A stretch of DNA of 64,000 nt, from assembly GCA_964599405.1 (NCBI GenBank), contig CAZRED010000001.1, positions 149,942-213,941 on the forward strand, written 5' to 3'. Position 1 is the stretch's first letter, and every line of letters begins with the position of its first letter. A model generated the notes under the pieces. That model was not told where the DNA came from and did not search any database. It saw only the letters and a list, made by a program, of their open reading frames with translations. This document shows, one piece after another, positions 1 through 64,000 of the stretch. The position numbers and the translations under genes were made by a program. The DNA is from an uncultured Candidatus Saccharibacteria bacterium (GTDB lineage: Bacteria; Patescibacteriota; UBA1384; 2-12-FULL-50-11).

Positions 1-1291
1 CGTAAAATTCGATAATCACTTCCGACAGCGGCGCCTCGTAGCGACAAATTACTCGGTCGCCGACATACTCAACCGTTACAAAATTCATCCGATAGCGCGA
101 ACAGAGTTCGCTAATTGTGCCGTAGTAGCGATTAGGCCCAACAATCTCTAGATCCACCCACGGCTCTTCTTGCACATCACCGGTAAACTTGTAGGCCACG
201 GTGGGAGTAGTGACTAGAACCGAGACATCGAACTCGCGATTTAGGCGCTCTTTAACAATTTCCATATGTAATAGTCCTAAAAAGCCAATATTATAGCCTG
301 GCCCGAGTGCCTTCGAGTGGATTGGCTCGTAGGTAAGCGAAGCGTCGTTGAGCTGAAGCTTTTCCAGGGCTTGAGCTAATAACCGTTCCTCGCCCGGCTC
401 CGGAAAAAACGAGGCGTACAGCATTGGCTTGGGTGTTTGGTAGCCCTCCAGTGCCGTGGCCGTGCTGCCCGCTTCGACAATGGTATCGCCCACCCGACAG
501 TCGCGAACAGTTTTTAAACCGGTGGCAACGTAACCGATCCCGCCGTTTTCTAACACCTCTTGGGCAACGCGTTTGATTTGCATATACCCCGTTTGGACGC
601 AGTCGAACTGGGCGGTAGTAGCGCGCATCAATAGCCGCTGTTGCCTAGACAACTGGCCGTCGATGACTTTGACATATGCTACGGCACCAAGGTACTGATC
701 AAAAAACGAATCGAAAACCAACGCTCGTAGTGGCTTGTCAGAAGTTTGGATCGGGGCAGGAATTCGGCCGACAATGGCGTGTAATAGGTCATTAACCCCC
801 TCGCCGGTTTTGCCGGACACAAAGCAGACATCGTTCAAGCTACAGTCCAGCAAGTTCATCACTTGTGCGGCCGTGTCTTCCACTTGAGCTGTTGGTAGGT
901 CAATTTTGTTGACCACCGGAATTACAATAAGCCCCAGTTTTTGAACCAAATGGAGGTTGGTTAATGTCTGAGCTTGAATACCCTGGCTGGCGTCAACCAA
1001 CAAAACCACCCCCTCCACCGCTGCCAGCGAGCGAGAAACTTCGTAGCCAAAATCCACATGGCCGGGGGTGTCGATTAGGTTAAGCTGAAAATCCCGACCA
1101 TCGTGACGGTAGAACATTCGAGCGGGGTTGAGTTTGATAGTAATGCCCTTTTCTTTTTCCAGATCCATTGTGTCGAGCATTTGATCGCCGCTGCCAACTT
1201 TTACGGTTCCAGTTTTCTCTAGCAAACGATCGGCCAGTGTCGACTTGCCGTGATCAATATGAGCAATGATGGCGAAATTCCGGATTTGCAT
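1..1291 (-). CDS. lepA: Elongation factor 4 (LepA), 3'-truncated by the window edge
   Basis: Reverse-strand translation from ATG at 1289-1291 gives MQIRNFAIIAHIDHGKSTLADRLLE...NLIDTPGHVDFGYEVSRSL, the canonical translational GTPase G1-G3 motifs of LepA. The ORF runs off the window start. Confidence 0.9.
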   Translation of the reverse strand, partial: MQIRNFAIIAHIDHGKSTLADRLLEKTGTVKVGSGDQMLDTMDLEKEKGITIKLNPARMFYRHDGRDFQLNLIDTPGHVDFGYEVSRSLAAVEGVVLLVDASQGIQAQTLTNLHLVQKLGLIVIPVVNKIDLPTAQVEDTAAQVMNLLDCSLNDVCFVSGKTGEGVNDLLHAIVGRIPAPIQTSDKPLRALVFDSFFDQYLGAVAYVKVIDGQLSRQQRLLMRATTAQFDCVQTGYMQIKRVAQEVLENGGIGYVATGLKTVRDCRVGDTIVEAGSTATALEGYQTPKPMLYASFFPEPGEERLLAQALEKLQLNDASLTYEPIHSKALGPGYNIGFLGLLHMEIVKERLNREFDVSVLVTTPTVAYKFTGDVQEEPWVDLEIVGPNRYYGTISELCSRYRMNFVTVEYVGDRVICRYEAPLSEVIIEFY

Positions 1292-1428
1292 ACCTGTTAA
1301 TTCTACCTGAAAACCTATAAAAAATCCCTACCTGTACAGAAAGAAATAGGCCAGTGCGCCCAAAACAAGTAATCCAAAAATCGCCACAAAAATCATGCAC
1401 GAAAAACCGCGGCGGTGCCGAGATTTAT

Positions 1429-3042
1429 CTACGTCTCGATAGAATTCTTCTCTGGTTGAATGAGGCGCCATTGTTCAAGTTTTAAGACCTTACTCCAAGC
1501 GATATAGAAAACCATCCCGACAAGCAAGCCGAAAATGATTTCCACGAAGCGGCGGACCGACCCCCCGACACCGAGCTGGGCGCTAAAAGTCGGGGCAAAT
1601 TTTTCGGCGATAATAAAAACGGTTGTCGTGATGCCAACACCCAATAGCAGCGGCAAAAAGTTGAAACGTCGGTCGGCGTCAAACAGAATCTCCCGAATCG
1701 GCAGGCGGAGCGAGAAAAAGAGCAGTATAGCATTGAGCGCCGAACCAATCGAAAAGGCTAGTGATAGACCAGCAACACCCAGATTGGTAGATTGGGCAAA
1801 ATATTCGGCCAGCAGCCAGGCACTACCTAACGAAACTAAGCTAATGGTGGTGGGAATAATGGTGTTGTTTTGGGCAAAGAACGCTCGAGCCAGTAGTAAC
1901 ACCGTAGCCTGAAAGAAAAGTGAGATAACAAAATAGGTAAACGTCGTCACCGCTAGTTGAGTTTCGGCTGGATCAATGCTCTGCCCCAGCGATATATAGA
2001 GGCCAATAATTTGCTCGCGAAAAACCAAGAGAAACGCCATCGTCGGCAGGAATACGTAAAGAATGAATCTTAGAGCCTTCCCAACTAACGCCCGAAACTC
2101 GGTGAGCTGGGCTTTAGCAAAATGTCGGGCAAAGTCCGGCAAAATCGCCATGGCCAACGTATTGGCCAACAACAAAACCGGTGCGGTTTGAAGGTCGTCG
2201 GTTAAGCGGTAAATCGCAATCGAGCCGTCGGGAAAATTCGAGGCGATCCGGTAGAAAACAATTAGTAACAATTGGGTGCCGGTCAGCGCAATTGTCCGGG
2301 GGATCATCAGCCGCACTACCCGAGCAATATGCTGATTACCAAAACCCAGCTCGAATTGGAATCTCCACCCCAACCGCAACAGACTAGGTAGCTGGACTAA
2401 GAAGTGGGCGGCAGCACCTAATACCACGCCAAAAACCAGTACCGACAGGCCGTACTGGGGAATTAAGGTGGCCGCCGAGATGATCGCCAAGTTGTAGATA
2501 ATCGGCGACAAAGCTGGCGCAAAAAATAGCCGCTTGGCTTGCAGAGCCGAACTGGAAAGTTGGGAGACGGTGAAGAAAAGCGGCGAAAGTAATAATACTT
2601 GGGACAGGGTAGTGGTAAGACGCAGCTCCTCGCCGGTAAAGCCGGGGAAAAGACGCGGTGTCACTAATGGTAGTACAAAGTAGAGCACTACCAGCCCCAA
2701 CATCACCGCGATAATGCCAGTACTAATTAAGACGTTGAAAGTGTGCCAAAACTTTTTCTGATCACCTTCCGTATCAATCTGGACCAGTAGTGGCAGAATG
2801 GCCGAGGAAAGAGCGCCGACAATTAAAATACTGTAGAGCAAGTCCGGAAGGGCAAAAGCACTATAGTAGGTGTCGAGCGGGCCAATTGAGCCATAGGTTA
2901 ACCCGACGCGATTGGCGATAATAATATTGCGCGTCAAACCTAAAACGTTGCTGATTAGCACCGTCACAAAAAGAATGCCGGCGGCTTGCTTAAGATTGTT
3001 TGATTTGTGGAATAGTCCGGCCAACCGGCGCAGGGCAGTCAT
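1429..3042 (-). CDS. murJ: Lipid II flippase MurJ (MviN family)
   Basis: 537 aa polytopic membrane protein. N-terminus KQAAGILFVTVLISNVLGLTRNIIIANRVGLTY is typical of MurJ/MviN. Confidence 0.8.
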   Translation of the reverse strand: MTALRRLAGLFHKSNNLKQAAGILFVTVLISNVLGLTRNIIIANRVGLTYGSIGPLDTYYSAFALPDLLYSILIVGALSSAILPLLVQIDTEGDQKKFWHTFNVLISTGIIAVMLGLVVLYFVLPLVTPRLFPGFTGEELRLTTTLSQVLLLSPLFFTVSQLSSSALQAKRLFFAPALSPIIYNLAIISAATLIPQYGLSVLVFGVVLGAAAHFLVQLPSLLRLGWRFQFELGFGNQHIARVVRLMIPRTIALTGTQLLLIVFYRIASNFPDGSIAIYRLTDDLQTAPVLLLANTLAMAILPDFARHFAKAQLTEFRALVGKALRFILYVFLPTMAFLLVFREQIIGLYISLGQSIDPAETQLAVTTFTYFVISLFFQATVLLLARAFFAQNNTIIPTTISLVSLGSAWLLAEYFAQSTNLGVAGLSLAFSIGSALNAILLFFSLRLPIREILFDADRRFNFLPLLLGVGITTTVFIIAEKFAPTFSAQLGVGGSVRRFVEIIFGLLVGMVFYIAWSKVLKLEQWRLIQPEKNSIET

Positions 3043-3048
3043 TCGGTC

Positions 3049-4359
3049 TTAGTGTACCCGCAGCAGCCGCACCAGAACTAGCCCAGTCGTGAGCAGAATT
3101 ACTAACACTGCCAATACTATCAACTGGACACTGCGGGTAAACGGCAGCGTCTGGTTAATGGTTTGATCGGGCTCCGCCAGTTGCTCAACTGTTGGATCAA
3201 ATAGTAGGGAAGTTCGAGCGATAACCACTTCACCAGCCACCGCTTCCACTACCACTTTTTGTTTTTGGCTGGATAGTGTTTGAACTCGGACTCTTGGTAA
3301 TGTGTCGTCGGCTGCTGTGATAGTCGCTTCACCCGTGACAATGCGAAAGATGACGGAGTTGGTGTCCGCCGCGCCACCATCAACCGTGCGCAGCTTGCCG
3401 TAGACGTCGCTCTCCCGGCTGGTGACCGGCGCCACAGCCAGCAGCTGACTGGTTTCGGCACTGGCTGGTTGGGCCGAAGCTAATGGAGTGGTAAAAGTTT
3501 TTATCTGCGAAGCAGTACTGGTGTCTCCGGTAACAGTGAGGGTACTGACCCGGAAAAAATATTGCTCGCCAGGTAACAGACCGCTCAAACGAATAGCTTG
3601 GTTGGCGTCAGAGGTAGAACCAACAACTTTTTGCGACAGATTGTTGGCGGACACTCCGAAACGAACCTCTACCTGCCCCAGGTAGCGCAGTTGGGCTAAT
3701 ACCACCGCTTCGGTTGGGTACGGCACTACTTCCACTCGGGATATTTGCTGAATCGTCCCCAATTTTTCCCTGGGTTGTTCAACTATTTCTGGCGCTGTTA
3801 CCGCGTCGCTACTAGCTCCACTGCTAATTTGCCCGACGCTGCCTTGAGTAGAAACAACGGCATTGTAGAGGGCGGTGGCTCCTTCTGGGTCGATAGCCGA
3901 GATGATCGTCCGGCTCGGATCAATAGCAATTGTCGTGGCAGATTCAACTAATGCTTTGAAGCTAATCAACCCCACCGATATGTCGCCACGCAGTTGAGCA
4001 ACTAGTCCGTGGCTTGGCGCCGGGATAAACGCCCAGAGGGTTTCGCCGGCTTCGTTAACGGTTTTGCTGGTAGTAAAATCGCTGGCCGGTGTAATCCCCA
4101 CGTACTCCAGTTGGGTTTCGTCGTAAGTCACAGCCACTTGCCCAGCCACGATAAAGGCCGGTATGGAGAAATTGGAGCGCAGCGTCAGCTCCACCGTCCC
4201 GCTGGGCTGAACAGAAAAACTGGTAGGCGTAACGTAAAAACTCGATTGACTTTCAGCCGCTTTAAAGACAATTCGCTGCAAAAACACCGAACCCAGCAGT
4301 AGTACTAGTGTGACAAACGTGACAAAGACAAAGGCCAGCCGGGTGCTCTTCACAGCCAC
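3049..4359 (-). CDS. Membrane-anchored extracellular protein with a fibronectin-III-like domain
   Basis: N-terminal TM helix and C-terminal TM helix. Internal GLLPGEQYFFRVSTLTVTGDTS matches the FN3 signature. Confidence 0.5.
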   Translation of the reverse strand: MAVKSTRLAFVFVTFVTLVLLLGSVFLQRIVFKAAESQSSFYVTPTSFSVQPSGTVELTLRSNFSIPAFIVAGQVAVTYDETQLEYVGITPASDFTTSKTVNEAGETLWAFIPAPSHGLVAQLRGDISVGLISFKALVESATTIAIDPSRTIISAIDPEGATALYNAVVSTQGSVGQISSGASSDAVTAPEIVEQPREKLGTIQQISRVEVVPYPTEAVVLAQLRYLGQVEVRFGVSANNLSQKVVGSTSDANQAIRLSGLLPGEQYFFRVSTLTVTGDTSTASQIKTFTTPLASAQPASAETSQLLAVAPVTSRESDVYGKLRTVDGGAADTNSVIFRIVTGEATITAADDTLPRVRVQTLSSQKQKVVVEAVAGEVVIARTSLLFDPTVEQLAEPDQTINQTLPFTRSVQLIVLAVLVILLTTGLVLVRLLRVH

Positions 4360-4871
4360 TCCTTGCCATCAGGACGCTTTTCGCCAACACCATAATTTAG
4401 CCGCACCAGCGCTAAGTCTTCACTGGTAACAAAACTATCCAAATCGACATCACCAGTTAGCTGGTCGCTAAACAGGTTATTAATTACGATGGCTTCGTCG
4501 CGCTCGTCAATAACGTTGTCGGCATTAACGTCGCCGATCCGTGGCGTAACAACGTAACGTGCCACGCTTTTGCTGTAGGAAATAGACAACGGTAAGGCCT
4601 GGGGAAGGAGTAGGTAAACCGTGTCCCGCTCCCCGAGAGTGATATTGTCAAGGTTGATTGACCGACAGTTGGTAACCGGGGCATTAATCACCATTGTAAG
4701 ATTGCTGGCGTAGAGCAGCTTCGCCTGCTCCGGACAATAACGCTCCGGCAGGTTGGCTAAGGAAATTGTTTGCCCAACGCTTTGTTGGTTAGCCGCCTTC
4801 GGCCAAGTAACAATGGCATACGCCGCCAATCCCACCAAACCAGTCAAAACCAGGAGGTAAAAATACCGCAT
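4350..4871 (-). CDS. Secreted dockerin-like domain protein
   Basis: Signal peptide. C-terminus carries two Ca-binding F-hand-type loops, GDVNADNVIDERDEAIV and GDVDLDSFVTSEDLALV (D-x-N/D-x-D...D spacing as in dockerin type I). Confidence 0.5.
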   Translation of the reverse strand: MRYFYLLVLTGLVGLAAYAIVTWPKAANQQSVGQTISLANLPERYCPEQAKLLYASNLTMVINAPVTNCRSINLDNITLGERDTVYLLLPQALPLSISYSKSVARYVVTPRIGDVNADNVIDERDEAIVINNLFSDQLTGDVDLDSFVTSEDLALVRLNYGVGEKRPDGKEWL

Positions 4872-4895
4872 AATTGTAGCCTAACACACCTGTCA

Positions 4896-5159
4896 CTAAT
4901 ATTCCCTGGGAGCGTGTTGGCGGTAGACGTAACGAGACAGCCACCACAGCAGTACAAATAGTCCGACCAGCAGCCCATTAATCAGCAGCAGCGTTTCAGT
5001 AAGTGTCACGTCGGCCCTCACTGCCCCCTCGGACGCTTGCAGGAGAAACTGCTTGCCGTAGAGAAAAACTACTACCAGGTTGGCTAGTACGACACAGACA
5101 ATAAAAAGAGTGGCGTAGATTTTGACGAAGCGTTTCATTGGTTTATTAGTTTGATTCAA
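4896..5159 (-). CDS. Small 2-TM membrane protein
   Basis: 87 aa with two hydrophobic helices. No recognisable family. Confidence 0.3.
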   Translation of the reverse strand: MNQTNKPMKRFVKIYATLFIVCVVLANLVVVFLYGKQFLLQASEGAVRADVTLTETLLLINGLLVGLFVLLWWLSRYVYRQHAPREY

Positions 5160-5180
5160 GCATTGCGTTAAGATGTAGTC

Positions 5181-6776
5181 ATGGCCAAATTACATCGTAC
5201 GGTCTTGATGGGGTTGGGACAAGTAATTCTCGCCCTGTTCTTACTAACAACCGCTTCTCCTGTCAGAGCAGCCGCTCCCATCAATTCATTGGATGTATCT
5301 ATTAACTTGGAAAAGACCGGCCTAGTTACCATCACCCAAGCTATCCAATATGTAACTCCCCAGCAATTAAGCTGGACCCTCTCTTCGCCAGAACGTGGCT
5401 TGAATGTTACCGCCGACGGGAAATTTAGTGAGGTAAAAACCCGTGAACGGAGCGGCAGCACGTTGGTAACGGCCACGACTTTTGCCCGCAATTGGCAGCT
5501 GCAGTACCAGACACCGAGCAGCTTAATTCGCCACAATAACCGCGACCAATTATTTCTGAAAGTTTTCGACCAACCTGGATCGACGATTTATGCGGTTTCG
5601 ATAACGTTCAACCTACCGGGTGTTGTTACCGGTAGCCAACTCACCGGCAATGTCTATGCTATCGGCGGCGTCGAAAACCCCCAGACAACCACCAGCTCCC
5701 CCGACCAACTTCACTACTCCGCCGATTTCGCTGGACCGAGCTCACTTCTGACCGTCAACGCCAATTGGGCGAAAGATGTGCTCGTCCTATCGGCCGTTCA
5801 GGAAGCCCAACTGGCTTTCTACCAGCTTGATGCCGCCCCCTGGCTAGCATTGGGAGTACTGTTGCCACTAGCTAGCCTAATTGTTCTAGCCCGCCTACTT
5901 TTCGCCCAGCGCCGCAGCGAGAGGGTGGTTACAGCCACCAATCCAAAGTTGCCCTCCGCTGCCCCAGCCGTTATCGCTGGCGTACTGGTCCGGAAAAAAA
6001 TCTACCCAGAAGAAATCGCTGCCTTAATTATCGACCTCTGCCAGCGCGGCTACTTACTAATTGTGAAGCGATCGGGAGTGTACTACCTAGTAAGACGCAA
6101 ACCGGCCGACGAAGCCCTCCAAGATTGGGAGCGAAAAATTGTCGATGAATTACTGCCCGTCAACGATCAAACAGGCAGCGAACCAAATTTGCACCAACTG
6201 GGTAGCCAAGCCCTCTACAGCCCGAAAGTCCGCAGCGCCTTCAACAGTATCTACCAAATCGTCACTAACCAAGGCTACTTCACCGAAAACCCCCACCAAA
6301 CCCGAATTCAGTACAAGCTTTTCGCCCTTTTTCTCTATTTCGCTAGTGCTGCCGGGATGGTTTGGTTGGCCGTTTCCGCTGGCAGCCCGTACTTGATTTT
6401 ACCGCTGGCTGGAACGATTATCATTTCACAGCTGATTATTAGAACTTCGCCGCAGATTGCTCACTACAGCGCTAAGGGGATTGCGGAGCGGCAAAAGTGG
6501 CTGGAGTTTGCCAACTTTTTAGCTGAGACTAAACCGTTACCTTTTGAGATGGCTCGCAACCATACATTTGAAAAATACTTGCCGTACGCGGTCGCCCTAG
6601 AAAAAACCTTACCGTGGGCCAAGCGCTTTGACTACTCCAGCATCACCATTTTGAAACCGGACTGGTTTGTGGCCTACGAAGACAGCTCAACCGTTGAGTT
6701 CGCTAAAGAAATTACGGCTTTCGTCAACGAAATATCAACTGGTATTACGACGCTGCGGGGACCGTTAGTGGGCTGA
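5181..6776 (+). CDS. DUF2207-like membrane protein (signal peptide, extracellular domain, C-terminal TM bundle)
   Basis: 531 aa. N-terminal signal, a TM helix near residue 220 and two or three helices near residue 380 give a DUF2207-type topology. Confidence 0.45.
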   Translation: MAKLHRTVLMGLGQVILALFLLTTASPVRAAAPINSLDVSINLEKTGLVTITQAIQYVTPQQLSWTLSSPERGLNVTADGKFSEVKTRERSGSTLVTATTFARNWQLQYQTPSSLIRHNNRDQLFLKVFDQPGSTIYAVSITFNLPGVVTGSQLTGNVYAIGGVENPQTTTSSPDQLHYSADFAGPSSLLTVNANWAKDVLVLSAVQEAQLAFYQLDAAPWLALGVLLPLASLIVLARLLFAQRRSERVVTATNPKLPSAAPAVIAGVLVRKKIYPEEIAALIIDLCQRGYLLIVKRSGVYYLVRRKPADEALQDWERKIVDELLPVNDQTGSEPNLHQLGSQALYSPKVRSAFNSIYQIVTNQGYFTENPHQTRIQYKLFALFLYFASAAGMVWLAVSAGSPYLILPLAGTIIISQLIIRTSPQIAHYSAKGIAERQKWLEFANFLAETKPLPFEMARNHTFEKYLPYAVALEKTLPWAKRFDYSSITILKPDWFVAYEDSSTVEFAKEITAFVNEISTGITTLRGPLVG

Positions 6777-7310
6777 AGCCTCGTTGGCGCTGATTGAAAA
6801 AAGTCGCACTGATGCTTTACCGACAATATAACTCTCCGGTACTGGTCCCCAGGCTCGGGAGTCGGAGCTGTTGCTACGGTTGTCGCCAAGCACAAAGTAT
6901 TCGTCTTCAGTTAGTTGCCTAGTTAAATCCGGAGTTGTTGCTAAGTCTTTCGGTAAGTAAGCCTCCGGCACTGCCTGGCCGTTAACGGAAACCAGTCCGC
7001 CGGTAATTGTGACTGTTTCTCCGGGCAAGCCGATTACCCGCTTAATAAAACGTTTGTCGGTTTCGCCGGGAAAAAACATTGCCACCACGTCGCCGCGCTT
7101 CGGATTGCTAACTTGATATGTTATTTTACTAACTGCCAAGACTTCACCGTCGTGGTAATTTGGCTCCATACTAGCCCCGCGAACTACCAAGACCGAGTAG
7201 AAAAAGTAATGGGTAATTAACCCGACAACTAAAAGTATAGTCGCCAATTTCGAAAAATCGTAGAGCCAACCAGAAAACCAAAAAAGCCTGTCTGTTATCC
7301 CCTCGCGCAT
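6765..7310 (-). CDS. lepB: Signal peptidase I (S26)
   Basis: GASMEPNYHDGEVLAVSK, RGDVVAMFFPG, KRVIGLPGETV and VLGDNRSNSSDSR match S26 boxes B-E. The ORF opens at 7415, but the internal Met (MREGITD...) at 7310 avoids overlap with ftsH. Confidence 0.8.
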   Translation of the reverse strand: MREGITDRLFWFSGWLYDFSKLATILLVVGLITHYFFYSVLVVRGASMEPNYHDGEVLAVSKITYQVSNPKRGDVVAMFFPGETDKRFIKRVIGLPGETVTITGGLVSVNGQAVPEAYLPKDLATTPDLTRQLTEDEYFVLGDNRSNSSDSRAWGPVPESYIVGKASVRLFSISANEASAH

Positions 7311-7323
7311 TTGTTTTGTTTGT

Positions 7324-9138
7324 TTACCTAGCTGGCTTAAGTGTAGCAAAGATTGCCGAGAGCTCGCTGTCTTCCAGTGTTTCCTGCTCCAGCAAGGAGC
7401 TAGCCATCTGGTCAAGCACTTGGCGGTGTTTCTTTAAGAGGGCTAGCGCTTGTTTCCAGGCTCGATCAACCATGGTGAAAATCTCCCGGTCAATTTTAGC
7501 GGCTAGTTCTTCGGAATTGGTTTTATGCATGCCTAGCTCACGACCTAAGAAGACCATCTCTTCCCGTTCGCCCATTTTAATTGGCCCGAGCGGGCTCATC
7601 CCGAAAATCATTATCATGTTGCGGGCAATAGTGGTGGCTCGATCCAAATCGTTACTGGCACCGGTCGTGATGCTTTTGAATACTAATTCTTCAGCCGCGC
7701 GGCCACCCAGCAATTGAACAATTTCCTGCTCGAATTTGGCTTTGGAAATTAGTTTACGATCTTCGCTCGGCAAGCTCAAAGTGTAGCCCAGCGCCATTCC
7801 CCGCGAGACAATCGAAACTTTATGAACGTCGTCCAGCTCTGGCAGGAGGTGACCGATTATGGCGTGTCCGGCTTCGTGATAGGCGACAATTTTTCGCTCA
7901 TCTTCTTTCATTAAGTGGCTGGTTCGCTCCGGCCCCAGCAGGGTTTTTTCAATCGCCTGGCGCAAGTGTTTTTGGCTGATTTTTTTCTTGTTTTCCCGGG
8001 CGGCTAAAATCGCCGCTTCGTTAACAACATTGCGCAAATCCGCTCCCGACAAACCGGGGGTGGATTTAGCGGTTTCGGAAAAGTTAACAGTGCTGTCAAA
8101 TGGTTTGTTTTTGGAGTGGATCTTCAAAATCTCTTCGCGTTCTTGGCGATCTGGTAAATCCAGCACGACCTTGCGGTCAAACCGGCCCGGGCGCATCAGC
8201 GCTGGGTCCAACACATCTGGCCGGTTAGTAGCGGCCAAAACAATAACATTAACGTCGGTCTCGAAGCCGTCCATCTCCACCAGGATTTGGTTAAGGGTTT
8301 GTTCACGCTCATCGTGCGAGCCGCCCAGGCCAGCACCGCGCTGGCGACCAACGGCATCCAGCTCGTCGATGAAAATCACCGTCGGCGAAAGTTTCTTGGC
8401 TTTATTAAATAAGTCACGGACCCGGGAAGCCCCGACACCGACAAACATCTCGACAAACTCAGAGGCCGATAGCGACATGAACGGCACGGCGGCTTCACCG
8501 GCGACCGCTTTGGCCAGTAGGGTTTTACCGACACCGGCCGGACCGACCAGCAAGACACCGCGGGGGATTTCTGCGCCGAGAGCTTGGAACTTTTTCGGAT
8601 TTTTCAAAAATTCCACGATTTCCACCAGCTCCTGTTTGGCGTGTTTCAAGCCAGCGACATCGGCAAAAGTCACTTTATTAGCACCGGCATACGGCCGGGC
8701 ACTGGTTTTGCCAAACGACATCGCCTGGGAGTTGCCGCTACGAGCCTGACGGCTCAAGTACCAAAACAGCCCACCGAGCAGTAAGAACGGCAATATAATA
8801 GAAGCAAGCGTGCCCCAAATCGCCCCGGCATCAGGGTCTTTAATGTCAACAATCGTTTTTTCTTGGGTGATGCCATAGTCTTTCAGACCTTGGCTAGCCT
8901 CTTTGTAACCTAGTAGTTTTTTACCTTCGCGGGTTTCGGCGGTAATTTTATTGCCTTCCACCACAACTCGCTCAATATTGCCCTGCTCAACCTGTTTGGC
9001 GATATCGGAGATTGCTACTTCTTCAACAGCCGGATTGCCGCCGAGCGCAAAAAGGCTCCAGATCACCAGCCCTAGAAAAACTAGGGTGAGCACCGAAAAA
9101 GTTTGTCGCCAAAACCGGTTCCTGTTTGTCATTGCCAT
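7324..9138 (-). CDS. ftsH: ATP-dependent zinc metalloprotease FtsH
   Basis: 604 aa with two N-terminal TM helices. Walker A GPAGVGKT, AAA SRH region and zinc motif HEAGHAI are present. Confidence 0.95.
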   Translation of the reverse strand: MAMTNRNRFWRQTFSVLTLVFLGLVIWSLFALGGNPAVEEVAISDIAKQVEQGNIERVVVEGNKITAETREGKKLLGYKEASQGLKDYGITQEKTIVDIKDPDAGAIWGTLASIILPFLLLGGLFWYLSRQARSGNSQAMSFGKTSARPYAGANKVTFADVAGLKHAKQELVEIVEFLKNPKKFQALGAEIPRGVLLVGPAGVGKTLLAKAVAGEAAVPFMSLSASEFVEMFVGVGASRVRDLFNKAKKLSPTVIFIDELDAVGRQRGAGLGGSHDEREQTLNQILVEMDGFETDVNVIVLAATNRPDVLDPALMRPGRFDRKVVLDLPDRQEREEILKIHSKNKPFDSTVNFSETAKSTPGLSGADLRNVVNEAAILAARENKKKISQKHLRQAIEKTLLGPERTSHLMKEDERKIVAYHEAGHAIIGHLLPELDDVHKVSIVSRGMALGYTLSLPSEDRKLISKAKFEQEIVQLLGGRAAEELVFKSITTGASNDLDRATTIARNMIMIFGMSPLGPIKMGEREEMVFLGRELGMHKTNSEELAAKIDREIFTMVDRAWKQALALLKKHRQVLDQMASSLLEQETLEDSELSAIFATLKPAR

Positions 9139-9223
9139 AATTTTACACGCAACGGCGAAAAATTCAATCAGCCTAACTGGTTTGGCTGGATTTTTTCAAC
9201 CTAATACTGTAAAATTGTTAATT

Positions 9224-9294
9224 AGCGGGGTGGAGGAATGGCACCTCGGGTGGCTCATAACCACCAGTTGCACGTTCGAATCGTGCCCCCGCTA
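9224..9294 (+). tRNA. tRNA with CAU anticodon (Met, fMet or Ile2)
   Basis: Folded by hand. Acceptor AGCGGGG/CCCCGCT, D-arm GAGG-AATGGCA-CCTC, anticodon arm GGTGG-CTCATAA-CCACC, T-arm GCACG-TTCGAAT-CGTGC, discriminator A. Confidence 0.7.
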
Positions 9295-9394
9295 CAAAAA
9301 GAAAGGCCGCCCAACCGGGCGGTTTTTCTTGATAGGCCAACCAAAATGAACTAAAGTCGACTTTACTAGTCAGCGATATGAACGACTGTTACAT

Positions 9395-10114
9395 ATGAAC
9401 AATCCCATGAGTCACCAGGTAAAAATTCACGGCGCCCAAACCAGCATTTTGCGCGAGCTGTTGTTTAAGCCGGTGATGGGTTATGCCGAGCTACAGAAGC
9501 CCACTGGCCTAACCAGCGACCACTTCAACTTTCACATCAAAAGGCTTGTTGATGTTGGATTTGTAGAAAAATCCAAAAACGGTCAGTACAAATTAACGTC
9601 GCGTGGCAAAGAATACGCCAATAAGCTCGATACCGACCAAAACACCATCGAACAACAACCGAAAACTACGGTAATCTTAGCGATCACCCGTCAGCGCCAG
9701 GGCGAAACCGAATACCTTTTCCAAAAGCGGTTGAAGCATCCGTATTACGGCTATTGGGGCTTCCCCACCGGAAAAATCCGCTGGGGGGAAACGGTTTTAG
9801 AGACCGCGGCGCGCGAGCTAAAAGAAGAGACCGGACTGGAAGCCAAACACGCCTTCAAAGGAATCTACCACGAGCACGTCTACCAAGAAGAGTCGGGAGA
9901 GCTGCTGGAAGATAAATTATTCTTTATTGTCAGCTGCACCGATACAACGGGGGACTTGATCGAAGAGTTTGAGGGCGGCAAGAACGCCTGGGTTACCCTG
10001 AAAGAAATGGAGACAAAAAAAGTTTTTAACAGCTACCAGCTGGAGCTAGAAGTCGCCCAGGGCAAGCACCGCTTCGTTGAACAAATCCACAAATACTCCA
10101 AAGAGGAGTTTTAA
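9395..10114 (+). CDS. Winged-helix DNA-binding domain fused to a NUDIX hydrolase
   Basis: N-terminal HTH-like region. Nudix box GFPTGKIRWGETVLETAARELKEETGL is present. Confidence 0.7.
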   Translation: MNNPMSHQVKIHGAQTSILRELLFKPVMGYAELQKPTGLTSDHFNFHIKRLVDVGFVEKSKNGQYKLTSRGKEYANKLDTDQNTIEQQPKTTVILAITRQRQGETEYLFQKRLKHPYYGYWGFPTGKIRWGETVLETAARELKEETGLEAKHAFKGIYHEHVYQEESGELLEDKLFFIVSCTDTTGDLIEEFEGGKNAWVTLKEMETKKVFNSYQLELEVAQGKHRFVEQIHKYSKEEF

Positions 10115-10170
10115 TATTGCTCTTCGTTTCGTTTAAATTATCACCGTTTCTTGCTACAATTTACAGGTTC

Positions 10171-10243
10171 GCCGGTGTAGCTCAACGGTTAGAGCGAAGC
10201 ACTCATAACGCTTAGGCAGGTGGTTCAACTCCACCCATCGGCA
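10171..10243 (+). tRNA. tRNA with CAU anticodon (Met or Ile2)
   Basis: Acceptor GCCGGTG/CATCGGC, D-arm GCTC-AACGGTT-AGAGC, anticodon loop CTCATAA, T-arm GGTGG-TTCAACT-CCACC. Confidence 0.7.
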
Positions 10244-10246
10244 CGA

Positions 10247-10687
10247 TTAACCGTTTCGGCTTTGTCCGAGCAGGTACTTCCACCATTTTTGTAAGTTTGT
10301 TTCTTGGGGAGGCGCTTCCGGAGTGGGTTCGCGGTAAACAAAATCTTCTAGCGCCGAGGCTAAACTATTAGCTGGAATGCCGTTAACCAAAACTGCCGTT
10401 TCGTCGGGCCGCTTTAAGCCGAGCCGCCGCTTCGCTTCCACTTCTTGATATTCCGGAGTTTGGTAGAAGGTTAGTAACAATTTCAATTTTTCGTTACGAG
10501 CCGAAAGGTCGCTAACTTCTTGTCTGGTAAATTCAATTGTTTGGTTAATTTGATAGTTACGCACCCCCAGGCGGACGTTAGAGTAGGCCGCAAACAGAAA
10601 GACCGCCACCAACAACAAGTAGCCCAACCAGCGCTGCGTTAACTTTAGGCTCATCAAGGGCAGTCTAACAAACCAAGCCCAAAACAA
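10247..10687 (-). CDS. Septum-formation initiator (FtsB/DivIC-like)
   Basis: Single TM helix plus coiled-coil (SDLSARNEKLKLLL) plus YQEVEAKRRLGLKRPDE, the conserved FtsB C-motif. The true start is probably the internal Met at about 10654. Confidence 0.5.
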   Translation of the reverse strand: MFWAWFVRLPLMSLKLTQRWLGYLLLVAVFLFAAYSNVRLGVRNYQINQTIEFTRQEVSDLSARNEKLKLLLTFYQTPEYQEVEAKRRLGLKRPDETAVLVNGIPANSLASALEDFVYREPTPEAPPQETNLQKWWKYLLGQSRNG

Positions 10688-10722
10688 AAACGACTCCCTG
10701 TCCGGGGAGCCGCTTTTGTTTG

Positions 10723-12882
10723 TTAGCGGCGTGACTTACCGCGTTTCTTACCCTTTCTCTTCGCTGCCTTGCCAGCAGCAACCGGCAGTGCCGGAATATC
10801 CAGTGGACCGCTCTGCATGGAACGGGACAGCGAGTAGAACCCGCCGGCCACTATCAGCAGCAGTACCACCACGATGGCAATGCGCAACCAATCTTGCTGT
10901 CCGGCCACGTTGACCACCATGTCGTCGGCCGCTTGGGCGGTTGGGACGAGTTTAGCAGGCGTTGTTGGAGCCGGTGACTGGATTGTTTCCTTGCTACCTT
11001 CTAAAGCAGCAGTCGTTACCGCCAAATCGCCGTCAACCAGTTCGCCGCTTGTCACTACCCCGGCCACCAGACTGGCAAAAAAGCTGTTGCTCTTGCCGCT
11101 GATGTTGCCGAATTGATCAAGCGCGTAGACCACGAAACTGTTGTAACTGCCGTCGGCCGGCAAATCCAGAATTAGCGTCGTGTTGCTGATTGGGGCAGTG
11201 CGGATAACGTTGACGCCCGAGCCATATTCAACGATGTATGCTGTTGAATCCGCTGGAGCTGTCCAACTCAATTCCACTCGGCAGGACATGGTTTTGCAGG
11301 TCACTTTACCTTTGGTAATCGTCGGTGTTGCTGGTCCAACAATGTCGTTGGCCACACTAACGATGTTGCTGGCATTACCACCAGCATCCACTAACTGCAG
11401 CCAGACAGTTGGGTAGCGATTGTCGCCAATTGAGACGGCGTCAAAGCCAAAACCAACGTTAGTCTGGACCGAAGCCAGTACCACCGCCATTGGGTCGGTT
11501 GGAGCTCGGTCGAAGACTGTTACCGTTGCCAACTCACTGGAAGCGCCAGCTGCGCCGGAAACCGTGTCGTTGCTGCCCGGATTGTTCTGGGCAACTGTTA
11601 ACTTCGTTGCGTCCAAGATCGGAGCGAGGTTGTCTAGCGCCGAACCTTGAACAGTTGGATTAACCAACGATTCGCGGGAGCTGAAGTCAATTGCCACAAT
11701 GGCAAACTCGTAAACAACGGGGCCATTTTCCAGACCGTTAATCGTTGCTTCGAGCAAACTGCCGGCACTTTGACTAAGAACAGTGGCGTCACCAACTTTG
11801 TGGTAGTCGACGCGGTAGGTGATTTCATCTAACGAAGTCGAAGCATCCCACTGCACCAGTACGCTACCGCCATTATCGCTGGCGACGTCTGTTACCGTTG
11901 GGTTGCTGGCTGGTTCCGGGTTAGCCGTATCGACGGTAAAACCGTCGCTCGACAGTTCGCTGACCAATCCAACACCGTTGACTGCCTGAACCGTTGCGAA
12001 ATACGTCACGCCTTCCGTCAAATTCGCGCCTAGCACGAAGACGTGGGAAGTGGCCAGATCGACATCAGTAAATGCAACAACATCGTCAGATCCCGCGGAC
12101 AGACCAAGACCGACCATGTAATCAACAACGCCGCTCTCATCGTCGGCAAAACCGTCCCAGTTGGCACTGGCTACTGCCGGATTGTCGTTCCAGTCAACGT
12201 CGTCAGCCGATCCGTCGTTAACGATTGCCGCCGTTGTGTTGGCTGGTGTTTCGTCGTTGACGAATTTGGGCGTGGCGAAGTTGTTTGGTGCGGCACCAGC
12301 AACCAGGTTTTTGAACCCAATTGACGTGTGCCAATTACCCGGCTGAGTGCCATCTGCAACGATGAAGTTTCGCTCTAATGAGCGCTTTGTTGCTGTGTTT
12401 TCACCGCCAAAGTAACTTCCATCGCCGTTACAATCCATACCGTCGATTAACTCGTCGAGCTGATTTTTCAGCTCAATTATCCGACAGCTCGAAGGATTAC
12501 TAAGCGAGAAGCTTGTTACTTCAAGGTCTAGCGGTACTGCCCTTACGGTGGATAATAGACCAGCCTGACCGATCAGTAAGTACTCACCGGCATTTAGTTC
12601 AGTGTTGGCGGGAATGACAAAGTCGTTACCAGCTCCAACCGTTCTAACGTTTGTTAGCGTCCAGCTGGAAAGGTCGACAAATCCTTCGGTCGCAGTGTTG
12701 AACAATTCAACCCACTCATCTTCAGAACCACTAGCAGCAGTTGACCCCATCCACATCACTTCATTAATGACCACATCGGGCGCCGCGGAAGCGTGAGCGG
12801 GCTCAATCACAAGGAGTTGAGCAGCCACGAAACCCTGGAACGCCAAAAGGATCGTAAGGAAGCGTATCATTACGTTTTTCAT
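10723..12882 (-). CDS. Large surface protein with a lamin-tail (LTD) domain, signal peptide and C-terminal TM plus basic tail
   Basis: VVINEVMWMGS...DEWVELFNT...VDLSSWTL is the LTD signature. C-terminal hydrophobic helix is followed by KAAKRKGKKRGKSRR. Confidence 0.55.
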   Translation of the reverse strand: MKNVMIRFLTILLAFQGFVAAQLLVIEPAHASAAPDVVINEVMWMGSTAASGSEDEWVELFNTATEGFVDLSSWTLTNVRTVGAGNDFVIPANTELNAGEYLLIGQAGLLSTVRAVPLDLEVTSFSLSNPSSCRIIELKNQLDELIDGMDCNGDGSYFGGENTATKRSLERNFIVADGTQPGNWHTSIGFKNLVAGAAPNNFATPKFVNDETPANTTAAIVNDGSADDVDWNDNPAVASANWDGFADDESGVVDYMVGLGLSAGSDDVVAFTDVDLATSHVFVLGANLTEGVTYFATVQAVNGVGLVSELSSDGFTVDTANPEPASNPTVTDVASDNGGSVLVQWDASTSLDEITYRVDYHKVGDATVLSQSAGSLLEATINGLENGPVVYEFAIVAIDFSSRESLVNPTVQGSALDNLAPILDATKLTVAQNNPGSNDTVSGAAGASSELATVTVFDRAPTDPMAVVLASVQTNVGFGFDAVSIGDNRYPTVWLQLVDAGGNASNIVSVANDIVGPATPTITKGKVTCKTMSCRVELSWTAPADSTAYIVEYGSGVNVIRTAPISNTTLILDLPADGSYNSFVVYALDQFGNISGKSNSFFASLVAGVVTSGELVDGDLAVTTAALEGSKETIQSPAPTTPAKLVPTAQAADDMVVNVAGQQDWLRIAIVVVLLLIVAGGFYSLSRSMQSGPLDIPALPVAAGKAAKRKGKKRGKSRR

Positions 12883-13042
12883 GTGTTCTCCTTTTTATTA
12901 ACGAGCACAGAAACCGATTGCGGTCTCTAGCCCCTCTTTCTGTTTCCCCTCTACGCTCCCTAAGAACGGTCTGTCCGCCCCTAAAGTGCTGCTTCTCAAC
13001 GTTAATCATATGCGTCACCACCTGTCAAATCTGTTGAACTGG

Positions 13043-13071
13043 TTGAGAATTGGCCTCTAAAATCGTACAAT
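13043..13071 (+). promoter_or_regulatory. Sigma-70-type promoter for the tRNA cluster
   Basis: TTGAGA, 17-nt spacer, TACAAT, about 12 nt upstream of the first tRNA nucleotide. Confidence 0.45.
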
Positions 13072-13083
13072 ATACTTCCGTAA

Positions 13084-13266
13084 GGGTCCGTAGCTCAGTG
13101 GCAGTAGCAATCGGCTTAACAGTCAGGCCAGGTGGGAGTGTAGCTCAGCGGTTAGAGCGCCAAGCTTATACCTTGGTGGTCCATGGTTCGAATCCATGCA
13201 CTCCCACCTGGCAGGACTGTATGTAATATATCCGATCGGTCGGAGGTTCGATCCCTCCCGGACCCA
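13084..13266 (+). tRNA. Interrupted (split) class-I tRNA gene: 5' half 13084-13114 and 3' half 13232-13266, separated by a 117-nt insert in the anticodon loop
   Basis: Acceptor GGGTCCG (13084-90) pairs 7/7 with CGGACCC (13259-65). D-arm GCTC-AGTGGCAG-TAGC. Anticodon stem ATCGG (13110-14) pairs 5/5 with CCGAT (13232-36). Variable CGGTC. T-arm GGAGG-TTCGATC-CCTCC. The insert 13115-13231 contains a whole tRNA. Confidence 0.45.
13134..13206 (+). tRNA. tRNA-Ile with UAU anticodon, nested inside the split tRNA
   Basis: Acceptor GGGAGTG/CACTCCC, D-arm GCTC-AGCGGTT-AGAGC, anticodon arm CCAAG-CTTATAC-CTTGG (anticodon TAT), T-arm CATGG-TTCGAAT-CCATG, discriminator A. Confidence 0.75.
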
Positions 13267-13270
13267 CAGA

Positions 13271-15082
13271 ATGAAAAATATTTGGCGGCTTTTCGAGTTA
13301 GTCCCCAGCTACAAAAAGCGTCTAACCCGTGTGTTATTGGTTAATAGCGTCCTCGGCCTGGTTGGCCTAGCAACACCGTATCTCCTTAAAACTGTCCTCG
13401 ACCTGGTCATTGCCGCCGTTGGAACGGGGGTGACGCCAGAAAGTAGCGGGCAAATCACTACCGCACTCTCGGTTCTCATAAGCGTAAGTTTGCTTGGTGT
13501 CTTATTTGACTATATAGGTGAACGCCTTAGCGACTTACTATTCATCGACATTATGTGGGAGATCCGCAAAAAAACCTTCCAGCATCTTTCGAAACTGTCG
13601 ATCGACTACTACGAGAAGAACAGGGCAGGGGAAATTATGGAACGCATTAGTACGGGTACGATGGCTTTCTCCCGATGGGCATTTAGTATTGCCGATGGTT
13701 TTCTGGGAGTATCCATCACCATTATTCTTGCTATTATCCTGCTCTGGATACAAATCCCAGTGGTCGGGTTAATTGCCACCATTTCCGTACCGTTAAATTT
13801 CTATTTAGTAATTAACCGTAGTATTAAAACGAAACCAATCCGCGAGGAGTGGTCTAAGCATGCCGAACAGGGCATGGGCGAGATGGGCGAAACCCTGTCA
13901 CAAATTAGTACCGTACGGAGTTTCGCTCAGGAAGAAGAGCGCCTTAGTCGCTACACAAAACAAGTCGACGGCTACCGACATTTGCGTATCCGCCAATCGC
14001 AAATCGAGTGGCGGACGAACGCCCTTCGCGGGCTTCTCAACATGGTAACGTTCATCGGATCGATTGGTTATGTAGCTTGGGGCATTTTTCACGGTCAGCA
14101 CACCGTTGGTGACGTTCTAATGGTATCTCTATACCTCCAACAGATTCGCGGAAATATTGCCCCGTTGAGCAGAATTATGACCGATACGGGTGAGGTCGAA
14201 ACCGCCGCTACCCGACTAGCTACTATTCTTGACGCTGACTCTGCAGTCATCGACCAGGTCGGTGCTTCCGATCTCGATGAGCTGCGATCAATAGAGTTCC
14301 GTTCGGTTTCTTTCCAATACCCGGGAAAAACCAAAAAGGTCCTTCGCGACGTTTCGTTCAAGCTCGCGCGCAGCCAAACACTAGCTTTGGTCGGCCCCTC
14401 TGGCGTCGGTAAAAGCACGATTACCAAACTGCTATTACGTTTTTACGAACCAACCAGCGGTCAGATTCTGATAAACGACAAACCAATTGAAACGTTTACC
14501 CAAAGTTCTGTCCGGAAACTGCTCGGAATGGTTATGCAAGACGTTGCGTTATTTAACGACACCATTAAGGAGAATCTTCGTTTCGCGCGGCCAGACGCCA
14601 GCGATGCTGAAGTGATGCGCGCCGCGGCAATCGCCCACGCTGACGCGTTTATCGATAAATTCCCAGATAAATACGAAACGCTTGTTGGCGAACGGGGAGT
14701 ACGTTTGAGCGGTGGCGAGAAGCAGCGGGTTGCGATTGCCCGAGCCGTATTGAAAAATCCCCAGTTAATTATCCTTGACGAAGCTACATCAGCCCTCGAT
14801 TCCCAATCTGAACGCTATGTCCAAGACGGTCTTTACCAGCTCTTAAAGGATAAGACGGCTCTCATTATCGCGCACCGGCTCAGTACCGTGATGCGAGCAG
14901 ATAAAATCGTTGTACTCAGCGACGGTTCAGTCCTAGAGCAGGGTAACCATCAAGATCTGCTCGAGCAAAAAGGACTCTACGCCAAGCTCTTCTCCATGCA
15001 ATCCGACAGCCTCAAAGATTTCGACATTGCCCCAGAACTAATATCGAAACGGACCAAGAATGATACCGAACCCACACAATGA
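13271..15082 (+). CDS. ABC exporter, fused permease and ATPase (MsbA/lipid-exporter type)
   Basis: Six-TM N-terminal domain. Walker A GPSGVGKST, signature LSGGEKQR and Walker B LILDEATSALD. The track start at 13196 lies inside the tRNA, so MKNIWRLFELVP at 13271 is used. Confidence 0.9.
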   Translation: MKNIWRLFELVPSYKKRLTRVLLVNSVLGLVGLATPYLLKTVLDLVIAAVGTGVTPESSGQITTALSVLISVSLLGVLFDYIGERLSDLLFIDIMWEIRKKTFQHLSKLSIDYYEKNRAGEIMERISTGTMAFSRWAFSIADGFLGVSITIILAIILLWIQIPVVGLIATISVPLNFYLVINRSIKTKPIREEWSKHAEQGMGEMGETLSQISTVRSFAQEEERLSRYTKQVDGYRHLRIRQSQIEWRTNALRGLLNMVTFIGSIGYVAWGIFHGQHTVGDVLMVSLYLQQIRGNIAPLSRIMTDTGEVETAATRLATILDADSAVIDQVGASDLDELRSIEFRSVSFQYPGKTKKVLRDVSFKLARSQTLALVGPSGVGKSTITKLLLRFYEPTSGQILINDKPIETFTQSSVRKLLGMVMQDVALFNDTIKENLRFARPDASDAEVMRAAAIAHADAFIDKFPDKYETLVGERGVRLSGGEKQRVAIARAVLKNPQLIILDEATSALDSQSERYVQDGLYQLLKDKTALIIAHRLSTVMRADKIVVLSDGSVLEQGNHQDLLEQKGLYAKLFSMQSDSLKDFDIAPELISKRTKNDTEPTQ

Positions 15083-15951
15083 ATGAAGTAGGAATCCTCA
15101 CTGGAGGAGATTCATCAGAACGGGAAGTTTCGCTTAAAACTGCCGAAATAATAAAAAAATGTCTGAAAGAAAATGGAACTAGATTTAAAGTTATTGACGT
15201 ATCCGACAAAGATTGGCAAAAACAAGTTCCTAGCTCCGTAGTTATTATCGCCCTCCATGGTCGTTTTGGTGAAGATGGAACGCTACAGAATATTCTTGAA
15301 GGTCTCCAAATCCCTTTTACGGGTTCTGGCAGTCAGGCTTCAAAAATCGCCTTCGACAAAATCGCTACTAAAAAAATTGCTCAAGAACTTGGGATTAATT
15401 GCCCTGAGAACGTTAGCGCCGACAGTACGGGTTTTCCTGTCGTTGTTAAGCCAAACAGAGAGGGCTCAAGTTATGGGGTAACTATTGTTAAAGATAGCTC
15501 CAAGATGCCCGAAGCCATCGCCTTGGCAAAACAATACGGCAAAGACCTTGTCATAGAAAAGTATATCGAAGGCAAGGAATTAAGTTGCGCCATTACCCAA
15601 ATGATCGGTCACGCAAAAGCCCTGCCGGTAATTGAGATTGTTCCTAAGGGGGAGTACTTCGATTACAAATCAAAATATTCTACAGATGGCGCCAATGAGA
15701 TTGTTCCGGCCAATATAAGTCAAGAAATAAGCGAGAAAATCCAAAAGTTATCCGAAAAAATATTCGACACTCTTAAATTGCGTCAATACGCTCGTATTGA
15801 CTGGATATTGAACGGCGAAACGCCGTATTTTCTGGAGGTAAACACGCTACCAGGAATGACCAAAACTTCGCTAATAAATAAAGAATTGGCAGCCGCCGGT
15901 GTTTCTACTGCTGATTTCATACAATTTTTAGTTGATACCGCCTCCTCCTAG
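15079..15951 (+). CDS. ddl: D-alanine--D-alanine ligase
   Basis: ATP-grasp fold with the typical Ddl N-terminus (VGILTGGDSSEREVSLKTA, IALHGRFGEDGTLQ) and C-terminal EVNTLPGMT. Confidence 0.85.
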   Translation: MNEVGILTGGDSSEREVSLKTAEIIKKCLKENGTRFKVIDVSDKDWQKQVPSSVVIIALHGRFGEDGTLQNILEGLQIPFTGSGSQASKIAFDKIATKKIAQELGINCPENVSADSTGFPVVVKPNREGSSYGVTIVKDSSKMPEAIALAKQYGKDLVIEKYIEGKELSCAITQMIGHAKALPVIEIVPKGEYFDYKSKYSTDGANEIVPANISQEISEKIQKLSEKIFDTLKLRQYARIDWILNGETPYFLEVNTLPGMTKTSLINKELAAAGVSTADFIQFLVDTASS

Positions 15952-15984
15952 TAAAACCTCAATAATTTCGTAATATATACACAG

Positions 15985-17415
15985 ATGAAACACGGAACCC
16001 GCAAAGTATTTGCCTGGACGTTCGGCATTCTTTCGGGCGTGTCGTTGTTGCTGGCCGCCGCCGGGGGAGTGGCCACGGCATATCAGGGGCGGATCGCACC
16101 CAATACGATAGTGGCTGGGGTTTCCGTCGGCGGGCTAACCGTTAGAGACGCCTACCAAAAGATTAATGCCAAAAGTCAGTCGATTGCCGAAGCGGCGATT
16201 CCTGTTGTGGTCGATAGCGAGCAAAAAGAGCTAACCCTCCAACAGCTTGGTGTTAGCTTGCAAGCCAACCAAAGCGAGCTTTTTCTTTCCTCAAAAAATT
16301 CCTTTGCTTGGGTCACCCCGGGTTATTGGCAGAAGTTTTTTGCTAAAAAAGTGCTACCAGTAGAATACGACATTAACGAAGAACAGTTCCGCCAGGCTGT
16401 GGAAGACAGTTTCAACCTCCATAGCACCGCCAAAAATGCCGAAGTTACCATCCAAAACAAAGAGCTAACTGTTAGCCCGGCCATCACTGGCAAGCAGATT
16501 GACGTAACGGCCGCCCTCCAGAAGCTAAAAGACCAATTCCAAACCGGCATCTTATTAACTCTGCCGTTTACCTACGCCGAAACAGCCGCGGAAATTAGTA
16601 CCGACGAGGCCACCCAAACAAAAAACGAAATAACTACCGCTCTCCAGCCAGCTAAGCTCACCGGCGGGGGACGCAATTTTACTATTAGCGTCGAAGACCA
16701 GTACGGGCTGATTGATTACACTACCACCGGCAGCGATTTACAGTGGCGGGTTTCTGAAGAAAAATTGCGTAGCTACCTAACAACTACTGTTGCCAGCAAG
16801 CTGAATATTAAAATGATTGAACGGGTATTTCAGATTAAGCCGGAAGCGCTGCTCCAAGAGGGGAAAGATGGCCGAGCCGTGGTGATGCCAACGCTGTTAG
16901 CCAGTGTCTACCGTAGAATAACCGAACAAAAAGACACTGGCGTGATCGAAGTGCCGCTGCAAACAATTACCTTCACCGATAAGTGGGTGGAAGCCGATTA
17001 CATTCCGGGGCTTTTCCCGGGAATCTACGTGGACATTAACTTGGCCAAACAACGCCTCCATATCGTCAACGGCGAGACGTTGGTCAGCACTTTTCTCATT
17101 TCCAGCGGTAAGGCCGGCCTACCAACGCCGAAAGGAACTTTCTACATCAAGAATAAAATTGACCTGGCCCAGTCACGGCTCTACCCAGGAATTTGGATGC
17201 GCTACTGGAACGCCCTGGCCAAAAACCCTGACGGCTCGGGGTATGAGGGCTACGGCATCCACGACCTACCGTGTTTCAACTCTAGCTGTACCCTGATTGA
17301 AGGAGCCGGACACTTAGGCCGACCGGTGTCGCACGGCTGCGTTCGGTTAGGACACGATAACGCTGTCTGGTTCTACGAGAACATCCCGATCGCCACACCG
17401 GTTAATATCCACTAA
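15985..17415 (+). CDS. L,D-transpeptidase (YkuD domain) with N-terminal PG-binding/VanW-like region
   Basis: C-terminal catalytic motif SHGCVRL preceded by GLPTPKGTFYI. N-terminal TM/signal. Confidence 0.8.
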   Translation: MKHGTRKVFAWTFGILSGVSLLLAAAGGVATAYQGRIAPNTIVAGVSVGGLTVRDAYQKINAKSQSIAEAAIPVVVDSEQKELTLQQLGVSLQANQSELFLSSKNSFAWVTPGYWQKFFAKKVLPVEYDINEEQFRQAVEDSFNLHSTAKNAEVTIQNKELTVSPAITGKQIDVTAALQKLKDQFQTGILLTLPFTYAETAAEISTDEATQTKNEITTALQPAKLTGGGRNFTISVEDQYGLIDYTTTGSDLQWRVSEEKLRSYLTTTVASKLNIKMIERVFQIKPEALLQEGKDGRAVVMPTLLASVYRRITEQKDTGVIEVPLQTITFTDKWVEADYIPGLFPGIYVDINLAKQRLHIVNGETLVSTFLISSGKAGLPTPKGTFYIKNKIDLAQSRLYPGIWMRYWNALAKNPDGSGYEGYGIHDLPCFNSSCTLIEGAGHLGRPVSHGCVRLGHDNAVWFYENIPIATPVNIH

Positions 17416-18782
17416 ATCTGCACAGACTGGCCGACTCGGGCGGGCTGGACACTGACACCGGGAAACGCCGCAATCACATTTTTTCCAAATGTTTCCACCC
17501 GTTTCGGGTCGGCGTGAACGATAAAAATTTTGCCGTCTGCGGCTAATTTGATGGCTTTCAGCCAATCCAGTAGTTCCGAGTTATCGGCGTGGCCGGAAAA
17601 GGCATCAATTACCTGGATTTTGGCGTTAATCGGCACATCTTTTCGGTCAATCCGCACATGTTTAGCGCCGTTAATAATATCGCGCCCGAGTGTTCCTTCG
17701 GCCTGATAGCCAATTACCAACAGCAGGGTTTTCGAGTTTGGCAGGTAACGCTTCATATGGTGGACAATCCGGCCACCGACCATCATGCCACTGCCAGCAA
17801 TAATTACTTTCGGTGGCGGGATGTCGTTGATGGATTTGGACTGCTCAACGGACGGCGTTAAGGCCAGGCTCTTAAAAGAGAAAATTTCGTGATCAGTGTT
17901 GGAATCTTTCCGGACCTGCTCGGCGTACAGCTCCAAATGCCGGTCAAACACTTCCAGCGCCTCAATTCCCAGCGGTCCGTCCAGATAAATCGGCAGTTGC
18001 GGTAATTTTTGGTGGGTAAATAGTTGGTGGAACAAATAGAGCAGTTCCTGGGTGCGCTCAATAGAAAAGGCCGGGATCAGTAGCACGCCCTTATTTTGGA
18101 TTGTCCACTCAATCGCTTCCCGCAACACCGTCATTCGGTCTTGGCGGGGTTCGTGTTCAACGCCGCCGTAGGTGCCTTCGGTCACAATTACATCCGCTTC
18201 CGGTGGTGGCTGGGAATGGGGCAGTAGAGTATTCGGGTAGTGGCCCAAATCACCCGAGAAAACTATCCTCTTACCGCCAGCATCGAGCAAAACGCTGGAC
18301 GAGCCCAAAATATGCCCAGCGTCATATAGCGTTACCGAGTCATCGCCCTCGAGCGGCTGGGGTTTATGATAAGAAATCGACTTAAACAGCGTCAATGTTC
18401 GTTTTAAATCCGCCTCTTCGTACATTAACCCCTCGTTTCTTTGCATCTGATCGTGATGAGCCCGGCTTAGCATCACGTGGTAGGCATCTTTCAATACCAA
18501 GCTAGTTAGCTCCAAGGTCGCCTCGGTGGCATAGATCGGGCCGCGGTAGCCGTCTTTAACTAATTTGGGCAAACGCCCGATATGGTCCAAATGGGCGTGA
18601 GTCACTGTTACCGCCTTAATTTCAGCTGGGTCGAACTGAAATCCGGCCATATTCGAATCAAAGGCGTGCTCGCTGCCCTGGAATAAGCCACAATCTACTA
18701 AATATTTGGCTGAACCGGTGTTGATTAGAAAATTTGAGCCCGTTACTTCGCCGGCAGCGCCGTAAAAGCTAATTTCGGTCAT
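17412..18782 (-). CDS. MBL-fold beta-CASP ribonuclease (RNase J/CPSF73-like)
   Basis: HAHLDH metallo-beta-lactamase motif, beta-CASP motifs (D, H, H) and a C-terminal RNA-metabolising MBL domain. Confidence 0.7.
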   Translation of the reverse strand: MTEISFYGAAGEVTGSNFLINTGSAKYLVDCGLFQGSEHAFDSNMAGFQFDPAEIKAVTVTHAHLDHIGRLPKLVKDGYRGPIYATEATLELTSLVLKDAYHVMLSRAHHDQMQRNEGLMYEEADLKRTLTLFKSISYHKPQPLEGDDSVTLYDAGHILGSSSVLLDAGGKRIVFSGDLGHYPNTLLPHSQPPPEADVIVTEGTYGGVEHEPRQDRMTVLREAIEWTIQNKGVLLIPAFSIERTQELLYLFHQLFTHQKLPQLPIYLDGPLGIEALEVFDRHLELYAEQVRKDSNTDHEIFSFKSLALTPSVEQSKSINDIPPPKVIIAGSGMMVGGRIVHHMKRYLPNSKTLLLVIGYQAEGTLGRDIINGAKHVRIDRKDVPINAKIQVIDAFSGHADNSELLDWLKAIKLAADGKIFIVHADPKRVETFGKNVIAAFPGVSVQPARVGQSVQI

Positions 18783-19342
18783 TAGTCGCGCCGAGCACGG
18801 TCTTTTTTGACTTCTTTGAGTAGTCCGATTACTAATTTTTCCGGGTCGGATTCAAACACAATCCTGGCTCGACCGCGCTTGGCAACAGTTAAGATATGAT
18901 CAATTTCGTCGATCATTCCGCCGGAATCCAGCAAAATGCCGATCGGTTTTTTGTCTTCAAAGGCTACTGTAAACTCGTTCAAAGTCCCAATCCGGCCGCA
19001 GATAAAAATCACCGCGTCGGTCGAGCGAATAAACAGCAAATTGCGCCCGGAGTAGCCAAAGCCGGTGTACATGGTGAAGTCGGTGTACTGGTGGGGGAGC
19101 TTGTACTTGCGGACGTGCTCAAGATAGCTGGAAGCAGGGGAAATCCCCACCGTAAAGCCACCGGCTTTTTTGGCGCCCTTGGCCGCTTCCAGGGGAATAC
19201 CGGTAGTGTCACCGGTAACCACTACGATACCGCGTTTGGCTAGTTCCCGGCCAACTTTTTGGGCATTTTCTATCGCATCCGGTGTGCAGTTAAAAACCGC
19301 CGAACCAGAAACGCCAATCTTAATTGAATCGTTTGACCCCAT
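18782..19342 (-). CDS. TIGR00725/LOG-family Rossmann-fold protein
   Basis: GxSGS...VVTGDTTGIPLEAAKGAKKAGG...GGxGTLNE pattern of the LOG/TIGR00730 superfamily. Confidence 0.65.
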   Translation of the reverse strand: MGSNDSIKIGVSGSAVFNCTPDAIENAQKVGRELAKRGIVVVTGDTTGIPLEAAKGAKKAGGFTVGISPASSYLEHVRKYKLPHQYTDFTMYTGFGYSGRNLLFIRSTDAVIFICGRIGTLNEFTVAFEDKKPIGILLDSGGMIDEIDHILTVAKRGRARIVFESDPEKLVIGLLKEVKKDRARRD

Positions 19343-19437
19343 CCCTTTTAATCATCTTACTGGGAAACTGGCTAAATATCCAAACTACCCCCCACCGTTG
19401 CCCGAAAGGCCCAAAATAAGGTAAAATACACCCGTAT

Positions 19438-19509
19438 TCCGGAGTAGCTCAGCGGTAGAGCGACGCCCTGTTAAGGCGCTGGCCGTCGGTTCGAATCCGA
19501 CCTCCGGAG
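19438..19509 (+). tRNA. tRNA-Asn (GUU)
   Basis: Acceptor TCCGGAG/CTCCGGA, D-arm GCTC-AGCGGT-AGAGC, anticodon loop CTGTTAA, T-arm GTCGG-TTCGAAT-CCGAC. Confidence 0.9.
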
Positions 19510-19514
19510 CAAAA

Positions 19515-19550
19515 ACAAAAAATCCACCCTTGCGGTGGTCTTTTTGTTTT
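19515..19550 (+). terminator. Rho-independent terminator after tRNA-Asn
   Basis: Hairpin CCACC-cttgc-GGTGG followed by a T-rich run. Confidence 0.55.
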
Positions 19551-19687
19551 GTTTGGGAGGAGATTGAACCGACCAGCCGAAGGCTTGTCGGTGCGGTTCC
19601 GAGCGAGTACATTGCGAGCGAGGATCAAGGAGCGAAGCGACGCTTGGTCTCCGACCTCCGGAGCAGCATGGACGACGTTAGAACCTA

Positions 19688-19727
19688 ACTCGACATTTTA
19701 AGGTTGGGGGGTACAATCCTGAATATG
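19688..19727 (+). promoter_or_regulatory. Conserved promoter cassette copy P1 (CTCGACATT...TACAAT)
   Basis: TCGACA 19690-95, 16-nt spacer, TACAAT 19712-17. ATG of a 14-codon mini-ORF lies 7 nt downstream. The DUF305 gene follows, with its own SD. Confidence 0.55.
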
Positions 19728-19850
19728 AACCTTACAACACGCGGAGCGGAGGAAGTAAAAGGAGGTTAACTGTCGGCGAGCAAATGGCGACAAGGGAGAC
19801 CATAAAGAAACGATAAATTTCAGCCGTTTGGCTGATAAATAGGAGGTAAA

Positions 19851-20450
19851 ATGGAAAATAAGAGTAACTTATTCATCGCCGGTGTGTTCTTGGTAGGAAT
19901 AATTGCCGGGGTATTACTTGCTCCAGTCGTAAAAAATACTACGGGAATGATGAGCAGAGATGGTAGCACGCAACAGGAGCGAATGGACAAAATGTTCATT
20001 GAACAGATGGTCCCACATCACGAAGACGCGATTGCAATGGCTAAGATTGCCCAAGAAAAAGCTACACGACCGGAGATTAAACAGTTAGCAGCTGATATTA
20101 TTTCTAGTCAGTCGACGGAAATAGAACAAATGAAGAAGTGGTATAAAGATTGGTTTGGGAGTGATGTATCTAGCGTTGACCATACCGCAATGCATCACGG
20201 CGGTGGAATGATGCCAGGCAGTATGATGTCTGAAACTGATATTACCCGACTCACGACAGCCAATCCATTTGAGAAAGAATTTATTCGGCAGATGATACCC
20301 CATCATCAAATGGCAGTAATGATGGCCGAGATGCTAAAAACTACAACTGACCGAGCCGAAATGAAAAAACTGGCCGAAGATGTTATTACGGCCCAAACCG
20401 CTGAGATTGAAAAAATGAGAGCGTGGGATAAGGCTTGGTATGGGGCCTAA
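19851..20450 (+). CDS. DUF305 family four-helix-bundle metal-binding protein
   Basis: Two repeats of the DUF305 motif (QMVPHHEDAIAMAKIA and QMIPHHQMAVMMAEML). N-terminal TM/signal. Confidence 0.8.
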   Translation: MENKSNLFIAGVFLVGIIAGVLLAPVVKNTTGMMSRDGSTQQERMDKMFIEQMVPHHEDAIAMAKIAQEKATRPEIKQLAADIISSQSTEIEQMKKWYKDWFGSDVSSVDHTAMHHGGGMMPGSMMSETDITRLTTANPFEKEFIRQMIPHHQMAVMMAEMLKTTTDRAEMKKLAEDVITAQTAEIEKMRAWDKAWYGA

Positions 20451-20493
20451 TAACGAAAGGTTCTAGACCGGAGTAGCGAGCGAAATAATACCC

Positions 20494-20862
20494 ATGAAAC
20501 AGGACGATAAGACAAAACAACGGATTCACACAATGAGAGTCGGCGGCGTCTATCCTTTCTATGTTGCTAAAGCACAGAAAAAAGGACGCACAAAAGCAGA
20601 GGTTGATGAAGCCATCTGTTGGCTAACGGGCTATAGCCAGAAAGAGCTGGAAGCCGAGCTGGCCAAAGAAACCAACTTTGAAGCTTTCTTTAAGAAAGCG
20701 CCGAAGCTGAACCCAGCCCGAAAATTAATTACCGGCCTAATCTGCGGTGTGCGGGTGGAAGAGATCGAAGATCCAATAATACGGGCTGTTCGTCAGCTAG
20801 ATAAGCTGATCGACGAGTTAGCCAAAGGCAGAGCGATGGAGAATATTCTGCGTAAACAATAA
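20494..20862 (+). CDS. DUF2200 family protein
   Basis: [40 protein letters not shown] matches the DUF2200 consensus closely. Confidence 0.75.
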
Positions 20863-20875
20863 GCTCTCATCGAAT

Positions 20876-20912
20876 ACTCGACATTTCCAGGTTCGGCGGT
20901 ACAATTCGGATA
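20876..20912 (+). promoter_or_regulatory. Conserved promoter cassette copy P2 (leaderless)
   Basis: TCGACA 20878-83, 16-nt spacer, TACAAT 20900-05, ATG at 20913 (7 nt after the -10). Confidence 0.6.
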
Positions 20913-21470
20913 ATGAATTTAGAAAAAAGCTTTCGTGAGTTCATCGAAAGCGACGCACTTTATCAGGAAGCTTTTAGAATCGTTCAGCACAACTCATCGG
21001 GAAAAATCTGGCTAATTGGCGGGTACCTATCCCGTAACCTGGCAAACATCCTGTATGGCACCGGGGAACCAGACAAGGGCGATATTGATTTTATTGTTGA
21101 AAAGCTCAACCCGTATTTCTTTGCTTCCGACTGGGGGATACGGATAAACAGTTACGGTAATCCCAAGTTAAGAAAAGGTGCGGTGCGAATGGACGTAGTT
21201 CCGCTAGACAATGTCCTTTCCATTCGGCAGCGAAGCCTTGAGCCAACAATCGAAAACTACCTTACAGGCGTTCCCCTCACATTTCAGTCAATCGCTTATG
21301 ACACAACCAGTGGCAAAATAATTGGCGGGATTGGCAAACACTCACTGAAGACTAGAACTATCGGTATTAATAGCCCCGAGTTGATTGCCAGCACAGCCCG
21401 GAAAAAAGGCATGACTATAGACGAGTATGTAGACAAGTACTGTCGCAGCTTCGGTTTCCGAAAAGTTTAG
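20913..21470 (+). CDS. Minimal nucleotidyltransferase-fold protein (putative)
   Basis: IGGYLSRNL...GDIDFIV resembles the GS/GG...D-x-D motif of NTase-fold proteins. Confidence 0.45.
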   Translation: MNLEKSFREFIESDALYQEAFRIVQHNSSGKIWLIGGYLSRNLANILYGTGEPDKGDIDFIVEKLNPYFFASDWGIRINSYGNPKLRKGAVRMDVVPLDNVLSIRQRSLEPTIENYLTGVPLTFQSIAYDTTSGKIIGGIGKHSLKTRTIGINSPELIASTARKKGMTIDEYVDKYCRSFGFRKV

Positions 21471-21506
21471 CTCGACATTCCCAGGTTCGGGAGTAGAATC
21501 TAAGGA
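21471..21506 (+). promoter_or_regulatory. Conserved promoter cassette copy P3 (leaderless)
   Basis: TCGACA 21472-77, 16-nt spacer, TAGAAT 21494-99, ATG at 21507. Confidence 0.6.
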
Positions 21507-22154
21507 ATGAAGCGAAGCGAGCTACTTGTAGATATTGGTCTTGTGGTATTGGCTATAATCTCTACCGGTCTATTAGTCTTCGAGATTACCCACGATGTAA
21601 CCGCTTCAACAAGCACGCTAATAAGCCGGGTGGATATAGTTATTGCACTAATTTTCCTCGCAGATTTCATATACGGTTTCTCGCAAGCAAAGAATAAAAG
21701 TCAGTTTTTTAGTAAGCGTTGGTACGAATTACTTGCTTCTATACCGATTACGTCAACTACAACTCAGATTCTAAGAAGTTTGCGGTTGTTGAGGGTACTC
21801 CGAATCATCCGTTTGATGGCACGAATGAGGCGGGTAGCCGATTTTTACCTCGACGGTCCAAAGTTTCAGATTCTATCAATCGTGCTGACAGTATTTACTC
21901 TTGTATTTATGGGGGCAGTCGCCTTCCACAGTTATGAATTCGGAATAAATCAGAATGTTCACAACCTCTTCGACAGTTTCTGGTGGGCAATGGTTACGGT
22001 TACGACCATTGGTTATGGCGATATTTATCCGGTCACAACTGCGGGAAGGGTTGTTGCAATGATATTAATGGTTATCGGTATAGGAACTCTGGGAACGGTT
22101 ATCGGATCCGTGGCTACCCAATTCCTAAAAGCCGAAGAAGAATTCAAAAGGTAG
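21507..22154 (+). CDS. Voltage-gated potassium channel (Kv-like)
   Basis: Selectivity filter TTIGYGD. S4-type arginine repeat RSLRLLRVLRIIRLMARMRR. Confidence 0.75.
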   Translation: MKRSELLVDIGLVVLAIISTGLLVFEITHDVTASTSTLISRVDIVIALIFLADFIYGFSQAKNKSQFFSKRWYELLASIPITSTTTQILRSLRLLRVLRIIRLMARMRRVADFYLDGPKFQILSIVLTVFTLVFMGAVAFHSYEFGINQNVHNLFDSFWWAMVTVTTIGYGDIYPVTTAGRVVAMILMVIGIGTLGTVIGSVATQFLKAEEEFKR

Positions 22155-22157
22155 CAG

Positions 22158-22190
22158 GCTCGACATTCCCAGGTTCACACACCTGTCAAA
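22158..22190 (+). promoter_or_regulatory. Degenerate copy (P4) of the cassette -35 block, lacking a recognisable -10
   Basis: CTCGACATTCCCAGGTTC is present 5 nt after the K-channel stop codon, but no TAnAAT follows at 16-17 nt. A 10-bp-stem hairpin lies at 22213-22238. Confidence 0.3.
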
Positions 22191-22259
22191 CCTAATGACG
22201 CCTGGGAACAACCCAGCCGGGTGGGTTGTTCGTGATACAGGCGGGAACAGGAGGAACCA

Positions 22260-22586
22260 CTATGTGCGCGTGCTCTTTAAGCGTTTGTCGAGAATCCCCT
22301 GGATTGACGGACTAATCTTTTTGTCCGGGCGGTGGATACAACCTACCCAGCAACAAGGCCGGCGCTTGCCTTCGAGTAGTTCTTCGCCGGTTCTTTTAAT
22401 ACGGCGGCTCCGGGTTTCAATCTGTTTGGCATTCTCCACCCAGCAGATGAACTCGTTGCGAGCGAGCACAGTTATGTCTTCCCATAGCTTAAGAACTTTT
22501 GGGTCCGCAACCAGCGCTTTGCGCAGATCCGCTGGCATTTTATGTACTGTGCCGCCAGAAATTTCTTTTGCAACCATTGGATACAT
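22260..22586 (-). CDS. YdeI/OmpD-associated (DUF1801-related) family protein
   Basis: 108 aa with a coherent sequence (KMPADLRKALVADPKVLKLWEDITVLARNEFICWVENAKQIETRSRRI). The overlapping plus-strand ORF 22195-22596 is low-complexity. Confidence 0.5.
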   Translation of the reverse strand: MYPMVAKEISGGTVHKMPADLRKALVADPKVLKLWEDITVLARNEFICWVENAKQIETRSRRIKRTGEELLEGKRRPCCWVGCIHRPDKKISPSIQGILDKRLKSTRT

Positions 22587-22601
22587 TTTACATTAACATG
22601 C

Positions 22602-22636
22602 CTCGACATTTCTAGGTTCAACGGTAGAATTGAGCA
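22602..22636 (+). promoter_or_regulatory. Conserved promoter cassette copy P5 (leaderless)
   Basis: TCGACA 22603-08, 16-nt spacer, TAGAAT 22625-30, ATG at 22637. Confidence 0.6.
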
Positions 22637-22909
22637 ATGGATCTACAATTGCTGTTCAGTATTTTGGTTACAATCTTCTCGCTGGGCCTAACACTTATCG
22701 GCATCCCAGCACAAATTATGAAAAACTATCGGGAAAAGCGTTCTGGCCAACCATTAATCACTATTGTAATTGCTATGGGATTTTACGCGTCTTCAATCGT
22801 CCTTTTTGCCTTGACCAAAACATACCTCCCACTGGCCGCTTTCTGCATCGGTTTCGTGATGTGGGGGATAACCTTAGGACAGTACTTGACGTATAACCGG
22901 AAACGTTAG
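22637..22909 (+). CDS. 3-TM PQ-loop/SemiSWEET-like small membrane protein
   Basis: 90 aa with three helices. Helix 1 is followed by GIPAQIMKNYREKRSGQ, resembling the PQ-loop motif. Confidence 0.4.
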   Translation: MDLQLLFSILVTIFSLGLTLIGIPAQIMKNYREKRSGQPLITIVIAMGFYASSIVLFALTKTYLPLAAFCIGFVMWGITLGQYLTYNRKR

Positions 22910-22954
22910 CTCGACATTTTCAGATTCAAGATACGAGTTTTGGACTGCTATAAT
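22910..22954 (+). promoter_or_regulatory. Cassette -35 block (P6) followed by an extended -10 (TGcTATAAT)
   Basis: CTCGACATTTTCAGATTC starts 1 nt after the stop codon. TATAAT at 22949-54 is preceded by TGC. Confidence 0.4.
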
Positions 22955-22996
22955 ACGGGCGTTATGAACCTTATTCTTATCGGAGGTGACTAGAGT

Positions 22997-23188
22997 TTGG
23001 ACGAGAGTGATCGTTACTGCGTGAAGTGTGGCCGCCCCATTGAAGAATGCATGGGGTTTGTGAAAGCCGGCGATGTCCTGGAGTTGATTCTGGGGACGGG
23101 CACGAGACTTCGCGAACTTTGCGGAGTTTGCATAATCCTCTGGAGATGGACCAGAAAAGACACCCTCGTCATGCGAAAAGCTGCCTGA
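22997..23188 (+). CDS. Small zinc-ribbon-like protein (TTG start)
   Basis: SD GGAGGTGA lies 6 nt upstream. CVKCGRP...CGVC gives two CxxC pairs. Confidence 0.35.
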   Translation: MDESDRYCVKCGRPIEECMGFVKAGDVLELILGTGTRLRELCGVCIILWRWTRKDTLVMRKAA

Positions 23189-23195
23189 CCAAGCC

Positions 23196-23236
23196 AAAAG
23201 AGACTTACTACCAAAACAGTTGGTCTCTTTTTTTAT
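23196..23236 (+). terminator. Rho-independent terminator
   Basis: AAAGAGAC...GTCTCTTT stem followed by TTTTTTT. Confidence 0.55.
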
Positions 23237-23270
23237 ACTCGACATTATCGGGTTCGGAGGTATGATCAAG
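23237..23270 (+). promoter_or_regulatory. Conserved promoter cassette copy P7
   Basis: TCGACA 23239-44, 16-nt spacer, TATGAT 23261-66, then SD AAGGAG and ATG at 23284. Confidence 0.6.
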
Positions 23271-23283
23271 AAAAGGAGAGAGA

Positions 23284-23412
23284 ATGATGGATTGGACGTG
23301 GGGCCAAGGGATGATGAGTGGAATGGGTTTTTGGGGAGCGATCTTCGGTATTGTTATCCTGATTAACCTAGTTTTTCTCGCTGTCTGGCTCTGGAAACAA
23401 ATTAGTAAGTAG
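23284..23412 (+). CDS. 42-aa Met-rich single-TM micro-protein, co-transcribed with the P1B ATPase
   Basis: MMDWTWGQGMMSGMGFWGAIFGIVILINLVFLAVWLWKQISK. SD AAGGAG lies 6 nt upstream. Stop is 4 nt before the ATPase ATG. Not in the ORF track because it is short. Confidence 0.4.
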   Translation: MMDWTWGQGMMSGMGFWGAIFGIVILINLVFLAVWLWKQISK

Positions 23413-23416
23413 CTCA

Positions 23417-25384
23417 ATGGATCACCACGGTCATACTAGCGGCCATCATTCGATGGGCGCTGATGATGCTCAAATGTTTTTGCGGCGATTTTGGTACACA
23501 ACATTTCTGCTAGTTCCGCTCCTGTTGGTTAGCAACGTCGGGATAAAGTTTTTTGGTGTGCCGGACTTTGGCGGCCGTGAATTTGTTGGCTTTGCCATTT
23601 CCACGGTAATCTTTTACTTTTCTTGGATATTCTTTGAGCACGCTACCCACGAGATAAAGAGCCGAAGTTACGGGATGATGACACTGGTTTCGGTAGCGGT
23701 GGCCAGCGGCTTTTTGTTTTCAGTGGCTTCCACTTTTATTCCGTCGTTTGGCGGGGTGGAATTTTTCCTGGAAATCTCAACCTTAATCTGGGTACTGCTG
23801 TTTGGCCACTATTTGGAGGCGAAATCAACGGCGACCGCCGGTTCGGCCTTGCAAGAAGTGGCCAAATTACTGCCAAAAGTTGTCCACCTGCTCGACGGCG
23901 AGCAAACCACAGACGTGCCGGTGGAGCAGATTAAAGCTGGTGACATGATTGTGGTTAAGCCAGGCGAAAAGTTACCGGCCGACGGCACAATTTTGGAAGG
24001 GGCGGCCAATATGGACGAAGCGCTAGTAACTGGCGAGTCAAAACCAATCAGTAAAAAAACGGGGGACGCGGTGATTGCCGGATCAATTTGTTTGGACGGT
24101 TCGCTCAAAATCAGAATTGAAAAAACTGGCCTGGATTCGACGGTTGGTCATATTCAACAGCTAGTTGAGCAGGCCCAAACAACCAAGCCACAACTGCAAC
24201 ATATCGCCGACCGGGTGGCCTCGTTGTTGACCTTTGTGGCGCTGGGTACGGCAATTTTGACGGTGCTGATTTGGACGTTGGTGAGTGGCCAGACGTTTGC
24301 ATTTGCCCTGACGATGGCCGTGACGGTGCTGGTGATTGCTTGCCCGCACGCCCTGGGATTAGCAATTCCAACCGTTTCTACTACCGCCACTTCCTTGGCA
24401 CTAAAGCACGGCATTTTCTTAAAATCACTTAAAAAATTAGAGGCGGCCCGAAATATCAGCATCGTTGCCTTCGACAAAACCGGGACACTGACCGAAGGCC
24501 ATCCTGGGGTTACTGATGTGGTGGGCGAGAACCGTGAGGAGGCTTTGCGAGTTGCCGCGGCGTTAGAAGCGGGCTCCAGCCACCCGCTCGCCCAGGCAAT
24601 TATTGCCGAGGCTAAGGGAGCTAAGGCGAAAGTAACCGAATTTAAAAACCTGGCCGGGCGGGGCGTTAGCGGCACAGTTGAAGGCAATAAGTATTGGCTG
24701 GGCAACACAGAGATTCTGGAACAAGTTGATTTGAGCGAACAGAAAAATGATTTCGAGCGATTAAGCGCCGAGGGCAAAACAGTGGTGATACTACGCGATA
24801 AAACCCAGGTGCTTGGTCTAATCGCCGTTGCCGACAAAGTTCGTCCGGAGTCCAAAGAGGCGGTCAAACAACTGCACAACATTGGCGTGAAAGTGGCGAT
24901 GATTACCGGCGATAACGAAGGCGTGGCCAAAACCGTCGCCGGAGAATTGGGAATCGATACGTACTTTGCACAGGTTTTGCCAGAGGACAAATACAAAAAA
25001 ATTAAAGAACTTCAGGACAAGGGCGAGCAAGTGATGATGGTCGGGGACGGGGTCAATGATGCCCCGGCCTTGATTCAGGCAAACGTTGGGGTAGCAATCG
25101 GTGCCGGAACGGATGTGACGGTGGAAGCTGGCGATATTATTTTAACCAAGAACAACCCTGCTGATATCCCCAAGCTATTAATATTAAGTAAAAAAGTTTA
25201 CGGCAAAATGATTCAAAACTTGGTCTGGGCCGTTGGCTACAACGTTATAGCGATCCCCGCTGCCGCTGGGGCGTTTGCGAGCTTCGGTTTATTTTTGCGC
25301 CCGGATGTCGGAGCGTTTCTGATGGCGATGTCGTCGGTGGTGGTGGTAATTAACGCCCTGCAATTAAAGAGAGTGAAATTGTAG
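23417..25384 (+). CDS. copB: P1B-type heavy-metal ATPase, CopB-like (CPH motif, His-rich N-terminus, no HMA domain)
   Basis: N-terminal MDHHGHTSGHHSMG. TM6 CPH (IACPHALG). DKTGTLT phosphorylation site, GDGVNDAP, HP motif. Confidence 0.9.
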   Translation: MDHHGHTSGHHSMGADDAQMFLRRFWYTTFLLVPLLLVSNVGIKFFGVPDFGGREFVGFAISTVIFYFSWIFFEHATHEIKSRSYGMMTLVSVAVASGFLFSVASTFIPSFGGVEFFLEISTLIWVLLFGHYLEAKSTATAGSALQEVAKLLPKVVHLLDGEQTTDVPVEQIKAGDMIVVKPGEKLPADGTILEGAANMDEALVTGESKPISKKTGDAVIAGSICLDGSLKIRIEKTGLDSTVGHIQQLVEQAQTTKPQLQHIADRVASLLTFVALGTAILTVLIWTLVSGQTFAFALTMAVTVLVIACPHALGLAIPTVSTTATSLALKHGIFLKSLKKLEAARNISIVAFDKTGTLTEGHPGVTDVVGENREEALRVAAALEAGSSHPLAQAIIAEAKGAKAKVTEFKNLAGRGVSGTVEGNKYWLGNTEILEQVDLSEQKNDFERLSAEGKTVVILRDKTQVLGLIAVADKVRPESKEAVKQLHNIGVKVAMITGDNEGVAKTVAGELGIDTYFAQVLPEDKYKKIKELQDKGEQVMMVGDGVNDAPALIQANVGVAIGAGTDVTVEAGDIILTKNNPADIPKLLILSKKVYGKMIQNLVWAVGYNVIAIPAAAGAFASFGLFLRPDVGAFLMAMSSVVVVINALQLKRVKL

Positions 25385-25506
25385 GGTTGTTACTTCGTAA
25401 TCAACGCCCTGCAGCTACGTCGGGTAAAGTTATAGCTCTCGGCACGTTAACCAGAATTTAACAACTCCGTGCTATCCTTAATATAATTAAGGAGCCGAAG
25501 ATAACT

Positions 25507-26718
25507 ATGTACCGCCAGCACGAATCACCTAAAAAATTTGATTTTGGAAGGTTGGTAATTGTTGCCATCACGGCAGTCGTAATAATTACCGCCACCCTCA
25601 TTTATCTAACCCGCAAAGAAATTATAAAATTTGGCGAGCTTGGCCCTACCCCTCTAGCCTACAACTCCACCCTTTCCTTACTACCTGGTAGCGGGGTACT
25701 TAACTTGGGCGAGCCCCAACGCATTGCTATTCAGCTAACAACGGGTGGTGATGCGATAAACGCCGTCCAGACCACGGTTGTCTATGACCCCCAAAAAGTA
25801 ACGATTACCGAAATTCTGACAACCGATTCTTTCTGTCAGCTCTTTCCGGTTAAAACTATTAACGCCACAATCGGCGAAGCAACGATCGGCTGTGGCTTAC
25901 CAACCCCCGGGTTTAGCGAGGCTACCGGTACAGTTGCGGTGTTATCGCTGGGCCTGAACCAGGCCGGTACAGTCTCGTTGGGATTGAAAGACAGCTTAGT
26001 TTTAGCCAACGACGGGCTGGGAACAAACGTTTTGCGCTCAACCACTGGCGCTGAGTATCAAGTGACCGACAGCTTACAGACAACGACTGTTTTGGCGCAA
26101 GGATCGGGCATGCTGACTGTCGCACCGATTTTGAGCGTTACTTCGCCAACCCACCCAGATCCTGAACAGTGGTATAAAAGCCGGGACGTGCAGTTTGTCT
26201 GGACAGCCACTAGCGGCTACCAATATGTCTACCACTTTGATCAACTTCCAGCCTTGGTACCGGACAGTTCGTTTATAGCTGCCGTTAGCCCTTTAACTGT
26301 AACCGCCCCCGCTGATGGGGTTTTTTACTTCCATATGGCAACAAAAAAGGCCGGGGTCGTCCAATCAATCTACGACCGACCGGTTAGAGTTGATACCGCC
26401 CCACCGCAAACCGTTAATCTTAGTGCCAGTCAAACCGAGATTAAAGTAGGCGAGATTGTTCAGCTCGTGTCGTCAGGCCAAGACGATACCAGCGGCGTTC
26501 AGTCTGCTTTTTACCTGCGAGAGGGTAGCGGCTCCCCCCTGTTTATCGGTGCTAATCACAGCCATACATTTAGCGACCCGGGAGAACACATTTTAGTACT
26601 GCAAGCGTTCGATAACGCTGGTAATTATAGTGAGGATCAGATTGTGATTAGCGTCACTAGCCCCGGGTTCTTTGCCAAAGTCTGGTCTGGTCTGTTGTCA
26701 CTGGTTGGTCTGCGCTAA
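25507..26718 (+). CDS. Membrane-anchored cohesin-like domain protein
   Basis: N-terminal TM. Residues about 60-190 match the cohesin beta-sandwich pattern (INAVQTTVVYDPQKVTITEI compared with cohesin CDFVYSYDPNVLEIIEI). Confidence 0.5.
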   Translation: MYRQHESPKKFDFGRLVIVAITAVVIITATLIYLTRKEIIKFGELGPTPLAYNSTLSLLPGSGVLNLGEPQRIAIQLTTGGDAINAVQTTVVYDPQKVTITEILTTDSFCQLFPVKTINATIGEATIGCGLPTPGFSEATGTVAVLSLGLNQAGTVSLGLKDSLVLANDGLGTNVLRSTTGAEYQVTDSLQTTTVLAQGSGMLTVAPILSVTSPTHPDPEQWYKSRDVQFVWTATSGYQYVYHFDQLPALVPDSSFIAAVSPLTVTAPADGVFYFHMATKKAGVVQSIYDRPVRVDTAPPQTVNLSASQTEIKVGEIVQLVSSGQDDTSGVQSAFYLREGSGSPLFIGANHSHTFSDPGEHILVLQAFDNAGNYSEDQIVISVTSPGFFAKVWSGLLSLVGLR

Positions 26719-26784
26719 TTGTAATAATTCCTGACAATTACCGGACTTCAAAAGACTTGTAATTAACGTAACAAAATAGTTACT

Positions 26785-27516
26785 ATGGTTATGAACCAAC
26801 AAAAAATACTAATGAAAAACATCACATTTGTTGTACTACTCATCGTGACCGTCGTGGCTTTTGTGCTTATTGCGACAGTTAGTAATCTGGTAGCAACCAC
26901 TGTCCCGGGTTTTCCCAACACTAGCTCCACTTCTGATTTTACCCAGACGATTAACCCCGGCACGTTGACAGTGGATATCGTCGACGGCAGTTACGTGGCA
27001 GTTGGTAGCCCGGCCGTAGCGATGAGCGCGGCAACGTTCGGTTTTACCTGTCAGACCACCACTGGCACCTTCGGAACCGGCACCCAGCAAATTTATGTTA
27101 AAAACCCCGACGCTTCCGACACCGGCTGGTCAACTACATTGGCCGCTTCCGCCCCCACCGCTTTTTGGGACAGTGCCGGTACTGATATGGACTTTAACGA
27201 CCCAACAACTGCTGGCTGTACTGATGGTGCCGACGCCGATAGTTTGAAAGGCCAAATGACGGTTGATCCTTCGGTCGGTACATTGGCCGTTGGGCAGTGC
27301 TTAAGCTGTGTGGTCACCAACGTCACCAAAGGATCGCTGGCGGCATTTAACCAAGCCACTCTCGATAGCATCACTATCTTAAGCGGCGCTGCAGGGTCGG
27401 ATGATATCGGCGACTGGAAATTAACCGGTGTATCGATTAGCCAAAAGATCCCGGGCGAACAGCCAGCGGCCAGCGACTACACCATTCCTCTGACACTTTC
27501 GATTGTGGCCATCTAA
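26785..27516 (+). CDS. Small secreted protein with a C-terminal WxL-like module (paralog A)
   Basis: N-terminal TM/signal, then a roughly 170-aa module shared with 27503-28228 and with the C-terminus of the 1914-aa protein. Trp-x-Leu motifs GDWKLTGVS and GWSTTL. Confidence 0.6.
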   Translation: MVMNQQKILMKNITFVVLLIVTVVAFVLIATVSNLVATTVPGFPNTSSTSDFTQTINPGTLTVDIVDGSYVAVGSPAVAMSAATFGFTCQTTTGTFGTGTQQIYVKNPDASDTGWSTTLAASAPTAFWDSAGTDMDFNDPTTAGCTDGADADSLKGQMTVDPSVGTLAVGQCLSCVVTNVTKGSLAAFNQATLDSITILSGAAGSDDIGDWKLTGVSISQKIPGEQPAASDYTIPLTLSIVAI

Positions 27517-28210
27517 AGTTTGGGGGATTATCAAAAACAATACATTCCTCCTCGTCATCATCTCCATTGTCGTGCTGTCGATACCGTTTATTGTTAATGC
27601 CTTAATTACCAACGAAGCCCCACGATTACCAAACACCGCCGACGTTAACTTCACCCATACCATCAACCCCGGCACGTTGACGGTGGATGTTGTGGATGCT
27701 AGTTATGTCGTCGTCGGCAGTCCATCGGTGGCAATAAGCGCCTCAACCTTTGGTTTTACCTGTCAGAGTGCAACTGGGCTTTTTGGTACGGCCACCCAGC
27801 AAATCTACGTCAGAAATCCCGACGCGGCCGATAACGGTTGGGTAACGAGTTTGGCCGCTTCCGTCCCCACCGCTTTTTGGGACAGTGCCGGGACCGATTT
27901 AGACTTCAACGATCCGACGACTGCTGGCTGTACTGACGGCGCTGATACCGATACCTTGAAGGGTCAGATGTCGGTTAACCCAACCGTGGGGACATTGGCC
28001 ATCGGGCAGTGCGCCAGCTGTACTACTACCAACGTCACTAAGGGCTCCTCATCGGCCTACAACGAAGGGACGGTAGACAGCATTACCATTTTGAGCGGCG
28101 CCGCGGGGTCAGATGACATCGGCGACTGGAAATTAACCGGTGTGTCTGTTAGTCAAACTATTCCCGCCGAACAGCCAGCGGCCAGTGATTACAATATCAA
28201 CCTAACTCTT
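26940..28210 (+). repeat. Tandem gene duplication (two roughly 560-bp near-identical coding repeats)
   Basis: 26940-27500 and 27650-28210 encode near-identical modules (TINPGTLTVD...LTLSIVA). Confidence 0.7.
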
Positions 28211-28228
28211 AGTATTGTTGCCAGCTAA
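27503..28228 (+). CDS. Small secreted protein with a C-terminal WxL-like module (paralog B, tandem duplicate)
   Basis: About 80% identical to paralog A over the module. 14-nt overlap with the upstream gene. Confidence 0.6.
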   Translation: MWPSKVWGIIKNNTFLLVIISIVVLSIPFIVNALITNEAPRLPNTADVNFTHTINPGTLTVDVVDASYVVVGSPSVAISASTFGFTCQSATGLFGTATQQIYVRNPDAADNGWVTSLAASVPTAFWDSAGTDLDFNDPTTAGCTDGADTDTLKGQMSVNPTVGTLAIGQCASCTTTNVTKGSSSAYNEGTVDSITILSGAAGSDDIGDWKLTGVSVSQTIPAEQPAASDYNINLTLSIVAS

Positions 28229-28269
28229 CAATAATTAGAGAATAATAATTATATAAAACAGAGGGGATT

Positions 28270-29271
28270 ATGAAAAAACTACATCTAAAAAAACTCTTAT
28301 TGGCAACCAACCTAATGACTGTGCTGTCGTTATTGTCGCCCAACTTTGCCCAGGCAATTGAGTATGGTGGCGTTGGTGGAAAACCGGCCAATCCGATTGC
28401 CGGCAACTCTCGAACCGAGTCAATATTTATCCACACCCTTGAGCCGGGAGCAACCCAAGAAGACGGGGTGCTGGTGGTAAATAATAGCCCCGAGACTAAA
28501 ACCCTGTTGGTCTATGCAGCCGACTCCACTCCTTCCACCGATGGCGCTTTCGCCTGTAAGCAACTAACCGAAGAGAAGACCGACGTCGGTGCTTGGATTA
28601 CCTTAAAAAAGTCAGAGGTAACACTGGAATCCGGTACCAAAGAAACCGTTCCCTTCACCATTCGCACTCCTCTAACCGCCAGCGTTGGCGAACATAACGG
28701 CTGTATCCTGATTCAGGAAAAGAAAGCCGCCGTTGAAGGCCAAACCGGCGCGGCCATATCGATGCGGACCGGTCTGCGCGTCGCTATTACTATTCCTGGA
28801 GATATCCTTAGAAAACTGGAAATTGGCGCCCTGACAGTGGCACCAACAGACGCTGGATTTTCCCTTACCCCCACAGTTAAAAACATTGGTAACGTCTCAA
28901 TTGACGCAAACGTTCGGGTAATAACACGCAATTTCATTGGGATGACGCATTTCACGAACGGCGGAGAGTTTCCGATTCTCCGAGGCGATACCTCACAGTG
29001 GAATTTCGATTTGAAAAGACCGTTTTGGGGCGGTTTTTACCGTTCCACCCCCGGCGTTGAGTACGACGAAAATCCAGAAGCGGGCGTTGGACTAAAAAGC
29101 GGCAAGGCGCTGACTAATTTAACTGGAGCCACCGTTTGGTTCTTTAGTTTCCCAACGCTACCGGCCTTACTAATCGAAATCTTGGTACTACTGTTTATTT
29201 TCCTTGGCTTACCGTTGATCATTCGCCAGATCCGCAAAAATCGCTCAGTGCCTTCAGTGCCGCTAGCTTAG
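28270..29271 (+). CDS. Signal-peptide protein with a C-terminal TM anchor and short basic tail (DUF916/CscA-like architecture)
   Basis: 333 aa. Lipobox-less signal peptide. C-terminal helix FPTLPALLIEILVLLFIFLGLPLII is followed by RQIRKNR. Confidence 0.45.
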   Translation: MKKLHLKKLLLATNLMTVLSLLSPNFAQAIEYGGVGGKPANPIAGNSRTESIFIHTLEPGATQEDGVLVVNNSPETKTLLVYAADSTPSTDGAFACKQLTEEKTDVGAWITLKKSEVTLESGTKETVPFTIRTPLTASVGEHNGCILIQEKKAAVEGQTGAAISMRTGLRVAITIPGDILRKLEIGALTVAPTDAGFSLTPTVKNIGNVSIDANVRVITRNFIGMTHFTNGGEFPILRGDTSQWNFDLKRPFWGGFYRSTPGVEYDENPEAGVGLKSGKALTNLTGATVWFFSFPTLPALLIEILVLLFIFLGLPLIIRQIRKNRSVPSVPLA

Positions 29272-29308
29272 GCCAGCTTGTGCTGGTGGTGGGGCTTTTG
29301 GATAAAGG

Positions 29309-32300
29309 ATGACTAAGCTCCAAATACAACTCCTGCTTGTGATTGGTCTATTGGCGTTGATTGTCAGTGGTTCCTTGGCGTTACGTAAACCGCCCTCAGT
29401 AACTCCGCCCGAAGCTACCTACCGCTACCGCCCACTATCAGAGCTGAAGCTCAATACCACGAATCGGGACAAGTATTTCGTTGGCCAGCACGAAGTGGTT
29501 CCGACGACGGAGCCAATCACGGCGGCTGTGCCACCACTGGCGCACCAAGCTCGGCTCTCTTTGAACAGCGCTCACCCCGGTCTACCAAATACTGGTGCCG
29601 GCGATTTTGATACCTCGATTAAAGCCACTGGCACGGGTTCGATTGCCGAAGCGGTACCGAAAAGCTCCCAGGCCAAAGCGGGTCTGTATCAGCTGAAAGT
29701 AACCGACGGGGTCACTGGGCAGGTAGTTTCTGACCAGACCGTTGCCTGGGGCGTATTAGTTTTTAACTCCGATTACGCCGCCTATCCAATCAACACCAAA
29801 GCCAGACTAGCGATGGCGGTTTTGGACGACCGTGGCAAGATGATCTGTGACGCCGAGCTGACGCTGGCGATCACTGAGCCCAACGGCCGAACTATTACAT
29901 TAAGCACGGCTAATAACCAAATTCTCGTTAATGAGGCCTGTTTTGTCTACGGATTGACCGAAGAGCCAGACTACGTGGCCGAATATTTACCAACCCAAGC
30001 TGGTAACTATCAGGTTGCCTTAACCGCTCGGATCGGTAACGGCGTTAGAGTGCTACACGATCAATTCTCCGTGGTCGAAAACGCCCCGTTCTATCTGCAA
30101 AGGGTTGGTGCTTCCCGAACCTATCCGGCCGCTAGCTATCCCTACACCTTTAACTTTCAACCCACCCAAAGCGGTCGTTACCAATTAACCGAAAACGTGC
30201 CGGGCAGTTTCGAAATACTCGACCTGACGATTGACGGCAACCCCTGCCCGACGGAAAGCTTACTGAACGCCGGAGCTTGCAAGATTGAGGTCTCTGAGGA
30301 CGGCAATGAGAAGCAATTAATCTGGCGGGTCGACGCCCGAGCCAATCGTGATATAAAGATCGCCTATACATTTAAGGGGCCTAGTATTTCGCCGTATTTA
30401 TTCCGGCTTGGACCGGCCGAAATCACCTCACCCGACGACTCAATTTGGACGGAGACACGTTCTTGGCTAATTGCCTCCGATGCCGCTTGCCAATCGAACG
30501 GCACTGGCGGCGGCAACTCCAACGCATCTGGCTCTTGGCAGACCTGCGGTGGGACGACCCCGCAGGCCGCTGACTCAATTACCATTCTGAGCGGCGACAC
30601 CATTACTATGAACGCCGCCTTGAGCGTCACCAGCATTGTTATCAACAACGGCGGCATTTTTACCAACAACGCCAGCCCCTTCACCTTAACGCTCACCGGT
30701 ACCACTGGCACCCTCTTCACCTTGGGCGCAACCGGTACCTTCACGCCCGGCACTTCGATTAGCGTCACGATGAACCCAAATGCTTCAATTACCACTACCT
30801 CCGGTACCATTACTTTTTTTGACTTAAACTTTACGCCGACAATCTCTGCCAGCAACAAAACCTATACGATGGGTTCCGGCGCTCTGACCATTAACGGCAA
30901 CTGGGCTATTACCGGTACGGCCGCGAGTAACGCCTTAACCTTAACGGTTAATATGAGTGCCAACGTGACGGTGGCTTCGACAAAAACCACGACGATTGGC
31001 CCGGCGTCGTTAACTAACAGAGCCACTTTGGACGTACAGCCCTCACTGGCCAGCTACAACCTAACGACCGGTACCCTGGCTATCACCGCCCTAGGTACGC
31101 TAAACGCCGCCAATGCCACCTCGGCGATTACGGTTGCCAACAGCTACAGCAATAGCGGCATTTTCACCGCCGGTTCTAGCACGGTTAGCTTCACCGCTAC
31201 TGCCACTGGTAAAACTTTGAGCGGTACACTATCCGGCGCTAACGGTAAATTCTTCAACGTCATTTTCAACGGCGTCGGCGGTGCCTGGGCATTCGGTGCT
31301 GCCGTCGAAGTAGCTAACGACTTTACCGTTACAAATGGGGCCGTCACTGCTAGTAACAATAATCTCTCCGTCACTCGTGACTTTACACTGGCTTATACCG
31401 CCGGTGTTTCTTACGTGGCTGGATCGTCAACCGTTACCGTCGCCAGACACTTCAATGACCCTGGCGTCAAATACGTTTCTAACACTTCCGAGCTGGCTCT
31501 GGACGGCACGGGCACTTTAACCACCGCTACAACTGCTTCCCTTTACGATGTATCGCTTGGCCAATCCGGCAACACAACAACACTGGCAATGGCCGGAGCG
31601 ATCGACAACTTTAACTACTACGCTAGCGACACAGATCATTTCCGGGTCCTGCTCTTCGACGGGAGTGTTGTCAAATACAAAAGCGCCGAGATAACCCCGC
31701 CCGGCACCGGTGTCAGAAGCTATACTCCGCCATCCCCTGTCCCCTACAAAGCTGGCTGGAGTATCGGTATCTATACCGTCGGTAATGGCGTCATTCCCTA
31801 CACCGGTAGCGGCGGCACACACTACTACCAAGCCAATAACTCTGGCCAACCAAACGAGGAAGCTACGATTTCCTGGCAAGGAACAACAGTCCGAACCTAT
31901 TCGATTAACGGCGAGGTCAACGGCGTCCGGGTAATCGGCAATGACGCTATCAGCCGGCCTTCGCTCGACTCATTCACTAATACCTCCCTGAAAGACACCA
32001 ATAACAACGCTACGGGGGTGGCGGAAGGATTATTAACTGTGACCAACGGCGCTACCTTGAACGGCGGTACGGTTACCGGCACTGATACCGGACTATTTCT
32101 ACCGTGTAGCACAACTTGTTCCGGCCACCTGGTCTTTAACTCACCGACCACCTTGAGCGGCTCCGGCGACAACCGGGTAGTTTACTCAACCGGCAACTCA
32201 ATAACCTATACCGTTACTGGGGGAACCTACGGCAGTTGGAATATTGCAATGGAGACAACCACCCTGTCCGATACGCCGATAACGTTCGAGCTTGGGGGAA

Positions 32301-35053
32301 ATATTATCACCGACGGGTTTGTCGCCCTTCAAGGGTCGCCCCTGGGTGGGAGCAATAGCTTCAACACCGCCGGTTTCAATATGACCGCACTGCGTTTTGA
32401 CGCTGGCAGCGAAAACCAGACCGGTAGTTGGGTCGTTAATCTTGGCGCCTCAACAATTACCCTGGACTCGACTAGCGACTCCTTTGGCGTAGCCAGCAAC
32501 GGCGGCTCCCATACCTTCAACCTCTCTACTTCCTCTGTCTCCACGACTGGGGATATCCGGTTTATTAACGGTACCGGTACAGTCGCCGCGTCTGGCAGTA
32601 CTTCCACGATTACGATGACACCAGCCGCTTCGACCACCCGGACTTTCACCACTAACGCCCAAACGATTGATAACTTTGTCGTTAACGGCGGTAACGGTGC
32701 CGCCACTGTCAACCTGGACGGCAATTTAATTGCCTCTGACAACTTAACGATTACCGCTGGTACTTTGGACGTTACGGCAACGCCGTACAGCGTCACAATC
32801 GGCGGCAACTACTCTAACTCCGGCAGCTTTACTCCCCGGTTGGGTACTGTGACTTTTAATGCTACCGACGCGGGTAATACTCTGGCGGGCACGATGACCG
32901 GTGCGTCAGCCTTTTATAATCTCGTTTTCGACGGCGTTGCTGGCGGCTGGAGCTTTAGCGCCGCGGTGACGGCAACGAACGACTTTACCGTTACCAACGG
33001 GGACGTTACCGCCAATAACAATAACTTGACTGTTACCAGGGACTTTACGCTAACTAACGTGGTGGGCGTTTCCTACACGGCCGGCTCCTCCACCATCACC
33101 GTTAGCCGCGACTACAATAACCCCGGCGACCGGTTTGTTCGTGGCACATCATTAGTTATCCTTGACGGCACCGGCAACGTTAATACCACTGGCGGTAAAT
33201 TTAATAACCTTTCTCTGGCTTACACCTCACAAGTCTCAACCTTCAATACCACCAACTTCGCGGTTTACGGCGTTCTCACCTTTAACGGCGGTACCGCCAA
33301 CGGGAGTGTTGACGGTTACGTTTCGCTGGAGCGATCTGCTAGCGCTACCCCAATTGTGTTCGCATCAGCCACCACCCTCTCCGGCACTAGTAGGACGCTT
33401 TTTCATAACAACAACGCCAATAGCCTGACTACCACCATCGCTGGTGGTAACTACGGGACGTGGAATATTATTTTGTTTACTACCCTTGGGCCTGCCACCA
33501 GTAGTATCTACCAGTTAGCCGGTAATATTACTAACACTGGTTACGTTACCCTCCAGGCCGTTGGGGGATCGACGGGCAACGTTTTTAACACCCAAAACTT
33601 CAACATTACATCGCTACGGTTTGACCTCGGCACCCAGTCCCGAACCGGACCGTGGACTGTCAATTTTGGGTCTTCGACGCTGACCCTTTCTGATACTGCT
33701 GATTCGTTTGGCGTTGCTAGTAACGGCGGCTCTCATACCTTCAACCTTTCAACCGCCGCCATCAACACCGTTGGGAACGTGCTGTTTGCCAACGGCACCG
33801 GCACCGTGTCCGTGAGTCAGGGCACCTCGACCGTGACTTGGGCGCACCCAACTGGTACCAAAACTTACGCCCCCAACAGCCAATCTCTGCACAATCTCAC
33901 GCTCAACAGCGCCGCTGGTACCCTTCAACCCAATGGTGCCGTTATTGCTACCGGCAACTTTATTATCACCGCCGGCAGCTACGACACCGTTGCTGGCCAA
34001 GACTACGCCTTAACGATCGGCGGCAACTACACCAACTCCGGCACATTTAATGCGCAGGGTGGAACGGTTACCCTAAACGGCTCCGCTACCCAAACGCTTT
34101 CTGGCACGATGGTCGGCGGTAGCGCATTCAATAACTTAACGATTACCAATAATTCTGGCACATCGGCTAGCGACTGTGAGCGAACAAGTTTTGTCCCATC
34201 AGTGGACTTTAATGCCGCTGCTTGGACAAGCGGTAACTACACCATCACTACGGCCAATGTTCGGGTCGAGTACAACTCCGGCTCTACCTACGCCTTCACC
34301 AACATCAATTGGAACGGTCAGACGATTGGGACACAGATTTACTTCCGCAACTCGGTCGCCAGCGACACCTGGCTGTTGGATGTTTCGGGAACGCAGACAG
34401 CTGTCTCCTACGTTAACGTCTCCCGGTCTAACGCCGCTAGTGGCCTTCAGATTGTTGCTAGCGACGGTACCAACACTGACTGCAACAACAATAGTAACTG
34501 GCTTTTCGTTTCTGGTGCCTTATCGACCGATATCGTTAACGCTGGCGGCACTCCAATTGATTCACCATCTATCGCCATGGGTGCAGCCACATTCTCCCTT
34601 TTATATCAAACAGTTAGCGGTATCTTTGGCGCCACTGATGAAAAAGTCAGAGTTAGTAACACCACCGTTAACCCCCAATGGAGCTTGACGATTGCCGCCA
34701 GTAGCGGTCCGACTGGGCTCTGGTCGGCTGGGACACCGAAGTATGACTTTAACGACCCAACTGGGAGTGCAGGAGACGGCGGCGATGGCGACGCTTACGG
34801 GGGACAGCTGACAATGGATGTGACTGGTGGAACCCTTGGTGGAACCTGCTCGACGACCGGAATAACTAAAGGATCATCTGCTGGTTTTTCTGAAGGAGTG
34901 GTCAACTCAATCACCCTGCTCACGGCCAGTGGCACGGCCGACGTTAGTTGCTATTGGGATTTAACCGGCGTGGACGTACTTCAAACCCTACCTTCCGAGC
35001 AAGCAACTAGCAGCTACTCCATCAATATGACTCTCACTATTACCGCCAATTAA
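29309..35053 (+). CDS. Giant (1914 aa) repeat-rich surface protein ending in the WxL-like module
   Basis: Signal/TM at the N-terminus. Long Thr/Gly/Asn-rich beta-solenoid-like repeats with two roughly 400-aa internal duplications. The last roughly 170 aa are homologous to the two small paralogs (YWDLTGVDV, QWSLTIAAS). Confidence 0.7.
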   Translation: MTKLQIQLLLVIGLLALIVSGSLALRKPPSVTPPEATYRYRPLSELKLNTTNRDKYFVGQHEVVPTTEPITAAVPPLAHQARLSLNSAHPGLPNTGAGDFDTSIKATGTGSIAEAVPKSSQAKAGLYQLKVTDGVTGQVVSDQTVAWGVLVFNSDYAAYPINTKARLAMAVLDDRGKMICDAELTLAITEPNGRTITLSTANNQILVNEACFVYGLTEEPDYVAEYLPTQAGNYQVALTARIGNGVRVLHDQFSVVENAPFYLQRVGASRTYPAASYPYTFNFQPTQSGRYQLTENVPGSFEILDLTIDGNPCPTESLLNAGACKIEVSEDGNEKQLIWRVDARANRDIKIAYTFKGPSISPYLFRLGPAEITSPDDSIWTETRSWLIASDAACQSNGTGGGNSNASGSWQTCGGTTPQAADSITILSGDTITMNAALSVTSIVINNGGIFTNNASPFTLTLTGTTGTLFTLGATGTFTPGTSISVTMNPNASITTTSGTITFFDLNFTPTISASNKTYTMGSGALTINGNWAITGTAASNALTLTVNMSANVTVASTKTTTIGPASLTNRATLDVQPSLASYNLTTGTLAITALGTLNAANATSAITVANSYSNSGIFTAGSSTVSFTATATGKTLSGTLSGANGKFFNVIFNGVGGAWAFGAAVEVANDFTVTNGAVTASNNNLSVTRDFTLAYTAGVSYVAGSSTVTVARHFNDPGVKYVSNTSELALDGTGTLTTATTASLYDVSLGQSGNTTTLAMAGAIDNFNYYASDTDHFRVLLFDGSVVKYKSAEITPPGTGVRSYTPPSPVPYKAGWSIGIYTVGNGVIPYTGSGGTHYYQANNSGQPNEEATISWQGTTVRTYSINGEVNGVRVIGNDAISRPSLDSFTNTSLKDTNNNATGVAEGLLTVTNGATLNGGTVTGTDTGLFLPCSTTCSGHLVFNSPTTLSGSGDNRVVYSTGNSITYTVTGGTYGSWNIAMETTTLSDTPITFELGGNIITDGFVALQGSPLGGSNSFNTAGFNMTALRFDAGSENQTGSWVVNLGASTITLDSTSDSFGVASNGGSHTFNLSTSSVSTTGDIRFINGTGTVAASGSTSTITMTPAASTTRTFTTNAQTIDNFVVNGGNGAATVNLDGNLIASDNLTITAGTLDVTATPYSVTIGGNYSNSGSFTPRLGTVTFNATDAGNTLAGTMTGASAFYNLVFDGVAGGWSFSAAVTATNDFTVTNGDVTANNNNLTVTRDFTLTNVVGVSYTAGSSTITVSRDYNNPGDRFVRGTSLVILDGTGNVNTTGGKFNNLSLAYTSQVSTFNTTNFAVYGVLTFNGGTANGSVDGYVSLERSASATPIVFASATTLSGTSRTLFHNNNANSLTTTIAGGNYGTWNIILFTTLGPATSSIYQLAGNITNTGYVTLQAVGGSTGNVFNTQNFNITSLRFDLGTQSRTGPWTVNFGSSTLTLSDTADSFGVASNGGSHTFNLSTAAINTVGNVLFANGTGTVSVSQGTSTVTWAHPTGTKTYAPNSQSLHNLTLNSAAGTLQPNGAVIATGNFIITAGSYDTVAGQDYALTIGGNYTNSGTFNAQGGTVTLNGSATQTLSGTMVGGSAFNNLTITNNSGTSASDCERTSFVPSVDFNAAAWTSGNYTITTANVRVEYNSGSTYAFTNINWNGQTIGTQIYFRNSVASDTWLLDVSGTQTAVSYVNVSRSNAASGLQIVASDGTNTDCNNNSNWLFVSGALSTDIVNAGGTPIDSPSIAMGAATFSLLYQTVSGIFGATDEKVRVSNTTVNPQWSLTIAASSGPTGLWSAGTPKYDFNDPTGSAGDGGDGDAYGGQLTMDVTGGTLGGTCSTTGITKGSSAGFSEGVVNSITLLTASGTADVSCYWDLTGVDVLQTLPSEQATSSYSINMTLTITAN

Positions 35054-35081
35054 CAGACTTTCCTCTCCATTAATTTACGTA

Positions 35082-36089
35082 GTGAGTTTGTTTCGTTATC
35101 CTAATATTGGTAGGGGTGTAATCGATTCCATGAGAACTGGCCGTTTTAAACTGTTTGCTTTGATACTAGGTCTGACCATAGTAGCGTTTGGGAGTGGCAT
35201 AAAAACCGTCGCCGCCCAAGACAGTCCCAGCGTCTTATATGTCCCCTTAATCGGCCTAACATCGGTACCAGATCCGTTGGCACTACCGGATGGGGCGGGT
35301 GATGTAACGTATCATTACGCAGTTAAAAACTTTCTTAGCGAGGCGGCTTTAACTAACGTCCAAGTCGTCGACGACAACTGTGCCTCCGTTAAATTTATCG
35401 AAGGCGACGATAATAACGACTCCGAGCTTGATTACGACGAAACCTGGCGCTACACCTGTACCACTAAAGTTTCCGTCACCACTCAAAGTACGGCCACGGC
35501 CACCGGTACTGCCAATAATTTAACCGCGACTCACAAAGCCTACGTTACCGTTATTGTTGGTCTAAGTGACCCAGCCCCACTTGTTAGTATTGTTAACATC
35601 ACCAAAGTTGCCTATCCATTGTCCCTACCGGCCGAAGGAGGCGACATTACCTTTATCTATAAGGTTAACAATCCAGGCGTCGTGTCATTAAGTGATGTCA
35701 CTGTCGTTGATGATAGGTGTGGGGCGATGTCCGGCAAACTCGGGGACAGGAACGGCAACGGCCTGCTGGATACCAATGAGGTTTGGATTTACACCTGTAC
35801 AATGACTCTGAGAGAGACTACTACCAATACCGCCACCGTTACCGCTTTTGCTAATGGATTAATGGCCACGAATAACTTTTCCCTGACCGTCAAGGTTGAC
35901 ACCCTAGTCGATCAGGCGCTCATCAAACTTCCCGATACCGGCAAAGATGCGCTATTAAAAATTATGGTTTGGGAAATCTTATTAGGTATATTGGTAACTC
36001 TACTCACCATATCTATTGTTTTAAACCGAAAGAATCGACTGCGAAGCGTTGAAATTACACAAAATATCTTAGACGGGGGAAGAAAGTAA
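35082..36089 (+). CDS. LPXTG-anchored surface protein with two tandem roughly 110-aa repeats
   Basis: C-terminal LPDTG, hydrophobic helix, then NRKNRLRS. Repeats contain VVDDNC...WRYTCT and VVDDRC...WIYTCT. The likely start is the internal Met at 35130. Confidence 0.65.
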   Translation: MSLFRYPNIGRGVIDSMRTGRFKLFALILGLTIVAFGSGIKTVAAQDSPSVLYVPLIGLTSVPDPLALPDGAGDVTYHYAVKNFLSEAALTNVQVVDDNCASVKFIEGDDNNDSELDYDETWRYTCTTKVSVTTQSTATATGTANNLTATHKAYVTVIVGLSDPAPLVSIVNITKVAYPLSLPAEGGDITFIYKVNNPGVVSLSDVTVVDDRCGAMSGKLGDRNGNGLLDTNEVWIYTCTMTLRETTTNTATVTAFANGLMATNNFSLTVKVDTLVDQALIKLPDTGKDALLKIMVWEILLGILVTLLTISIVLNRKNRLRSVEITQNILDGGRK

Positions 36090-36132
36090 CCATGAATTGT
36101 TTAGAGGACTAAATGAATAGTTTGTTACACAA

Positions 36133-37044
36133 ATGAAAAGACCAAAATTAGTATTAATAATTATTGTGCTGGTTGTTGTAGCCGCGTTGGGGGCCGGAGT
36201 TTATTTCAAGCTGATTCCCCGTCTGTTCCAAAAACCCGTCGCCACAGTAGTCGATCAGCTATTCGGTTGGAAGTTTCCAATTACCAAATTCCCACTGGTT
36301 GGGCCGGATGGCCAACTGGCGTACTCCAACATCCGTGATCCTGGCGGTATACCACAAGGGCTACCAGTTCGCCTGAAAGTTCCCGTTATCGGCGTCGATT
36401 CAGCTATTGAAGACGCGCTGATTACCCCGGACGGAAGAATGGACGTGCCAATCGGCTCGGTTAATGTTGCCTGGTTTTCTCTTGGCCCTCATCCCGGCGA
36501 CGAAGGAAGCGCGGTGATCGGTGGGCATTTTGGGATTAGAGACGGGGTGCCGTTCGTCTTCTACAACTTAGACAAGCTAAAGGTTGGCGACAAGGTATAT
36601 GTGGTCGACGACAAAGACCAGACATTGGCTTTCCAGGTCAGGGAAATTAAATTATTCGATCGAAACGCTGATGCAACGACGGTTTTTACCTCCGATGACG
36701 GGTTGGCTCATCTTAACCTGATTACTTGCGAAGGCATTTGGAACCAAGTTGACGGTTCGTATCCCGAGCGGCGAGTAGTGTTTACCGATGCCATACCATC
36801 AGAAGGGGCAGTAACCGTTACTCCTAAGTCTCCAACGGCGGCGATTCCCACGCCAAACCCAACACCAACTCCGACACCAACTCCGACAACAGAAAATACA
36901 GTATCTACAGCTGCCTTGCTTCAGAGCGTGAATCGGGCAATAAAAAGTGCGGCCAGTACGCCAATCGACGCACTAATCACTTTCACCCTACTAGCTTCGA
37001 TAGCGTATATGGCCACCAAAATCGTCAGGCTCCGCAGAGCATAG
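36133..37044 (+). CDS. Sortase family transpeptidase
   Basis: N-terminal TM. Catalytic His in GGHFG, TLxTC-type motif LNLITCEG, Arg in RRVVFTD. Pro/Thr-rich linker and C-terminal TM. Confidence 0.75.
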   Translation: MKRPKLVLIIIVLVVVAALGAGVYFKLIPRLFQKPVATVVDQLFGWKFPITKFPLVGPDGQLAYSNIRDPGGIPQGLPVRLKVPVIGVDSAIEDALITPDGRMDVPIGSVNVAWFSLGPHPGDEGSAVIGGHFGIRDGVPFVFYNLDKLKVGDKVYVVDDKDQTLAFQVREIKLFDRNADATTVFTSDDGLAHLNLITCEGIWNQVDGSYPERRVVFTDAIPSEGAVTVTPKSPTAAIPTPNPTPTPTPTPTTENTVSTAALLQSVNRAIKSAASTPIDALITFTLLASIAYMATKIVRLRRA

Positions 37045-37060
37045 CGACAGTGTTACCGCA

Positions 37061-38032
37061 CTATTTAGTTGTTAAATTCCACAGAAACTCAATTGCTCGA
37101 TTCTCTGCCCAGTGATGGTCGGGGTCGCCGTTTTTGGACTGACTAATAAATCCACCGTGGCCACCGCCATTGGTGATGATTAACTGGACGTTCGGGTTGT
37201 TGTCTACCCCATCAAACGAGCGGGCGGGGATTACCACATCGTCAGCGCTCTGAATAATCAGGGTGGGAACGGCAATGTTTGGCAAAAACGGCCGGGCGCT
37301 GGCCTTGGCGTGATAGTCGCCGGCATCAATAAAACCGTTATGGGGAGCACAGAACCGATCGTAATCCCCCAGTGTTTTAATGTGCTTAATGGCCTGGATA
37401 TCGTACCTTCCCGGAAAAAGACGGCTCCGAGTGCGCAGCGACGACATCTGCCAATACAACATCAGCCAACGATAGATGGCCGGGGCCTTGTTATCGACAG
37501 AATCAACAGCGGCGGCTAGGTCAATTAGCGGTGAAATTCCGACTGCTCCAATTAGTTGCTTCGGAGCGTCCTGGCCCCATTCGCCAACCGCTTTTAGGCA
37601 GGCGTTGCCGCCGTAGGAAAAACCCATCAGCCCAATTTTCGGCAGTGAATCTTCCCTAATTAACTCTTCAATCACTATGCGCAGATCGGCACTCTGGCCG
37701 GCGTGAGAGAGGGTTTTACTGTATTTCTCACTGCCGCCGCCGTTGCGTAAATTAACCCTGACCACGTTGAAACCGCGGGTGTAGGCTTTGGCGGTGGTGC
37801 CTCGAACGTATGGGCTGATAGTCGAACCATTGAGCCCGGCAATGATAACTAAAGTGGGGGAGGTAGTTTTATCAGCCTGCCAAGAGCATTCCCCAACTAG
37901 TTGAGAGCCATCGGGCAGTTGAAAACGGCGATCTTTCGACGGAAAAAACCTAATTGGCCTGGGCATCAGCACGCTGCCGATTGTTTGGAGATGCGGGCTT
38001 TTTAACCATTTGGCTACGACAAAATTATTCAT
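37061..38032 (-). CDS. Alpha/beta-hydrolase (YheT/ABHD-type)
   Basis: Nucleophile elbow GFSYGGN. Asp and His positions are consistent with the fold. Confidence 0.65.
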   Translation of the reverse strand: MNNFVVAKWLKSPHLQTIGSVLMPRPIRFFPSKDRRFQLPDGSQLVGECSWQADKTTSPTLVIIAGLNGSTISPYVRGTTAKAYTRGFNVVRVNLRNGGGSEKYSKTLSHAGQSADLRIVIEELIREDSLPKIGLMGFSYGGNACLKAVGEWGQDAPKQLIGAVGISPLIDLAAAVDSVDNKAPAIYRWLMLYWQMSSLRTRSRLFPGRYDIQAIKHIKTLGDYDRFCAPHNGFIDAGDYHAKASARPFLPNIAVPTLIIQSADDVVIPARSFDGVDNNPNVQLIITNGGGHGGFISQSKNGDPDHHWAENRAIEFLWNLTTK

Positions 38033-38117
38033 TTAGTCCTCTAAACAGTTCATTTAGTCCCCTAAACAGTTCATTTAGTCCTCTAAACAATTCATTTAGT
38101 CCTCTAAACAATTCATT
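38029..38117. repeat. 21-bp tandem repeat, 4.2 copies (TCATTTAGTCCTCTAAACAGT)
   Basis: Copies at 38029, 38050, 38071 and 38092. The first copy contains the hydrolase start codon and SD on the minus strand. Confidence 0.85.
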
Positions 38118-38189
38118 ATATTTGGTGTAGTATACATCGTTAGCTCTAGGACTTACCGGTACTTGAATTCTACAGCTGCGGGCTGGAAA

Positions 38190-39470
38190 TTAGCGAGTAT
38201 AAACTTGAGCGGCGGCGGTGAAGGCAGATACTTCGCTGGCCATTTTGCCGGGGAATGTTTCTACCTTCAACTTGTCGGGCGCAGTCATTTGCAGCAACGC
38301 AACTCCCTTAACCTGATTGCCAGCCTGTAATTTCGGGTTCGCAATGACATGGTCGAGCATCCAGCTCGCACCACTGTCGCCATCGATGTAGCCGCCCTCG
38401 ACAAGCTCGTACTTAACGAGCCCTGTCTCCATGCTAACGACGGCGGGATCTGGGGCATTGCCCTTGACCATAAATTGACTGGCCCCGGTCTTCCAGTTGC
38501 CGACCGAAAATTTAATGGCGGTTGGGTCTAAATAGTCGTAGGCAATCGCCAAATGGCCATCCCAATAACGCGAAAGGGCCTGGCCTTGGATAGCTGGCGG
38601 TCCGTTAAATCCATTCGTTCCTTCTTGGAACCAGTTGCCAACGAGCTTGCCAGCAATATCGTAATTGATTTTTCCTGTCCGCGGTTCAACAACGCGCGCT
38701 GCTTTGGCCAAGAGCTGTGCCCGGAGCCCTACTTCAAAATATTTGAACATATCATCAAGGTAAAAACGGGATTCCTGGTCCTTATAGGAAGCGGTATTGG
38801 CGACAAAATCTGGTTCTTTTTCAAAATTCCAGACTGCAAAATCAACGGTCTGGCCGCCAATCCGACCGACTAACTGACCGGCCTTGATTGGAATGCGAAC
38901 GGACTTACTCTCGAAGCCTTCAAGTTTGCCGACAACCGCGGTCAGCTCTGGTGAGAGCGAGGTCAAAAGGTCGTAATAACTATAAAACGTGCACGTATGC
39001 TCAAACTGCATCTGATACTCGTCAGTGACGTGATTCGGGTCTTGATTGTCACCGACGGCCTGACCGCGATGGGAAATACTAACGATAAAGCCGTCGGCGA
39101 TAGCGTAAACAGGATATTTATCGCGCTCTGACCTAAAAATGATGGGAGAATAGTAGCCGTGATCGGTTGGCATCACGTGCGCACCGACCATAATACCGTA
39201 GGGCTGAATAATGCCGATATCGGCGACATCCATCGGGGCGTGCGTAAACACGACGGTACCGCTTCCCTGACATTTCCCTTGACTCATGTTCCGGCTAAAT
39301 GGATTATCTTTCGCGTCTCCGGTGGTGGTTGTCTCTTGGGTCGTGGGGTTGTTGGTTACCGTCAGTTTACGAGTACTCCTGTACACAAAATAGCCGGCCG
39401 TCAGAAGAATAACGCCACTCACGACCACCACAATCAGCCAACGCTTCATTTTGTGAGCGCTAGCGAACAA
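38190..39470 (-). CDS. N-terminally anchored extracellular protein, unknown function
   Basis: TM helix at residues 10-30. No recognisable motif. Confidence 0.4.
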   Translation of the reverse strand: MFASAHKMKRWLIVVVVSGVILLTAGYFVYRSTRKLTVTNNPTTQETTTTGDAKDNPFSRNMSQGKCQGSGTVVFTHAPMDVADIGIIQPYGIMVGAHVMPTDHGYYSPIIFRSERDKYPVYAIADGFIVSISHRGQAVGDNQDPNHVTDEYQMQFEHTCTFYSYYDLLTSLSPELTAVVGKLEGFESKSVRIPIKAGQLVGRIGGQTVDFAVWNFEKEPDFVANTASYKDQESRFYLDDMFKYFEVGLRAQLLAKAARVVEPRTGKINYDIAGKLVGNWFQEGTNGFNGPPAIQGQALSRYWDGHLAIAYDYLDPTAIKFSVGNWKTGASQFMVKGNAPDPAVVSMETGLVKYELVEGGYIDGDSGASWMLDHVIANPKLQAGNQVKGVALLQMTAPDKLKVETFPGKMASEVSAFTAAAQVYTR

Positions 39471-39583
39471 AAGAATAGAATATTCATTACTTTTAGTTTG
39501 ACCGGTTAGTAGTAAAGAACAAGTCGACAGCCCTTGCGCAAAATATTGAATTAATCCATGCTGGACAAAAGGAGCAACAAACT

Positions 39584-39850
39584 ATGGGATGGATTGTCAC
39601 TATTATAGTGGGAGCGTTAATTGGTTGGATAGCCAGTAAGATGATGAGTACGGACGAGCAACAGGGGGCGTTGGCCAATATTGGGATTGGAATTGCCGGC
39701 TCGTTGCTGGGTAGCTGGTTGTTTGGCAGTGTCCTGGGAATTGGTAGCGCCGGTGCCGCCGGAGCGTTTAGCTTCTGGGGAGTTGTTTGGGGAATCGTTG
39801 GCGCAGTGGTCTTAATTGCCATATTGAAGGCCTTTAAGGTGTTGAAGTAA
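39584..39850 (+). CDS. GlsB/YeaQ/YmgE family transglycosylase-associated membrane protein
   Basis: [20 protein letters not shown]...[13 protein letters not shown] glycine-zipper pattern of PF04226. Confidence 0.7.
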
Positions 39851-40266
39851 TGCCGGTGGAAGTGGAGAAAGAGGTAACGACCACCAGCGAAGGGCCAGTG
39901 GCCGACCAAGTCAGCCAAACTGCTACCGTTTCGCAAGTGCCAACGGGAGCAGAAGTTCAAGACGCCCGTTCGGATCGGGGCAATGCCTGGATTTGGTATA
40001 TCGTGGGAATTATCGATCTGATACTACTGCTACGATTGGTATTTTTGCTGTTGGGCGCTCGAGCTGTCGGCTTTGCCGATTTTCTCTACAGTATTTCTAG
40101 CCCGTTTGTAGCGCCGTTTCGGGGAATCTTTCCCAACCCGCAAGTAGAAGGGTCGTATTTTGATATGGCCTCGTTTGCTGCGATTATCGTCTACGCCCTG
40201 TTAGGCTGGGTTGTGGCTCGGCTAATTGATCTGGCCACTCGGCCAGGGAACAGCAGCAAAATCTAA
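39850..40266 (+). CDS. YggT family membrane protein
   Basis: FLYSISSPFVAPFRGIFP...DMASFAAIIVYALLG matches the YggT (PF02325) consensus. Confidence 0.6.
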   Translation: MPVEVEKEVTTTSEGPVADQVSQTATVSQVPTGAEVQDARSDRGNAWIWYIVGIIDLILLLRLVFLLLGARAVGFADFLYSISSPFVAPFRGIFPNPQVEGSYFDMASFAAIIVYALLGWVVARLIDLATRPGNSSKI

Positions 40267-40311
40267 CTTCCTCTTGACAGTACTATTTCTAATATACTAA
40301 CCTAACTACAT

Positions 40312-41253
40312 ATGAGGGTTCTGAACATGACTAAGCCTAGTAAGTATTCAACAATCAATGTATTGATCGCTTCCTTGGTGGTTGGACTCGCTGGTGTAGT
40401 TGTAGCATTCGCGGCCGGCCCCACAACCGTCAATCTTGGCACAGCCGAACCTTTTGCCATCCTAGCTGGGACTCCTGATATTACTGACTCTCCGACATCG
40501 ACTATTACTGGAAACGTTGGGTTGTACCCAGGCCCTGCTTCCGGTATCGGGCTACTTTGTTCACAAGTAACCGGGACAATCTATGGGCGCGATGGCACGG
40601 GTGACCCGTGTTTTACGGTCAACGATCCGTTACTCCTGGCGGCCAAGAACGACTTAACTGCCGCGTTTACCGATGCAGCCGGGCGAACACCGGTTATTAT
40701 TGTACCAACCGAGCTCGGCGGAACGACTAAATTTGCAGGTGTTTACGCCTCTGACGACACTACGTTTCAGATTTCGGCACCAATCCCCCTCATCCTCGAT
40801 GGACAAGGCGATCCCAATGCCGTTTTCATCTTCGAAATGAATGCGGAGGGAACCGGACTGACTGTCGGACCGGGTAGTGTGGTACAGCTCACGGGCCAGG
40901 CCCAGGCCTGCAACGTCTTTTGGCGAGTAGACACAGCTACTATCGACAGCACCGCGGTATTCAAGGGTACTATCCTGGCTCTGACCTCGATTACGGTGGC
41001 TAACGGCGCCAACATTGAAGGAAGACTATTGGCTCGTAACGGTAGCGTCACCTTAATTAACGACACCATCACCAAACCGACTTGTGTAGCAGCGGCTACA
41101 GTCACTCCGCCGGCAACTACGCCATCTCTCCCCGACACTGGTCTAACTCCCGATGGCAGCAACAGTGCCGTGTGGAGCGTTATTATCCCAGTTTGGGCCA
41201 TTGCCGGTCTGTTCTCGTTCTGGTTAGTTCGACGCAAACAGCGGACGATTTAG
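40312..41253 (+). CDS. LPXTG-anchored ice-binding-like (DUF3494) beta-helix protein
   Basis: AEPFAILAGTPDIT...GNVGLYPG and CNVFWRVDTATIDSTAVFKGTILALTSITVANGANIEGRLLARNGSVTL are DUF3494 hallmarks. C-terminal LPDTG, TM, then RRKQRTI. Confidence 0.7.
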   Translation: MRVLNMTKPSKYSTINVLIASLVVGLAGVVVAFAAGPTTVNLGTAEPFAILAGTPDITDSPTSTITGNVGLYPGPASGIGLLCSQVTGTIYGRDGTGDPCFTVNDPLLLAAKNDLTAAFTDAAGRTPVIIVPTELGGTTKFAGVYASDDTTFQISAPIPLILDGQGDPNAVFIFEMNAEGTGLTVGPGSVVQLTGQAQACNVFWRVDTATIDSTAVFKGTILALTSITVANGANIEGRLLARNGSVTLINDTITKPTCVAAATVTPPATTPSLPDTGLTPDGSNSAVWSVIIPVWAIAGLFSFWLVRRKQRTI

Positions 41254-41301
41254 TCTAGGCATTAAATAAGAGGCGCTAATATATTTACCTGGAGGGCCGG
41301 T

Positions 41302-41922
41302 ATGGGTCTATCACCAGCTCCATTAAAACGAGTGCTATTAGCTATCAAGCTGGTGGGGGTGTCAGCGGGAATTGTCGTCTCTTTGGCAATTTACTCTGCC
41401 AAAAATACCCCCGACTATGAAAACGTCTTAGTGCCCGTTGAGAAAATCGTCGTTCCTTCGGTGGTAGCGCCGGCTCTTTTGGCTTCTCCGTTGCGACTGA
41501 AGATTCCTAAGATTGAGGTTAACGCCGTCATCGAATACGTCGGTCTGAACACTGATGGAGCAATGGGAGTGCCGAAAGATCCCGCCGATGTTGCTTGGTT
41601 CAATCTCGGGGCACGACCCGGTGAGGTTGGTAGCGCGGTAATCGCCGGGCACTACGGGTGGAGAAATAATATTCCAGCGGTATTTGACGATCTCCATAAA
41701 TTGCGTCCTGGTGATACCTTAGTAATCGAGGACGACAGAGGAGCAAGCACCACCTTCGTGGTGCGGGAAAGCCGCCGGTACGACCCGACAGCGGACGCCT
41801 CGGAGATATTTTTGCAAAGCGACGGGATAGCTCACCTTAACCTAGTTACCTGCGAAGGGGTGTGGAACGTCGCTACTGATAGTTACTCTCGGCGGCTGGT
41901 GGTATTTACCGACAAACAGTAG
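41302..41922 (+). CDS. Sortase family transpeptidase (second copy)
   Basis: Paralog of 36133-37044 (IAGHYGW, NLVTCEG, RRLVVFTD). N-terminal TM. Confidence 0.75.
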   Translation: MGLSPAPLKRVLLAIKLVGVSAGIVVSLAIYSAKNTPDYENVLVPVEKIVVPSVVAPALLASPLRLKIPKIEVNAVIEYVGLNTDGAMGVPKDPADVAWFNLGARPGEVGSAVIAGHYGWRNNIPAVFDDLHKLRPGDTLVIEDDRGASTTFVVRESRRYDPTADASEIFLQSDGIAHLNLVTCEGVWNVATDSYSRRLVVFTDKQ

Positions 41923-41925
41923 CCA

Positions 41926-41964
41926 GCTCGACATTTGCGTGTCTGTAGGTAACATCTAGACAAT
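41926..41964 (+). promoter_or_regulatory. Conserved promoter cassette copy P8
   Basis: TCGACA 41928-33, 16-nt spacer, TAACAT 41950-55, ATG at 41965. The cassette starts 3 nt after the sortase stop codon. Confidence 0.5.
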
Positions 41965-42324
41965 ATGCAAAAAGCTCAATCAGTTGACGAATACATCGGC
42001 CGTGAGCCAAAAAATGTTCAAGAAAAACTGAAACAGTTTCGAGAGATTGTTAAGGAAGCCGCGCCAATGGCTGAAGAACGAATCAGCTATGGGATGCCGG
42101 GTTACTTCTACAACGGAGCGCTGGTATATTTCGGCGGATTTAAGAATCATGTAAGCCTGTTCGGAACAGCCTCCGGCGTGATGAAAAAATTCGCCAAAGA
42201 ACTGGATGATTACATTACGTCAAAAGGGACAATTCAGTTTCCGCTCGACCAACCCCTGCCGACTGTCCTCATAAAAAAATTAGTGCACGAACGGGTTGCT
42301 GAAAACGAATTGAAGAAGGGCTGA
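41965..42324 (+). CDS. DUF1801 (YdhG-like) domain protein
   Basis: SVDEYIG...KLKQFREIVKEAAP...ISYGMPGY...FKNHVSLFG matches the DUF1801 pattern. Confidence 0.6.
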   Translation: MQKAQSVDEYIGREPKNVQEKLKQFREIVKEAAPMAEERISYGMPGYFYNGALVYFGGFKNHVSLFGTASGVMKKFAKELDDYITSKGTIQFPLDQPLPTVLIKKLVHERVAENELKKG

Positions 42325-42373
42325 GAATGGACAGCTATTGCGCAAAGAGTACAATCACCTCAAAGGAGAATAG

Positions 42374-42610
42374 ATGAAAAAGGAAGAATTCAAAGTCAAC
42401 GGCGAAGAACTACTGAAAAAGGTTAAAGCCCTCATTAAAGAGGGTAATATCCGCTCGATTGCCATCACTGATAAATCTGGCAAAAAGTTAGCCAATTTCC
42501 CTCTGACGGCCGGAGTAGTTGGAGCAGTGTTACTGCCGACATTAGCCGCCATCGGCGCTATCGCCGCTTTAATTACTGAGTGTACAATCACCGTGGAGAG
42601 AGAGGACTAA
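42374..42610 (+). CDS. DUF4342 family protein
   Basis: KVNGEELLKKVKALIKEGNIRSIAI...PLTAGVVGAVLLPTLAAIGAIAAL matches DUF4342. Confidence 0.55.
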   Translation: MKKEEFKVNGEELLKKVKALIKEGNIRSIAITDKSGKKLANFPLTAGVVGAVLLPTLAAIGAIAALITECTITVERED

Positions 42611-42611
42611 T

Positions 42612-42833
42612 ATGGGTAACTGGGACTATTTCGGCGTTAACACCCATCCTGGATTCACGGTAATGTTTCCGTTTTTTCTGCTGTTAGCCTTGTGGGAGCT
42701 GGCGTGGAAGGGCTGGGCCATGTGGAAAGCGGCCGAGAGTAAGGAAACCGGCTGGTTTATCGCCCTACTAATCTTCAACACTATCGGTATTCTGCCGATT
42801 CTCTACATCTACGTTTTTTCTAAGAAAAAATAA
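42612..42833 (+). CDS. Small 2-TM membrane protein
   Basis: 73 aa, Trp-rich (WELAWKGWAMWK). Confidence 0.35.
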   Translation: MGNWDYFGVNTHPGFTVMFPFFLLLALWELAWKGWAMWKAAESKETGWFIALLIFNTIGILPILYIYVFSKKK

Positions 42834-42865
42834 GGCAAAAGTCCGGCTTCTTATTTTATAAAAAA

Positions 42866-42897
42866 CAAAAAGTCCGCCATCTGGCGGAATTTTTGTT
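42866..42897. terminator. Bidirectional rho-independent terminator
   Basis: TCCGCCA-tc-TGGCGGA stem flanked by an A-run upstream and a T-run downstream, between convergent genes. Confidence 0.6.
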
Positions 42898-42923
42898 AAC
42901 CAAACGTTCGGTTATAACACCTT

Positions 42924-43760
42924 TTACCTGCTATCTTGGCCAGTATTTACGAACCTAATACACTGACCTTGATTGCTGAAGCCGAAGTCCATCCAACCGC
43001 CTTGTTTGCAGTCGTCTTTAGTCTCGGGATCAACCAGTCCTGCGTGCCAATGCGCCGCGTAGCTGTCGTTACTTAGAGTTGGGAACTCATCCAAGCCATA
43101 GTTGTAGCTGTTTAGAAACAGCTCACGGATGAAGTTTTCGCCACCCCCTGCACTCGCTACGAAGTCACCGTTGAGGTAGTAGTTGTACAACTGCGTCGTG
43201 GTATCGAGCTCAATGCCCAGCGTTACCCATTCTCCGTAGGTAAACGGTGTATTTAGGTTGGTCCATAAGCCGGTTGCAGAACTCCAGAAACGCCAGCCTT
43301 CGTGGTTGCCTTGTGCCGAAGCGCCGGAAGTGCTCGGTTCTAGGTTCACGAACTCGAGAATCCCAAACCAGTTATCTCTAGCACCAGCACCATCATCTCC
43401 AACCACCCAGAACCCTGCTCGGACCGCCTTGTTTTCCCAATTGGGGTCGATATAAAGATCAACCTGTACTGAGTCGCCGTAGTTATCTACACCCGTGGTT
43501 TTAATTCCTTCGGTGCGCTGGAAGGTTCCAGCGGCTGTTTCGTCGCTATCGATACCTAAGCGCGCAACGTCATCCCTGCCAAAGGCCGAGACTGAAGTTA
43601 CTCCGTCAGTCGGAAATGCTCGATCTGCTTCCCAATTAGTGTCTAACTCAGCTTGAGTAAATGGGTTTAACAAGTGGCTACTTGCCGTTGCAGTTCCGAT
43701 TGAAGCCATTAGAGTAAGCACACCAGCCATTGAGAACATTAATACTTTTCTTATATTCAT
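42924..43760 (-). CDS. Secreted protein, unknown function
   Basis: Signal peptide. Asp/Gly/Trp-rich. No family recognised. Confidence 0.4.
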   Translation of the reverse strand: MNIRKVLMFSMAGVLTLMASIGTATASSHLLNPFTQAELDTNWEADRAFPTDGVTSVSAFGRDDVARLGIDSDETAAGTFQRTEGIKTTGVDNYGDSVQVDLYIDPNWENKAVRAGFWVVGDDGAGARDNWFGILEFVNLEPSTSGASAQGNHEGWRFWSSATGLWTNLNTPFTYGEWVTLGIELDTTTQLYNYYLNGDFVASAGGGENFIRELFLNSYNYGLDEFPTLSNDSYAAHWHAGLVDPETKDDCKQGGWMDFGFSNQGQCIRFVNTGQDSR

Positions 43761-43852
43761 TTATTTCACCACCTTCCCGACGTTTTTTATTACTACTGCG
43801 AACATAGTCCCCGACACCAGCACTGTCAAACAAAAATGTGTAATATTGATAT

Positions 43853-44611
43853 ATGAGTACTGCTCGTAAACTTTTTCTCTTCCTAGGCCTACCCCTGATA
43901 CTGGTCTTTGCCATTGTGGTGGCTTGGGCGTTTCAAGGGAAGAATACCACCGACACTGCCAACACCAGCCAAGTTACCACCGAAACAGCTTCTTGCGACC
44001 TACTGTCACCAGTTGACGTATCCAAAGCTACTAGTATCCTCTACCCCGGTCAAACCCGTGGCGGCGACTTCAAACCGCACGGCGGTTTCCGCTTTGACGG
44101 GTTGAAAAACGAAGACGTAACGGTAACAGTACCGCTTGCCGCCAAGGTTACTTCCGGCAGTCGTTATATTGAGCGGGGAGAGGTTCAGTATATGTTCGAT
44201 TTTGAGGGTGATTGCGGTATAAATTATCGCTTCGACCACCTGAAAACCCTGTCGGCCAAGTTTCAAGCAATTGCCGATAAATTACCGGCTGCCAAAGTAG
44301 ACGATTCTCGCACTACCGCGGTCAGCCCCGAAGTATCGGTAGCGACCGGGGAAGTTGTAGCAACAGCTGTCGGATTTGCGGTAGGCGACAACGGTCCAAA
44401 CGTCAGTGTTGACTTCGGCGTCTACGACAAGCGGCAGAAGAATGCATCTTCGAAAGATGCTGCATGGGTAGCTGCCCACAGCGAAGACGGCGACCAAGCC
44501 TATTACGGCGTTTGTTGGTTTGATTTGCTGCCGGCGGCCGACGCCGCTATCGTCAAAGCTCTACCGGCTGGCGATAGTGCTGCCGGCAAAACCAGTGATT
44601 ACTGTAACTAG
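43853..44611 (+). CDS. Secreted protein, unknown function
   Basis: N-terminal TM/signal. No family recognised. Confidence 0.4.
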   Translation: MSTARKLFLFLGLPLILVFAIVVAWAFQGKNTTDTANTSQVTTETASCDLLSPVDVSKATSILYPGQTRGGDFKPHGGFRFDGLKNEDVTVTVPLAAKVTSGSRYIERGEVQYMFDFEGDCGINYRFDHLKTLSAKFQAIADKLPAAKVDDSRTTAVSPEVSVATGEVVATAVGFAVGDNGPNVSVDFGVYDKRQKNASSKDAAWVAAHSEDGDQAYYGVCWFDLLPAADAAIVKALPAGDSAAGKTSDYCN

Positions 44612-44613
44612 CT

Positions 44614-45828
44614 ATGAGTAAACTTCCCGGCTGGCTCTTAGGAGTGATCGGCGCAGTAGTAGTTGTTGGCTCGGCAACAGCTTTTTACTTTTGGCAGAAG
44701 CAACCGGAGCCGCCAGCTCAATCAGAACAGGTAGAAACCACCGCCACTCCACCGCCCGCCACCACCAAGCTAGCATCAATATTGGTAGTAGACGGGCTGG
44801 AAGCGCCAACTGTCATAATGACCATTGCCGGTGACGATCGGCTGTTTGTGGCTGAACAAGGCGGCACCATCCGAACCGTCGCCAACAAAACGTTGTCAGC
44901 AACACCATTTATCGACATTTCCGACCGAGTGCGCTTCGACGGCGAAATGGGGCTGCTAGGTGCGTCCTTTCACCCGGACCTAGCCAATGACGGCCGGATT
45001 TTCCTGAACTACGTTGATAAAAACATGAATACCACTATCTCCAGTTTTCGGGTGACCGGCGAAAATTTCGCCACGGCCGATCCGGCCAGTGAGAAAGTGC
45101 TACTGCGCTTTAAGCAACCGTATGCCAACCATAACGGCGGTGATCTGCATTTTGGACCAGACGGCTACTTGTACATTGCCACCGGTGATGGCGGGAGCGG
45201 TGGCGATCCGCAAGACCGCGCCCAAAACTTAACTAATTTTTTCGGGAAAATTCTCCGAATTGATGTCAACAGCGGCGACCCCTACAAAGTTCCCACCGAC
45301 AATCCGTTCGTGGCCACGGCGGGCGCTACCACCGAAATTTGGGCCTACGGGTTGCGTAATCCCTGGCGCTTCAGTTTCGACAAAACCACCAAGGATATGT
45401 GGATTGCCGATGTCGGACAAGGGGACCAAGAGGAAGTTAACTTCATTGCAGTTGGTAGTAAGAGTGGTTTGAACTTTGGTTGGCGCTGCTACGAAGCGGC
45501 CAGCAATTATAATTTGAGCGGCTGTTTGGCCAAAGAAAATTACACTTTCCCCGTTACCAGCTACGACCATAGCGCCGGGCGCTGCTCGGTAACCGGCGGC
45601 CACGTTTACCGCGGCGAAAAGTACCCATCTTTGGTGGGACAGTATTTCTACGCCGATTACTGTGGTGGGCAGATCTACACCGGCTCAATTGCTAACGGAG
45701 TATGGACGGACGGCTTCAGTTTAGAAACAGAATTTGGGCCGACCGCCTTTGGCCAAGACAACGACGGCGAAATATATCTGGCCGACGCCAAATCCGGCAG
45801 CCTCTACCACCTCCAAGGCGCTAACTAA
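44614..45828 (+). CDS. PQQ-dependent sugar dehydrogenase family beta-propeller (sorbosone/glucose dehydrogenase-like), N-terminally anchored
   Basis: LFVAEQGGTIR, GLLGASFHPD, HNGGDLHFGPDGYLYIATGDGG and KILRIDV motifs of the soluble quinoprotein glucose dehydrogenase family. Confidence 0.7.
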   Translation: MSKLPGWLLGVIGAVVVVGSATAFYFWQKQPEPPAQSEQVETTATPPPATTKLASILVVDGLEAPTVIMTIAGDDRLFVAEQGGTIRTVANKTLSATPFIDISDRVRFDGEMGLLGASFHPDLANDGRIFLNYVDKNMNTTISSFRVTGENFATADPASEKVLLRFKQPYANHNGGDLHFGPDGYLYIATGDGGSGGDPQDRAQNLTNFFGKILRIDVNSGDPYKVPTDNPFVATAGATTEIWAYGLRNPWRFSFDKTTKDMWIADVGQGDQEEVNFIAVGSKSGLNFGWRCYEAASNYNLSGCLAKENYTFPVTSYDHSAGRCSVTGGHVYRGEKYPSLVGQYFYADYCGGQIYTGSIANGVWTDGFSLETEFGPTAFGQDNDGEIYLADAKSGSLYHLQGAN

Positions 45829-45962
45829 CTGGGGTTACGTTTGGCGGTGCACATCGGGCACTCGCAAGCGTTATCGCTGCATTTGCACTCGGCCATGCCG
45901 TCGTTATTGTTGGCGCCGCACACTGCACACGGTGCTCCACAAACACACATACTTTCTTCCAT
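45825..45962 (-). CDS. 45-aa Cys-rich metallothionein-like micro-protein
   Basis: MEESMCVCGAPCAVCGANNNDGMAECKCSDNACECPMCTAKRNPS has 10 Cys in 45 aa. SD GGAGG lies 5 nt upstream. The stop overlaps the convergent dehydrogenase stop. Absent from the ORF track because it is short. Confidence 0.45.
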   Translation of the reverse strand: MEESMCVCGAPCAVCGANNNDGMAECKCSDNACECPMCTAKRNPS

Positions 45963-46052
45963 CAAGCCTCCTTTTCAATACCTAACCACAAAATCACAAA
46001 AAGAAAAACCGCGCTCGAAGCGCGGTTTTCCGCCGAACATGTAATCCGTTGA

Positions 46053-46487
46053 CTACATTACCGGTTTTTGCGGTGGTGGCATGCTGCTGCCGCCACTTGA
46101 GGCCATCGAATCCATTGACGAGCCGCCTCCTGCGAAGCCGCCCCAAAGGAAAATCAGAGCCAAGACCACGTAGACCCAAGTGTGGGCCATATTGGTATCC
46201 ATAATTCCTAGAATCGTATCGGTTTGGAAGAAGCCGATAATCGCAAACAGCGCAAAAATAACTCCGAAAATCCGGAGATAAGTCTTGGCTGAATCGTTAC
46301 CCGCCATACCCATCCATAGACCCAAAGCACCAATGACGATATGAACAATGCTGTGAACGGTATCAACTTGGAAGATACCGAAGATCATTTTGTCGTCGTT
46401 AGTAATGCCAGGGATGAAACCAAGAACACCTAGCACGACTAGGATTAATCCGAACCATGTTGCTAATGACTTTGCCATAGGTTTCAC
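46053..46487 (-). CDS. DUF4383-like 4-TM membrane protein
   Basis: Two repeated LG(F)IPG...H.IVH.VIGALG units. Gly/Ser-rich tail. Confidence 0.4.
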   Translation of the reverse strand: MKPMAKSLATWFGLILVVLGVLGFIPGITNDDKMIFGIFQVDTVHSIVHIVIGALGLWMGMAGNDSAKTYLRIFGVIFALFAIIGFFQTDTILGIMDTNMAHTWVYVVLALIFLWGGFAGGGSSMDSMASSGGSSMPPPQKPVM

Positions 46488-46627
46488 CTCCTCCCCTAAT
46501 AGTTGTTCAACTTTACTCTTGTATTAAGAGTTATCTATTTAAAATAAAAAAGCAAGCAATTACCGCCGCCAGGCTGATTGACAGGGTTAGCGGGAGGCGT
46601 ATCGTAATATTAAAGAGGGGGTTAATA

Positions 46628-46852
46628 ATGTGGTTTGGAAAAAAACATCAGGATCGATCGTACGTAGCAGTCGCCATGACCGTGATTTTCATGGGAGCAG
46701 CGATTTTTGCCTTTGGAGTGAGCGGCTGGCTGATTAACTGGATGAACGAAGACCTTATCGTCGCGATTCCATCAATGAAAATCCTCGGCGGTATTGTGAT
46801 TATGAGTCTTGGCTACATTCAATTAGAGCTCGGTTTACTACGCAACAAGTAA
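46628..46852 (+). CDS. Small 2-TM membrane protein
   Basis: 74 aa, two helices. Confidence 0.35.
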   Translation: MWFGKKHQDRSYVAVAMTVIFMGAAIFAFGVSGWLINWMNEDLIVAIPSMKILGGIVIMSLGYIQLELGLLRNK

Positions 46853-46853
46853 A

Positions 46854-47348
46854 ATGCTGCGCGCGCTTTACGTAATTGCTATCGGCCTGCTTTTTGCGGG
46901 GGTGGTAGGTTTTGGTTTTTCAGCCTTTTATCCGGCGCCAGAGTATCCAGAAACACCGGCGTCGCTACGCTACCCACCGGTTTACAACGATCAGCCTACG
47001 GCTGAAGAGAAGGCAGCTCAAGAAAAATTCGACGCTGAACAGAAGGCCATCAACGACAGCTATACTGACGTCTCTGAAAACTACAACCGCAATCTGTCGA
47101 TTGGGCTGATTATTGTGGCCATGATTGTTCTGGCCGTTTCAATTATCGGGCTAGGAAAAATTGAGGTAATTGGCGACGGGCTAACCCTGGGTGGCGTGTT
47201 TACTTTGCTGTATGGATTGGGCCGAGCGATGGCTGCCGGTAACGAAAAAATTCAATTTTTAGCAGCACTGTTTGGCCTGGGAGTATTAATTTTCCTGGTT
47301 TACTGGAAATATATCCGGTTGGAAAAGAAAAGTGTTCCAATAACTTAG
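46854..47348 (+). CDS. 4-TM membrane protein, unknown function
   Basis: 164 aa. Start is 2 nt after the upstream stop, so the two are probably co-transcribed. Confidence 0.4.
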   Translation: MLRALYVIAIGLLFAGVVGFGFSAFYPAPEYPETPASLRYPPVYNDQPTAEEKAAQEKFDAEQKAINDSYTDVSENYNRNLSIGLIIVAMIVLAVSIIGLGKIEVIGDGLTLGGVFTLLYGLGRAMAAGNEKIQFLAALFGLGVLIFLVYWKYIRLEKKSVPIT

Positions 47349-47368
47349 TTAAAAATTTAGGTATAGAG

Positions 47369-47398
47369 AAAGGCCACAGTCTGAAGACTGTGGCCTTT
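47369..47398. terminator. Bidirectional terminator hairpin (13-bp perfect stem)
   Basis: AAAGGCCACAGTC-tgaa-GACTGTGGCCTTT between convergent genes. Confidence 0.6.
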
Positions 47399-47409
47399 AG
47401 TGTCCGCCG

Positions 47410-47718
47410 TTAGGACATTTGGGCTGGCTGTGATGCCCCCTGAGATTGCCCAGAGGTTATCTCCCCAATCTTCTGAAGGAAGCTCTCTCCTTCGTTTCTC
47501 GTGTCAACCGAGAGGAGTAAGTTTCCGTCGTGCCAAAGCTGTGGACCCTCAGCCCTCTTGCAAGAGAGTTCGTCTCCGGTCTGGACTGTAACCCCAATCG
47601 TAAGACCGGGGTAAGCTTCTTTGCATCTGCGCACAATCCTGTTGTTCTCGTTGTGCGATGGTGGGACTACAATGTGCAAATCGATATTCGTTACTTCCTG
47701 TCGCATAAAATTTCCCAT
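47410..47718 (-). CDS. Hypothetical protein
   Basis: 102 aa ORF with a coherent sequence. No family recognised. Confidence 0.3.
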   Translation of the reverse strand: MGNFMRQEVTNIDLHIVVPPSHNENNRIVRRCKEAYPGLTIGVTVQTGDELSCKRAEGPQLWHDGNLLLSVDTRNEGESFLQKIGEITSGQSQGASQPAQMS

Positions 47719-47870
47719 TTCCGCAGGTGGCGGTTATACAATTCTGCTCCCAATTTCTAGCAATTTCAACATTTTCAGTGACATTTTTACTCGGGCAATG
47801 TAGGATAGCAGGTTAGGACGCCCGCTTTGTAGCTGTAAAAAATATTATTCCCAGCTACAATGACCCAAGC

Positions 47871-48938
47871 ATGAATGACGTCTATTACCTAATCGGCGGA
47901 GTGATTTTGGGCGCGGGGATTGTCTACGCGGTAATGCGTCACCGTCAAACCGATTTCTCCAAAATTAGCGAACAATTCCTTGGTTTAGCCAAAGAACGAT
48001 TGGGCGCGGAAAAAGAGGTGATCAGAACCGATCTTGAAGGCAAAAAAGACGCGATTAAAACCCTGGTAGACGAAATCCGCAAACAGCTCAAAGACACCGA
48101 CGACAAATTGCGAGCCAGCGACAAAGAGCGGATTAATTCGTTTTCCACCCTGAAAGCCGAGCTTGAGAACCAACGTCAACTAACCCACGAACTACGGGGC
48201 AGTGCCGAAGATTTAAAGCGCGTGCTCTCCAATAATCAGATGCGCGGCGCTTTCGGCGAACGAGTGGCCGAAGACCTGCTAAAAATGGCCGGTTTTGTAA
48301 TTGGCCAGGACTACACCGTTCAAACCCAAGCTGGCTCCACTCGCCCGGATTTAACGCTGCTAATGCCGGACGGCACGAAAGTCCAAATTGACGTTAAGTT
48401 CCCTTACTCCAACCTCCAACGCTTTACCGAAGCTAAGACCGAAGAAGAAAAGCAAAAATACATCAAACTCTTCAAGGCCGACGTTAAAGAAAAAATTAAG
48501 CAAATCGCCAGCCGCGACTACATTAACCCGGACGAAAAAACGGTGGATTTTGCGATTGCTTTTATCCCCAACGAAATGATTTTCAGCTTCATCTACGACC
48601 AGATGAACGATATTTGGGAGGATGGCATGCATAAAAAAGTAGTATTGGCTGGACCGTTTAGCTTTACGGCCATGTTGCGCTTAATCCGCCAAACGCACTC
48701 GAATTTCCAGTTCCAGGAAAATATCCACCAGATTATTTCGTTAATCCAAAAATTCCGTGGCGAGTACGACAAATTTAGCGAGTCGGTGGATGTGCTTGGT
48801 GCCCGGTTGGAATCAGCCAGCAAACAGTTTGAAGTGGTTTCCTCCACTCGTTCCCGCCAGCTTGGCCGAGTGATGGACCAAATTGACAACCAGCAGCTTC
48901 CCGCCGCGCCAAAAAGCGACCGACTTCTGGAGGAGTAA
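47871..48938 (+). CDS. rmuC: DNA recombination protein RmuC
   Basis: N-terminal TM, coiled-coil, and the RmuC core (RPDLTLLMPDGTKVQIDVKFPYSN, FIPNEMIFSF). Confidence 0.8.
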   Translation: MNDVYYLIGGVILGAGIVYAVMRHRQTDFSKISEQFLGLAKERLGAEKEVIRTDLEGKKDAIKTLVDEIRKQLKDTDDKLRASDKERINSFSTLKAELENQRQLTHELRGSAEDLKRVLSNNQMRGAFGERVAEDLLKMAGFVIGQDYTVQTQAGSTRPDLTLLMPDGTKVQIDVKFPYSNLQRFTEAKTEEEKQKYIKLFKADVKEKIKQIASRDYINPDEKTVDFAIAFIPNEMIFSFIYDQMNDIWEDGMHKKVVLAGPFSFTAMLRLIRQTHSNFQFQENIHQIISLIQKFRGEYDKFSESVDVLGARLESASKQFEVVSSTRSRQLGRVMDQIDNQQLPAAPKSDRLLEE

Positions 48939-48960
48939 GGTTTAGGGTAAAATCTGGTAG

Positions 48961-50421
48961 ATGACACAGGCGCCAAAGCCGGAATCAGTTGTTCGGTTGG
49001 AAAAGTTAGCGGAGCTGAAGAAGCTCGGAATCAACCCGTTTCCGGCAACTACGCCGGCTTATATTACGATTGAAGAAGCCCGAACCAAGAAAAATAGCGC
49101 CAAGTTGGCCACGGTCGGACGAATTACTGGTGTCCGCGGCCACGGTGGTTCGGCGTTTTTGGATATTGAAGACGAAGGCCATAAGCTCCAGCTTTTCTTC
49201 AAAAAAGACGAAGTTGGCAAAGACTACGACTTACTAAAGCTACTCGACCACGGCGACTATATCTGGGTGGAAGGTGAGATTTTTACGACCAAGGCCGGGG
49301 AGTTGTCGCTAAAAGCCACTAAATTCCAGCTATTAGCCAAATCGCTACTGCCGGTACCAGATGGCTGGCATGGTTTGAGCGATGTCGAAACCCGCTATCG
49401 CCAGCGGACAGTTGACTTTAAAGCTAACGATAAAGCCCGGGAAATTATCGTCACCCGTTCAATGGTGGTGGAAGCCATCCGCGAGTTTTTCGTCCGCCAC
49501 GGCTTTATGGAGATCCACACCCCTGTTTTGCAGCCGATTCCCGGTGGAGCAATGGCCAAGCCGTTTATCACCCACCACAATGCCTTGGACGCCGATTTTT
49601 ACCTGCGAATCGCCCCGGAGCTCTACCTGAAGCGCCTGATAGCTGGCGGTTTTAACCGAGTTTTTGAGATTGGCCCGAACTTCCGTAATGAAGGTTTGAG
49701 CCATATGCACAACCCGGAATTTTACTCGGCCGAAGCCTATTGGGCGTATCAAGATTATGTTGGTTTTATGAAAGCCACCCAAGAACTAATCCAAGAATTG
49801 GTCAAGAAAGTCCATGGCTCACTGAAAATCACCTACCAGAACCAGAAAATCGACTTTTCTGGTGACTTTAATACCGTTAAATACGCCGATTTAATCAAGA
49901 AAGACACCGGCATCGACATCGCCAAAGAAAATGACTTCGATAAACTCAATGCGGCGGTGAAAAAAGCCAAAATCACCTTCGATAACCAAAATATTAAGGT
50001 TTGGAGCGAGATGGTGGATGAACTGTTTAAAAAAGTTAGCCGGCCAAAAATCGTCCAGCCAACTTTTGTCGTTGACTACCCGTTAGTAACTACCCCGTTA
50101 GCCAAGAAACACCGCGATAACCCCGAATTAGCCGAGAGATTCCAGCTGATTGTTGCCGGTGGTTTCGAACTAGTTAACGCCTATACCGAGTTGAATGACC
50201 CAGTTGACCAAGAAAATCGCTTCCGTGAGCAGCTGAAAATGAAACAACAGGGCTGGGAGGAAGCCCAAATGCTCGATGAGAACTTTGTGGAAGCCCTGAA
50301 GTTCGGCATGCCGCCCACTGCCGGCTGGGGCATGGGGATTGAGCGGTTAGTGATGGTTTTAACCAACCAGCACTCGATCAAAGAAGTGATCCCTTTTCCA
50401 ACATTGCGGCCAATAAAATAG
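48961..50421 (+). CDS. lysS: Lysine--tRNA ligase, class II
   Basis: Anticodon-binding OB fold plus class-II motifs (FMEIHTPVL, FRNEG, GGFELVNAYTELNDP, GMGIERLVM). TAAAAT lies 7 nt before the ATG (leaderless). Confidence 0.9.
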   Translation: MTQAPKPESVVRLEKLAELKKLGINPFPATTPAYITIEEARTKKNSAKLATVGRITGVRGHGGSAFLDIEDEGHKLQLFFKKDEVGKDYDLLKLLDHGDYIWVEGEIFTTKAGELSLKATKFQLLAKSLLPVPDGWHGLSDVETRYRQRTVDFKANDKAREIIVTRSMVVEAIREFFVRHGFMEIHTPVLQPIPGGAMAKPFITHHNALDADFYLRIAPELYLKRLIAGGFNRVFEIGPNFRNEGLSHMHNPEFYSAEAYWAYQDYVGFMKATQELIQELVKKVHGSLKITYQNQKIDFSGDFNTVKYADLIKKDTGIDIAKENDFDKLNAAVKKAKITFDNQNIKVWSEMVDELFKKVSRPKIVQPTFVVDYPLVTTPLAKKHRDNPELAERFQLIVAGGFELVNAYTELNDPVDQENRFREQLKMKQQGWEEAQMLDENFVEALKFGMPPTAGWGMGIERLVMVLTNQHSIKEVIPFPTLRPIK

Positions 50422-50448
50422 CTCCATCATAAATATCACTCTAACCCC

Positions 50449-50476
50449 TTGACTTTTCTCGAGAATCTGCTATAAT
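50449..50476 (+). promoter_or_regulatory. Strong sigma-70 promoter with extended -10
   Basis: TTGACT, 16-nt spacer, TGcTATAAT. Confidence 0.55.
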
Positions 50477-50532
50477 TCCGGCACAACGTTCGAGCAGCTT
50501 CAAGCTGCTTTGGGCGCGCAAGTAGGACAAAC

Positions 50533-51213
50533 ATGAAGGCAAATATTTTACTCGCAGTCTTTGTACTGGCTGCGCTTTCGAGCGCCCAGTACGTTCAGCG
50601 GCCTGAAGAAACGGAACCAATTCGGCAGCAGGAAACCACAACTGTGGAGACCGGCTCGCCGCAGACAACCGACCTAGAGCCGACCGACCAGGGTTACCAA
50701 CAGCCGACTAACACCGGGCAACAGTCCGGTGTGGACGAGCAAGGGCGTCTCCGTCAGGAGAAAGCGTTGCGCGAGCGCGATCGTGAATGGTTTCAGTCCG
50801 TATTGGACAGCCCCGGCATGGTTAAAGATCACGGTTCGGCAAGTAAGAAACTTGCTAAAACCAACAATCGTTTAGCCGTGCTTGAGAAAAAACTCAACGA
50901 TCTGGCCAACGAAACACGCCGCGGGCTAAACAAGCACCGACAGGAGATTGACGCACTCAACAAGAGGGTTGATGACATCTGGGGATCGGAAGAGGCTAAA
51001 GCACTCAAAAGCTCACTCAAGAAGGAGCTGCTTAGCGAGCTGGCCGCCCCACCCGAAGATGCCGGCCAAGAGGTTGCCGACACCCAAGAAAAAGGTAACA
51101 CCTTCTACTGGATTGTTGGAGTCTTTGTTTTGGCTTTGGTGGTGCTGGGGTACCTAATGTTTGGAAGAAAGCCCCAGAAAGAAACGCCCGAAGAAAAAAG
51201 CGAGACTCCCTAG
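50533..51213 (+). CDS. Secreted coiled-coil protein with a C-terminal TM anchor
   Basis: Signal peptide, Gln/Thr-rich region, coiled-coil, then C-terminal helix FYWIVGVFVLALVVLGYLMF. Confidence 0.45.
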   Translation: MKANILLAVFVLAALSSAQYVQRPEETEPIRQQETTTVETGSPQTTDLEPTDQGYQQPTNTGQQSGVDEQGRLRQEKALRERDREWFQSVLDSPGMVKDHGSASKKLAKTNNRLAVLEKKLNDLANETRRGLNKHRQEIDALNKRVDDIWGSEEAKALKSSLKKELLSELAAPPEDAGQEVADTQEKGNTFYWIVGVFVLALVVLGYLMFGRKPQKETPEEKSETP

Positions 51214-51225
51214 CTCTCGCACCCC

Positions 51226-51256
51226 GCCTGGTCGCACCCGCGACCAGGCTTTTTTA
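51226..51256 (+). terminator. Rho-independent terminator
   Basis: GCCTGGTCG-cacccg-CGACCAGGC followed by TTTTTTATT. Confidence 0.65.
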
Positions 51257-53197
51257 TTACTGTTTTTTGCGTTTCTTGTTGATACGTTCGGTCAACATAT
51301 CTAATTGCTGCTGGTTTAGTTCGGTGTGAGTTTCAATTTTATTGTTACGGTTGTCGAAAACATTAAGTGAGAAATGATCCCTCTTAATAGCATCTCGGTG
51401 ATTATTAACAGTGTGTGAATAGTAGTAGGTATGGCCATTTTTGTCTGAAAAGACAATCCGGCGCGTCTCTACACCGGGCTCTGGCTCTTTAATGTTCATA
51501 GTCTCGACGCCTTCCCACTCTTCTTTCGATTCGGGAGCGCTCACCCCCTGAAAAATGTTGTCAAACCGGTCAAAGTTAGTAGTAGCTTCTTCGTTACCGG
51601 CTGGTTTTTCTTCTGAAATACCGCCGTTTATTGGCACGCGAACTTCTTCGTCGTATTTCGGTCCGCTGCCGGGGACGCTCGGTTCTTGCTGGGCTGCAGC
51701 TGCGCCCGCTTCCCACTGTTCCCACGCCCGATCCGTCACCGAACCTTCGTCCGAAGGCGTTTTGGGCGGCTCGCCGCGGCCAGCAAACAGGTTGCGGACA
51801 AAGAAAGCCATATTGGCGGCGGCCACTGGTACCGCTTCCCGGAAAAACCCGGCAGTATTAAACACCGTCTGCGTCACAACCTCTGTGCTGATGCCAGGCA
51901 CTTTACCTAGTAACTCGGCAAACCGGCTATCGGTCATGCCGGAAAGGGTATGAACAACTTCACCACTATTCAGGGTTGCTGTTGTCATTTCGTAGCCGTA
52001 TTTGGCTGCTTCCGCCGTTTTAGCAGCCAGCTCGCCGGGGTTGTATTGGAAAACGTAGCCACCACTTTCGCGGAGAAGTTCGCTGAACCCTTCCTGGCTA
52101 GTAGAGGCAACCTGATTCGGGGTTATATGGCGGACAAAATGCTCAACAGTGTCTTTATCAAAATCGGCTGCAAACCCTTGAGCGGCTTCCTGAGTAGTAC
52201 GTTGGAATGTATCAACAACAAACGATCCGGCAAAACCACCGATAATCGATCCGCCAGCCGCGATCAAATCGGCGGTTTTTTCCCGCTTTCTTTCAAGAGT
52301 ATTTTTGGCTTTACCCAGCTCGAAAACCTTTTCCATGCCTCGGATTGTTGCCTTTTCGCCCTCGTCGCCTTCGCTATATATATTTTCTTCGGATTTGTAT
52401 TTTAGTTCGGCCACCAGCTGGATTTGCATATTCTTAATTTCCGCATCAATCTCTGCTTGACGCTCCGGAGTAGCGCTTCCCCGTTCGTCCAGCAAAACCC
52501 CCTCCTCTTGCTTTAGGCGAGCGGCGTAGGCAAAAACATCAGCTCGTGCCTCAATGGCTTTGAAGCGGGACTCCTGTTCGTTAAGATCAAACTGCCGTAA
52601 CAGTTCGTAGACGCCACGGAAAACTGCGCCGCCAGCCAAGGCCGCTAAGAAAGCTGGAGAGGCAACTGCGCCACCCAAGACCGCCGTAATCCCGGCACCG
52701 ACTCCACCGGTAACAGCAGTTTTAACGAGGTTTTTGCCAATGCGCCTGGCACTTTCCCGACTGAAAAAATTCAACGCTGTCTTAATCGCCTCTTCCCGTT
52801 GCTCTGGGTCCAGTTCAGCAACTTCCTTGGCGATATCGATGTCCCGACGTTCCCCGGCAAAAAAGACGGAGACGTTTTTAATAAACTTGGATATGGCGTT
52901 ACCGTCGTTTAGCTTGTAGCGTTCGGCCAGCTCTTTGTCGCTCGCCTCTTTAACAAGATCGATAGCACTCAACAGTACCGCTTCCCGCTCCTGTCGAGAT
53001 TCCGCAAGGCGGTCTGGGTCGGCTTCGTTAATCAGCGGCTCGGCATCAGCCGGGTCTTTTTCGGTCCCCTTATCAAAATCAGCCTCCGCCCGCCGGCTGT
53101 CGTCCTGCCACTGCTCGCCCGCTTCCGGACTGGCTGCGCCGATATTTTCTGGGCCAGCTGCTTCACCTGAACCTAGCCCGCCCCCTTCTACTGACAT
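51257..53197 (-). CDS. Large hypothetical protein with an acidic N-terminus and central Gly-rich TM hairpin
   Basis: 646 aa ORF. No recognisable family. Confidence 0.4.
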   Translation of the reverse strand: MSVEGGGLGSGEAAGPENIGAASPEAGEQWQDDSRRAEADFDKGTEKDPADAEPLINEADPDRLAESRQEREAVLLSAIDLVKEASDKELAERYKLNDGNAISKFIKNVSVFFAGERRDIDIAKEVAELDPEQREEAIKTALNFFSRESARRIGKNLVKTAVTGGVGAGITAVLGGAVASPAFLAALAGGAVFRGVYELLRQFDLNEQESRFKAIEARADVFAYAARLKQEEGVLLDERGSATPERQAEIDAEIKNMQIQLVAELKYKSEENIYSEGDEGEKATIRGMEKVFELGKAKNTLERKREKTADLIAAGGSIIGGFAGSFVVDTFQRTTQEAAQGFAADFDKDTVEHFVRHITPNQVASTSQEGFSELLRESGGYVFQYNPGELAAKTAEAAKYGYEMTTATLNSGEVVHTLSGMTDSRFAELLGKVPGISTEVVTQTVFNTAGFFREAVPVAAANMAFFVRNLFAGRGEPPKTPSDEGSVTDRAWEQWEAGAAAAQQEPSVPGSGPKYDEEVRVPINGGISEEKPAGNEEATTNFDRFDNIFQGVSAPESKEEWEGVETMNIKEPEPGVETRRIVFSDKNGHTYYYSHTVNNHRDAIKRDHFSLNVFDNRNNKIETHTELNQQQLDMLTERINKKRKKQ

Positions 53198-53198
53198 G

Positions 53199-53525
53199 TT
53201 ATTTCGAGTAGCTCTCGCTCTTGAGTGCTTCGGATAAGCTGGCTAGTTCAACCTTGTATTTCAATGTTTCAGTAGTAGCTAACTGCTCAATTTCGATGCC
53301 GTTGTCGGTAAAAAACTGGCTGACCGCCCCGCCGTCGCCTTTTTCAAATAATGCTTTTAATTCGTCTAGTTTGACTTCGTCGAGCCGGTCGGCAATCTGT
53401 AACATTATCCGGTTCATCACCGTATCGTAAGCCTGCTGAAAAATTTCGTCTTTCTTTTCTTGAGGTAGATGCTCAAGATCAAGCAGCTCGAAGATGTTTT
53501 GCTGGAGTACCCCCTCCAATTTCAT
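53199..53525 (-). CDS. Hypothetical acidic helical protein
   Basis: 108 aa. Its stop abuts the start of the 646-aa gene, so the two are probably co-transcribed. Confidence 0.35.
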   Translation of the reverse strand: MKLEGVLQQNIFELLDLEHLPQEKKDEIFQQAYDTVMNRIMLQIADRLDEVKLDELKALFEKGDGGAVSQFFTDNGIEIEQLATTETLKYKVELASLSEALKSESYSK

Positions 53526-53590
53526 AGCTTTAGCCTAGCAGAATTGCGGGCTGTTATCGACGTAAAGAAAAACCGGCATGTTACTGCCGG

Positions 53591-54475
53591 TTAAGAAACT
53601 AGGTGCTTAAAGTGGTCTTTCTGCAAGCGCAGCTTTCGAATTGCAGATGTCTCTGCATCAATGACCGTGTGACGACAGATGCTAAGTATCTCTCCAACTT
53701 CATCAAGTGTTCTAACAACGCCATCTTCTATGCCGAAGCGCAATACGATGACGTCTCTCTGTCGAGCTGTGAGTTCCCCCAGTACTGCTTTGAACAGTTC
53801 TTCTCGCACTAACTTATCTTCAACTTCGGACATTTGATTACTAGCTAGTAGTTCAACGATCGTATCATCGCCACTTTCTCCAACAGGTGTGTCAAGAGAA
53901 ATAATAGACTGCCCAGAAGACAACATATTGGCTACTTTTTCCGAACTGTAGCCTAGGTAGTTGGAGATATCGGCTTGCGTCACGGAATGCCGAAGTTTTT
54001 TCTCGAGTGCTTCCACCTCCTTTCGAAAACCGCTCAATGCGGTGGTAACGTGGATTGGAAGACGGATAGTTCTACCTTCATTGAGTAAACCGCGATTTAT
54101 CTTCTGGCGAATCCATAGAGTCGCGTAAGTAGAAAATCGACAGCCTCTGCTATAGTCGTAGCGCTTCGCCGCTTCCATCAGACCTATAAACCCCATCATG
54201 AAAAGGTCGTCCATATCCTGGGAGTAGGCTTTTCTTTCGGCGGCCTTTTTGGCGATCGACAAGACCAGACGAAGGTTGGCCTTGACCAGGTGTCTGTGCG
54301 CTTCAATACTTCCTTCTTCTTTAACCTTTCGGCCAAGATCTAACTCCTGTTCTTTGTTCAGAAGGTGATCTTGCGAAGTTACCCGGACAAGTGCCGAAAT
54401 TGATGACGAGCTTTCCAGCTCGCTCTCTTGTGTTAGTAACGAGTTGGTCGGCTTTTTTCTCATATCAAGTCTCAT
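53591..54475 (-). CDS. Sigma-70 family sigma factor (group 2/3-like, regions 2-4)
   Basis: Region 2 (YSQDMDDLFMMGFIGLMEAAKRYDYSRGCRFSTYATLWIRQ) and region 4 HTH (TLDEVGEILSICRHTV). Confidence 0.75.
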   Translation of the reverse strand: MRLDMRKKPTNSLLTQESELESSSSISALVRVTSQDHLLNKEQELDLGRKVKEEGSIEAHRHLVKANLRLVLSIAKKAAERKAYSQDMDDLFMMGFIGLMEAAKRYDYSRGCRFSTYATLWIRQKINRGLLNEGRTIRLPIHVTTALSGFRKEVEALEKKLRHSVTQADISNYLGYSSEKVANMLSSGQSIISLDTPVGESGDDTIVELLASNQMSEVEDKLVREELFKAVLGELTARQRDVIVLRFGIEDGVVRTLDEVGEILSICRHTVIDAETSAIRKLRLQKDHFKHLVS

Positions 54476-54540
54476 ATGTGAACGTTCACTGGGAAATTAT
54501 AGCTCTAAAATGGCACAAACTCAATTATCAAGCCGGCAGT

Positions 54541-55659
54541 TTACGTCAAGTAGTCTTTGAGACGCGAGGCTTCTTCGTGCTTTTTCAGCTTCTGCAGAGC
54601 TTTGGCTTCAATCTGGCGGATACGCTCGCGAGTAACGCCGAACTCTTTACCCACTTCTTCCAGGGTGTGGGTGCGGCCGACGCCCTCTTCTGGCTCCAAG
54701 CCAAAGCGCATTCGGAGAATCTTTTGCTCGCGCGGCGTTAGAATCGCTAGGGATTCCTCGACGTGGCCTTTCATCAACTGGTAAATCGCCTGCTCTTCTG
54801 GGGAGATGGCCGTTTTGTCTTCGATAAACTCGCCCAAACTGGAATCGCCTTCATCGCCGACAGGGGATTCCAGCGAAACGGTTTCTTGGGAAATCTTCAT
54901 GATGTGCTCGAGCTTCTCCAGGTCAACGCCAAGTTTTTTGGCCAGCTCTTCGTGGGTTGGTTCGCGGCCCAGCTCTTGCTGCAGTTCGCGCTGGGTGCGC
55001 ATGTAGCGATTGATGGTTTCCACCATGTGAACTGGGATACGAATCGTTCTGGCTTGGTCGGCAATCGCTCGGGTAATCGCTTGGCGAATCCACCAGGTAG
55101 CGTAAGTCGAGAACTTAAACCCCTTTTTGTAATCAAATTTTTCAACGGCTCGGTGCAAACCCAGGTTGCCTTCTTGAATTAAATCCAGCAGCGACAGACC
55201 CCGGCCGATGTATTTTTTGGCAATCGAAACAACAAGGCGCAGGTTAGCTTCAGCTAAACGGCGCTTAGCGGCTTTATCGCCGCGCTCAATCCGCTTGGCT
55301 AGCGCCACCTCTTCTGGGCCGGTTAGCAATGGGTATTGCCCAATTTCCCGCAGGTACATTCGAACAGAATCTTCGGAAATGCCGGTTAAATCGTCTTCTT
55401 TGATGTTTTTCTTTTTCTCATCAACGCCCGGGATATCCAGTAGGGCTTTTGGTTCGCGCAGCTCCACGCCAATAGCGCTAAGGTAGCGCATATATTCGTC
55501 AATCATCTCCAAATCCTGCTCCGGTTCGGGAAACGACTGGAGAATTTCTTTGTAGGTAACAAAGCCGTGCTGACGGCCTTTTTTAATCATGTACATTAGC
55601 TCATCGGGAAAATCTAACCCGACGTCTTGTTTAACTTTTTTGGGAACCGCTTTTGTCAT
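54541..55659 (-). CDS. rpoD: Primary sigma factor RpoD
   Basis: Region 1.2, region 2.x ([41 protein letters not shown]), region 3 and region 4 ([24 protein letters not shown]). Confidence 0.9.
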
Positions 55660-55660
55660 C

Positions 55661-57433
55661 TTAGGAAGTTACCTCTTTTGTTAGCTGGTTGAGCTCGTCC
55701 ATTAATTTTTTCACTCCGGCAATATCGCCGGTTTCCTGGGCGGCTCTGATGGCTTGAGCCAGGTCGGTTTTTTGGTTCTCCCGCGCTCGGGTAGAGAGTA
55801 GGGCCAATTTTTCGTCGATCAACTCTGTTGCTGTTTCATCGGTCAAATTTTCCCACTGACGGGAAAGCCAAAACATCCACGAATCGATCTTCTCTGCAGC
55901 CTGCGAGTCCAATGGGTTTTTAACCTTAGATAGGAATTGGGTCTGGTTACTAACCAAAGCTTTGTCAGTATAACACTTCTGAAGTTCTCGAGCAATCGTC
56001 TCGGCATCGACGCTTTTCCACGACACGTCAGCCAAAGTCTTGGCAACTTTGGTGATTAACTTCGGTCGGTTCAATAATATCGCCAATATCTGCTCTTCGT
56101 TCGTTAATGCTGCCGACACGGCAACGGGTGAGGAAGAGGATCCGGGACCAGACTTAGACTTGGCAACAGCTGCGTAGACGCTATCAACCGACAGTCCTAA
56201 ACGAGTGGATAGGCGTTGGACGGCATAATCTAGCCGAGTCGGATCCACCAGTAAGCGTAGCGACGGCAGAACCGCTTTGAGGATGGTTTTCTTGTTCTCG
56301 ATCTGTTTAATATCACCAGCTTCGCTAATCGCTTGATCAATCAGCCAGTCGACCGCTTCTTTGGCGGCTTTTTCCTGAATAGCCCAGCCGGTTGGGTCGT
56401 TCGCCAACAGCTCGTCGGCGTCTTTATGCATGCCAAAATCCACCACCCGCGCGTTCAAATCAGCCGCCAGCAGCATCTCTATTACCTTTTTAGTGGTGTT
56501 AATGCCGGCCGAATCGTTGTCGAAAGCCAGCAGAAAGTTCTGGGTGTACTTGGAAAGGATCTGCAGTTGACCTTCAGTAATGGCGGTGCCGGAGCTAGCG
56601 ACAGCGTTGGTGACGCCGTAGCGATGAAGGGTGACCACGTCGAACTGCCCCTCGACCAGAATTACCGAGTCTTTTTCTTTAATAGCCGCTTTGGCGAAGT
56701 TTAGGCCGTAGAGAATCCGACTTTTATTGAAGAGCGGCGTCTCGGGCGAATTAAGGTATTTTGGCTGGGCATCGCCCAAAGTTCGGCCGGTAAAGCCAAT
56801 CACATGCCCCATCACATCGAAAATCGGGAAAATTATCCGCTCGAAAAACTTGTCGGGCGAGCCGGCCTTTTCCAAATCGGCCGCTGGGACGCCTTTTTTG
56901 AGCATTAAATCTTTGACCGAAATGTTCCGGGCAGCAAAACCCAGGCGGAAGTCTTTGATAGTTTTGTCGTCCAGCCCCCGCTTTTTTAGATAATTTTGGG
57001 CGACTTGGCCATCTTTGGTATCCCAAAGGATTTTTTCAAATATTTTGCTGGCCAATTCGTTAATCCGGTAGAGCGAGTCTTTTCGGCCCTGGCTTTGGTG
57101 CTCGGCTTGGGTACGCGGCTTCAACGTAACGCCGGCTTTTTGAGCCAACAAGCGCAAAGCATCGCCGAACTCTAAGTGTTCGGTTTCCATAATGAAGGAG
57201 AAATGGTCACCGCCCTTACCGCAGCCAAAGCATTTCCAAATTTGTTTCTGCGGGCTAACCATCAGCGACGGGGTTTTTTCCTGGTGAAACGGGCAGACGC
57301 CTTTGTAGTTGGCGCCGGCTTTTTTGAGCGTAACGTACTGACTAATTAGGTCGACAATATCCAGCCGCTGGCGGACTTCTTCAACTTCGTTCATCGCCCC
57401 AATTCTAACAGGGAAATAACAGATTAAAAGCAC
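55661..57433 (-). CDS. dnaG: DNA primase DnaG
   Basis: Zinc-binding [10 protein letters not shown]...CFGCG. TOPRIM domain (EGQFDV, DNDSAG). Confidence 0.9.
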
Positions 57434-57444
57434 AAACGCCCCTC

Positions 57445-57473
57445 TTGACTTTTAGGTGTTTTTATGGTATGGT
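57445..57473 (+). promoter_or_regulatory. Sigma-70-type promoter
   Basis: TTGACT, 17-nt spacer, TATGGT. Confidence 0.4.
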
Positions 57474-57496
57474 ATCGAAACCACTATGCGGAGAAG

Positions 57497-57849
57497 TGGA
57501 ACACGGAGGAAATGCACTTTTGCAAACAAATACTAAGGCGCCGCTAAGCGTCCAGCTTGAGAAATGTTCTCGGGCTGCTAACTTTCGCTCTCTTACCCGC
57601 CAAGCCCTGTCAGAGGACTGGCGAAGGATCGAAAAGATCGTCGAGATCGCCGAACGATCCGCCAATCTCAACGGCGAAAAAGAAGCGCTGCTCAAAGAGC
57701 TTCGCGAAATGAAGGAAACTCTCCCAAAACTTCGAGATGGAGAATTGGGTGCGTTCCTGAAGGTCGCTTGCCGACGGAGCAGCCGGATCACCACCTTACG
57801 GCGATTCCAGGTCCTTCAGCAAAACAAACGCGGCGTCAAAGAGCGCTGA
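57497..57849 (+). CDS. Small hypothetical helical protein (possible GTG start)
   Basis: The ORF has a protein-like C-terminal half (EKIVEIAERSANLNGEKEALLKELREMKETLPKLRDGELGAFLKV). It is bracketed by a promoter and a terminator. The start is uncertain. Confidence 0.3.
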
Positions 57850-57859
57850 AACAAATCAA

Positions 57860-57892
57860 GCCCTCCCCATCGCGGGGAGGGCTAAACTTTTA
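57860..57892 (+). terminator. Rho-independent terminator
   Basis: GCCCTCCCC-atcgc-GGGGAGGGC then a T-rich tract. Confidence 0.5.
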
Positions 57893-57921
57893 CCCTGAAA
57901 AAAGGTACAATTTCAAGCATT

Positions 57922-58011
57922 GGAGAGGTCGCCTAGTGGACTATGGCGCCGCCTTGGAAAGGCGGTTTGCTCGCAAGAGTATCGAGGGTTCGAATCCCTC
58001 CCTCTCCGCCA
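57922..58011 (+). tRNA. tRNA-Ser (GGA), class II with long variable arm and encoded CCA
   Basis: Acceptor GGAGAGG/CCTCTCC, anticodon arm CGCC-TTGGAAA-GGCG, 17-nt variable arm, T-arm GAGGG-TTCGAAT-CCCTC, then G-CCA. Confidence 0.85.
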
Positions 58012-58187
58012 GATTAAAATGTGGAACTTTTTTATGGTTCCAAAAGACATAACAAAGGAAGGAAATCACCGAAAGATCGCTTTTGGGCTGACGTGATGCC
58101 CAAAAAGGCTTACTTTGGGCAAGACCCCACTAGGGACTCGAACTAAATTTTCTCCTGAACCCTCATGAAATTGTGGAACTTTTCTGA

Positions 58188-58568
58188 TTACTTGGCTACG
58201 TAACGATTACCGGCTTTTGAATAGGCCTCTTGTTCGTACTTGTTATTACGGTAACCGTGCCGTGCCGACTCCAACGAATAGAGAAAAAAGTGAACGAACG
58301 GCTCTCGCTCATACTGTTGAACGTGAATGAGCTCGTGAACAAGATCCTTTTCGTCAGCCAAAGGCCCGAGCTGGACAACATTACCGTTCGCGAGTGCCCG
58401 GGCGCCTCGGTAAGCTGGGATCCAATCGAGCCACCAAAAGCTTTTTACTCGGAAAATAAGGGCAAAAGGCTTCATAGAAATCTTAACGCCTGTCGGCATC
58501 GATAATACCGCCCCGATTAAGCCAATTAACGTCCATGGCAAGTTGAGGATCAGAGCCAGGAACTTCAT
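58188..58568 (-). CDS. DUF4157-type HExxH zinc-metallopeptidase-like small membrane protein
   Basis: N-terminal TM. RGARALANGNVVQLGPLADEKDLVHELIHVQQYE matches the DUF4157 core with HELIH. Confidence 0.55.
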   Translation of the reverse strand: MKFLALILNLPWTLIGLIGAVLSMPTGVKISMKPFALIFRVKSFWWLDWIPAYRGARALANGNVVQLGPLADEKDLVHELIHVQQYEREPFVHFFLYSLESARHGYRNNKYEQEAYSKAGNRYVAK

Positions 58569-59227
58569 TCTGGTAAACGGTCATATAGCGCATTGAGAGC
58601 GCTGGTTCGAAGAGCCCAGCCAGAGTCGCCATAGCTCCAGTGCCACCACTCGCCGACGTAATTTGTTAGGCCGACTGATTCCATGGCACCGGTTAGTAAT
58701 TGACGGTTCTTTCGCGTCTTTTCACTTAGCCCCTTGACGCTAGTTTCAGCACTTTCGGTGCTCCACGGTTCGTACGGCGAAGTCATATCCAACATCTTCC
58801 CAGTTTTATTGTCGATTAAATAAATATCAGCCGCTCCACCGGTTAAATGTGGGGGCGGACATCGGTCATCAGCGGGCGCTGAAAACTCATTAATTTTTCG
58901 CTGCAGTGCGGCTTTGGTCCAATTAGGGTACTTTTCGGTCATAATTTTTCGAACCCACTCGTTATTAGAACGTTGAACCTCGATCGGCCGAAAACCTTCA
59001 AAAATAACTAATTCAATTCCGGCTGGTAGTTTTTCCGCAGCCTCGGCAAGTTTTTTAGCGACCGTTTCGCGCAACAATATGCTGCGCTCAATGCCTGGCA
59101 TAACAGGATGTTCTTCAGCTTTGTGAACTCGCTTCGATAAGGATGTCGGATCAATCAACTTCTCGCCGTTATCCTCGATTGGTACGGCTCGCAGTTTCTT
59201 CAACGGCTCACCGAAGGACTTAGCCAT
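58565..59227 (-). CDS. D-Ala-D-Ala dipeptidase, M15 VanX/DdpX family
   Basis: xHxxGxAxD (PPHLTGGAADIY) and ExxH (GEWWHW) catalytic motifs. Confidence 0.65.
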   Translation of the reverse strand: MAKSFGEPLKKLRAVPIEDNGEKLIDPTSLSKRVHKAEEHPVMPGIERSILLRETVAKKLAEAAEKLPAGIELVIFEGFRPIEVQRSNNEWVRKIMTEKYPNWTKAALQRKINEFSAPADDRCPPPHLTGGAADIYLIDNKTGKMLDMTSPYEPWSTESAETSVKGLSEKTRKNRQLLTGAMESVGLTNYVGEWWHWSYGDSGWALRTSALNALYDRLPE

Positions 59228-59627
59228 TTAAATATTCTAGGTAGAGTCGACAGCAGTCACCCATAACCTTCATTGATCCCAACTGCTTCTTTGGCTCAAA
59301 CCAGCCTAGCTCGATATAATCGTCAGAAGCTATTCTCGGCTCACCACTCTCGATAATTGCTTCGTAGTCGTGCATAAATAAGATGAAATCATCACGCTCT
59401 GACTTACCTTCGTTTATCAGCTTGCCGGTAGCTAACTCAATCCCAAGTTTATCTTTGCCGATTCGGTTAATAGTTTCTTCGGGGCTCTCTTCACCATCCA
59501 CGAAATACGATGGTAGACTCCAGGCAAGTGGGTAAGAGCGTTTACGAGCTGAGCGCTTCGCAAACAACGTTTTGCCCTTACTGTCATTGATAACCACAGA
59601 AATTGCGTGACGAACCGGCTTGCTCAT
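59220..59627 (-). CDS. NUDIX-like hydrolase
   Basis: Approximate Nudix box GEESPEETINRIGKDKLGIEL. Confidence 0.45.
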   Translation of the reverse strand: MSKPVRHAISVVINDSKGKTLFAKRSARKRSYPLAWSLPSYFVDGEESPEETINRIGKDKLGIELATGKLINEGKSERDDFILFMHDYEAIIESGEPRIASDDYIELGWFEPKKQLGSMKVMGDCCRLYLEYLNG

Positions 59628-60361
59628 AAATGGTACGTATCCAAGAATCTGCCAATACTTTCGTTTATTTCTTTGATGGCTGTTGGGTGATAGCGGTAGT
59701 CGTGCTTGGACTTAATCTCATGGATTTCTTTTGGCTCAGCCGAGGATTCGTAAGCTTTCTGTACGTCTCCTGGTTCGGCCATCACATCCTCCGTGCCGTA
59801 AAAGAACAGCTTTGGTTTACTCCAGACTTTCAGTCCGGGCAGGGCGTTATACTTTTGACCATCTTCAAAATAGCTCAGAGGTAGTTTAAAAACCTTCTTT
59901 TTATCTGTCGGTGCAGTACCCGGCGGCAAGTCCCTAAAAGACTCGTCATAGCCCAGCGTTTTCGCGTTTTTTCCTGGAGGACTAGCCGGCCCGACGTTAG
60001 AAAATATGGCAACGATATGTGATACATGCGGATTGTTAGGTCCAGAGAGCATTGCCACGCTTCCACCCCTACTATGACCGGCCAGAACGGTTGGTTTGTT
60101 GCCAAAGTATTCGATTAACTCGTTTACTGCTTTGATGTAGTTGGTGGTGGTGTAAATATCAATTTCCCCGGCACTTTCCCAAGTTCCGGGCGGGTCAAAC
60201 GAGAGAGCTAAATATCCTTTTCCCGCCAAGTAATCTACAAGGCTCATGTTGTGAGCGTAGTCTTTGGTGTCTAAACGGCCGGGAATAACAATCGCGAGCT
60301 TGTCTGAATTTGGATCACCTTTGATGTATTCAGCCAGTTCAAAGCTTTTAGTTTTTATCAT
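59624..60361 (-). CDS. Alpha/beta-hydrolase (dienelactone-hydrolase-like)
   Basis: GHSRGGS nucleophile elbow. Later Asp and His. Confidence 0.6.
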   Translation of the reverse strand: MIKTKSFELAEYIKGDPNSDKLAIVIPGRLDTKDYAHNMSLVDYLAGKGYLALSFDPPGTWESAGEIDIYTTTNYIKAVNELIEYFGNKPTVLAGHSRGGSVAMLSGPNNPHVSHIVAIFSNVGPASPPGKNAKTLGYDESFRDLPPGTAPTDKKKVFKLPLSYFEDGQKYNALPGLKVWSKPKLFFYGTEDVMAEPGDVQKAYESSAEPKEIHEIKSKHDYRYHPTAIKEINESIGRFLDTYHL

Positions 60362-61013
60362 TGAAAACTATATGGTCGCCTTCACCGACAACTTCTAATT
60401 TGTCGCCTTCAATCTTGATCGCAGTGTTATCGTCAACTGCGTAAGTTGGAATATCTATTTCTTCTGCACATTTAGCGATCTTGTTCTCGCGCAAGTTAGT
60501 AAAGTATTCCGAGTTTAAGTGGGGCAAGAGACAGAAATCAACAATGCTAAGACCATCTTTGACGCCCATTTCGTTTGTTTCCCCTGGATAGAGAAAGTCG
60601 TTGTACGGAATATCGAGCCTTGGTCCCATCACCATACTGCCAGCGCTAATACCGACATAAATCTTTGATTCCAACAACCTCTGTAATATTTCAGCTAAGC
60701 CGGATTGGGTGATGTGCCACATTAGGTGAAAAGTGTTGCCGCCGCCCATAAAAATTATGTCGGCTTTTTCGAGTCGAGGCCTCCAGTTTTCCGGCTTCAC
60801 TGCGGCAATATCCACAATGTCGAGATATTTAAACCCACAGTCTCGTGTCTGAACCAAGTTCTCTATCAACCAAGTCTTTTCTTCGTTCACCGCACTGGCA
60901 GCTGTGGGGATAAAGACTGCTGAAAGCTCGGTTAATGGCTTTCCCGCTAATTGTTGCAGCACGTTTTTAAGTGTTGGGTTTGTGATACCCGAGGAAGTAA
61001 GAAGAGCCTTCAT
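60348..61013 (-). CDS. Peptidase S51 (dipeptidase E-like)
   Basis: GGGNTFHL and GISAGSMV motifs. Confidence 0.65.
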   Translation of the reverse strand: MKALLTSSGITNPTLKNVLQQLAGKPLTELSAVFIPTAASAVNEEKTWLIENLVQTRDCGFKYLDIVDIAAVKPENWRPRLEKADIIFMGGGNTFHLMWHITQSGLAEILQRLLESKIYVGISAGSMVMGPRLDIPYNDFLYPGETNEMGVKDGLSIVDFCLLPHLNSEYFTNLRENKIAKCAEEIDIPTYAVDDNTAIKIEGDKLEVVGEGDHIVFNDKN

Positions 61014-61016
61014 AAG

Positions 61017-61415
61017 CTACCCTAGCTTAACTGATCGCCACCAATAAGGCTGAACTTGTTTTAGCGATACCGATTGCCATTTAGTCGGATCGTTTTCTTG
61101 CGGAATTGCTACCTGCACTTCTCCACCAAACCAAAAGAAGCGTTCCTGGCAAATACCGCAAGGAGTATAAACGATTATCTGCCCAGTTTTATCGTTATTG
61201 GCGATACAAATTGAGGCGGCAATTTTCTTCTTTAATTTTTGGGCTTCACAAATTGGTCCAGCTTCAGCGCACAGACAAACTTGGTCGTGTGGACTTTCTG
61301 TTGAAACTCCGGTCAGAATTTGGCCATCTTCTGTATAACAAGCGCTCACAGCTTGATCGGGATGCTGTTCCAATAGTTCCTTTGCTGCACCGTACAATTT
61401 GTCATCAACTTTCAT
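61017..61415 (-). CDS. cdd: Cytidine deaminase
   Basis: CAEAGPICEA and PCGICQERF zinc-binding motifs of the CDA fold. Confidence 0.7.
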   Translation of the reverse strand: MKVDDKLYGAAKELLEQHPDQAVSACYTEDGQILTGVSTESPHDQVCLCAEAGPICEAQKLKKKIAASICIANNDKTGQIIVYTPCGICQERFFWFGGEVQVAIPQENDPTKWQSVSLKQVQPYWWRSVKLG

Positions 61416-61419
61416 ATTG

Positions 61420-61962
61420 CTAAAGTCTTTCTAGAAACTCTTTTAGTTTTTCAAATGGTTTGATTTGAATATAGGTTTTACGATCATCTTCCTCGCTTAA
61501 CGAAGCTCGAGTTACGGAATAGCCTTCGGGAATAAATATCCTGTCCCAACCAAAGCCGTTCTCGCCGGTCGGAGTTTCGGCAATCTCGCCGTTCATTGAA
61601 CCCTCAAATAGCTCTAGGCGCTCGCCGTCGTAATAACCAAATACGCATCGAGCGATCGCCTTTCGGTCTTTGCCGTCGAGCAATGAACAAATTGTTTCAA
61701 AAGGCATCTCGTCAACAAAGAAGCGGATGAAAGTGCCGGGTAACCGACCAAGGGCAGAGAATTCTAACGACACGTCCTCAACAATCACCGGCTTTTTAAT
61801 CTGCTCGTATGCCTGTTTAACTTTGTGTTCAACGATTTCTTTAAGATCTAACGATTGAAGCTCGTCCAGATCCAGCTTTTGATGTTCGACGGGAAACCCT
61901 AAAAATTTCGCTAAATAATCAGCTTTATTTTGATTGCCAGTAATAAATACGATTTCTTTCAT
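61420..61962 (-). CDS. rdgB: Non-canonical purine NTP pyrophosphatase (RdgB/Ham1)
   Basis: ITGNQNKADY N-terminal motif. FGYD/GFGWD motif. Confidence 0.75.
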   Translation of the reverse strand: MKEIVFITGNQNKADYLAKFLGFPVEHQKLDLDELQSLDLKEIVEHKVKQAYEQIKKPVIVEDVSLEFSALGRLPGTFIRFFVDEMPFETICSLLDGKDRKAIARCVFGYYDGERLELFEGSMNGEIAETPTGENGFGWDRIFIPEGYSVTRASLSEEDDRKTYIQIKPFEKLKEFLERL

Positions 61963-62003
61963 CTACTAAATTGTACTCCTGAACCTGGGGTCAGTCGAGG
62001 CGG

Positions 62004-63359
62004 CTAGGAATTTAATGTAATCAGTTTTCGATTTTCTATGTAGAGGACGGTGCTTAGGCAGCTAACTAGCTGTCGCTTCTCTTCTTTGGCGCCTTCTTCA
62101 AAGATATGTCTGATGAAATTCTTGTGAAGGGTTTGCTCAACGCCCTCTTCGTCCATTCCCATGACACTGAAGCGCTGGAAAATGGCGAACTTTTCTTTCA
62201 GCCCTGGATTAATTTTGATCTGCTCGAGAGCCGGGTCGTCAAACCTAGATACTAACTCCTCAATTAAGATCTCTTCTCTAATATACGGTTCTGGGCAGTG
62301 AAGATCCCGGGCTTTGGTACAGTGGTAGTAGATATATTTATGCAAGCCTTTCTTGGTTTGCTTAGACTTCTCTTGAGCTGTAATTCCTGATCCACACGTA
62401 GCGCATTTAAATATTTTACTGAAAGTGAACGTCTTAGTACCCGGCCTGGTTTTCGGGTGGATAGCTAACTTCAGCTGAACTTCTTTAAATAGCTCTTTTG
62501 AGATGATTGGTTCGTAGGAACCCTTGTACCATTTGCCGCTACCGACTGGGAACTCAAACGTGCCGCAGTAATACGGATTATTGAGCATCCGATAAATTGA
62601 GCTTAGAGTCAGCAGCTTGCCGGTTCTCGTACGGAAATTAGCCTCGTTTTTATGCCAGGCGAAGATATCTCGCCCTGAAGCGCCAGCCGCTACTTTCTCG
62701 AACATTTCCTTAATAAACGGGGCTATCTTCTGATCTACAAAGACTTTCTTCAGACCCTTACCGGAATAGTGATCATTTAAGTAGCCAAGTGGTGTTAAAT
62801 TCGGGCGAAAACCGAGCTGGCACTTGGTTTTCATGCCTCGTTTGACGTTGACCCCTCGATTATCGTTCTCCAGCTTGGCTTGGGAGCAAAGGATCATCAG
62901 CAAAAATTTGTCATTTGGCGAGTTGGTAAAACTTTGTCCGTGAGTCCGGATTTGGGTCAGGTAACCGTTGTCCATCAGGTCAACAATTGCGCCTAGGTCC
63001 CCGGCATTGCGACTTAATCTATCCGGTGCCCAGCTAAGAATGCCCTGGAACACTCCACATCGAATGTCAGCGATTAATTGGTTGAAAACCGGCCTCTGGC
63101 CAGTCGCCTTGGCCGAATGGCTCTCTTGGCGAATTTCGATCACACTTATCCCTTCTGATTGAGCCTGAACGGTCATTTCCCGGATCTGGGATTCAATTGA
63201 AAGAGCTTGCCGTTCGTCGTCTTCGCTGCTTTTACGGGCATATAAACAGTAGTTAACTCTAACTACGGGCTTATCGGCTACGTTAACAGGATGACCGTTC
63301 TCTTCTTGTGGCAGAGTAATTGGCGATGTGTTGGTTAGCTGAACCTGTTCTTCTTCCAT
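62004..63359 (-). CDS. Large serine recombinase
   Basis: N-terminal resolvase domain with catalytic Ser (YARKSSEDDE...SIESQ), recombinase domain, and C-terminal zinc ribbon (CATCGS...YYHCTKARDLHCPEPY). Confidence 0.8.
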   Translation of the reverse strand: MEEEQVQLTNTSPITLPQEENGHPVNVADKPVVRVNYCLYARKSSEDDERQALSIESQIREMTVQAQSEGISVIEIRQESHSAKATGQRPVFNQLIADIRCGVFQGILSWAPDRLSRNAGDLGAIVDLMDNGYLTQIRTHGQSFTNSPNDKFLLMILCSQAKLENDNRGVNVKRGMKTKCQLGFRPNLTPLGYLNDHYSGKGLKKVFVDQKIAPFIKEMFEKVAAGASGRDIFAWHKNEANFRTRTGKLLTLSSIYRMLNNPYYCGTFEFPVGSGKWYKGSYEPIISKELFKEVQLKLAIHPKTRPGTKTFTFSKIFKCATCGSGITAQEKSKQTKKGLHKYIYYHCTKARDLHCPEPYIREEILIEELVSRFDDPALEQIKINPGLKEKFAIFQRFSVMGMDEEGVEQTLHKNFIRHIFEEGAKEEKRQLVSCLSTVLYIENRKLITLNS

Positions 63360-63405
63360 TTACAGGAGGAAGGGTACCGCCACGGTCTAGCAAGTCAAGC
63401 GAAAT

Positions 63406-63918
63406 TTAGGAGTAATTCTTTCGTAAAACGTCGAGCCTCTTTTTCAGCTCGTACGGGTCGTCAATGTGGTCCATTTTCTTGTCTTTCTGCCCGACGTCAG
63501 CCGTATGAACACTTATACCACCAATCTTGAGTAGCTTTCTTTCGAGAAATCCCTGCTCGACGGTGATATCGGTAATCTTTTCGTAATCGAGGCTAGTAGT
63601 TTTATGGCTTAGCCAGCCGGTATGGATAACCACTCTTTTATTGGTTAACGCATAAGCTCGAGCGGCCTTTAGATAAAAGGCGAAGTAGAAGAAGATGCTG
63701 CCAAAGATGATCAAGCTGATCCAAGTTCTCCCGAAGAACCACATTGCCAAAAGACCAATAATTATTGATATAGCCATACCAAGCATCATGTAGTTGTCGC
63801 TTACGCCGAACTCATGGACAATCTTTTCATCCTCGCTCAGAACCTTGTTCCAAATATCTGGATGCTCGAGCCTCACTCCCGCCTCCTTTGGCTGATCTAA
63901 ATTAGGGGATTCTAACAT
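63406..63918 (-). CDS. Bacterial PH-domain (DUF304/YdbS-like) membrane protein
   Basis: Two N-terminal TM helices then KRVVIHTGWLSHKTTSLDYEKITDITVEQGFLERKL. Confidence 0.6.
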   Translation of the reverse strand: MLESPNLDQPKEAGVRLEHPDIWNKVLSEDEKIVHEFGVSDNYMMLGMAISIIIGLLAMWFFGRTWISLIIFGSIFFYFAFYLKAARAYALTNKRVVIHTGWLSHKTTSLDYEKITDITVEQGFLERKLLKIGGISVHTADVGQKDKKMDHIDDPYELKKRLDVLRKNYS

Positions 63919-64000
63919 TTCTTGGCGCCTTATTTGTAGTCTTCAACGGTCATGGTGTAGGTACCGAGCGAGTTCGAATCAATATAGTAGTCACCCTTCC

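What the first reader, a model, noticed from the sequence alone, without database searches (positions are those of the whole stretch)
45825..45962. Cys-rich 45-aa metallothionein-like micro-ORF overlapping the 3' end of the quinoprotein dehydrogenase gene
MEESMCVCGAPCAVCGANNNDGMAECKCSDNACECPMCTAKRNPS has 10 Cys (22%) arranged as CxC/CxxC/CxC/CxC/CxxC, with an SD 5 nt upstream. It was missed by length-filtered ORF calling. It is convergent with, and overlaps by 4 nt, the PQQ-dehydrogenase-family gene. It could be a metal-binding peptide, in keeping with the metal island elsewhere in the window, or a RiPP-like precursor.
Basis: seen in the sequence. Interest (0 to 1): 0.55.

Follow-up and report, generated by a model that had tools for sequence, protein, structure and literature searches.

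The report
Conserved unannotated nine-cysteine micro-protein gene
A 45-codon reading frame that gene callers missed is a real, conserved gene in a small group of Patescibacteria, and it encodes a tiny protein with nine invariant cysteines that most likely binds metal ions like a metallothionein, although its function is untested.

Summary
The ORF at 45825..45962 (-) is real. It has an AGGAGG ribosome-binding site 4 nt before the ATG and overlaps the convergent GSDH-type dehydrogenase gene by 4 nt. It has 9 cysteines, not 10.

Seven distinct homologues (42-46 aa) turned up in related Patescibacteria contigs.
- All nine Cys are invariant, and TGT/TGC alternate at 8 of the 9 positions.
- Synonymous sites are near saturation (pS 0.5-1.0) while pN is 0.06-0.33.
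- Only this frame is stop-free in all seven loci.
- Six of the seven have the same SD.

In six loci the gene follows a DUF4383 membrane-protein gene and that gene's terminator hairpin. In one locus it lies 34 nt upstream of a CcdA/DsbD gene. One syntenic relative lacks it.

Pfam, NCBIfam, PDB sequence and Foldseek searches all found nothing. No RiPP maturase lies in any locus, and the peptide has no leader or signal peptide.

Best reading: a cytoplasmic metal-thiolate mini-protein from a previously undescribed family, working like a metallothionein. Metal binding, metal identity and transcription are inferred, not shown. The link to the window's metal island, 20 kb away, is unsupported.

The parts
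45825..45962 (-). Coding sequence of the 45-aa nine-cysteine micro-protein, stop codon included
   Evidence: ORF and translation. Seven distinct homologues with all 9 Cys invariant and pN well below pS. It is the only frame open in all seven loci.
45967..45972 (-). Shine-Dalgarno sequence AGGAGG, 4 nt upstream of the ATG
   Evidence: Read from the sequence. AGGAGG lies 4-7 nt before the ATG in 6 of 7 homologous loci.
45993..46031 (-). GC-rich hairpin (13 pairs) plus T-run: an intrinsic-terminator-like element between the DUF4383 gene and the micro-ORF
   Evidence: Terminator scan. An equivalent hairpin sits at the same place in L035, L037, L033, L040 and L034. It is also present in L042, which lacks the peptide gene. 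It therefore belongs to the DUF4383 gene and marks the upstream boundary of the micro-gene.
46053..46487 (-). DUF4383 membrane-protein gene, the same-strand upstream neighbour in six of seven loci
   Evidence: Pfam PF14325, E = 9.5e-24. Synteny.
44614..45828 (+). Convergent glucose/sorbosone dehydrogenase (GSDH) family gene that overlaps the micro-ORF stop by 4 nt
   Evidence: Pfam PF07995, E = 3.9e-47. Overlap read from the sequence.

Best explanation
The ORF is a genuine protein-coding gene. It encodes a 45-aa acidic cytoplasmic mini-protein whose nine invariant cysteines (CxC, CxxC, CxC, CxCxxC) most likely hold metal ions in thiolate sites.

By analogy with the 9-Cys beta-domain of animal metallothioneins and with the 4.9-kDa Cu(I) metallothionein MymT, the expected load is about three divalent ions (Zn/Cd) or 4-6 Cu(I). 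The protein would therefore act like a metallothionein, buffering or sequestering soft metal ions in the cytoplasm and possibly handing them to a partner.

It belongs to a previously undescribed family found so far only in a narrow Patescibacteria (probably Saccharimonadia-like) clade. It is translated from its own strong SD. It sits as a separate mini-cistron after the terminator of the DUF4383 gene. In two relatives it has its own downstream terminator.

Shown: the gene is real, it is under purifying selection, the cysteines are invariant, and there is no signal peptide, leader or maturase gene.
Inferred: metal binding, which metal, the stoichiometry, the physiological role, and how the gene is transcribed.
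For: - Seven distinct homologues of 42-46 aa were found in related contigs, all with the nine Cys in register.
- Cys codons alternate between TGT and TGC at 8 of 9 positions. Pairwise pS is 0.50-1.05 against pN 0.06-0.33, and dN/dS is 0.04-0.35 where it can be computed.
- Every other frame carries a stop in at least one locus.
- AGGAGG lies 4-7 nt before the ATG in 6 of 7 loci.
- Composition: 20-21% Cys, His absent in six of seven, 0-1 aromatic residues, net acidic, N-terminus MEE(E)K and so no signal peptide.
- The loop between the two Cys halves varies in length (7-10 residues), while the C-terminal CxC[ST][DE]N[AG]C[DE]CxxC is fixed.
- AlphaFold2 gives only a moderate model (pLDDT 66.6) with short helices starting at each CxxC, as in metal knuckles.
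- Neighbourhoods repeatedly carry copper or thiol-redox genes. These are cupredoxin next to DUF4383 in L033, glutaredoxin and HMBD-MauE in L035, MauE in L039/L040, and CcdA/DsbD 34 nt downstream in L038.
- MymT is a precedent. It is a 4.9-kDa bacterial CxC protein, found by screening a genomic library, that binds 4-6 Cu(I) (PMC6337107).
Against: - No sequence or fold similarity to any known metallothionein or zinc-finger family was found.
- Non-Cys residues are better conserved (E2, G9, N31, P44 invariant; C-terminal KRNP[SA] in six of seven) than is usual for a pure metal sponge. This hints at a specific fold or partner.
- No metal-sensing regulator (ArsR/SmtB, CsoR, CopY, MerR) and no metal transporter lies next to the gene in any locus.
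- The window's metal genes are about 20 kb away.
- No sigma-70-type promoter was found between the upstream terminator and the SD, so how and when the gene is transcribed is unknown.
- Predicted zinc-finger Cys motifs in small proteins can be metal-free or bind a metal other than zinc, and AlphaFold2 cannot tell which (PMC11241148).
Confidence: 0.5

Rival explanations
1. It is a folded structural zinc-knuckle or zinc-ribbon micro-protein. Two Zn(Cys)4 sites would be built from the four Cys pairs, leaving one spare Cys. The protein would act through a specific partner, such as the DUF4383 membrane protein or CcdA, or as a small regulator, rather than as a metal buffer.
For: - Two CxxC motifs (C12-C15 and C35-C38) are separated by 19 residues, as in zinc ribbons, and each is followed by a predicted short helix.
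- G9 after the first knuckle is invariant, the SDNAC motif and the C-terminal KRNP tail are conserved, and spacing in the C-terminal half is fixed.
- The gene lies next to a DUF4383 gene in six loci.
- Small C(P)XCG zinc-finger proteins are a known class (PMC11241148).
Against: - No zinc-ribbon or zinc-finger Pfam model matches, even at E = 10, and Foldseek finds no PDB match.
- Nine invariant Cys is more than two Zn(Cys)4 sites need.
- There is almost no hydrophobic core.
- The DUF4383 link is not obligatory. L038 has the peptide without DUF4383, and L042 has DUF4383 without the peptide.
Confidence: 0.2
2. It is a redox-active thiol peptide. Its CxxC and CxC dithiols would cycle between thiol and disulfide and feed or buffer a thiol-disulfide relay (CcdA/DsbD, MauE, glutaredoxin) that serves extracytoplasmic proteins encoded nearby.
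For: - In L038 the gene lies 34 nt upstream of a CcdA/DsbD_TM gene on the same strand.
- Glutaredoxin and MauE genes lie within a few kb in L035 and L039/L040.
Against: - The peptide has no thioredoxin fold and is too short to form one.
- The CcdA adjacency occurs in only one of seven loci.
- Nine closely spaced invariant Cys are typical of metal clusters rather than of a redox relay.
Confidence: 0.1
3. It is the precursor of a ribosomally synthesised, post-translationally modified peptide (thioether or sulfur-to-carbon cross-linked, as in SCIFF, ranthipeptides or lanthipeptides).
For: It is small, Cys-rich, contains Ser/Thr and Asp/Asn next to Cys, and has conserved termini.
Against: - No radical-SAM, lanthionine synthetase, YcaO, DUF692 or peptidase-transporter gene lies in any of the seven loci or within about 10 kb in the window.
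- The conserved Cys begin at residue 6, so there is no leader.
- NCBIfam, the library NCBI uses to name bacterial proteins, gives no hit.
- In L035 and L037 the gene is bracketed by terminators as a single-gene unit.
Confidence: 0.06
4. It is a regulatory Cys-rich leader ORF whose translation senses cysteine or Cys-tRNA supply, as in the mycobacterial polycysteine attenuators, or it is simply a chance ORF.
For: - Cys-rich short ORFs can act as cysteine-responsive attenuators (bioRxiv 10.1101/834739).
- L038 has a downstream gene on the same strand.
- A chance open frame with 8 Cys exists elsewhere in the window.
Against: - In six of seven loci nothing lies downstream on the same strand. The next feature is a convergent gene or a terminator.
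- The Cys are dispersed, not consecutive.
- Non-Cys residues are conserved at the amino-acid level while synonymous sites are saturated.
- Only this frame is open in all loci.
Confidence: 0.03

Closest known systems
MymT, the mycobacterial Cu(I) metallothionein
   Same: Both are bacterial cytoplasmic proteins of about 5 kDa with several CxC motifs, encoded by very small genes. MymT binds 4-6 Cu(I) and protects against copper (PMC6337107). This is the best functional analogy.
   Different: - phmmer against 1.84 billion representative proteins returned only two members of the new family, so no sequence similarity to MymT was detected.
- From my own knowledge, MymT uses His as well as Cys and is under the copper repressor RicR. 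Six of the seven members here have no His (L038 has one), and no regulator lies nearby.
Beta-domain of vertebrate metallothionein and fungal Cu-metallothioneins (Pfam Metallothio and relatives)
   Same: All have nine Cys in about 30 residues, arranged as CxC and CxxC, with no aromatic residues or His. From my own knowledge, the beta-domain forms an M(II)3Cys9 or Cu(I)6 cluster. The C-terminal half here (CxC-x4-CxCxxC) resembles the CxC-x3-CxCxxC of those proteins at the level of pattern.
   Different: No Pfam metallothionein model matches, even at E = 10. The protein here is acidic rather than Lys-rich, and it has a variable acidic loop between two Cys halves. The resemblance is one of pattern, not demonstrated homology.
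SmtA/BmtA bacterial zinc metallothioneins (Pfam PF02069)
   Same: Both are small bacterial Cys-rich metal-binding proteins. From my own knowledge, SmtA also uses nine Cys. It binds four Zn(II) and contains a zinc-finger-like fold (PMC10612145).
   Different: From my own knowledge, SmtA additionally needs two His ligands and aromatic residues. PF02069 does not match.
C(P)XCG zinc-finger micro-proteins of Haloferax volcanii
   Same: Both are proteins under 70 aa with paired CxxC knuckles, often missed or uncharacterised. Metal content cannot be predicted from sequence or from AlphaFold2 (PMC11241148).
   Different: Those proteins have four Cys per finger and a CPxCG signature. Here there are nine invariant Cys, including three CxC, and only the first CxxC is followed by Gly, and only in some members.

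Membership tests
Metallothionein (operational superfamily) | Low molecular mass (under 10 kDa) with about 15-30% Cys arranged in CxC, CxxC or CC motifs | tested here: met
   45 aa, 9 Cys (20%), three CxC and two CxxC. The same holds in all seven members.
Metallothionein (operational superfamily) | Few or no aromatic residues and no stable hydrophobic core | tested here: met
   0-1 aromatic residue per member, and His absent in six of seven. The AlphaFold2 model reaches only pLDDT 66.6.
Metallothionein (operational superfamily) | Binds several metal ions in metal-thiolate clusters | not testable with these tools
   Needs ESI-MS, UV or NMR titration of the peptide with Zn(II), Cd(II) and Cu(I).
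Metallothionein (operational superfamily) | Expression induced by metals, or a metal-tolerance phenotype | not testable with these tools
   No expression data are available. No metal-sensor gene lies next to the gene in any locus.
Known metallothionein sequence families (Pfam Metallothio, Metallothio_Pro PF02069 and others) | Match to the family profile HMM | tested here: not met
   No Pfam family at E up to 10 for any of the seven members. No NCBIfam hit. No PDB sequence hit at E up to 10.
RiPP precursor (SCIFF/ranthipeptide, lanthipeptide and similar) | Gene for a modifying enzyme (radical SAM, LanB/C/M, YcaO and others) in the same cluster | tested here: not met
   None in the window within about 10 kb, and none in L031-L040.
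RiPP precursor (SCIFF/ranthipeptide, lanthipeptide and similar) | N-terminal leader (or follower) region distinct from a Cys-rich core | tested here: not met
   Invariant Cys span residues 6-38 of 45. Only 5 residues precede the first Cys.
Zinc-ribbon / C(P)XCG micro-proteins | Two CxxC knuckles forming one Zn(Cys)4 site, and a match to zinc-ribbon profiles or folds | tested here: inconclusive
   Two CxxC motifs are present and are followed by predicted helices. No Pfam zinc-ribbon model matches and Foldseek finds no PDB match.
Cysteine-responsive leader ORF (attenuator) | Short Cys-rich ORF directly upstream of the regulated genes on the same strand; peptide sequence itself not conserved | tested here: not met
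   In 6 of 7 loci it is followed by a convergent gene or a terminator. The peptide sequence is conserved, with pN well below pS.

The most novel reading that the evidence does not exclude
This is the founding member of a new, Patescibacteria-restricted family of Cys9 metal-binding micro-proteins. It would be the first metallothionein or metallochaperone-like protein recognised in these ultra-small, reduced-genome bacteria. It may work with the adjacent DUF4383 membrane protein, whose C-terminal tail is Met-rich, in handling copper or another soft metal.
Probability: 0.25. Interest if true: 0.6.

Novelty: new variant of a known kind. Interest (0 to 1): 0.45.

Why it matters
Small genes are systematically missed by annotation. 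This one is absent from the protein records of at least two NCBI genome assemblies that carry it.

Patescibacteria have minimal genomes, and how they handle metals is poorly described. My literature searches for metallothioneins or cysteine-rich small proteins in this group found nothing relevant. A conserved nine-cysteine protein kept under strong purifying selection in such genomes is likely to do something useful.

At 45 residues the peptide can be made synthetically, so the metal-binding hypothesis can be tested directly and cheaply. If confirmed, it would add a new sequence family to the few known bacterial metallothioneins (SmtA/BmtA, MymT, PmtA). It would also give a functional lead for the uncharacterised DUF4383 family.

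Tried and rejected
- The word-index protein search with the single peptide found nothing. The same search with a four-sequence profile re-found only P0001 and P0002.
- Exact look-up of the window's peptide, and of its GSDH protein, for encoding contigs found nothing. The source record could therefore not be read.
- The 30 GSDH loci from the species-representative genome collection are all distant (at most 50% identity, other phyla), and none carries a Cys-rich ORF.
- GSDH relatives P0007, P0009, P0011, P0012 and P0013 (52-60% identity) have different or partly syntenic contexts and lack the peptide.
- Pfam, NCBIfam and PDB sequence searches gave no hits.
The three-sequence run gave pLDDT 66.6, and Foldseek against the PDB found nothing.
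- tblastn against plasmid and phage collections gave no match.
- An Rfam scan of 45700-46700 gave only sub-threshold hits to the terminator hairpin.
- A promoter search between the terminator and the SD found no convincing conserved sigma-70 promoter. Transcription remains unresolved.
- Five literature searches found nothing on this family: metallothionein + Saccharibacteria; Patescibacteria + cysteine-rich + small protein; Saccharibacteria + copper + cupredoxin; metallothionein + small or unannotated ORFs; and DUF4383.
- I considered that overlap with another gene might explain the conservation, and rejected it. In L035 and L037 the gene overlaps nothing, and the other five frames carry stops in at least one locus.
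Full report
**1. The observation**

On the minus strand of the window an ATG at 45962 opens a 45-codon frame that ends with TAG at 45827..45825. It translates to MEESMCVCGAPCAVCGANNNDGMAECKCSDNACECPMCTAKRNPS. An AGGAGG lies at 45972..45967, 4 nt before the ATG.

The frame is convergent with the 404-aa gene at 44614..45828 (+) and shares 4 nt with it. That gene is a glucose/sorbosone dehydrogenase family member (PF07995, E = 3.9e-47).

There are nine Cys (20%), at residues 6, 8, 12, 15, 26, 28, 33, 35 and 38. The pattern is CxC-x3-CxxC-x10-CxC-x4-CxCxxC.

Cys density alone is not decisive. This is the most Cys-dense of the 1179 open stretches of at least 30 aa in the window. However, an 8-Cys open frame without a start codon lies antisense to a sortase gene.

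**2. Is it a gene?**

The word-index search found nothing. An exhaustive phmmer search of 1.84 billion representative proteins found exactly two relatives. These are P0001 (42 aa) and P0002 (73 aa as called), both 60% identical with E about 3e-4.

Names attached to the closest GSDH homologues place the window in Patescibacteria, near Saccharimonadales.

I fetched the contigs that encode these hits and those that encode the closest GSDH relatives, and ran a degenerate-pattern scan of metagenome contigs. Together these yielded seven distinct family members:

| Locus | Sequence |
|---|---|
| window | MEESMCVCGAPCAVCGANNNDGMAECKCSDNACECPMCTAKRNPS |
| L035/L036 | MEEEKPCACGVACAVCSGRDDGSAECNCSENACDCQMCSAKRNPS |
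| L037 | MEEEKTCTCGVACVVCSGTDDGSGECSCSDNACDCQMCSAKRNPS |
| L031-L033 | MEEKPCDCGEACAFCVGDMEADCSCTDNACECAKCTVKRNPA |
| L039/L040 | MEEEKTMCDSCGATCAYCVGEEEADCTCSDNACECAKCTVKRNPA |
| L034 | MEEKMCACGVACDYCGGNEEGECSCSDNGCDCEKCAAKRNNVPAD |
| L038 | MEETKVCVCGVDCEFCAGSEEAECTCSDNACDCQKCAAHKPS |

All nine Cys align and are invariant. E2, G9, N31 and P44 are also invariant.

At the codon level, TGT and TGC alternate at eight of the nine Cys positions. Pairwise pS is 0.50-1.05, which is saturated, against pN 0.06-0.33. Where dS can be computed, dN/dS is 0.04-0.35.

Only the peptide frame is free of stops in all seven loci. Each of the other five frames is interrupted in at least one. In L035 and L037 the gene overlaps no other gene, so overlap with the dehydrogenase gene cannot explain the conservation.

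Six of the seven loci have AGGAGG 4-7 nt before the ATG.

This is a real protein-coding gene.

It is also unannotated. The exact peptides of the window, L035 (an NCBI assembly), L037 and L038 are absent from the 15-billion-protein collection. The neighbouring GSDH proteins of the same NCBI genomes are present.

**3. Anatomy of the locus**

In six loci the gene follows a DUF4383 membrane-protein gene on the same strand. In the window this is 46053..46487 (-), PF14325, E = 9.5e-24.

Two hairpins always lie between the two genes. The first is small and spans the Met-stop codons of the DUF4383 gene (window 46039..46058). The second is a strong GC-rich hairpin followed by a T-run (window 46031..46003, 13 pairs). 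The SD follows 20-60 nt later.

L042/L043 is a syntenic relative whose GSDH is 54% identical. It has the same two hairpins but no peptide gene, and only 86 nt separate the DUF4383 and GSDH stop codons. The hairpins therefore belong to the DUF4383 gene. The micro-gene is an extra unit sitting between that terminator and the convergent gene.

In L035 and L037 a second strong terminator-like hairpin immediately follows the peptide stop codon. There the micro-gene is bracketed as a single-gene unit.

I found no conserved sigma-70-type promoter in the short spacer. Transcription is therefore unresolved. It could be read-through of the upstream terminator, a promoter that overlaps the terminator, or a non-canonical promoter.

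In L038 the neighbours differ. DUF4383 and GSDH are both absent, and the peptide gene lies 34 nt upstream of a CcdA/DsbD_TM gene on the same strand (PF02683, E = 1.5e-20). Homologues of the window's 74-aa and 252-aa proteins still flank the region.

The association with any single neighbour is thus not obligatory. Much of the synteny may simply reflect close relatedness.

**4. What it most likely does**

The protein has no signal peptide (N-terminus MEE(E)K). It is net acidic, has no His in six of seven members, has 0-1 aromatic residues and has essentially no hydrophobic core. Nine invariant cysteines are packed into 33 residues.

The loop between the two Cys halves varies in length and is rich in G, N, D, E and S. 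The C-terminal half, CxC[ST][DE]N[AG]C[DE]CxxC, is fixed.

AlphaFold2 gives a moderate model (pLDDT 66.6) with short helices beginning at each CxxC. The model has no match in the PDB.

These properties are those of a metal-thiolate mini-protein. From established knowledge, nine Cys is the ligand count of the M(II)3Cys9 / Cu(I)6 beta-domain of vertebrate metallothionein, and SmtA uses nine Cys plus two His for its Zn4 cluster. MymT, a 4.9-kDa CxC protein, binds 4-6 Cu(I) (PMC6337107).

I therefore propose a cytoplasmic metallothionein-like function, meaning buffering or sequestration of Cu(I), Zn(II) or Cd(II).

Weak contextual hints point to copper or thiol-redox chemistry:
- cupredoxin next to DUF4383 in L033;
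- glutaredoxin and a heavy-metal-binding-domain-MauE fusion in L035;
- MauE in L039/L040;
- CcdA in L038;
- Met-rich C-terminal tails on the DUF4383 proteins.

None of this is proof. No metal sensor or transporter is adjacent in any locus. The window's own metal genes, DUF305 at 19851-20450 and a CPH-motif P1B ATPase with a His-rich N-terminus at 23417-25384, lie about 20 kb away.

**5. Rivals**

- *Structural zinc-knuckle micro-protein with a partner (about 0.2).* The conserved non-Cys residues, the fixed spacing and the two CxxC motifs fit this reading. It shares the metal-binding premise and differs only in role. Predicted Cys4 sites in such proteins can be zinc-free (PMC11241148).
- *Thiol-redox peptide (about 0.1).* This rests mainly on the single CcdA adjacency.
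- *RiPP precursor (about 0.06).* No maturase gene lies in any locus, there is no leader, NCBIfam gives no hit, and the unit is bracketed by terminators.
- *Cys-sensing leader ORF (bioRxiv 10.1101/834739) or chance ORF (about 0.03 together).* The conservation pattern and the absence of a downstream same-strand gene in six of seven loci effectively exclude these.

**6. Comparison with what is known**

Functionally the closest analogues are MymT and the 9-Cys metallothionein beta-domain. Membership of any known family fails:
- no Pfam model matches at E up to 10 for any of the seven members;
- NCBIfam gives no hit;
- no PDB sequence matches at E up to 10;
- Foldseek finds nothing;
- plasmid and phage collections hold no match;
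- phmmer against 1.84 billion representatives finds only the family itself.

Literature searches found no description of such a protein in Patescibacteria or Saccharibacteria.

**7. Verdict**

The ORF is a genuine, conserved, unannotated gene that founds a small Patescibacteria-restricted family of Cys9 micro-proteins.

The metallothionein-like reading is the best-supported mechanism. It rests on composition and analogy, not on homology or experiment. The RiPP reading is unlikely, and the link to the distant metal island is unsupported.

Novelty: a new sequence family of a known functional kind. Interest is moderate (0.45). This is a cheap and directly testable small-protein lead in a poorly understood bacterial group, not a categorically new system.

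Noticed in passing
window 46039-46058 (-); also L035, L037, L033, L040, L034, L042: A small hairpin spans the last Met codon and the stop codon of the DUF4383 gene (window: ATGTAGTC-AACG-GATTACAT). It is present in every DUF4383 locus examined, including L042, which lacks the peptide. The top of the stem covaries (TC:GA, CC:GG, TA:TA, TT:AA), and a GC-rich terminator follows. It could affect translation termination or 3'-end stability. Rfam has no match.
   Followed up: partly
window 46053-46130 (-) and L037 760-841: The C-terminal tails of the DUF4383 proteins are Met-rich and end in a conserved MPPxQKPxM (window ...SSMDSMASSGGSSMPPPQKPVM; L037 ...EAMPSNDAMPPAQKPTM). This recalls Met-rich Cu(I)-binding motifs. 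The resemblance is speculative.
   Followed up: no
L038 1706-2618: In one relative the Cys9 gene lacks an SD. TATAAA and TATAAT hexamers lie just upstream of its ATG, so the mRNA may be leaderless. A CcdA/DsbD_TM gene follows 34 nt later on the same strand.
   Followed up: partly
L042 6180-6265: In the syntenic relative that lacks the peptide, the spacer after the DUF4383 terminator reads AAGGTGGCTCAAGC. This resembles the window's SD and start region, AAGGAGGCTTGATG. It may be a remnant of a deleted micro-gene, or it may be chance.
   Followed up: no
window 19851-20450 and 23417-25384: The 'metal island' comprises a DUF305 protein and a P1B-type ATPase with a CPH transmembrane motif and a His-rich N-terminus (MDHHGHTSGHHS...), which is CopB-like. 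It lies about 20 kb from the micro-ORF and is not part of the micro-ORF's conserved synteny.
   Followed up: partly
L035 7774-9139: In the closest relative, a reverse transcriptase (RVT_1) gene and a bAvd gene sit next to RmuC. This pair is typical of a diversity-generating retroelement. I did not check whether the window has the same pair.
   Followed up: no
window about 36800-36970 (-): An open frame with 8 Cys in 40 aa lies antisense to the sortase gene at 36133-37044. It has no start codon, so it is a chance frame. It shows that Cys-rich antisense frames arise by chance in this genome.
   Followed up: yes
window 40312-41922 and 53591-55659: An ice-binding-like domain protein lies next to a sortase (40312-41922). 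Two sigma-70 family genes lie in tandem (53591-54475 and 54541-55659, -).
   Followed up: no
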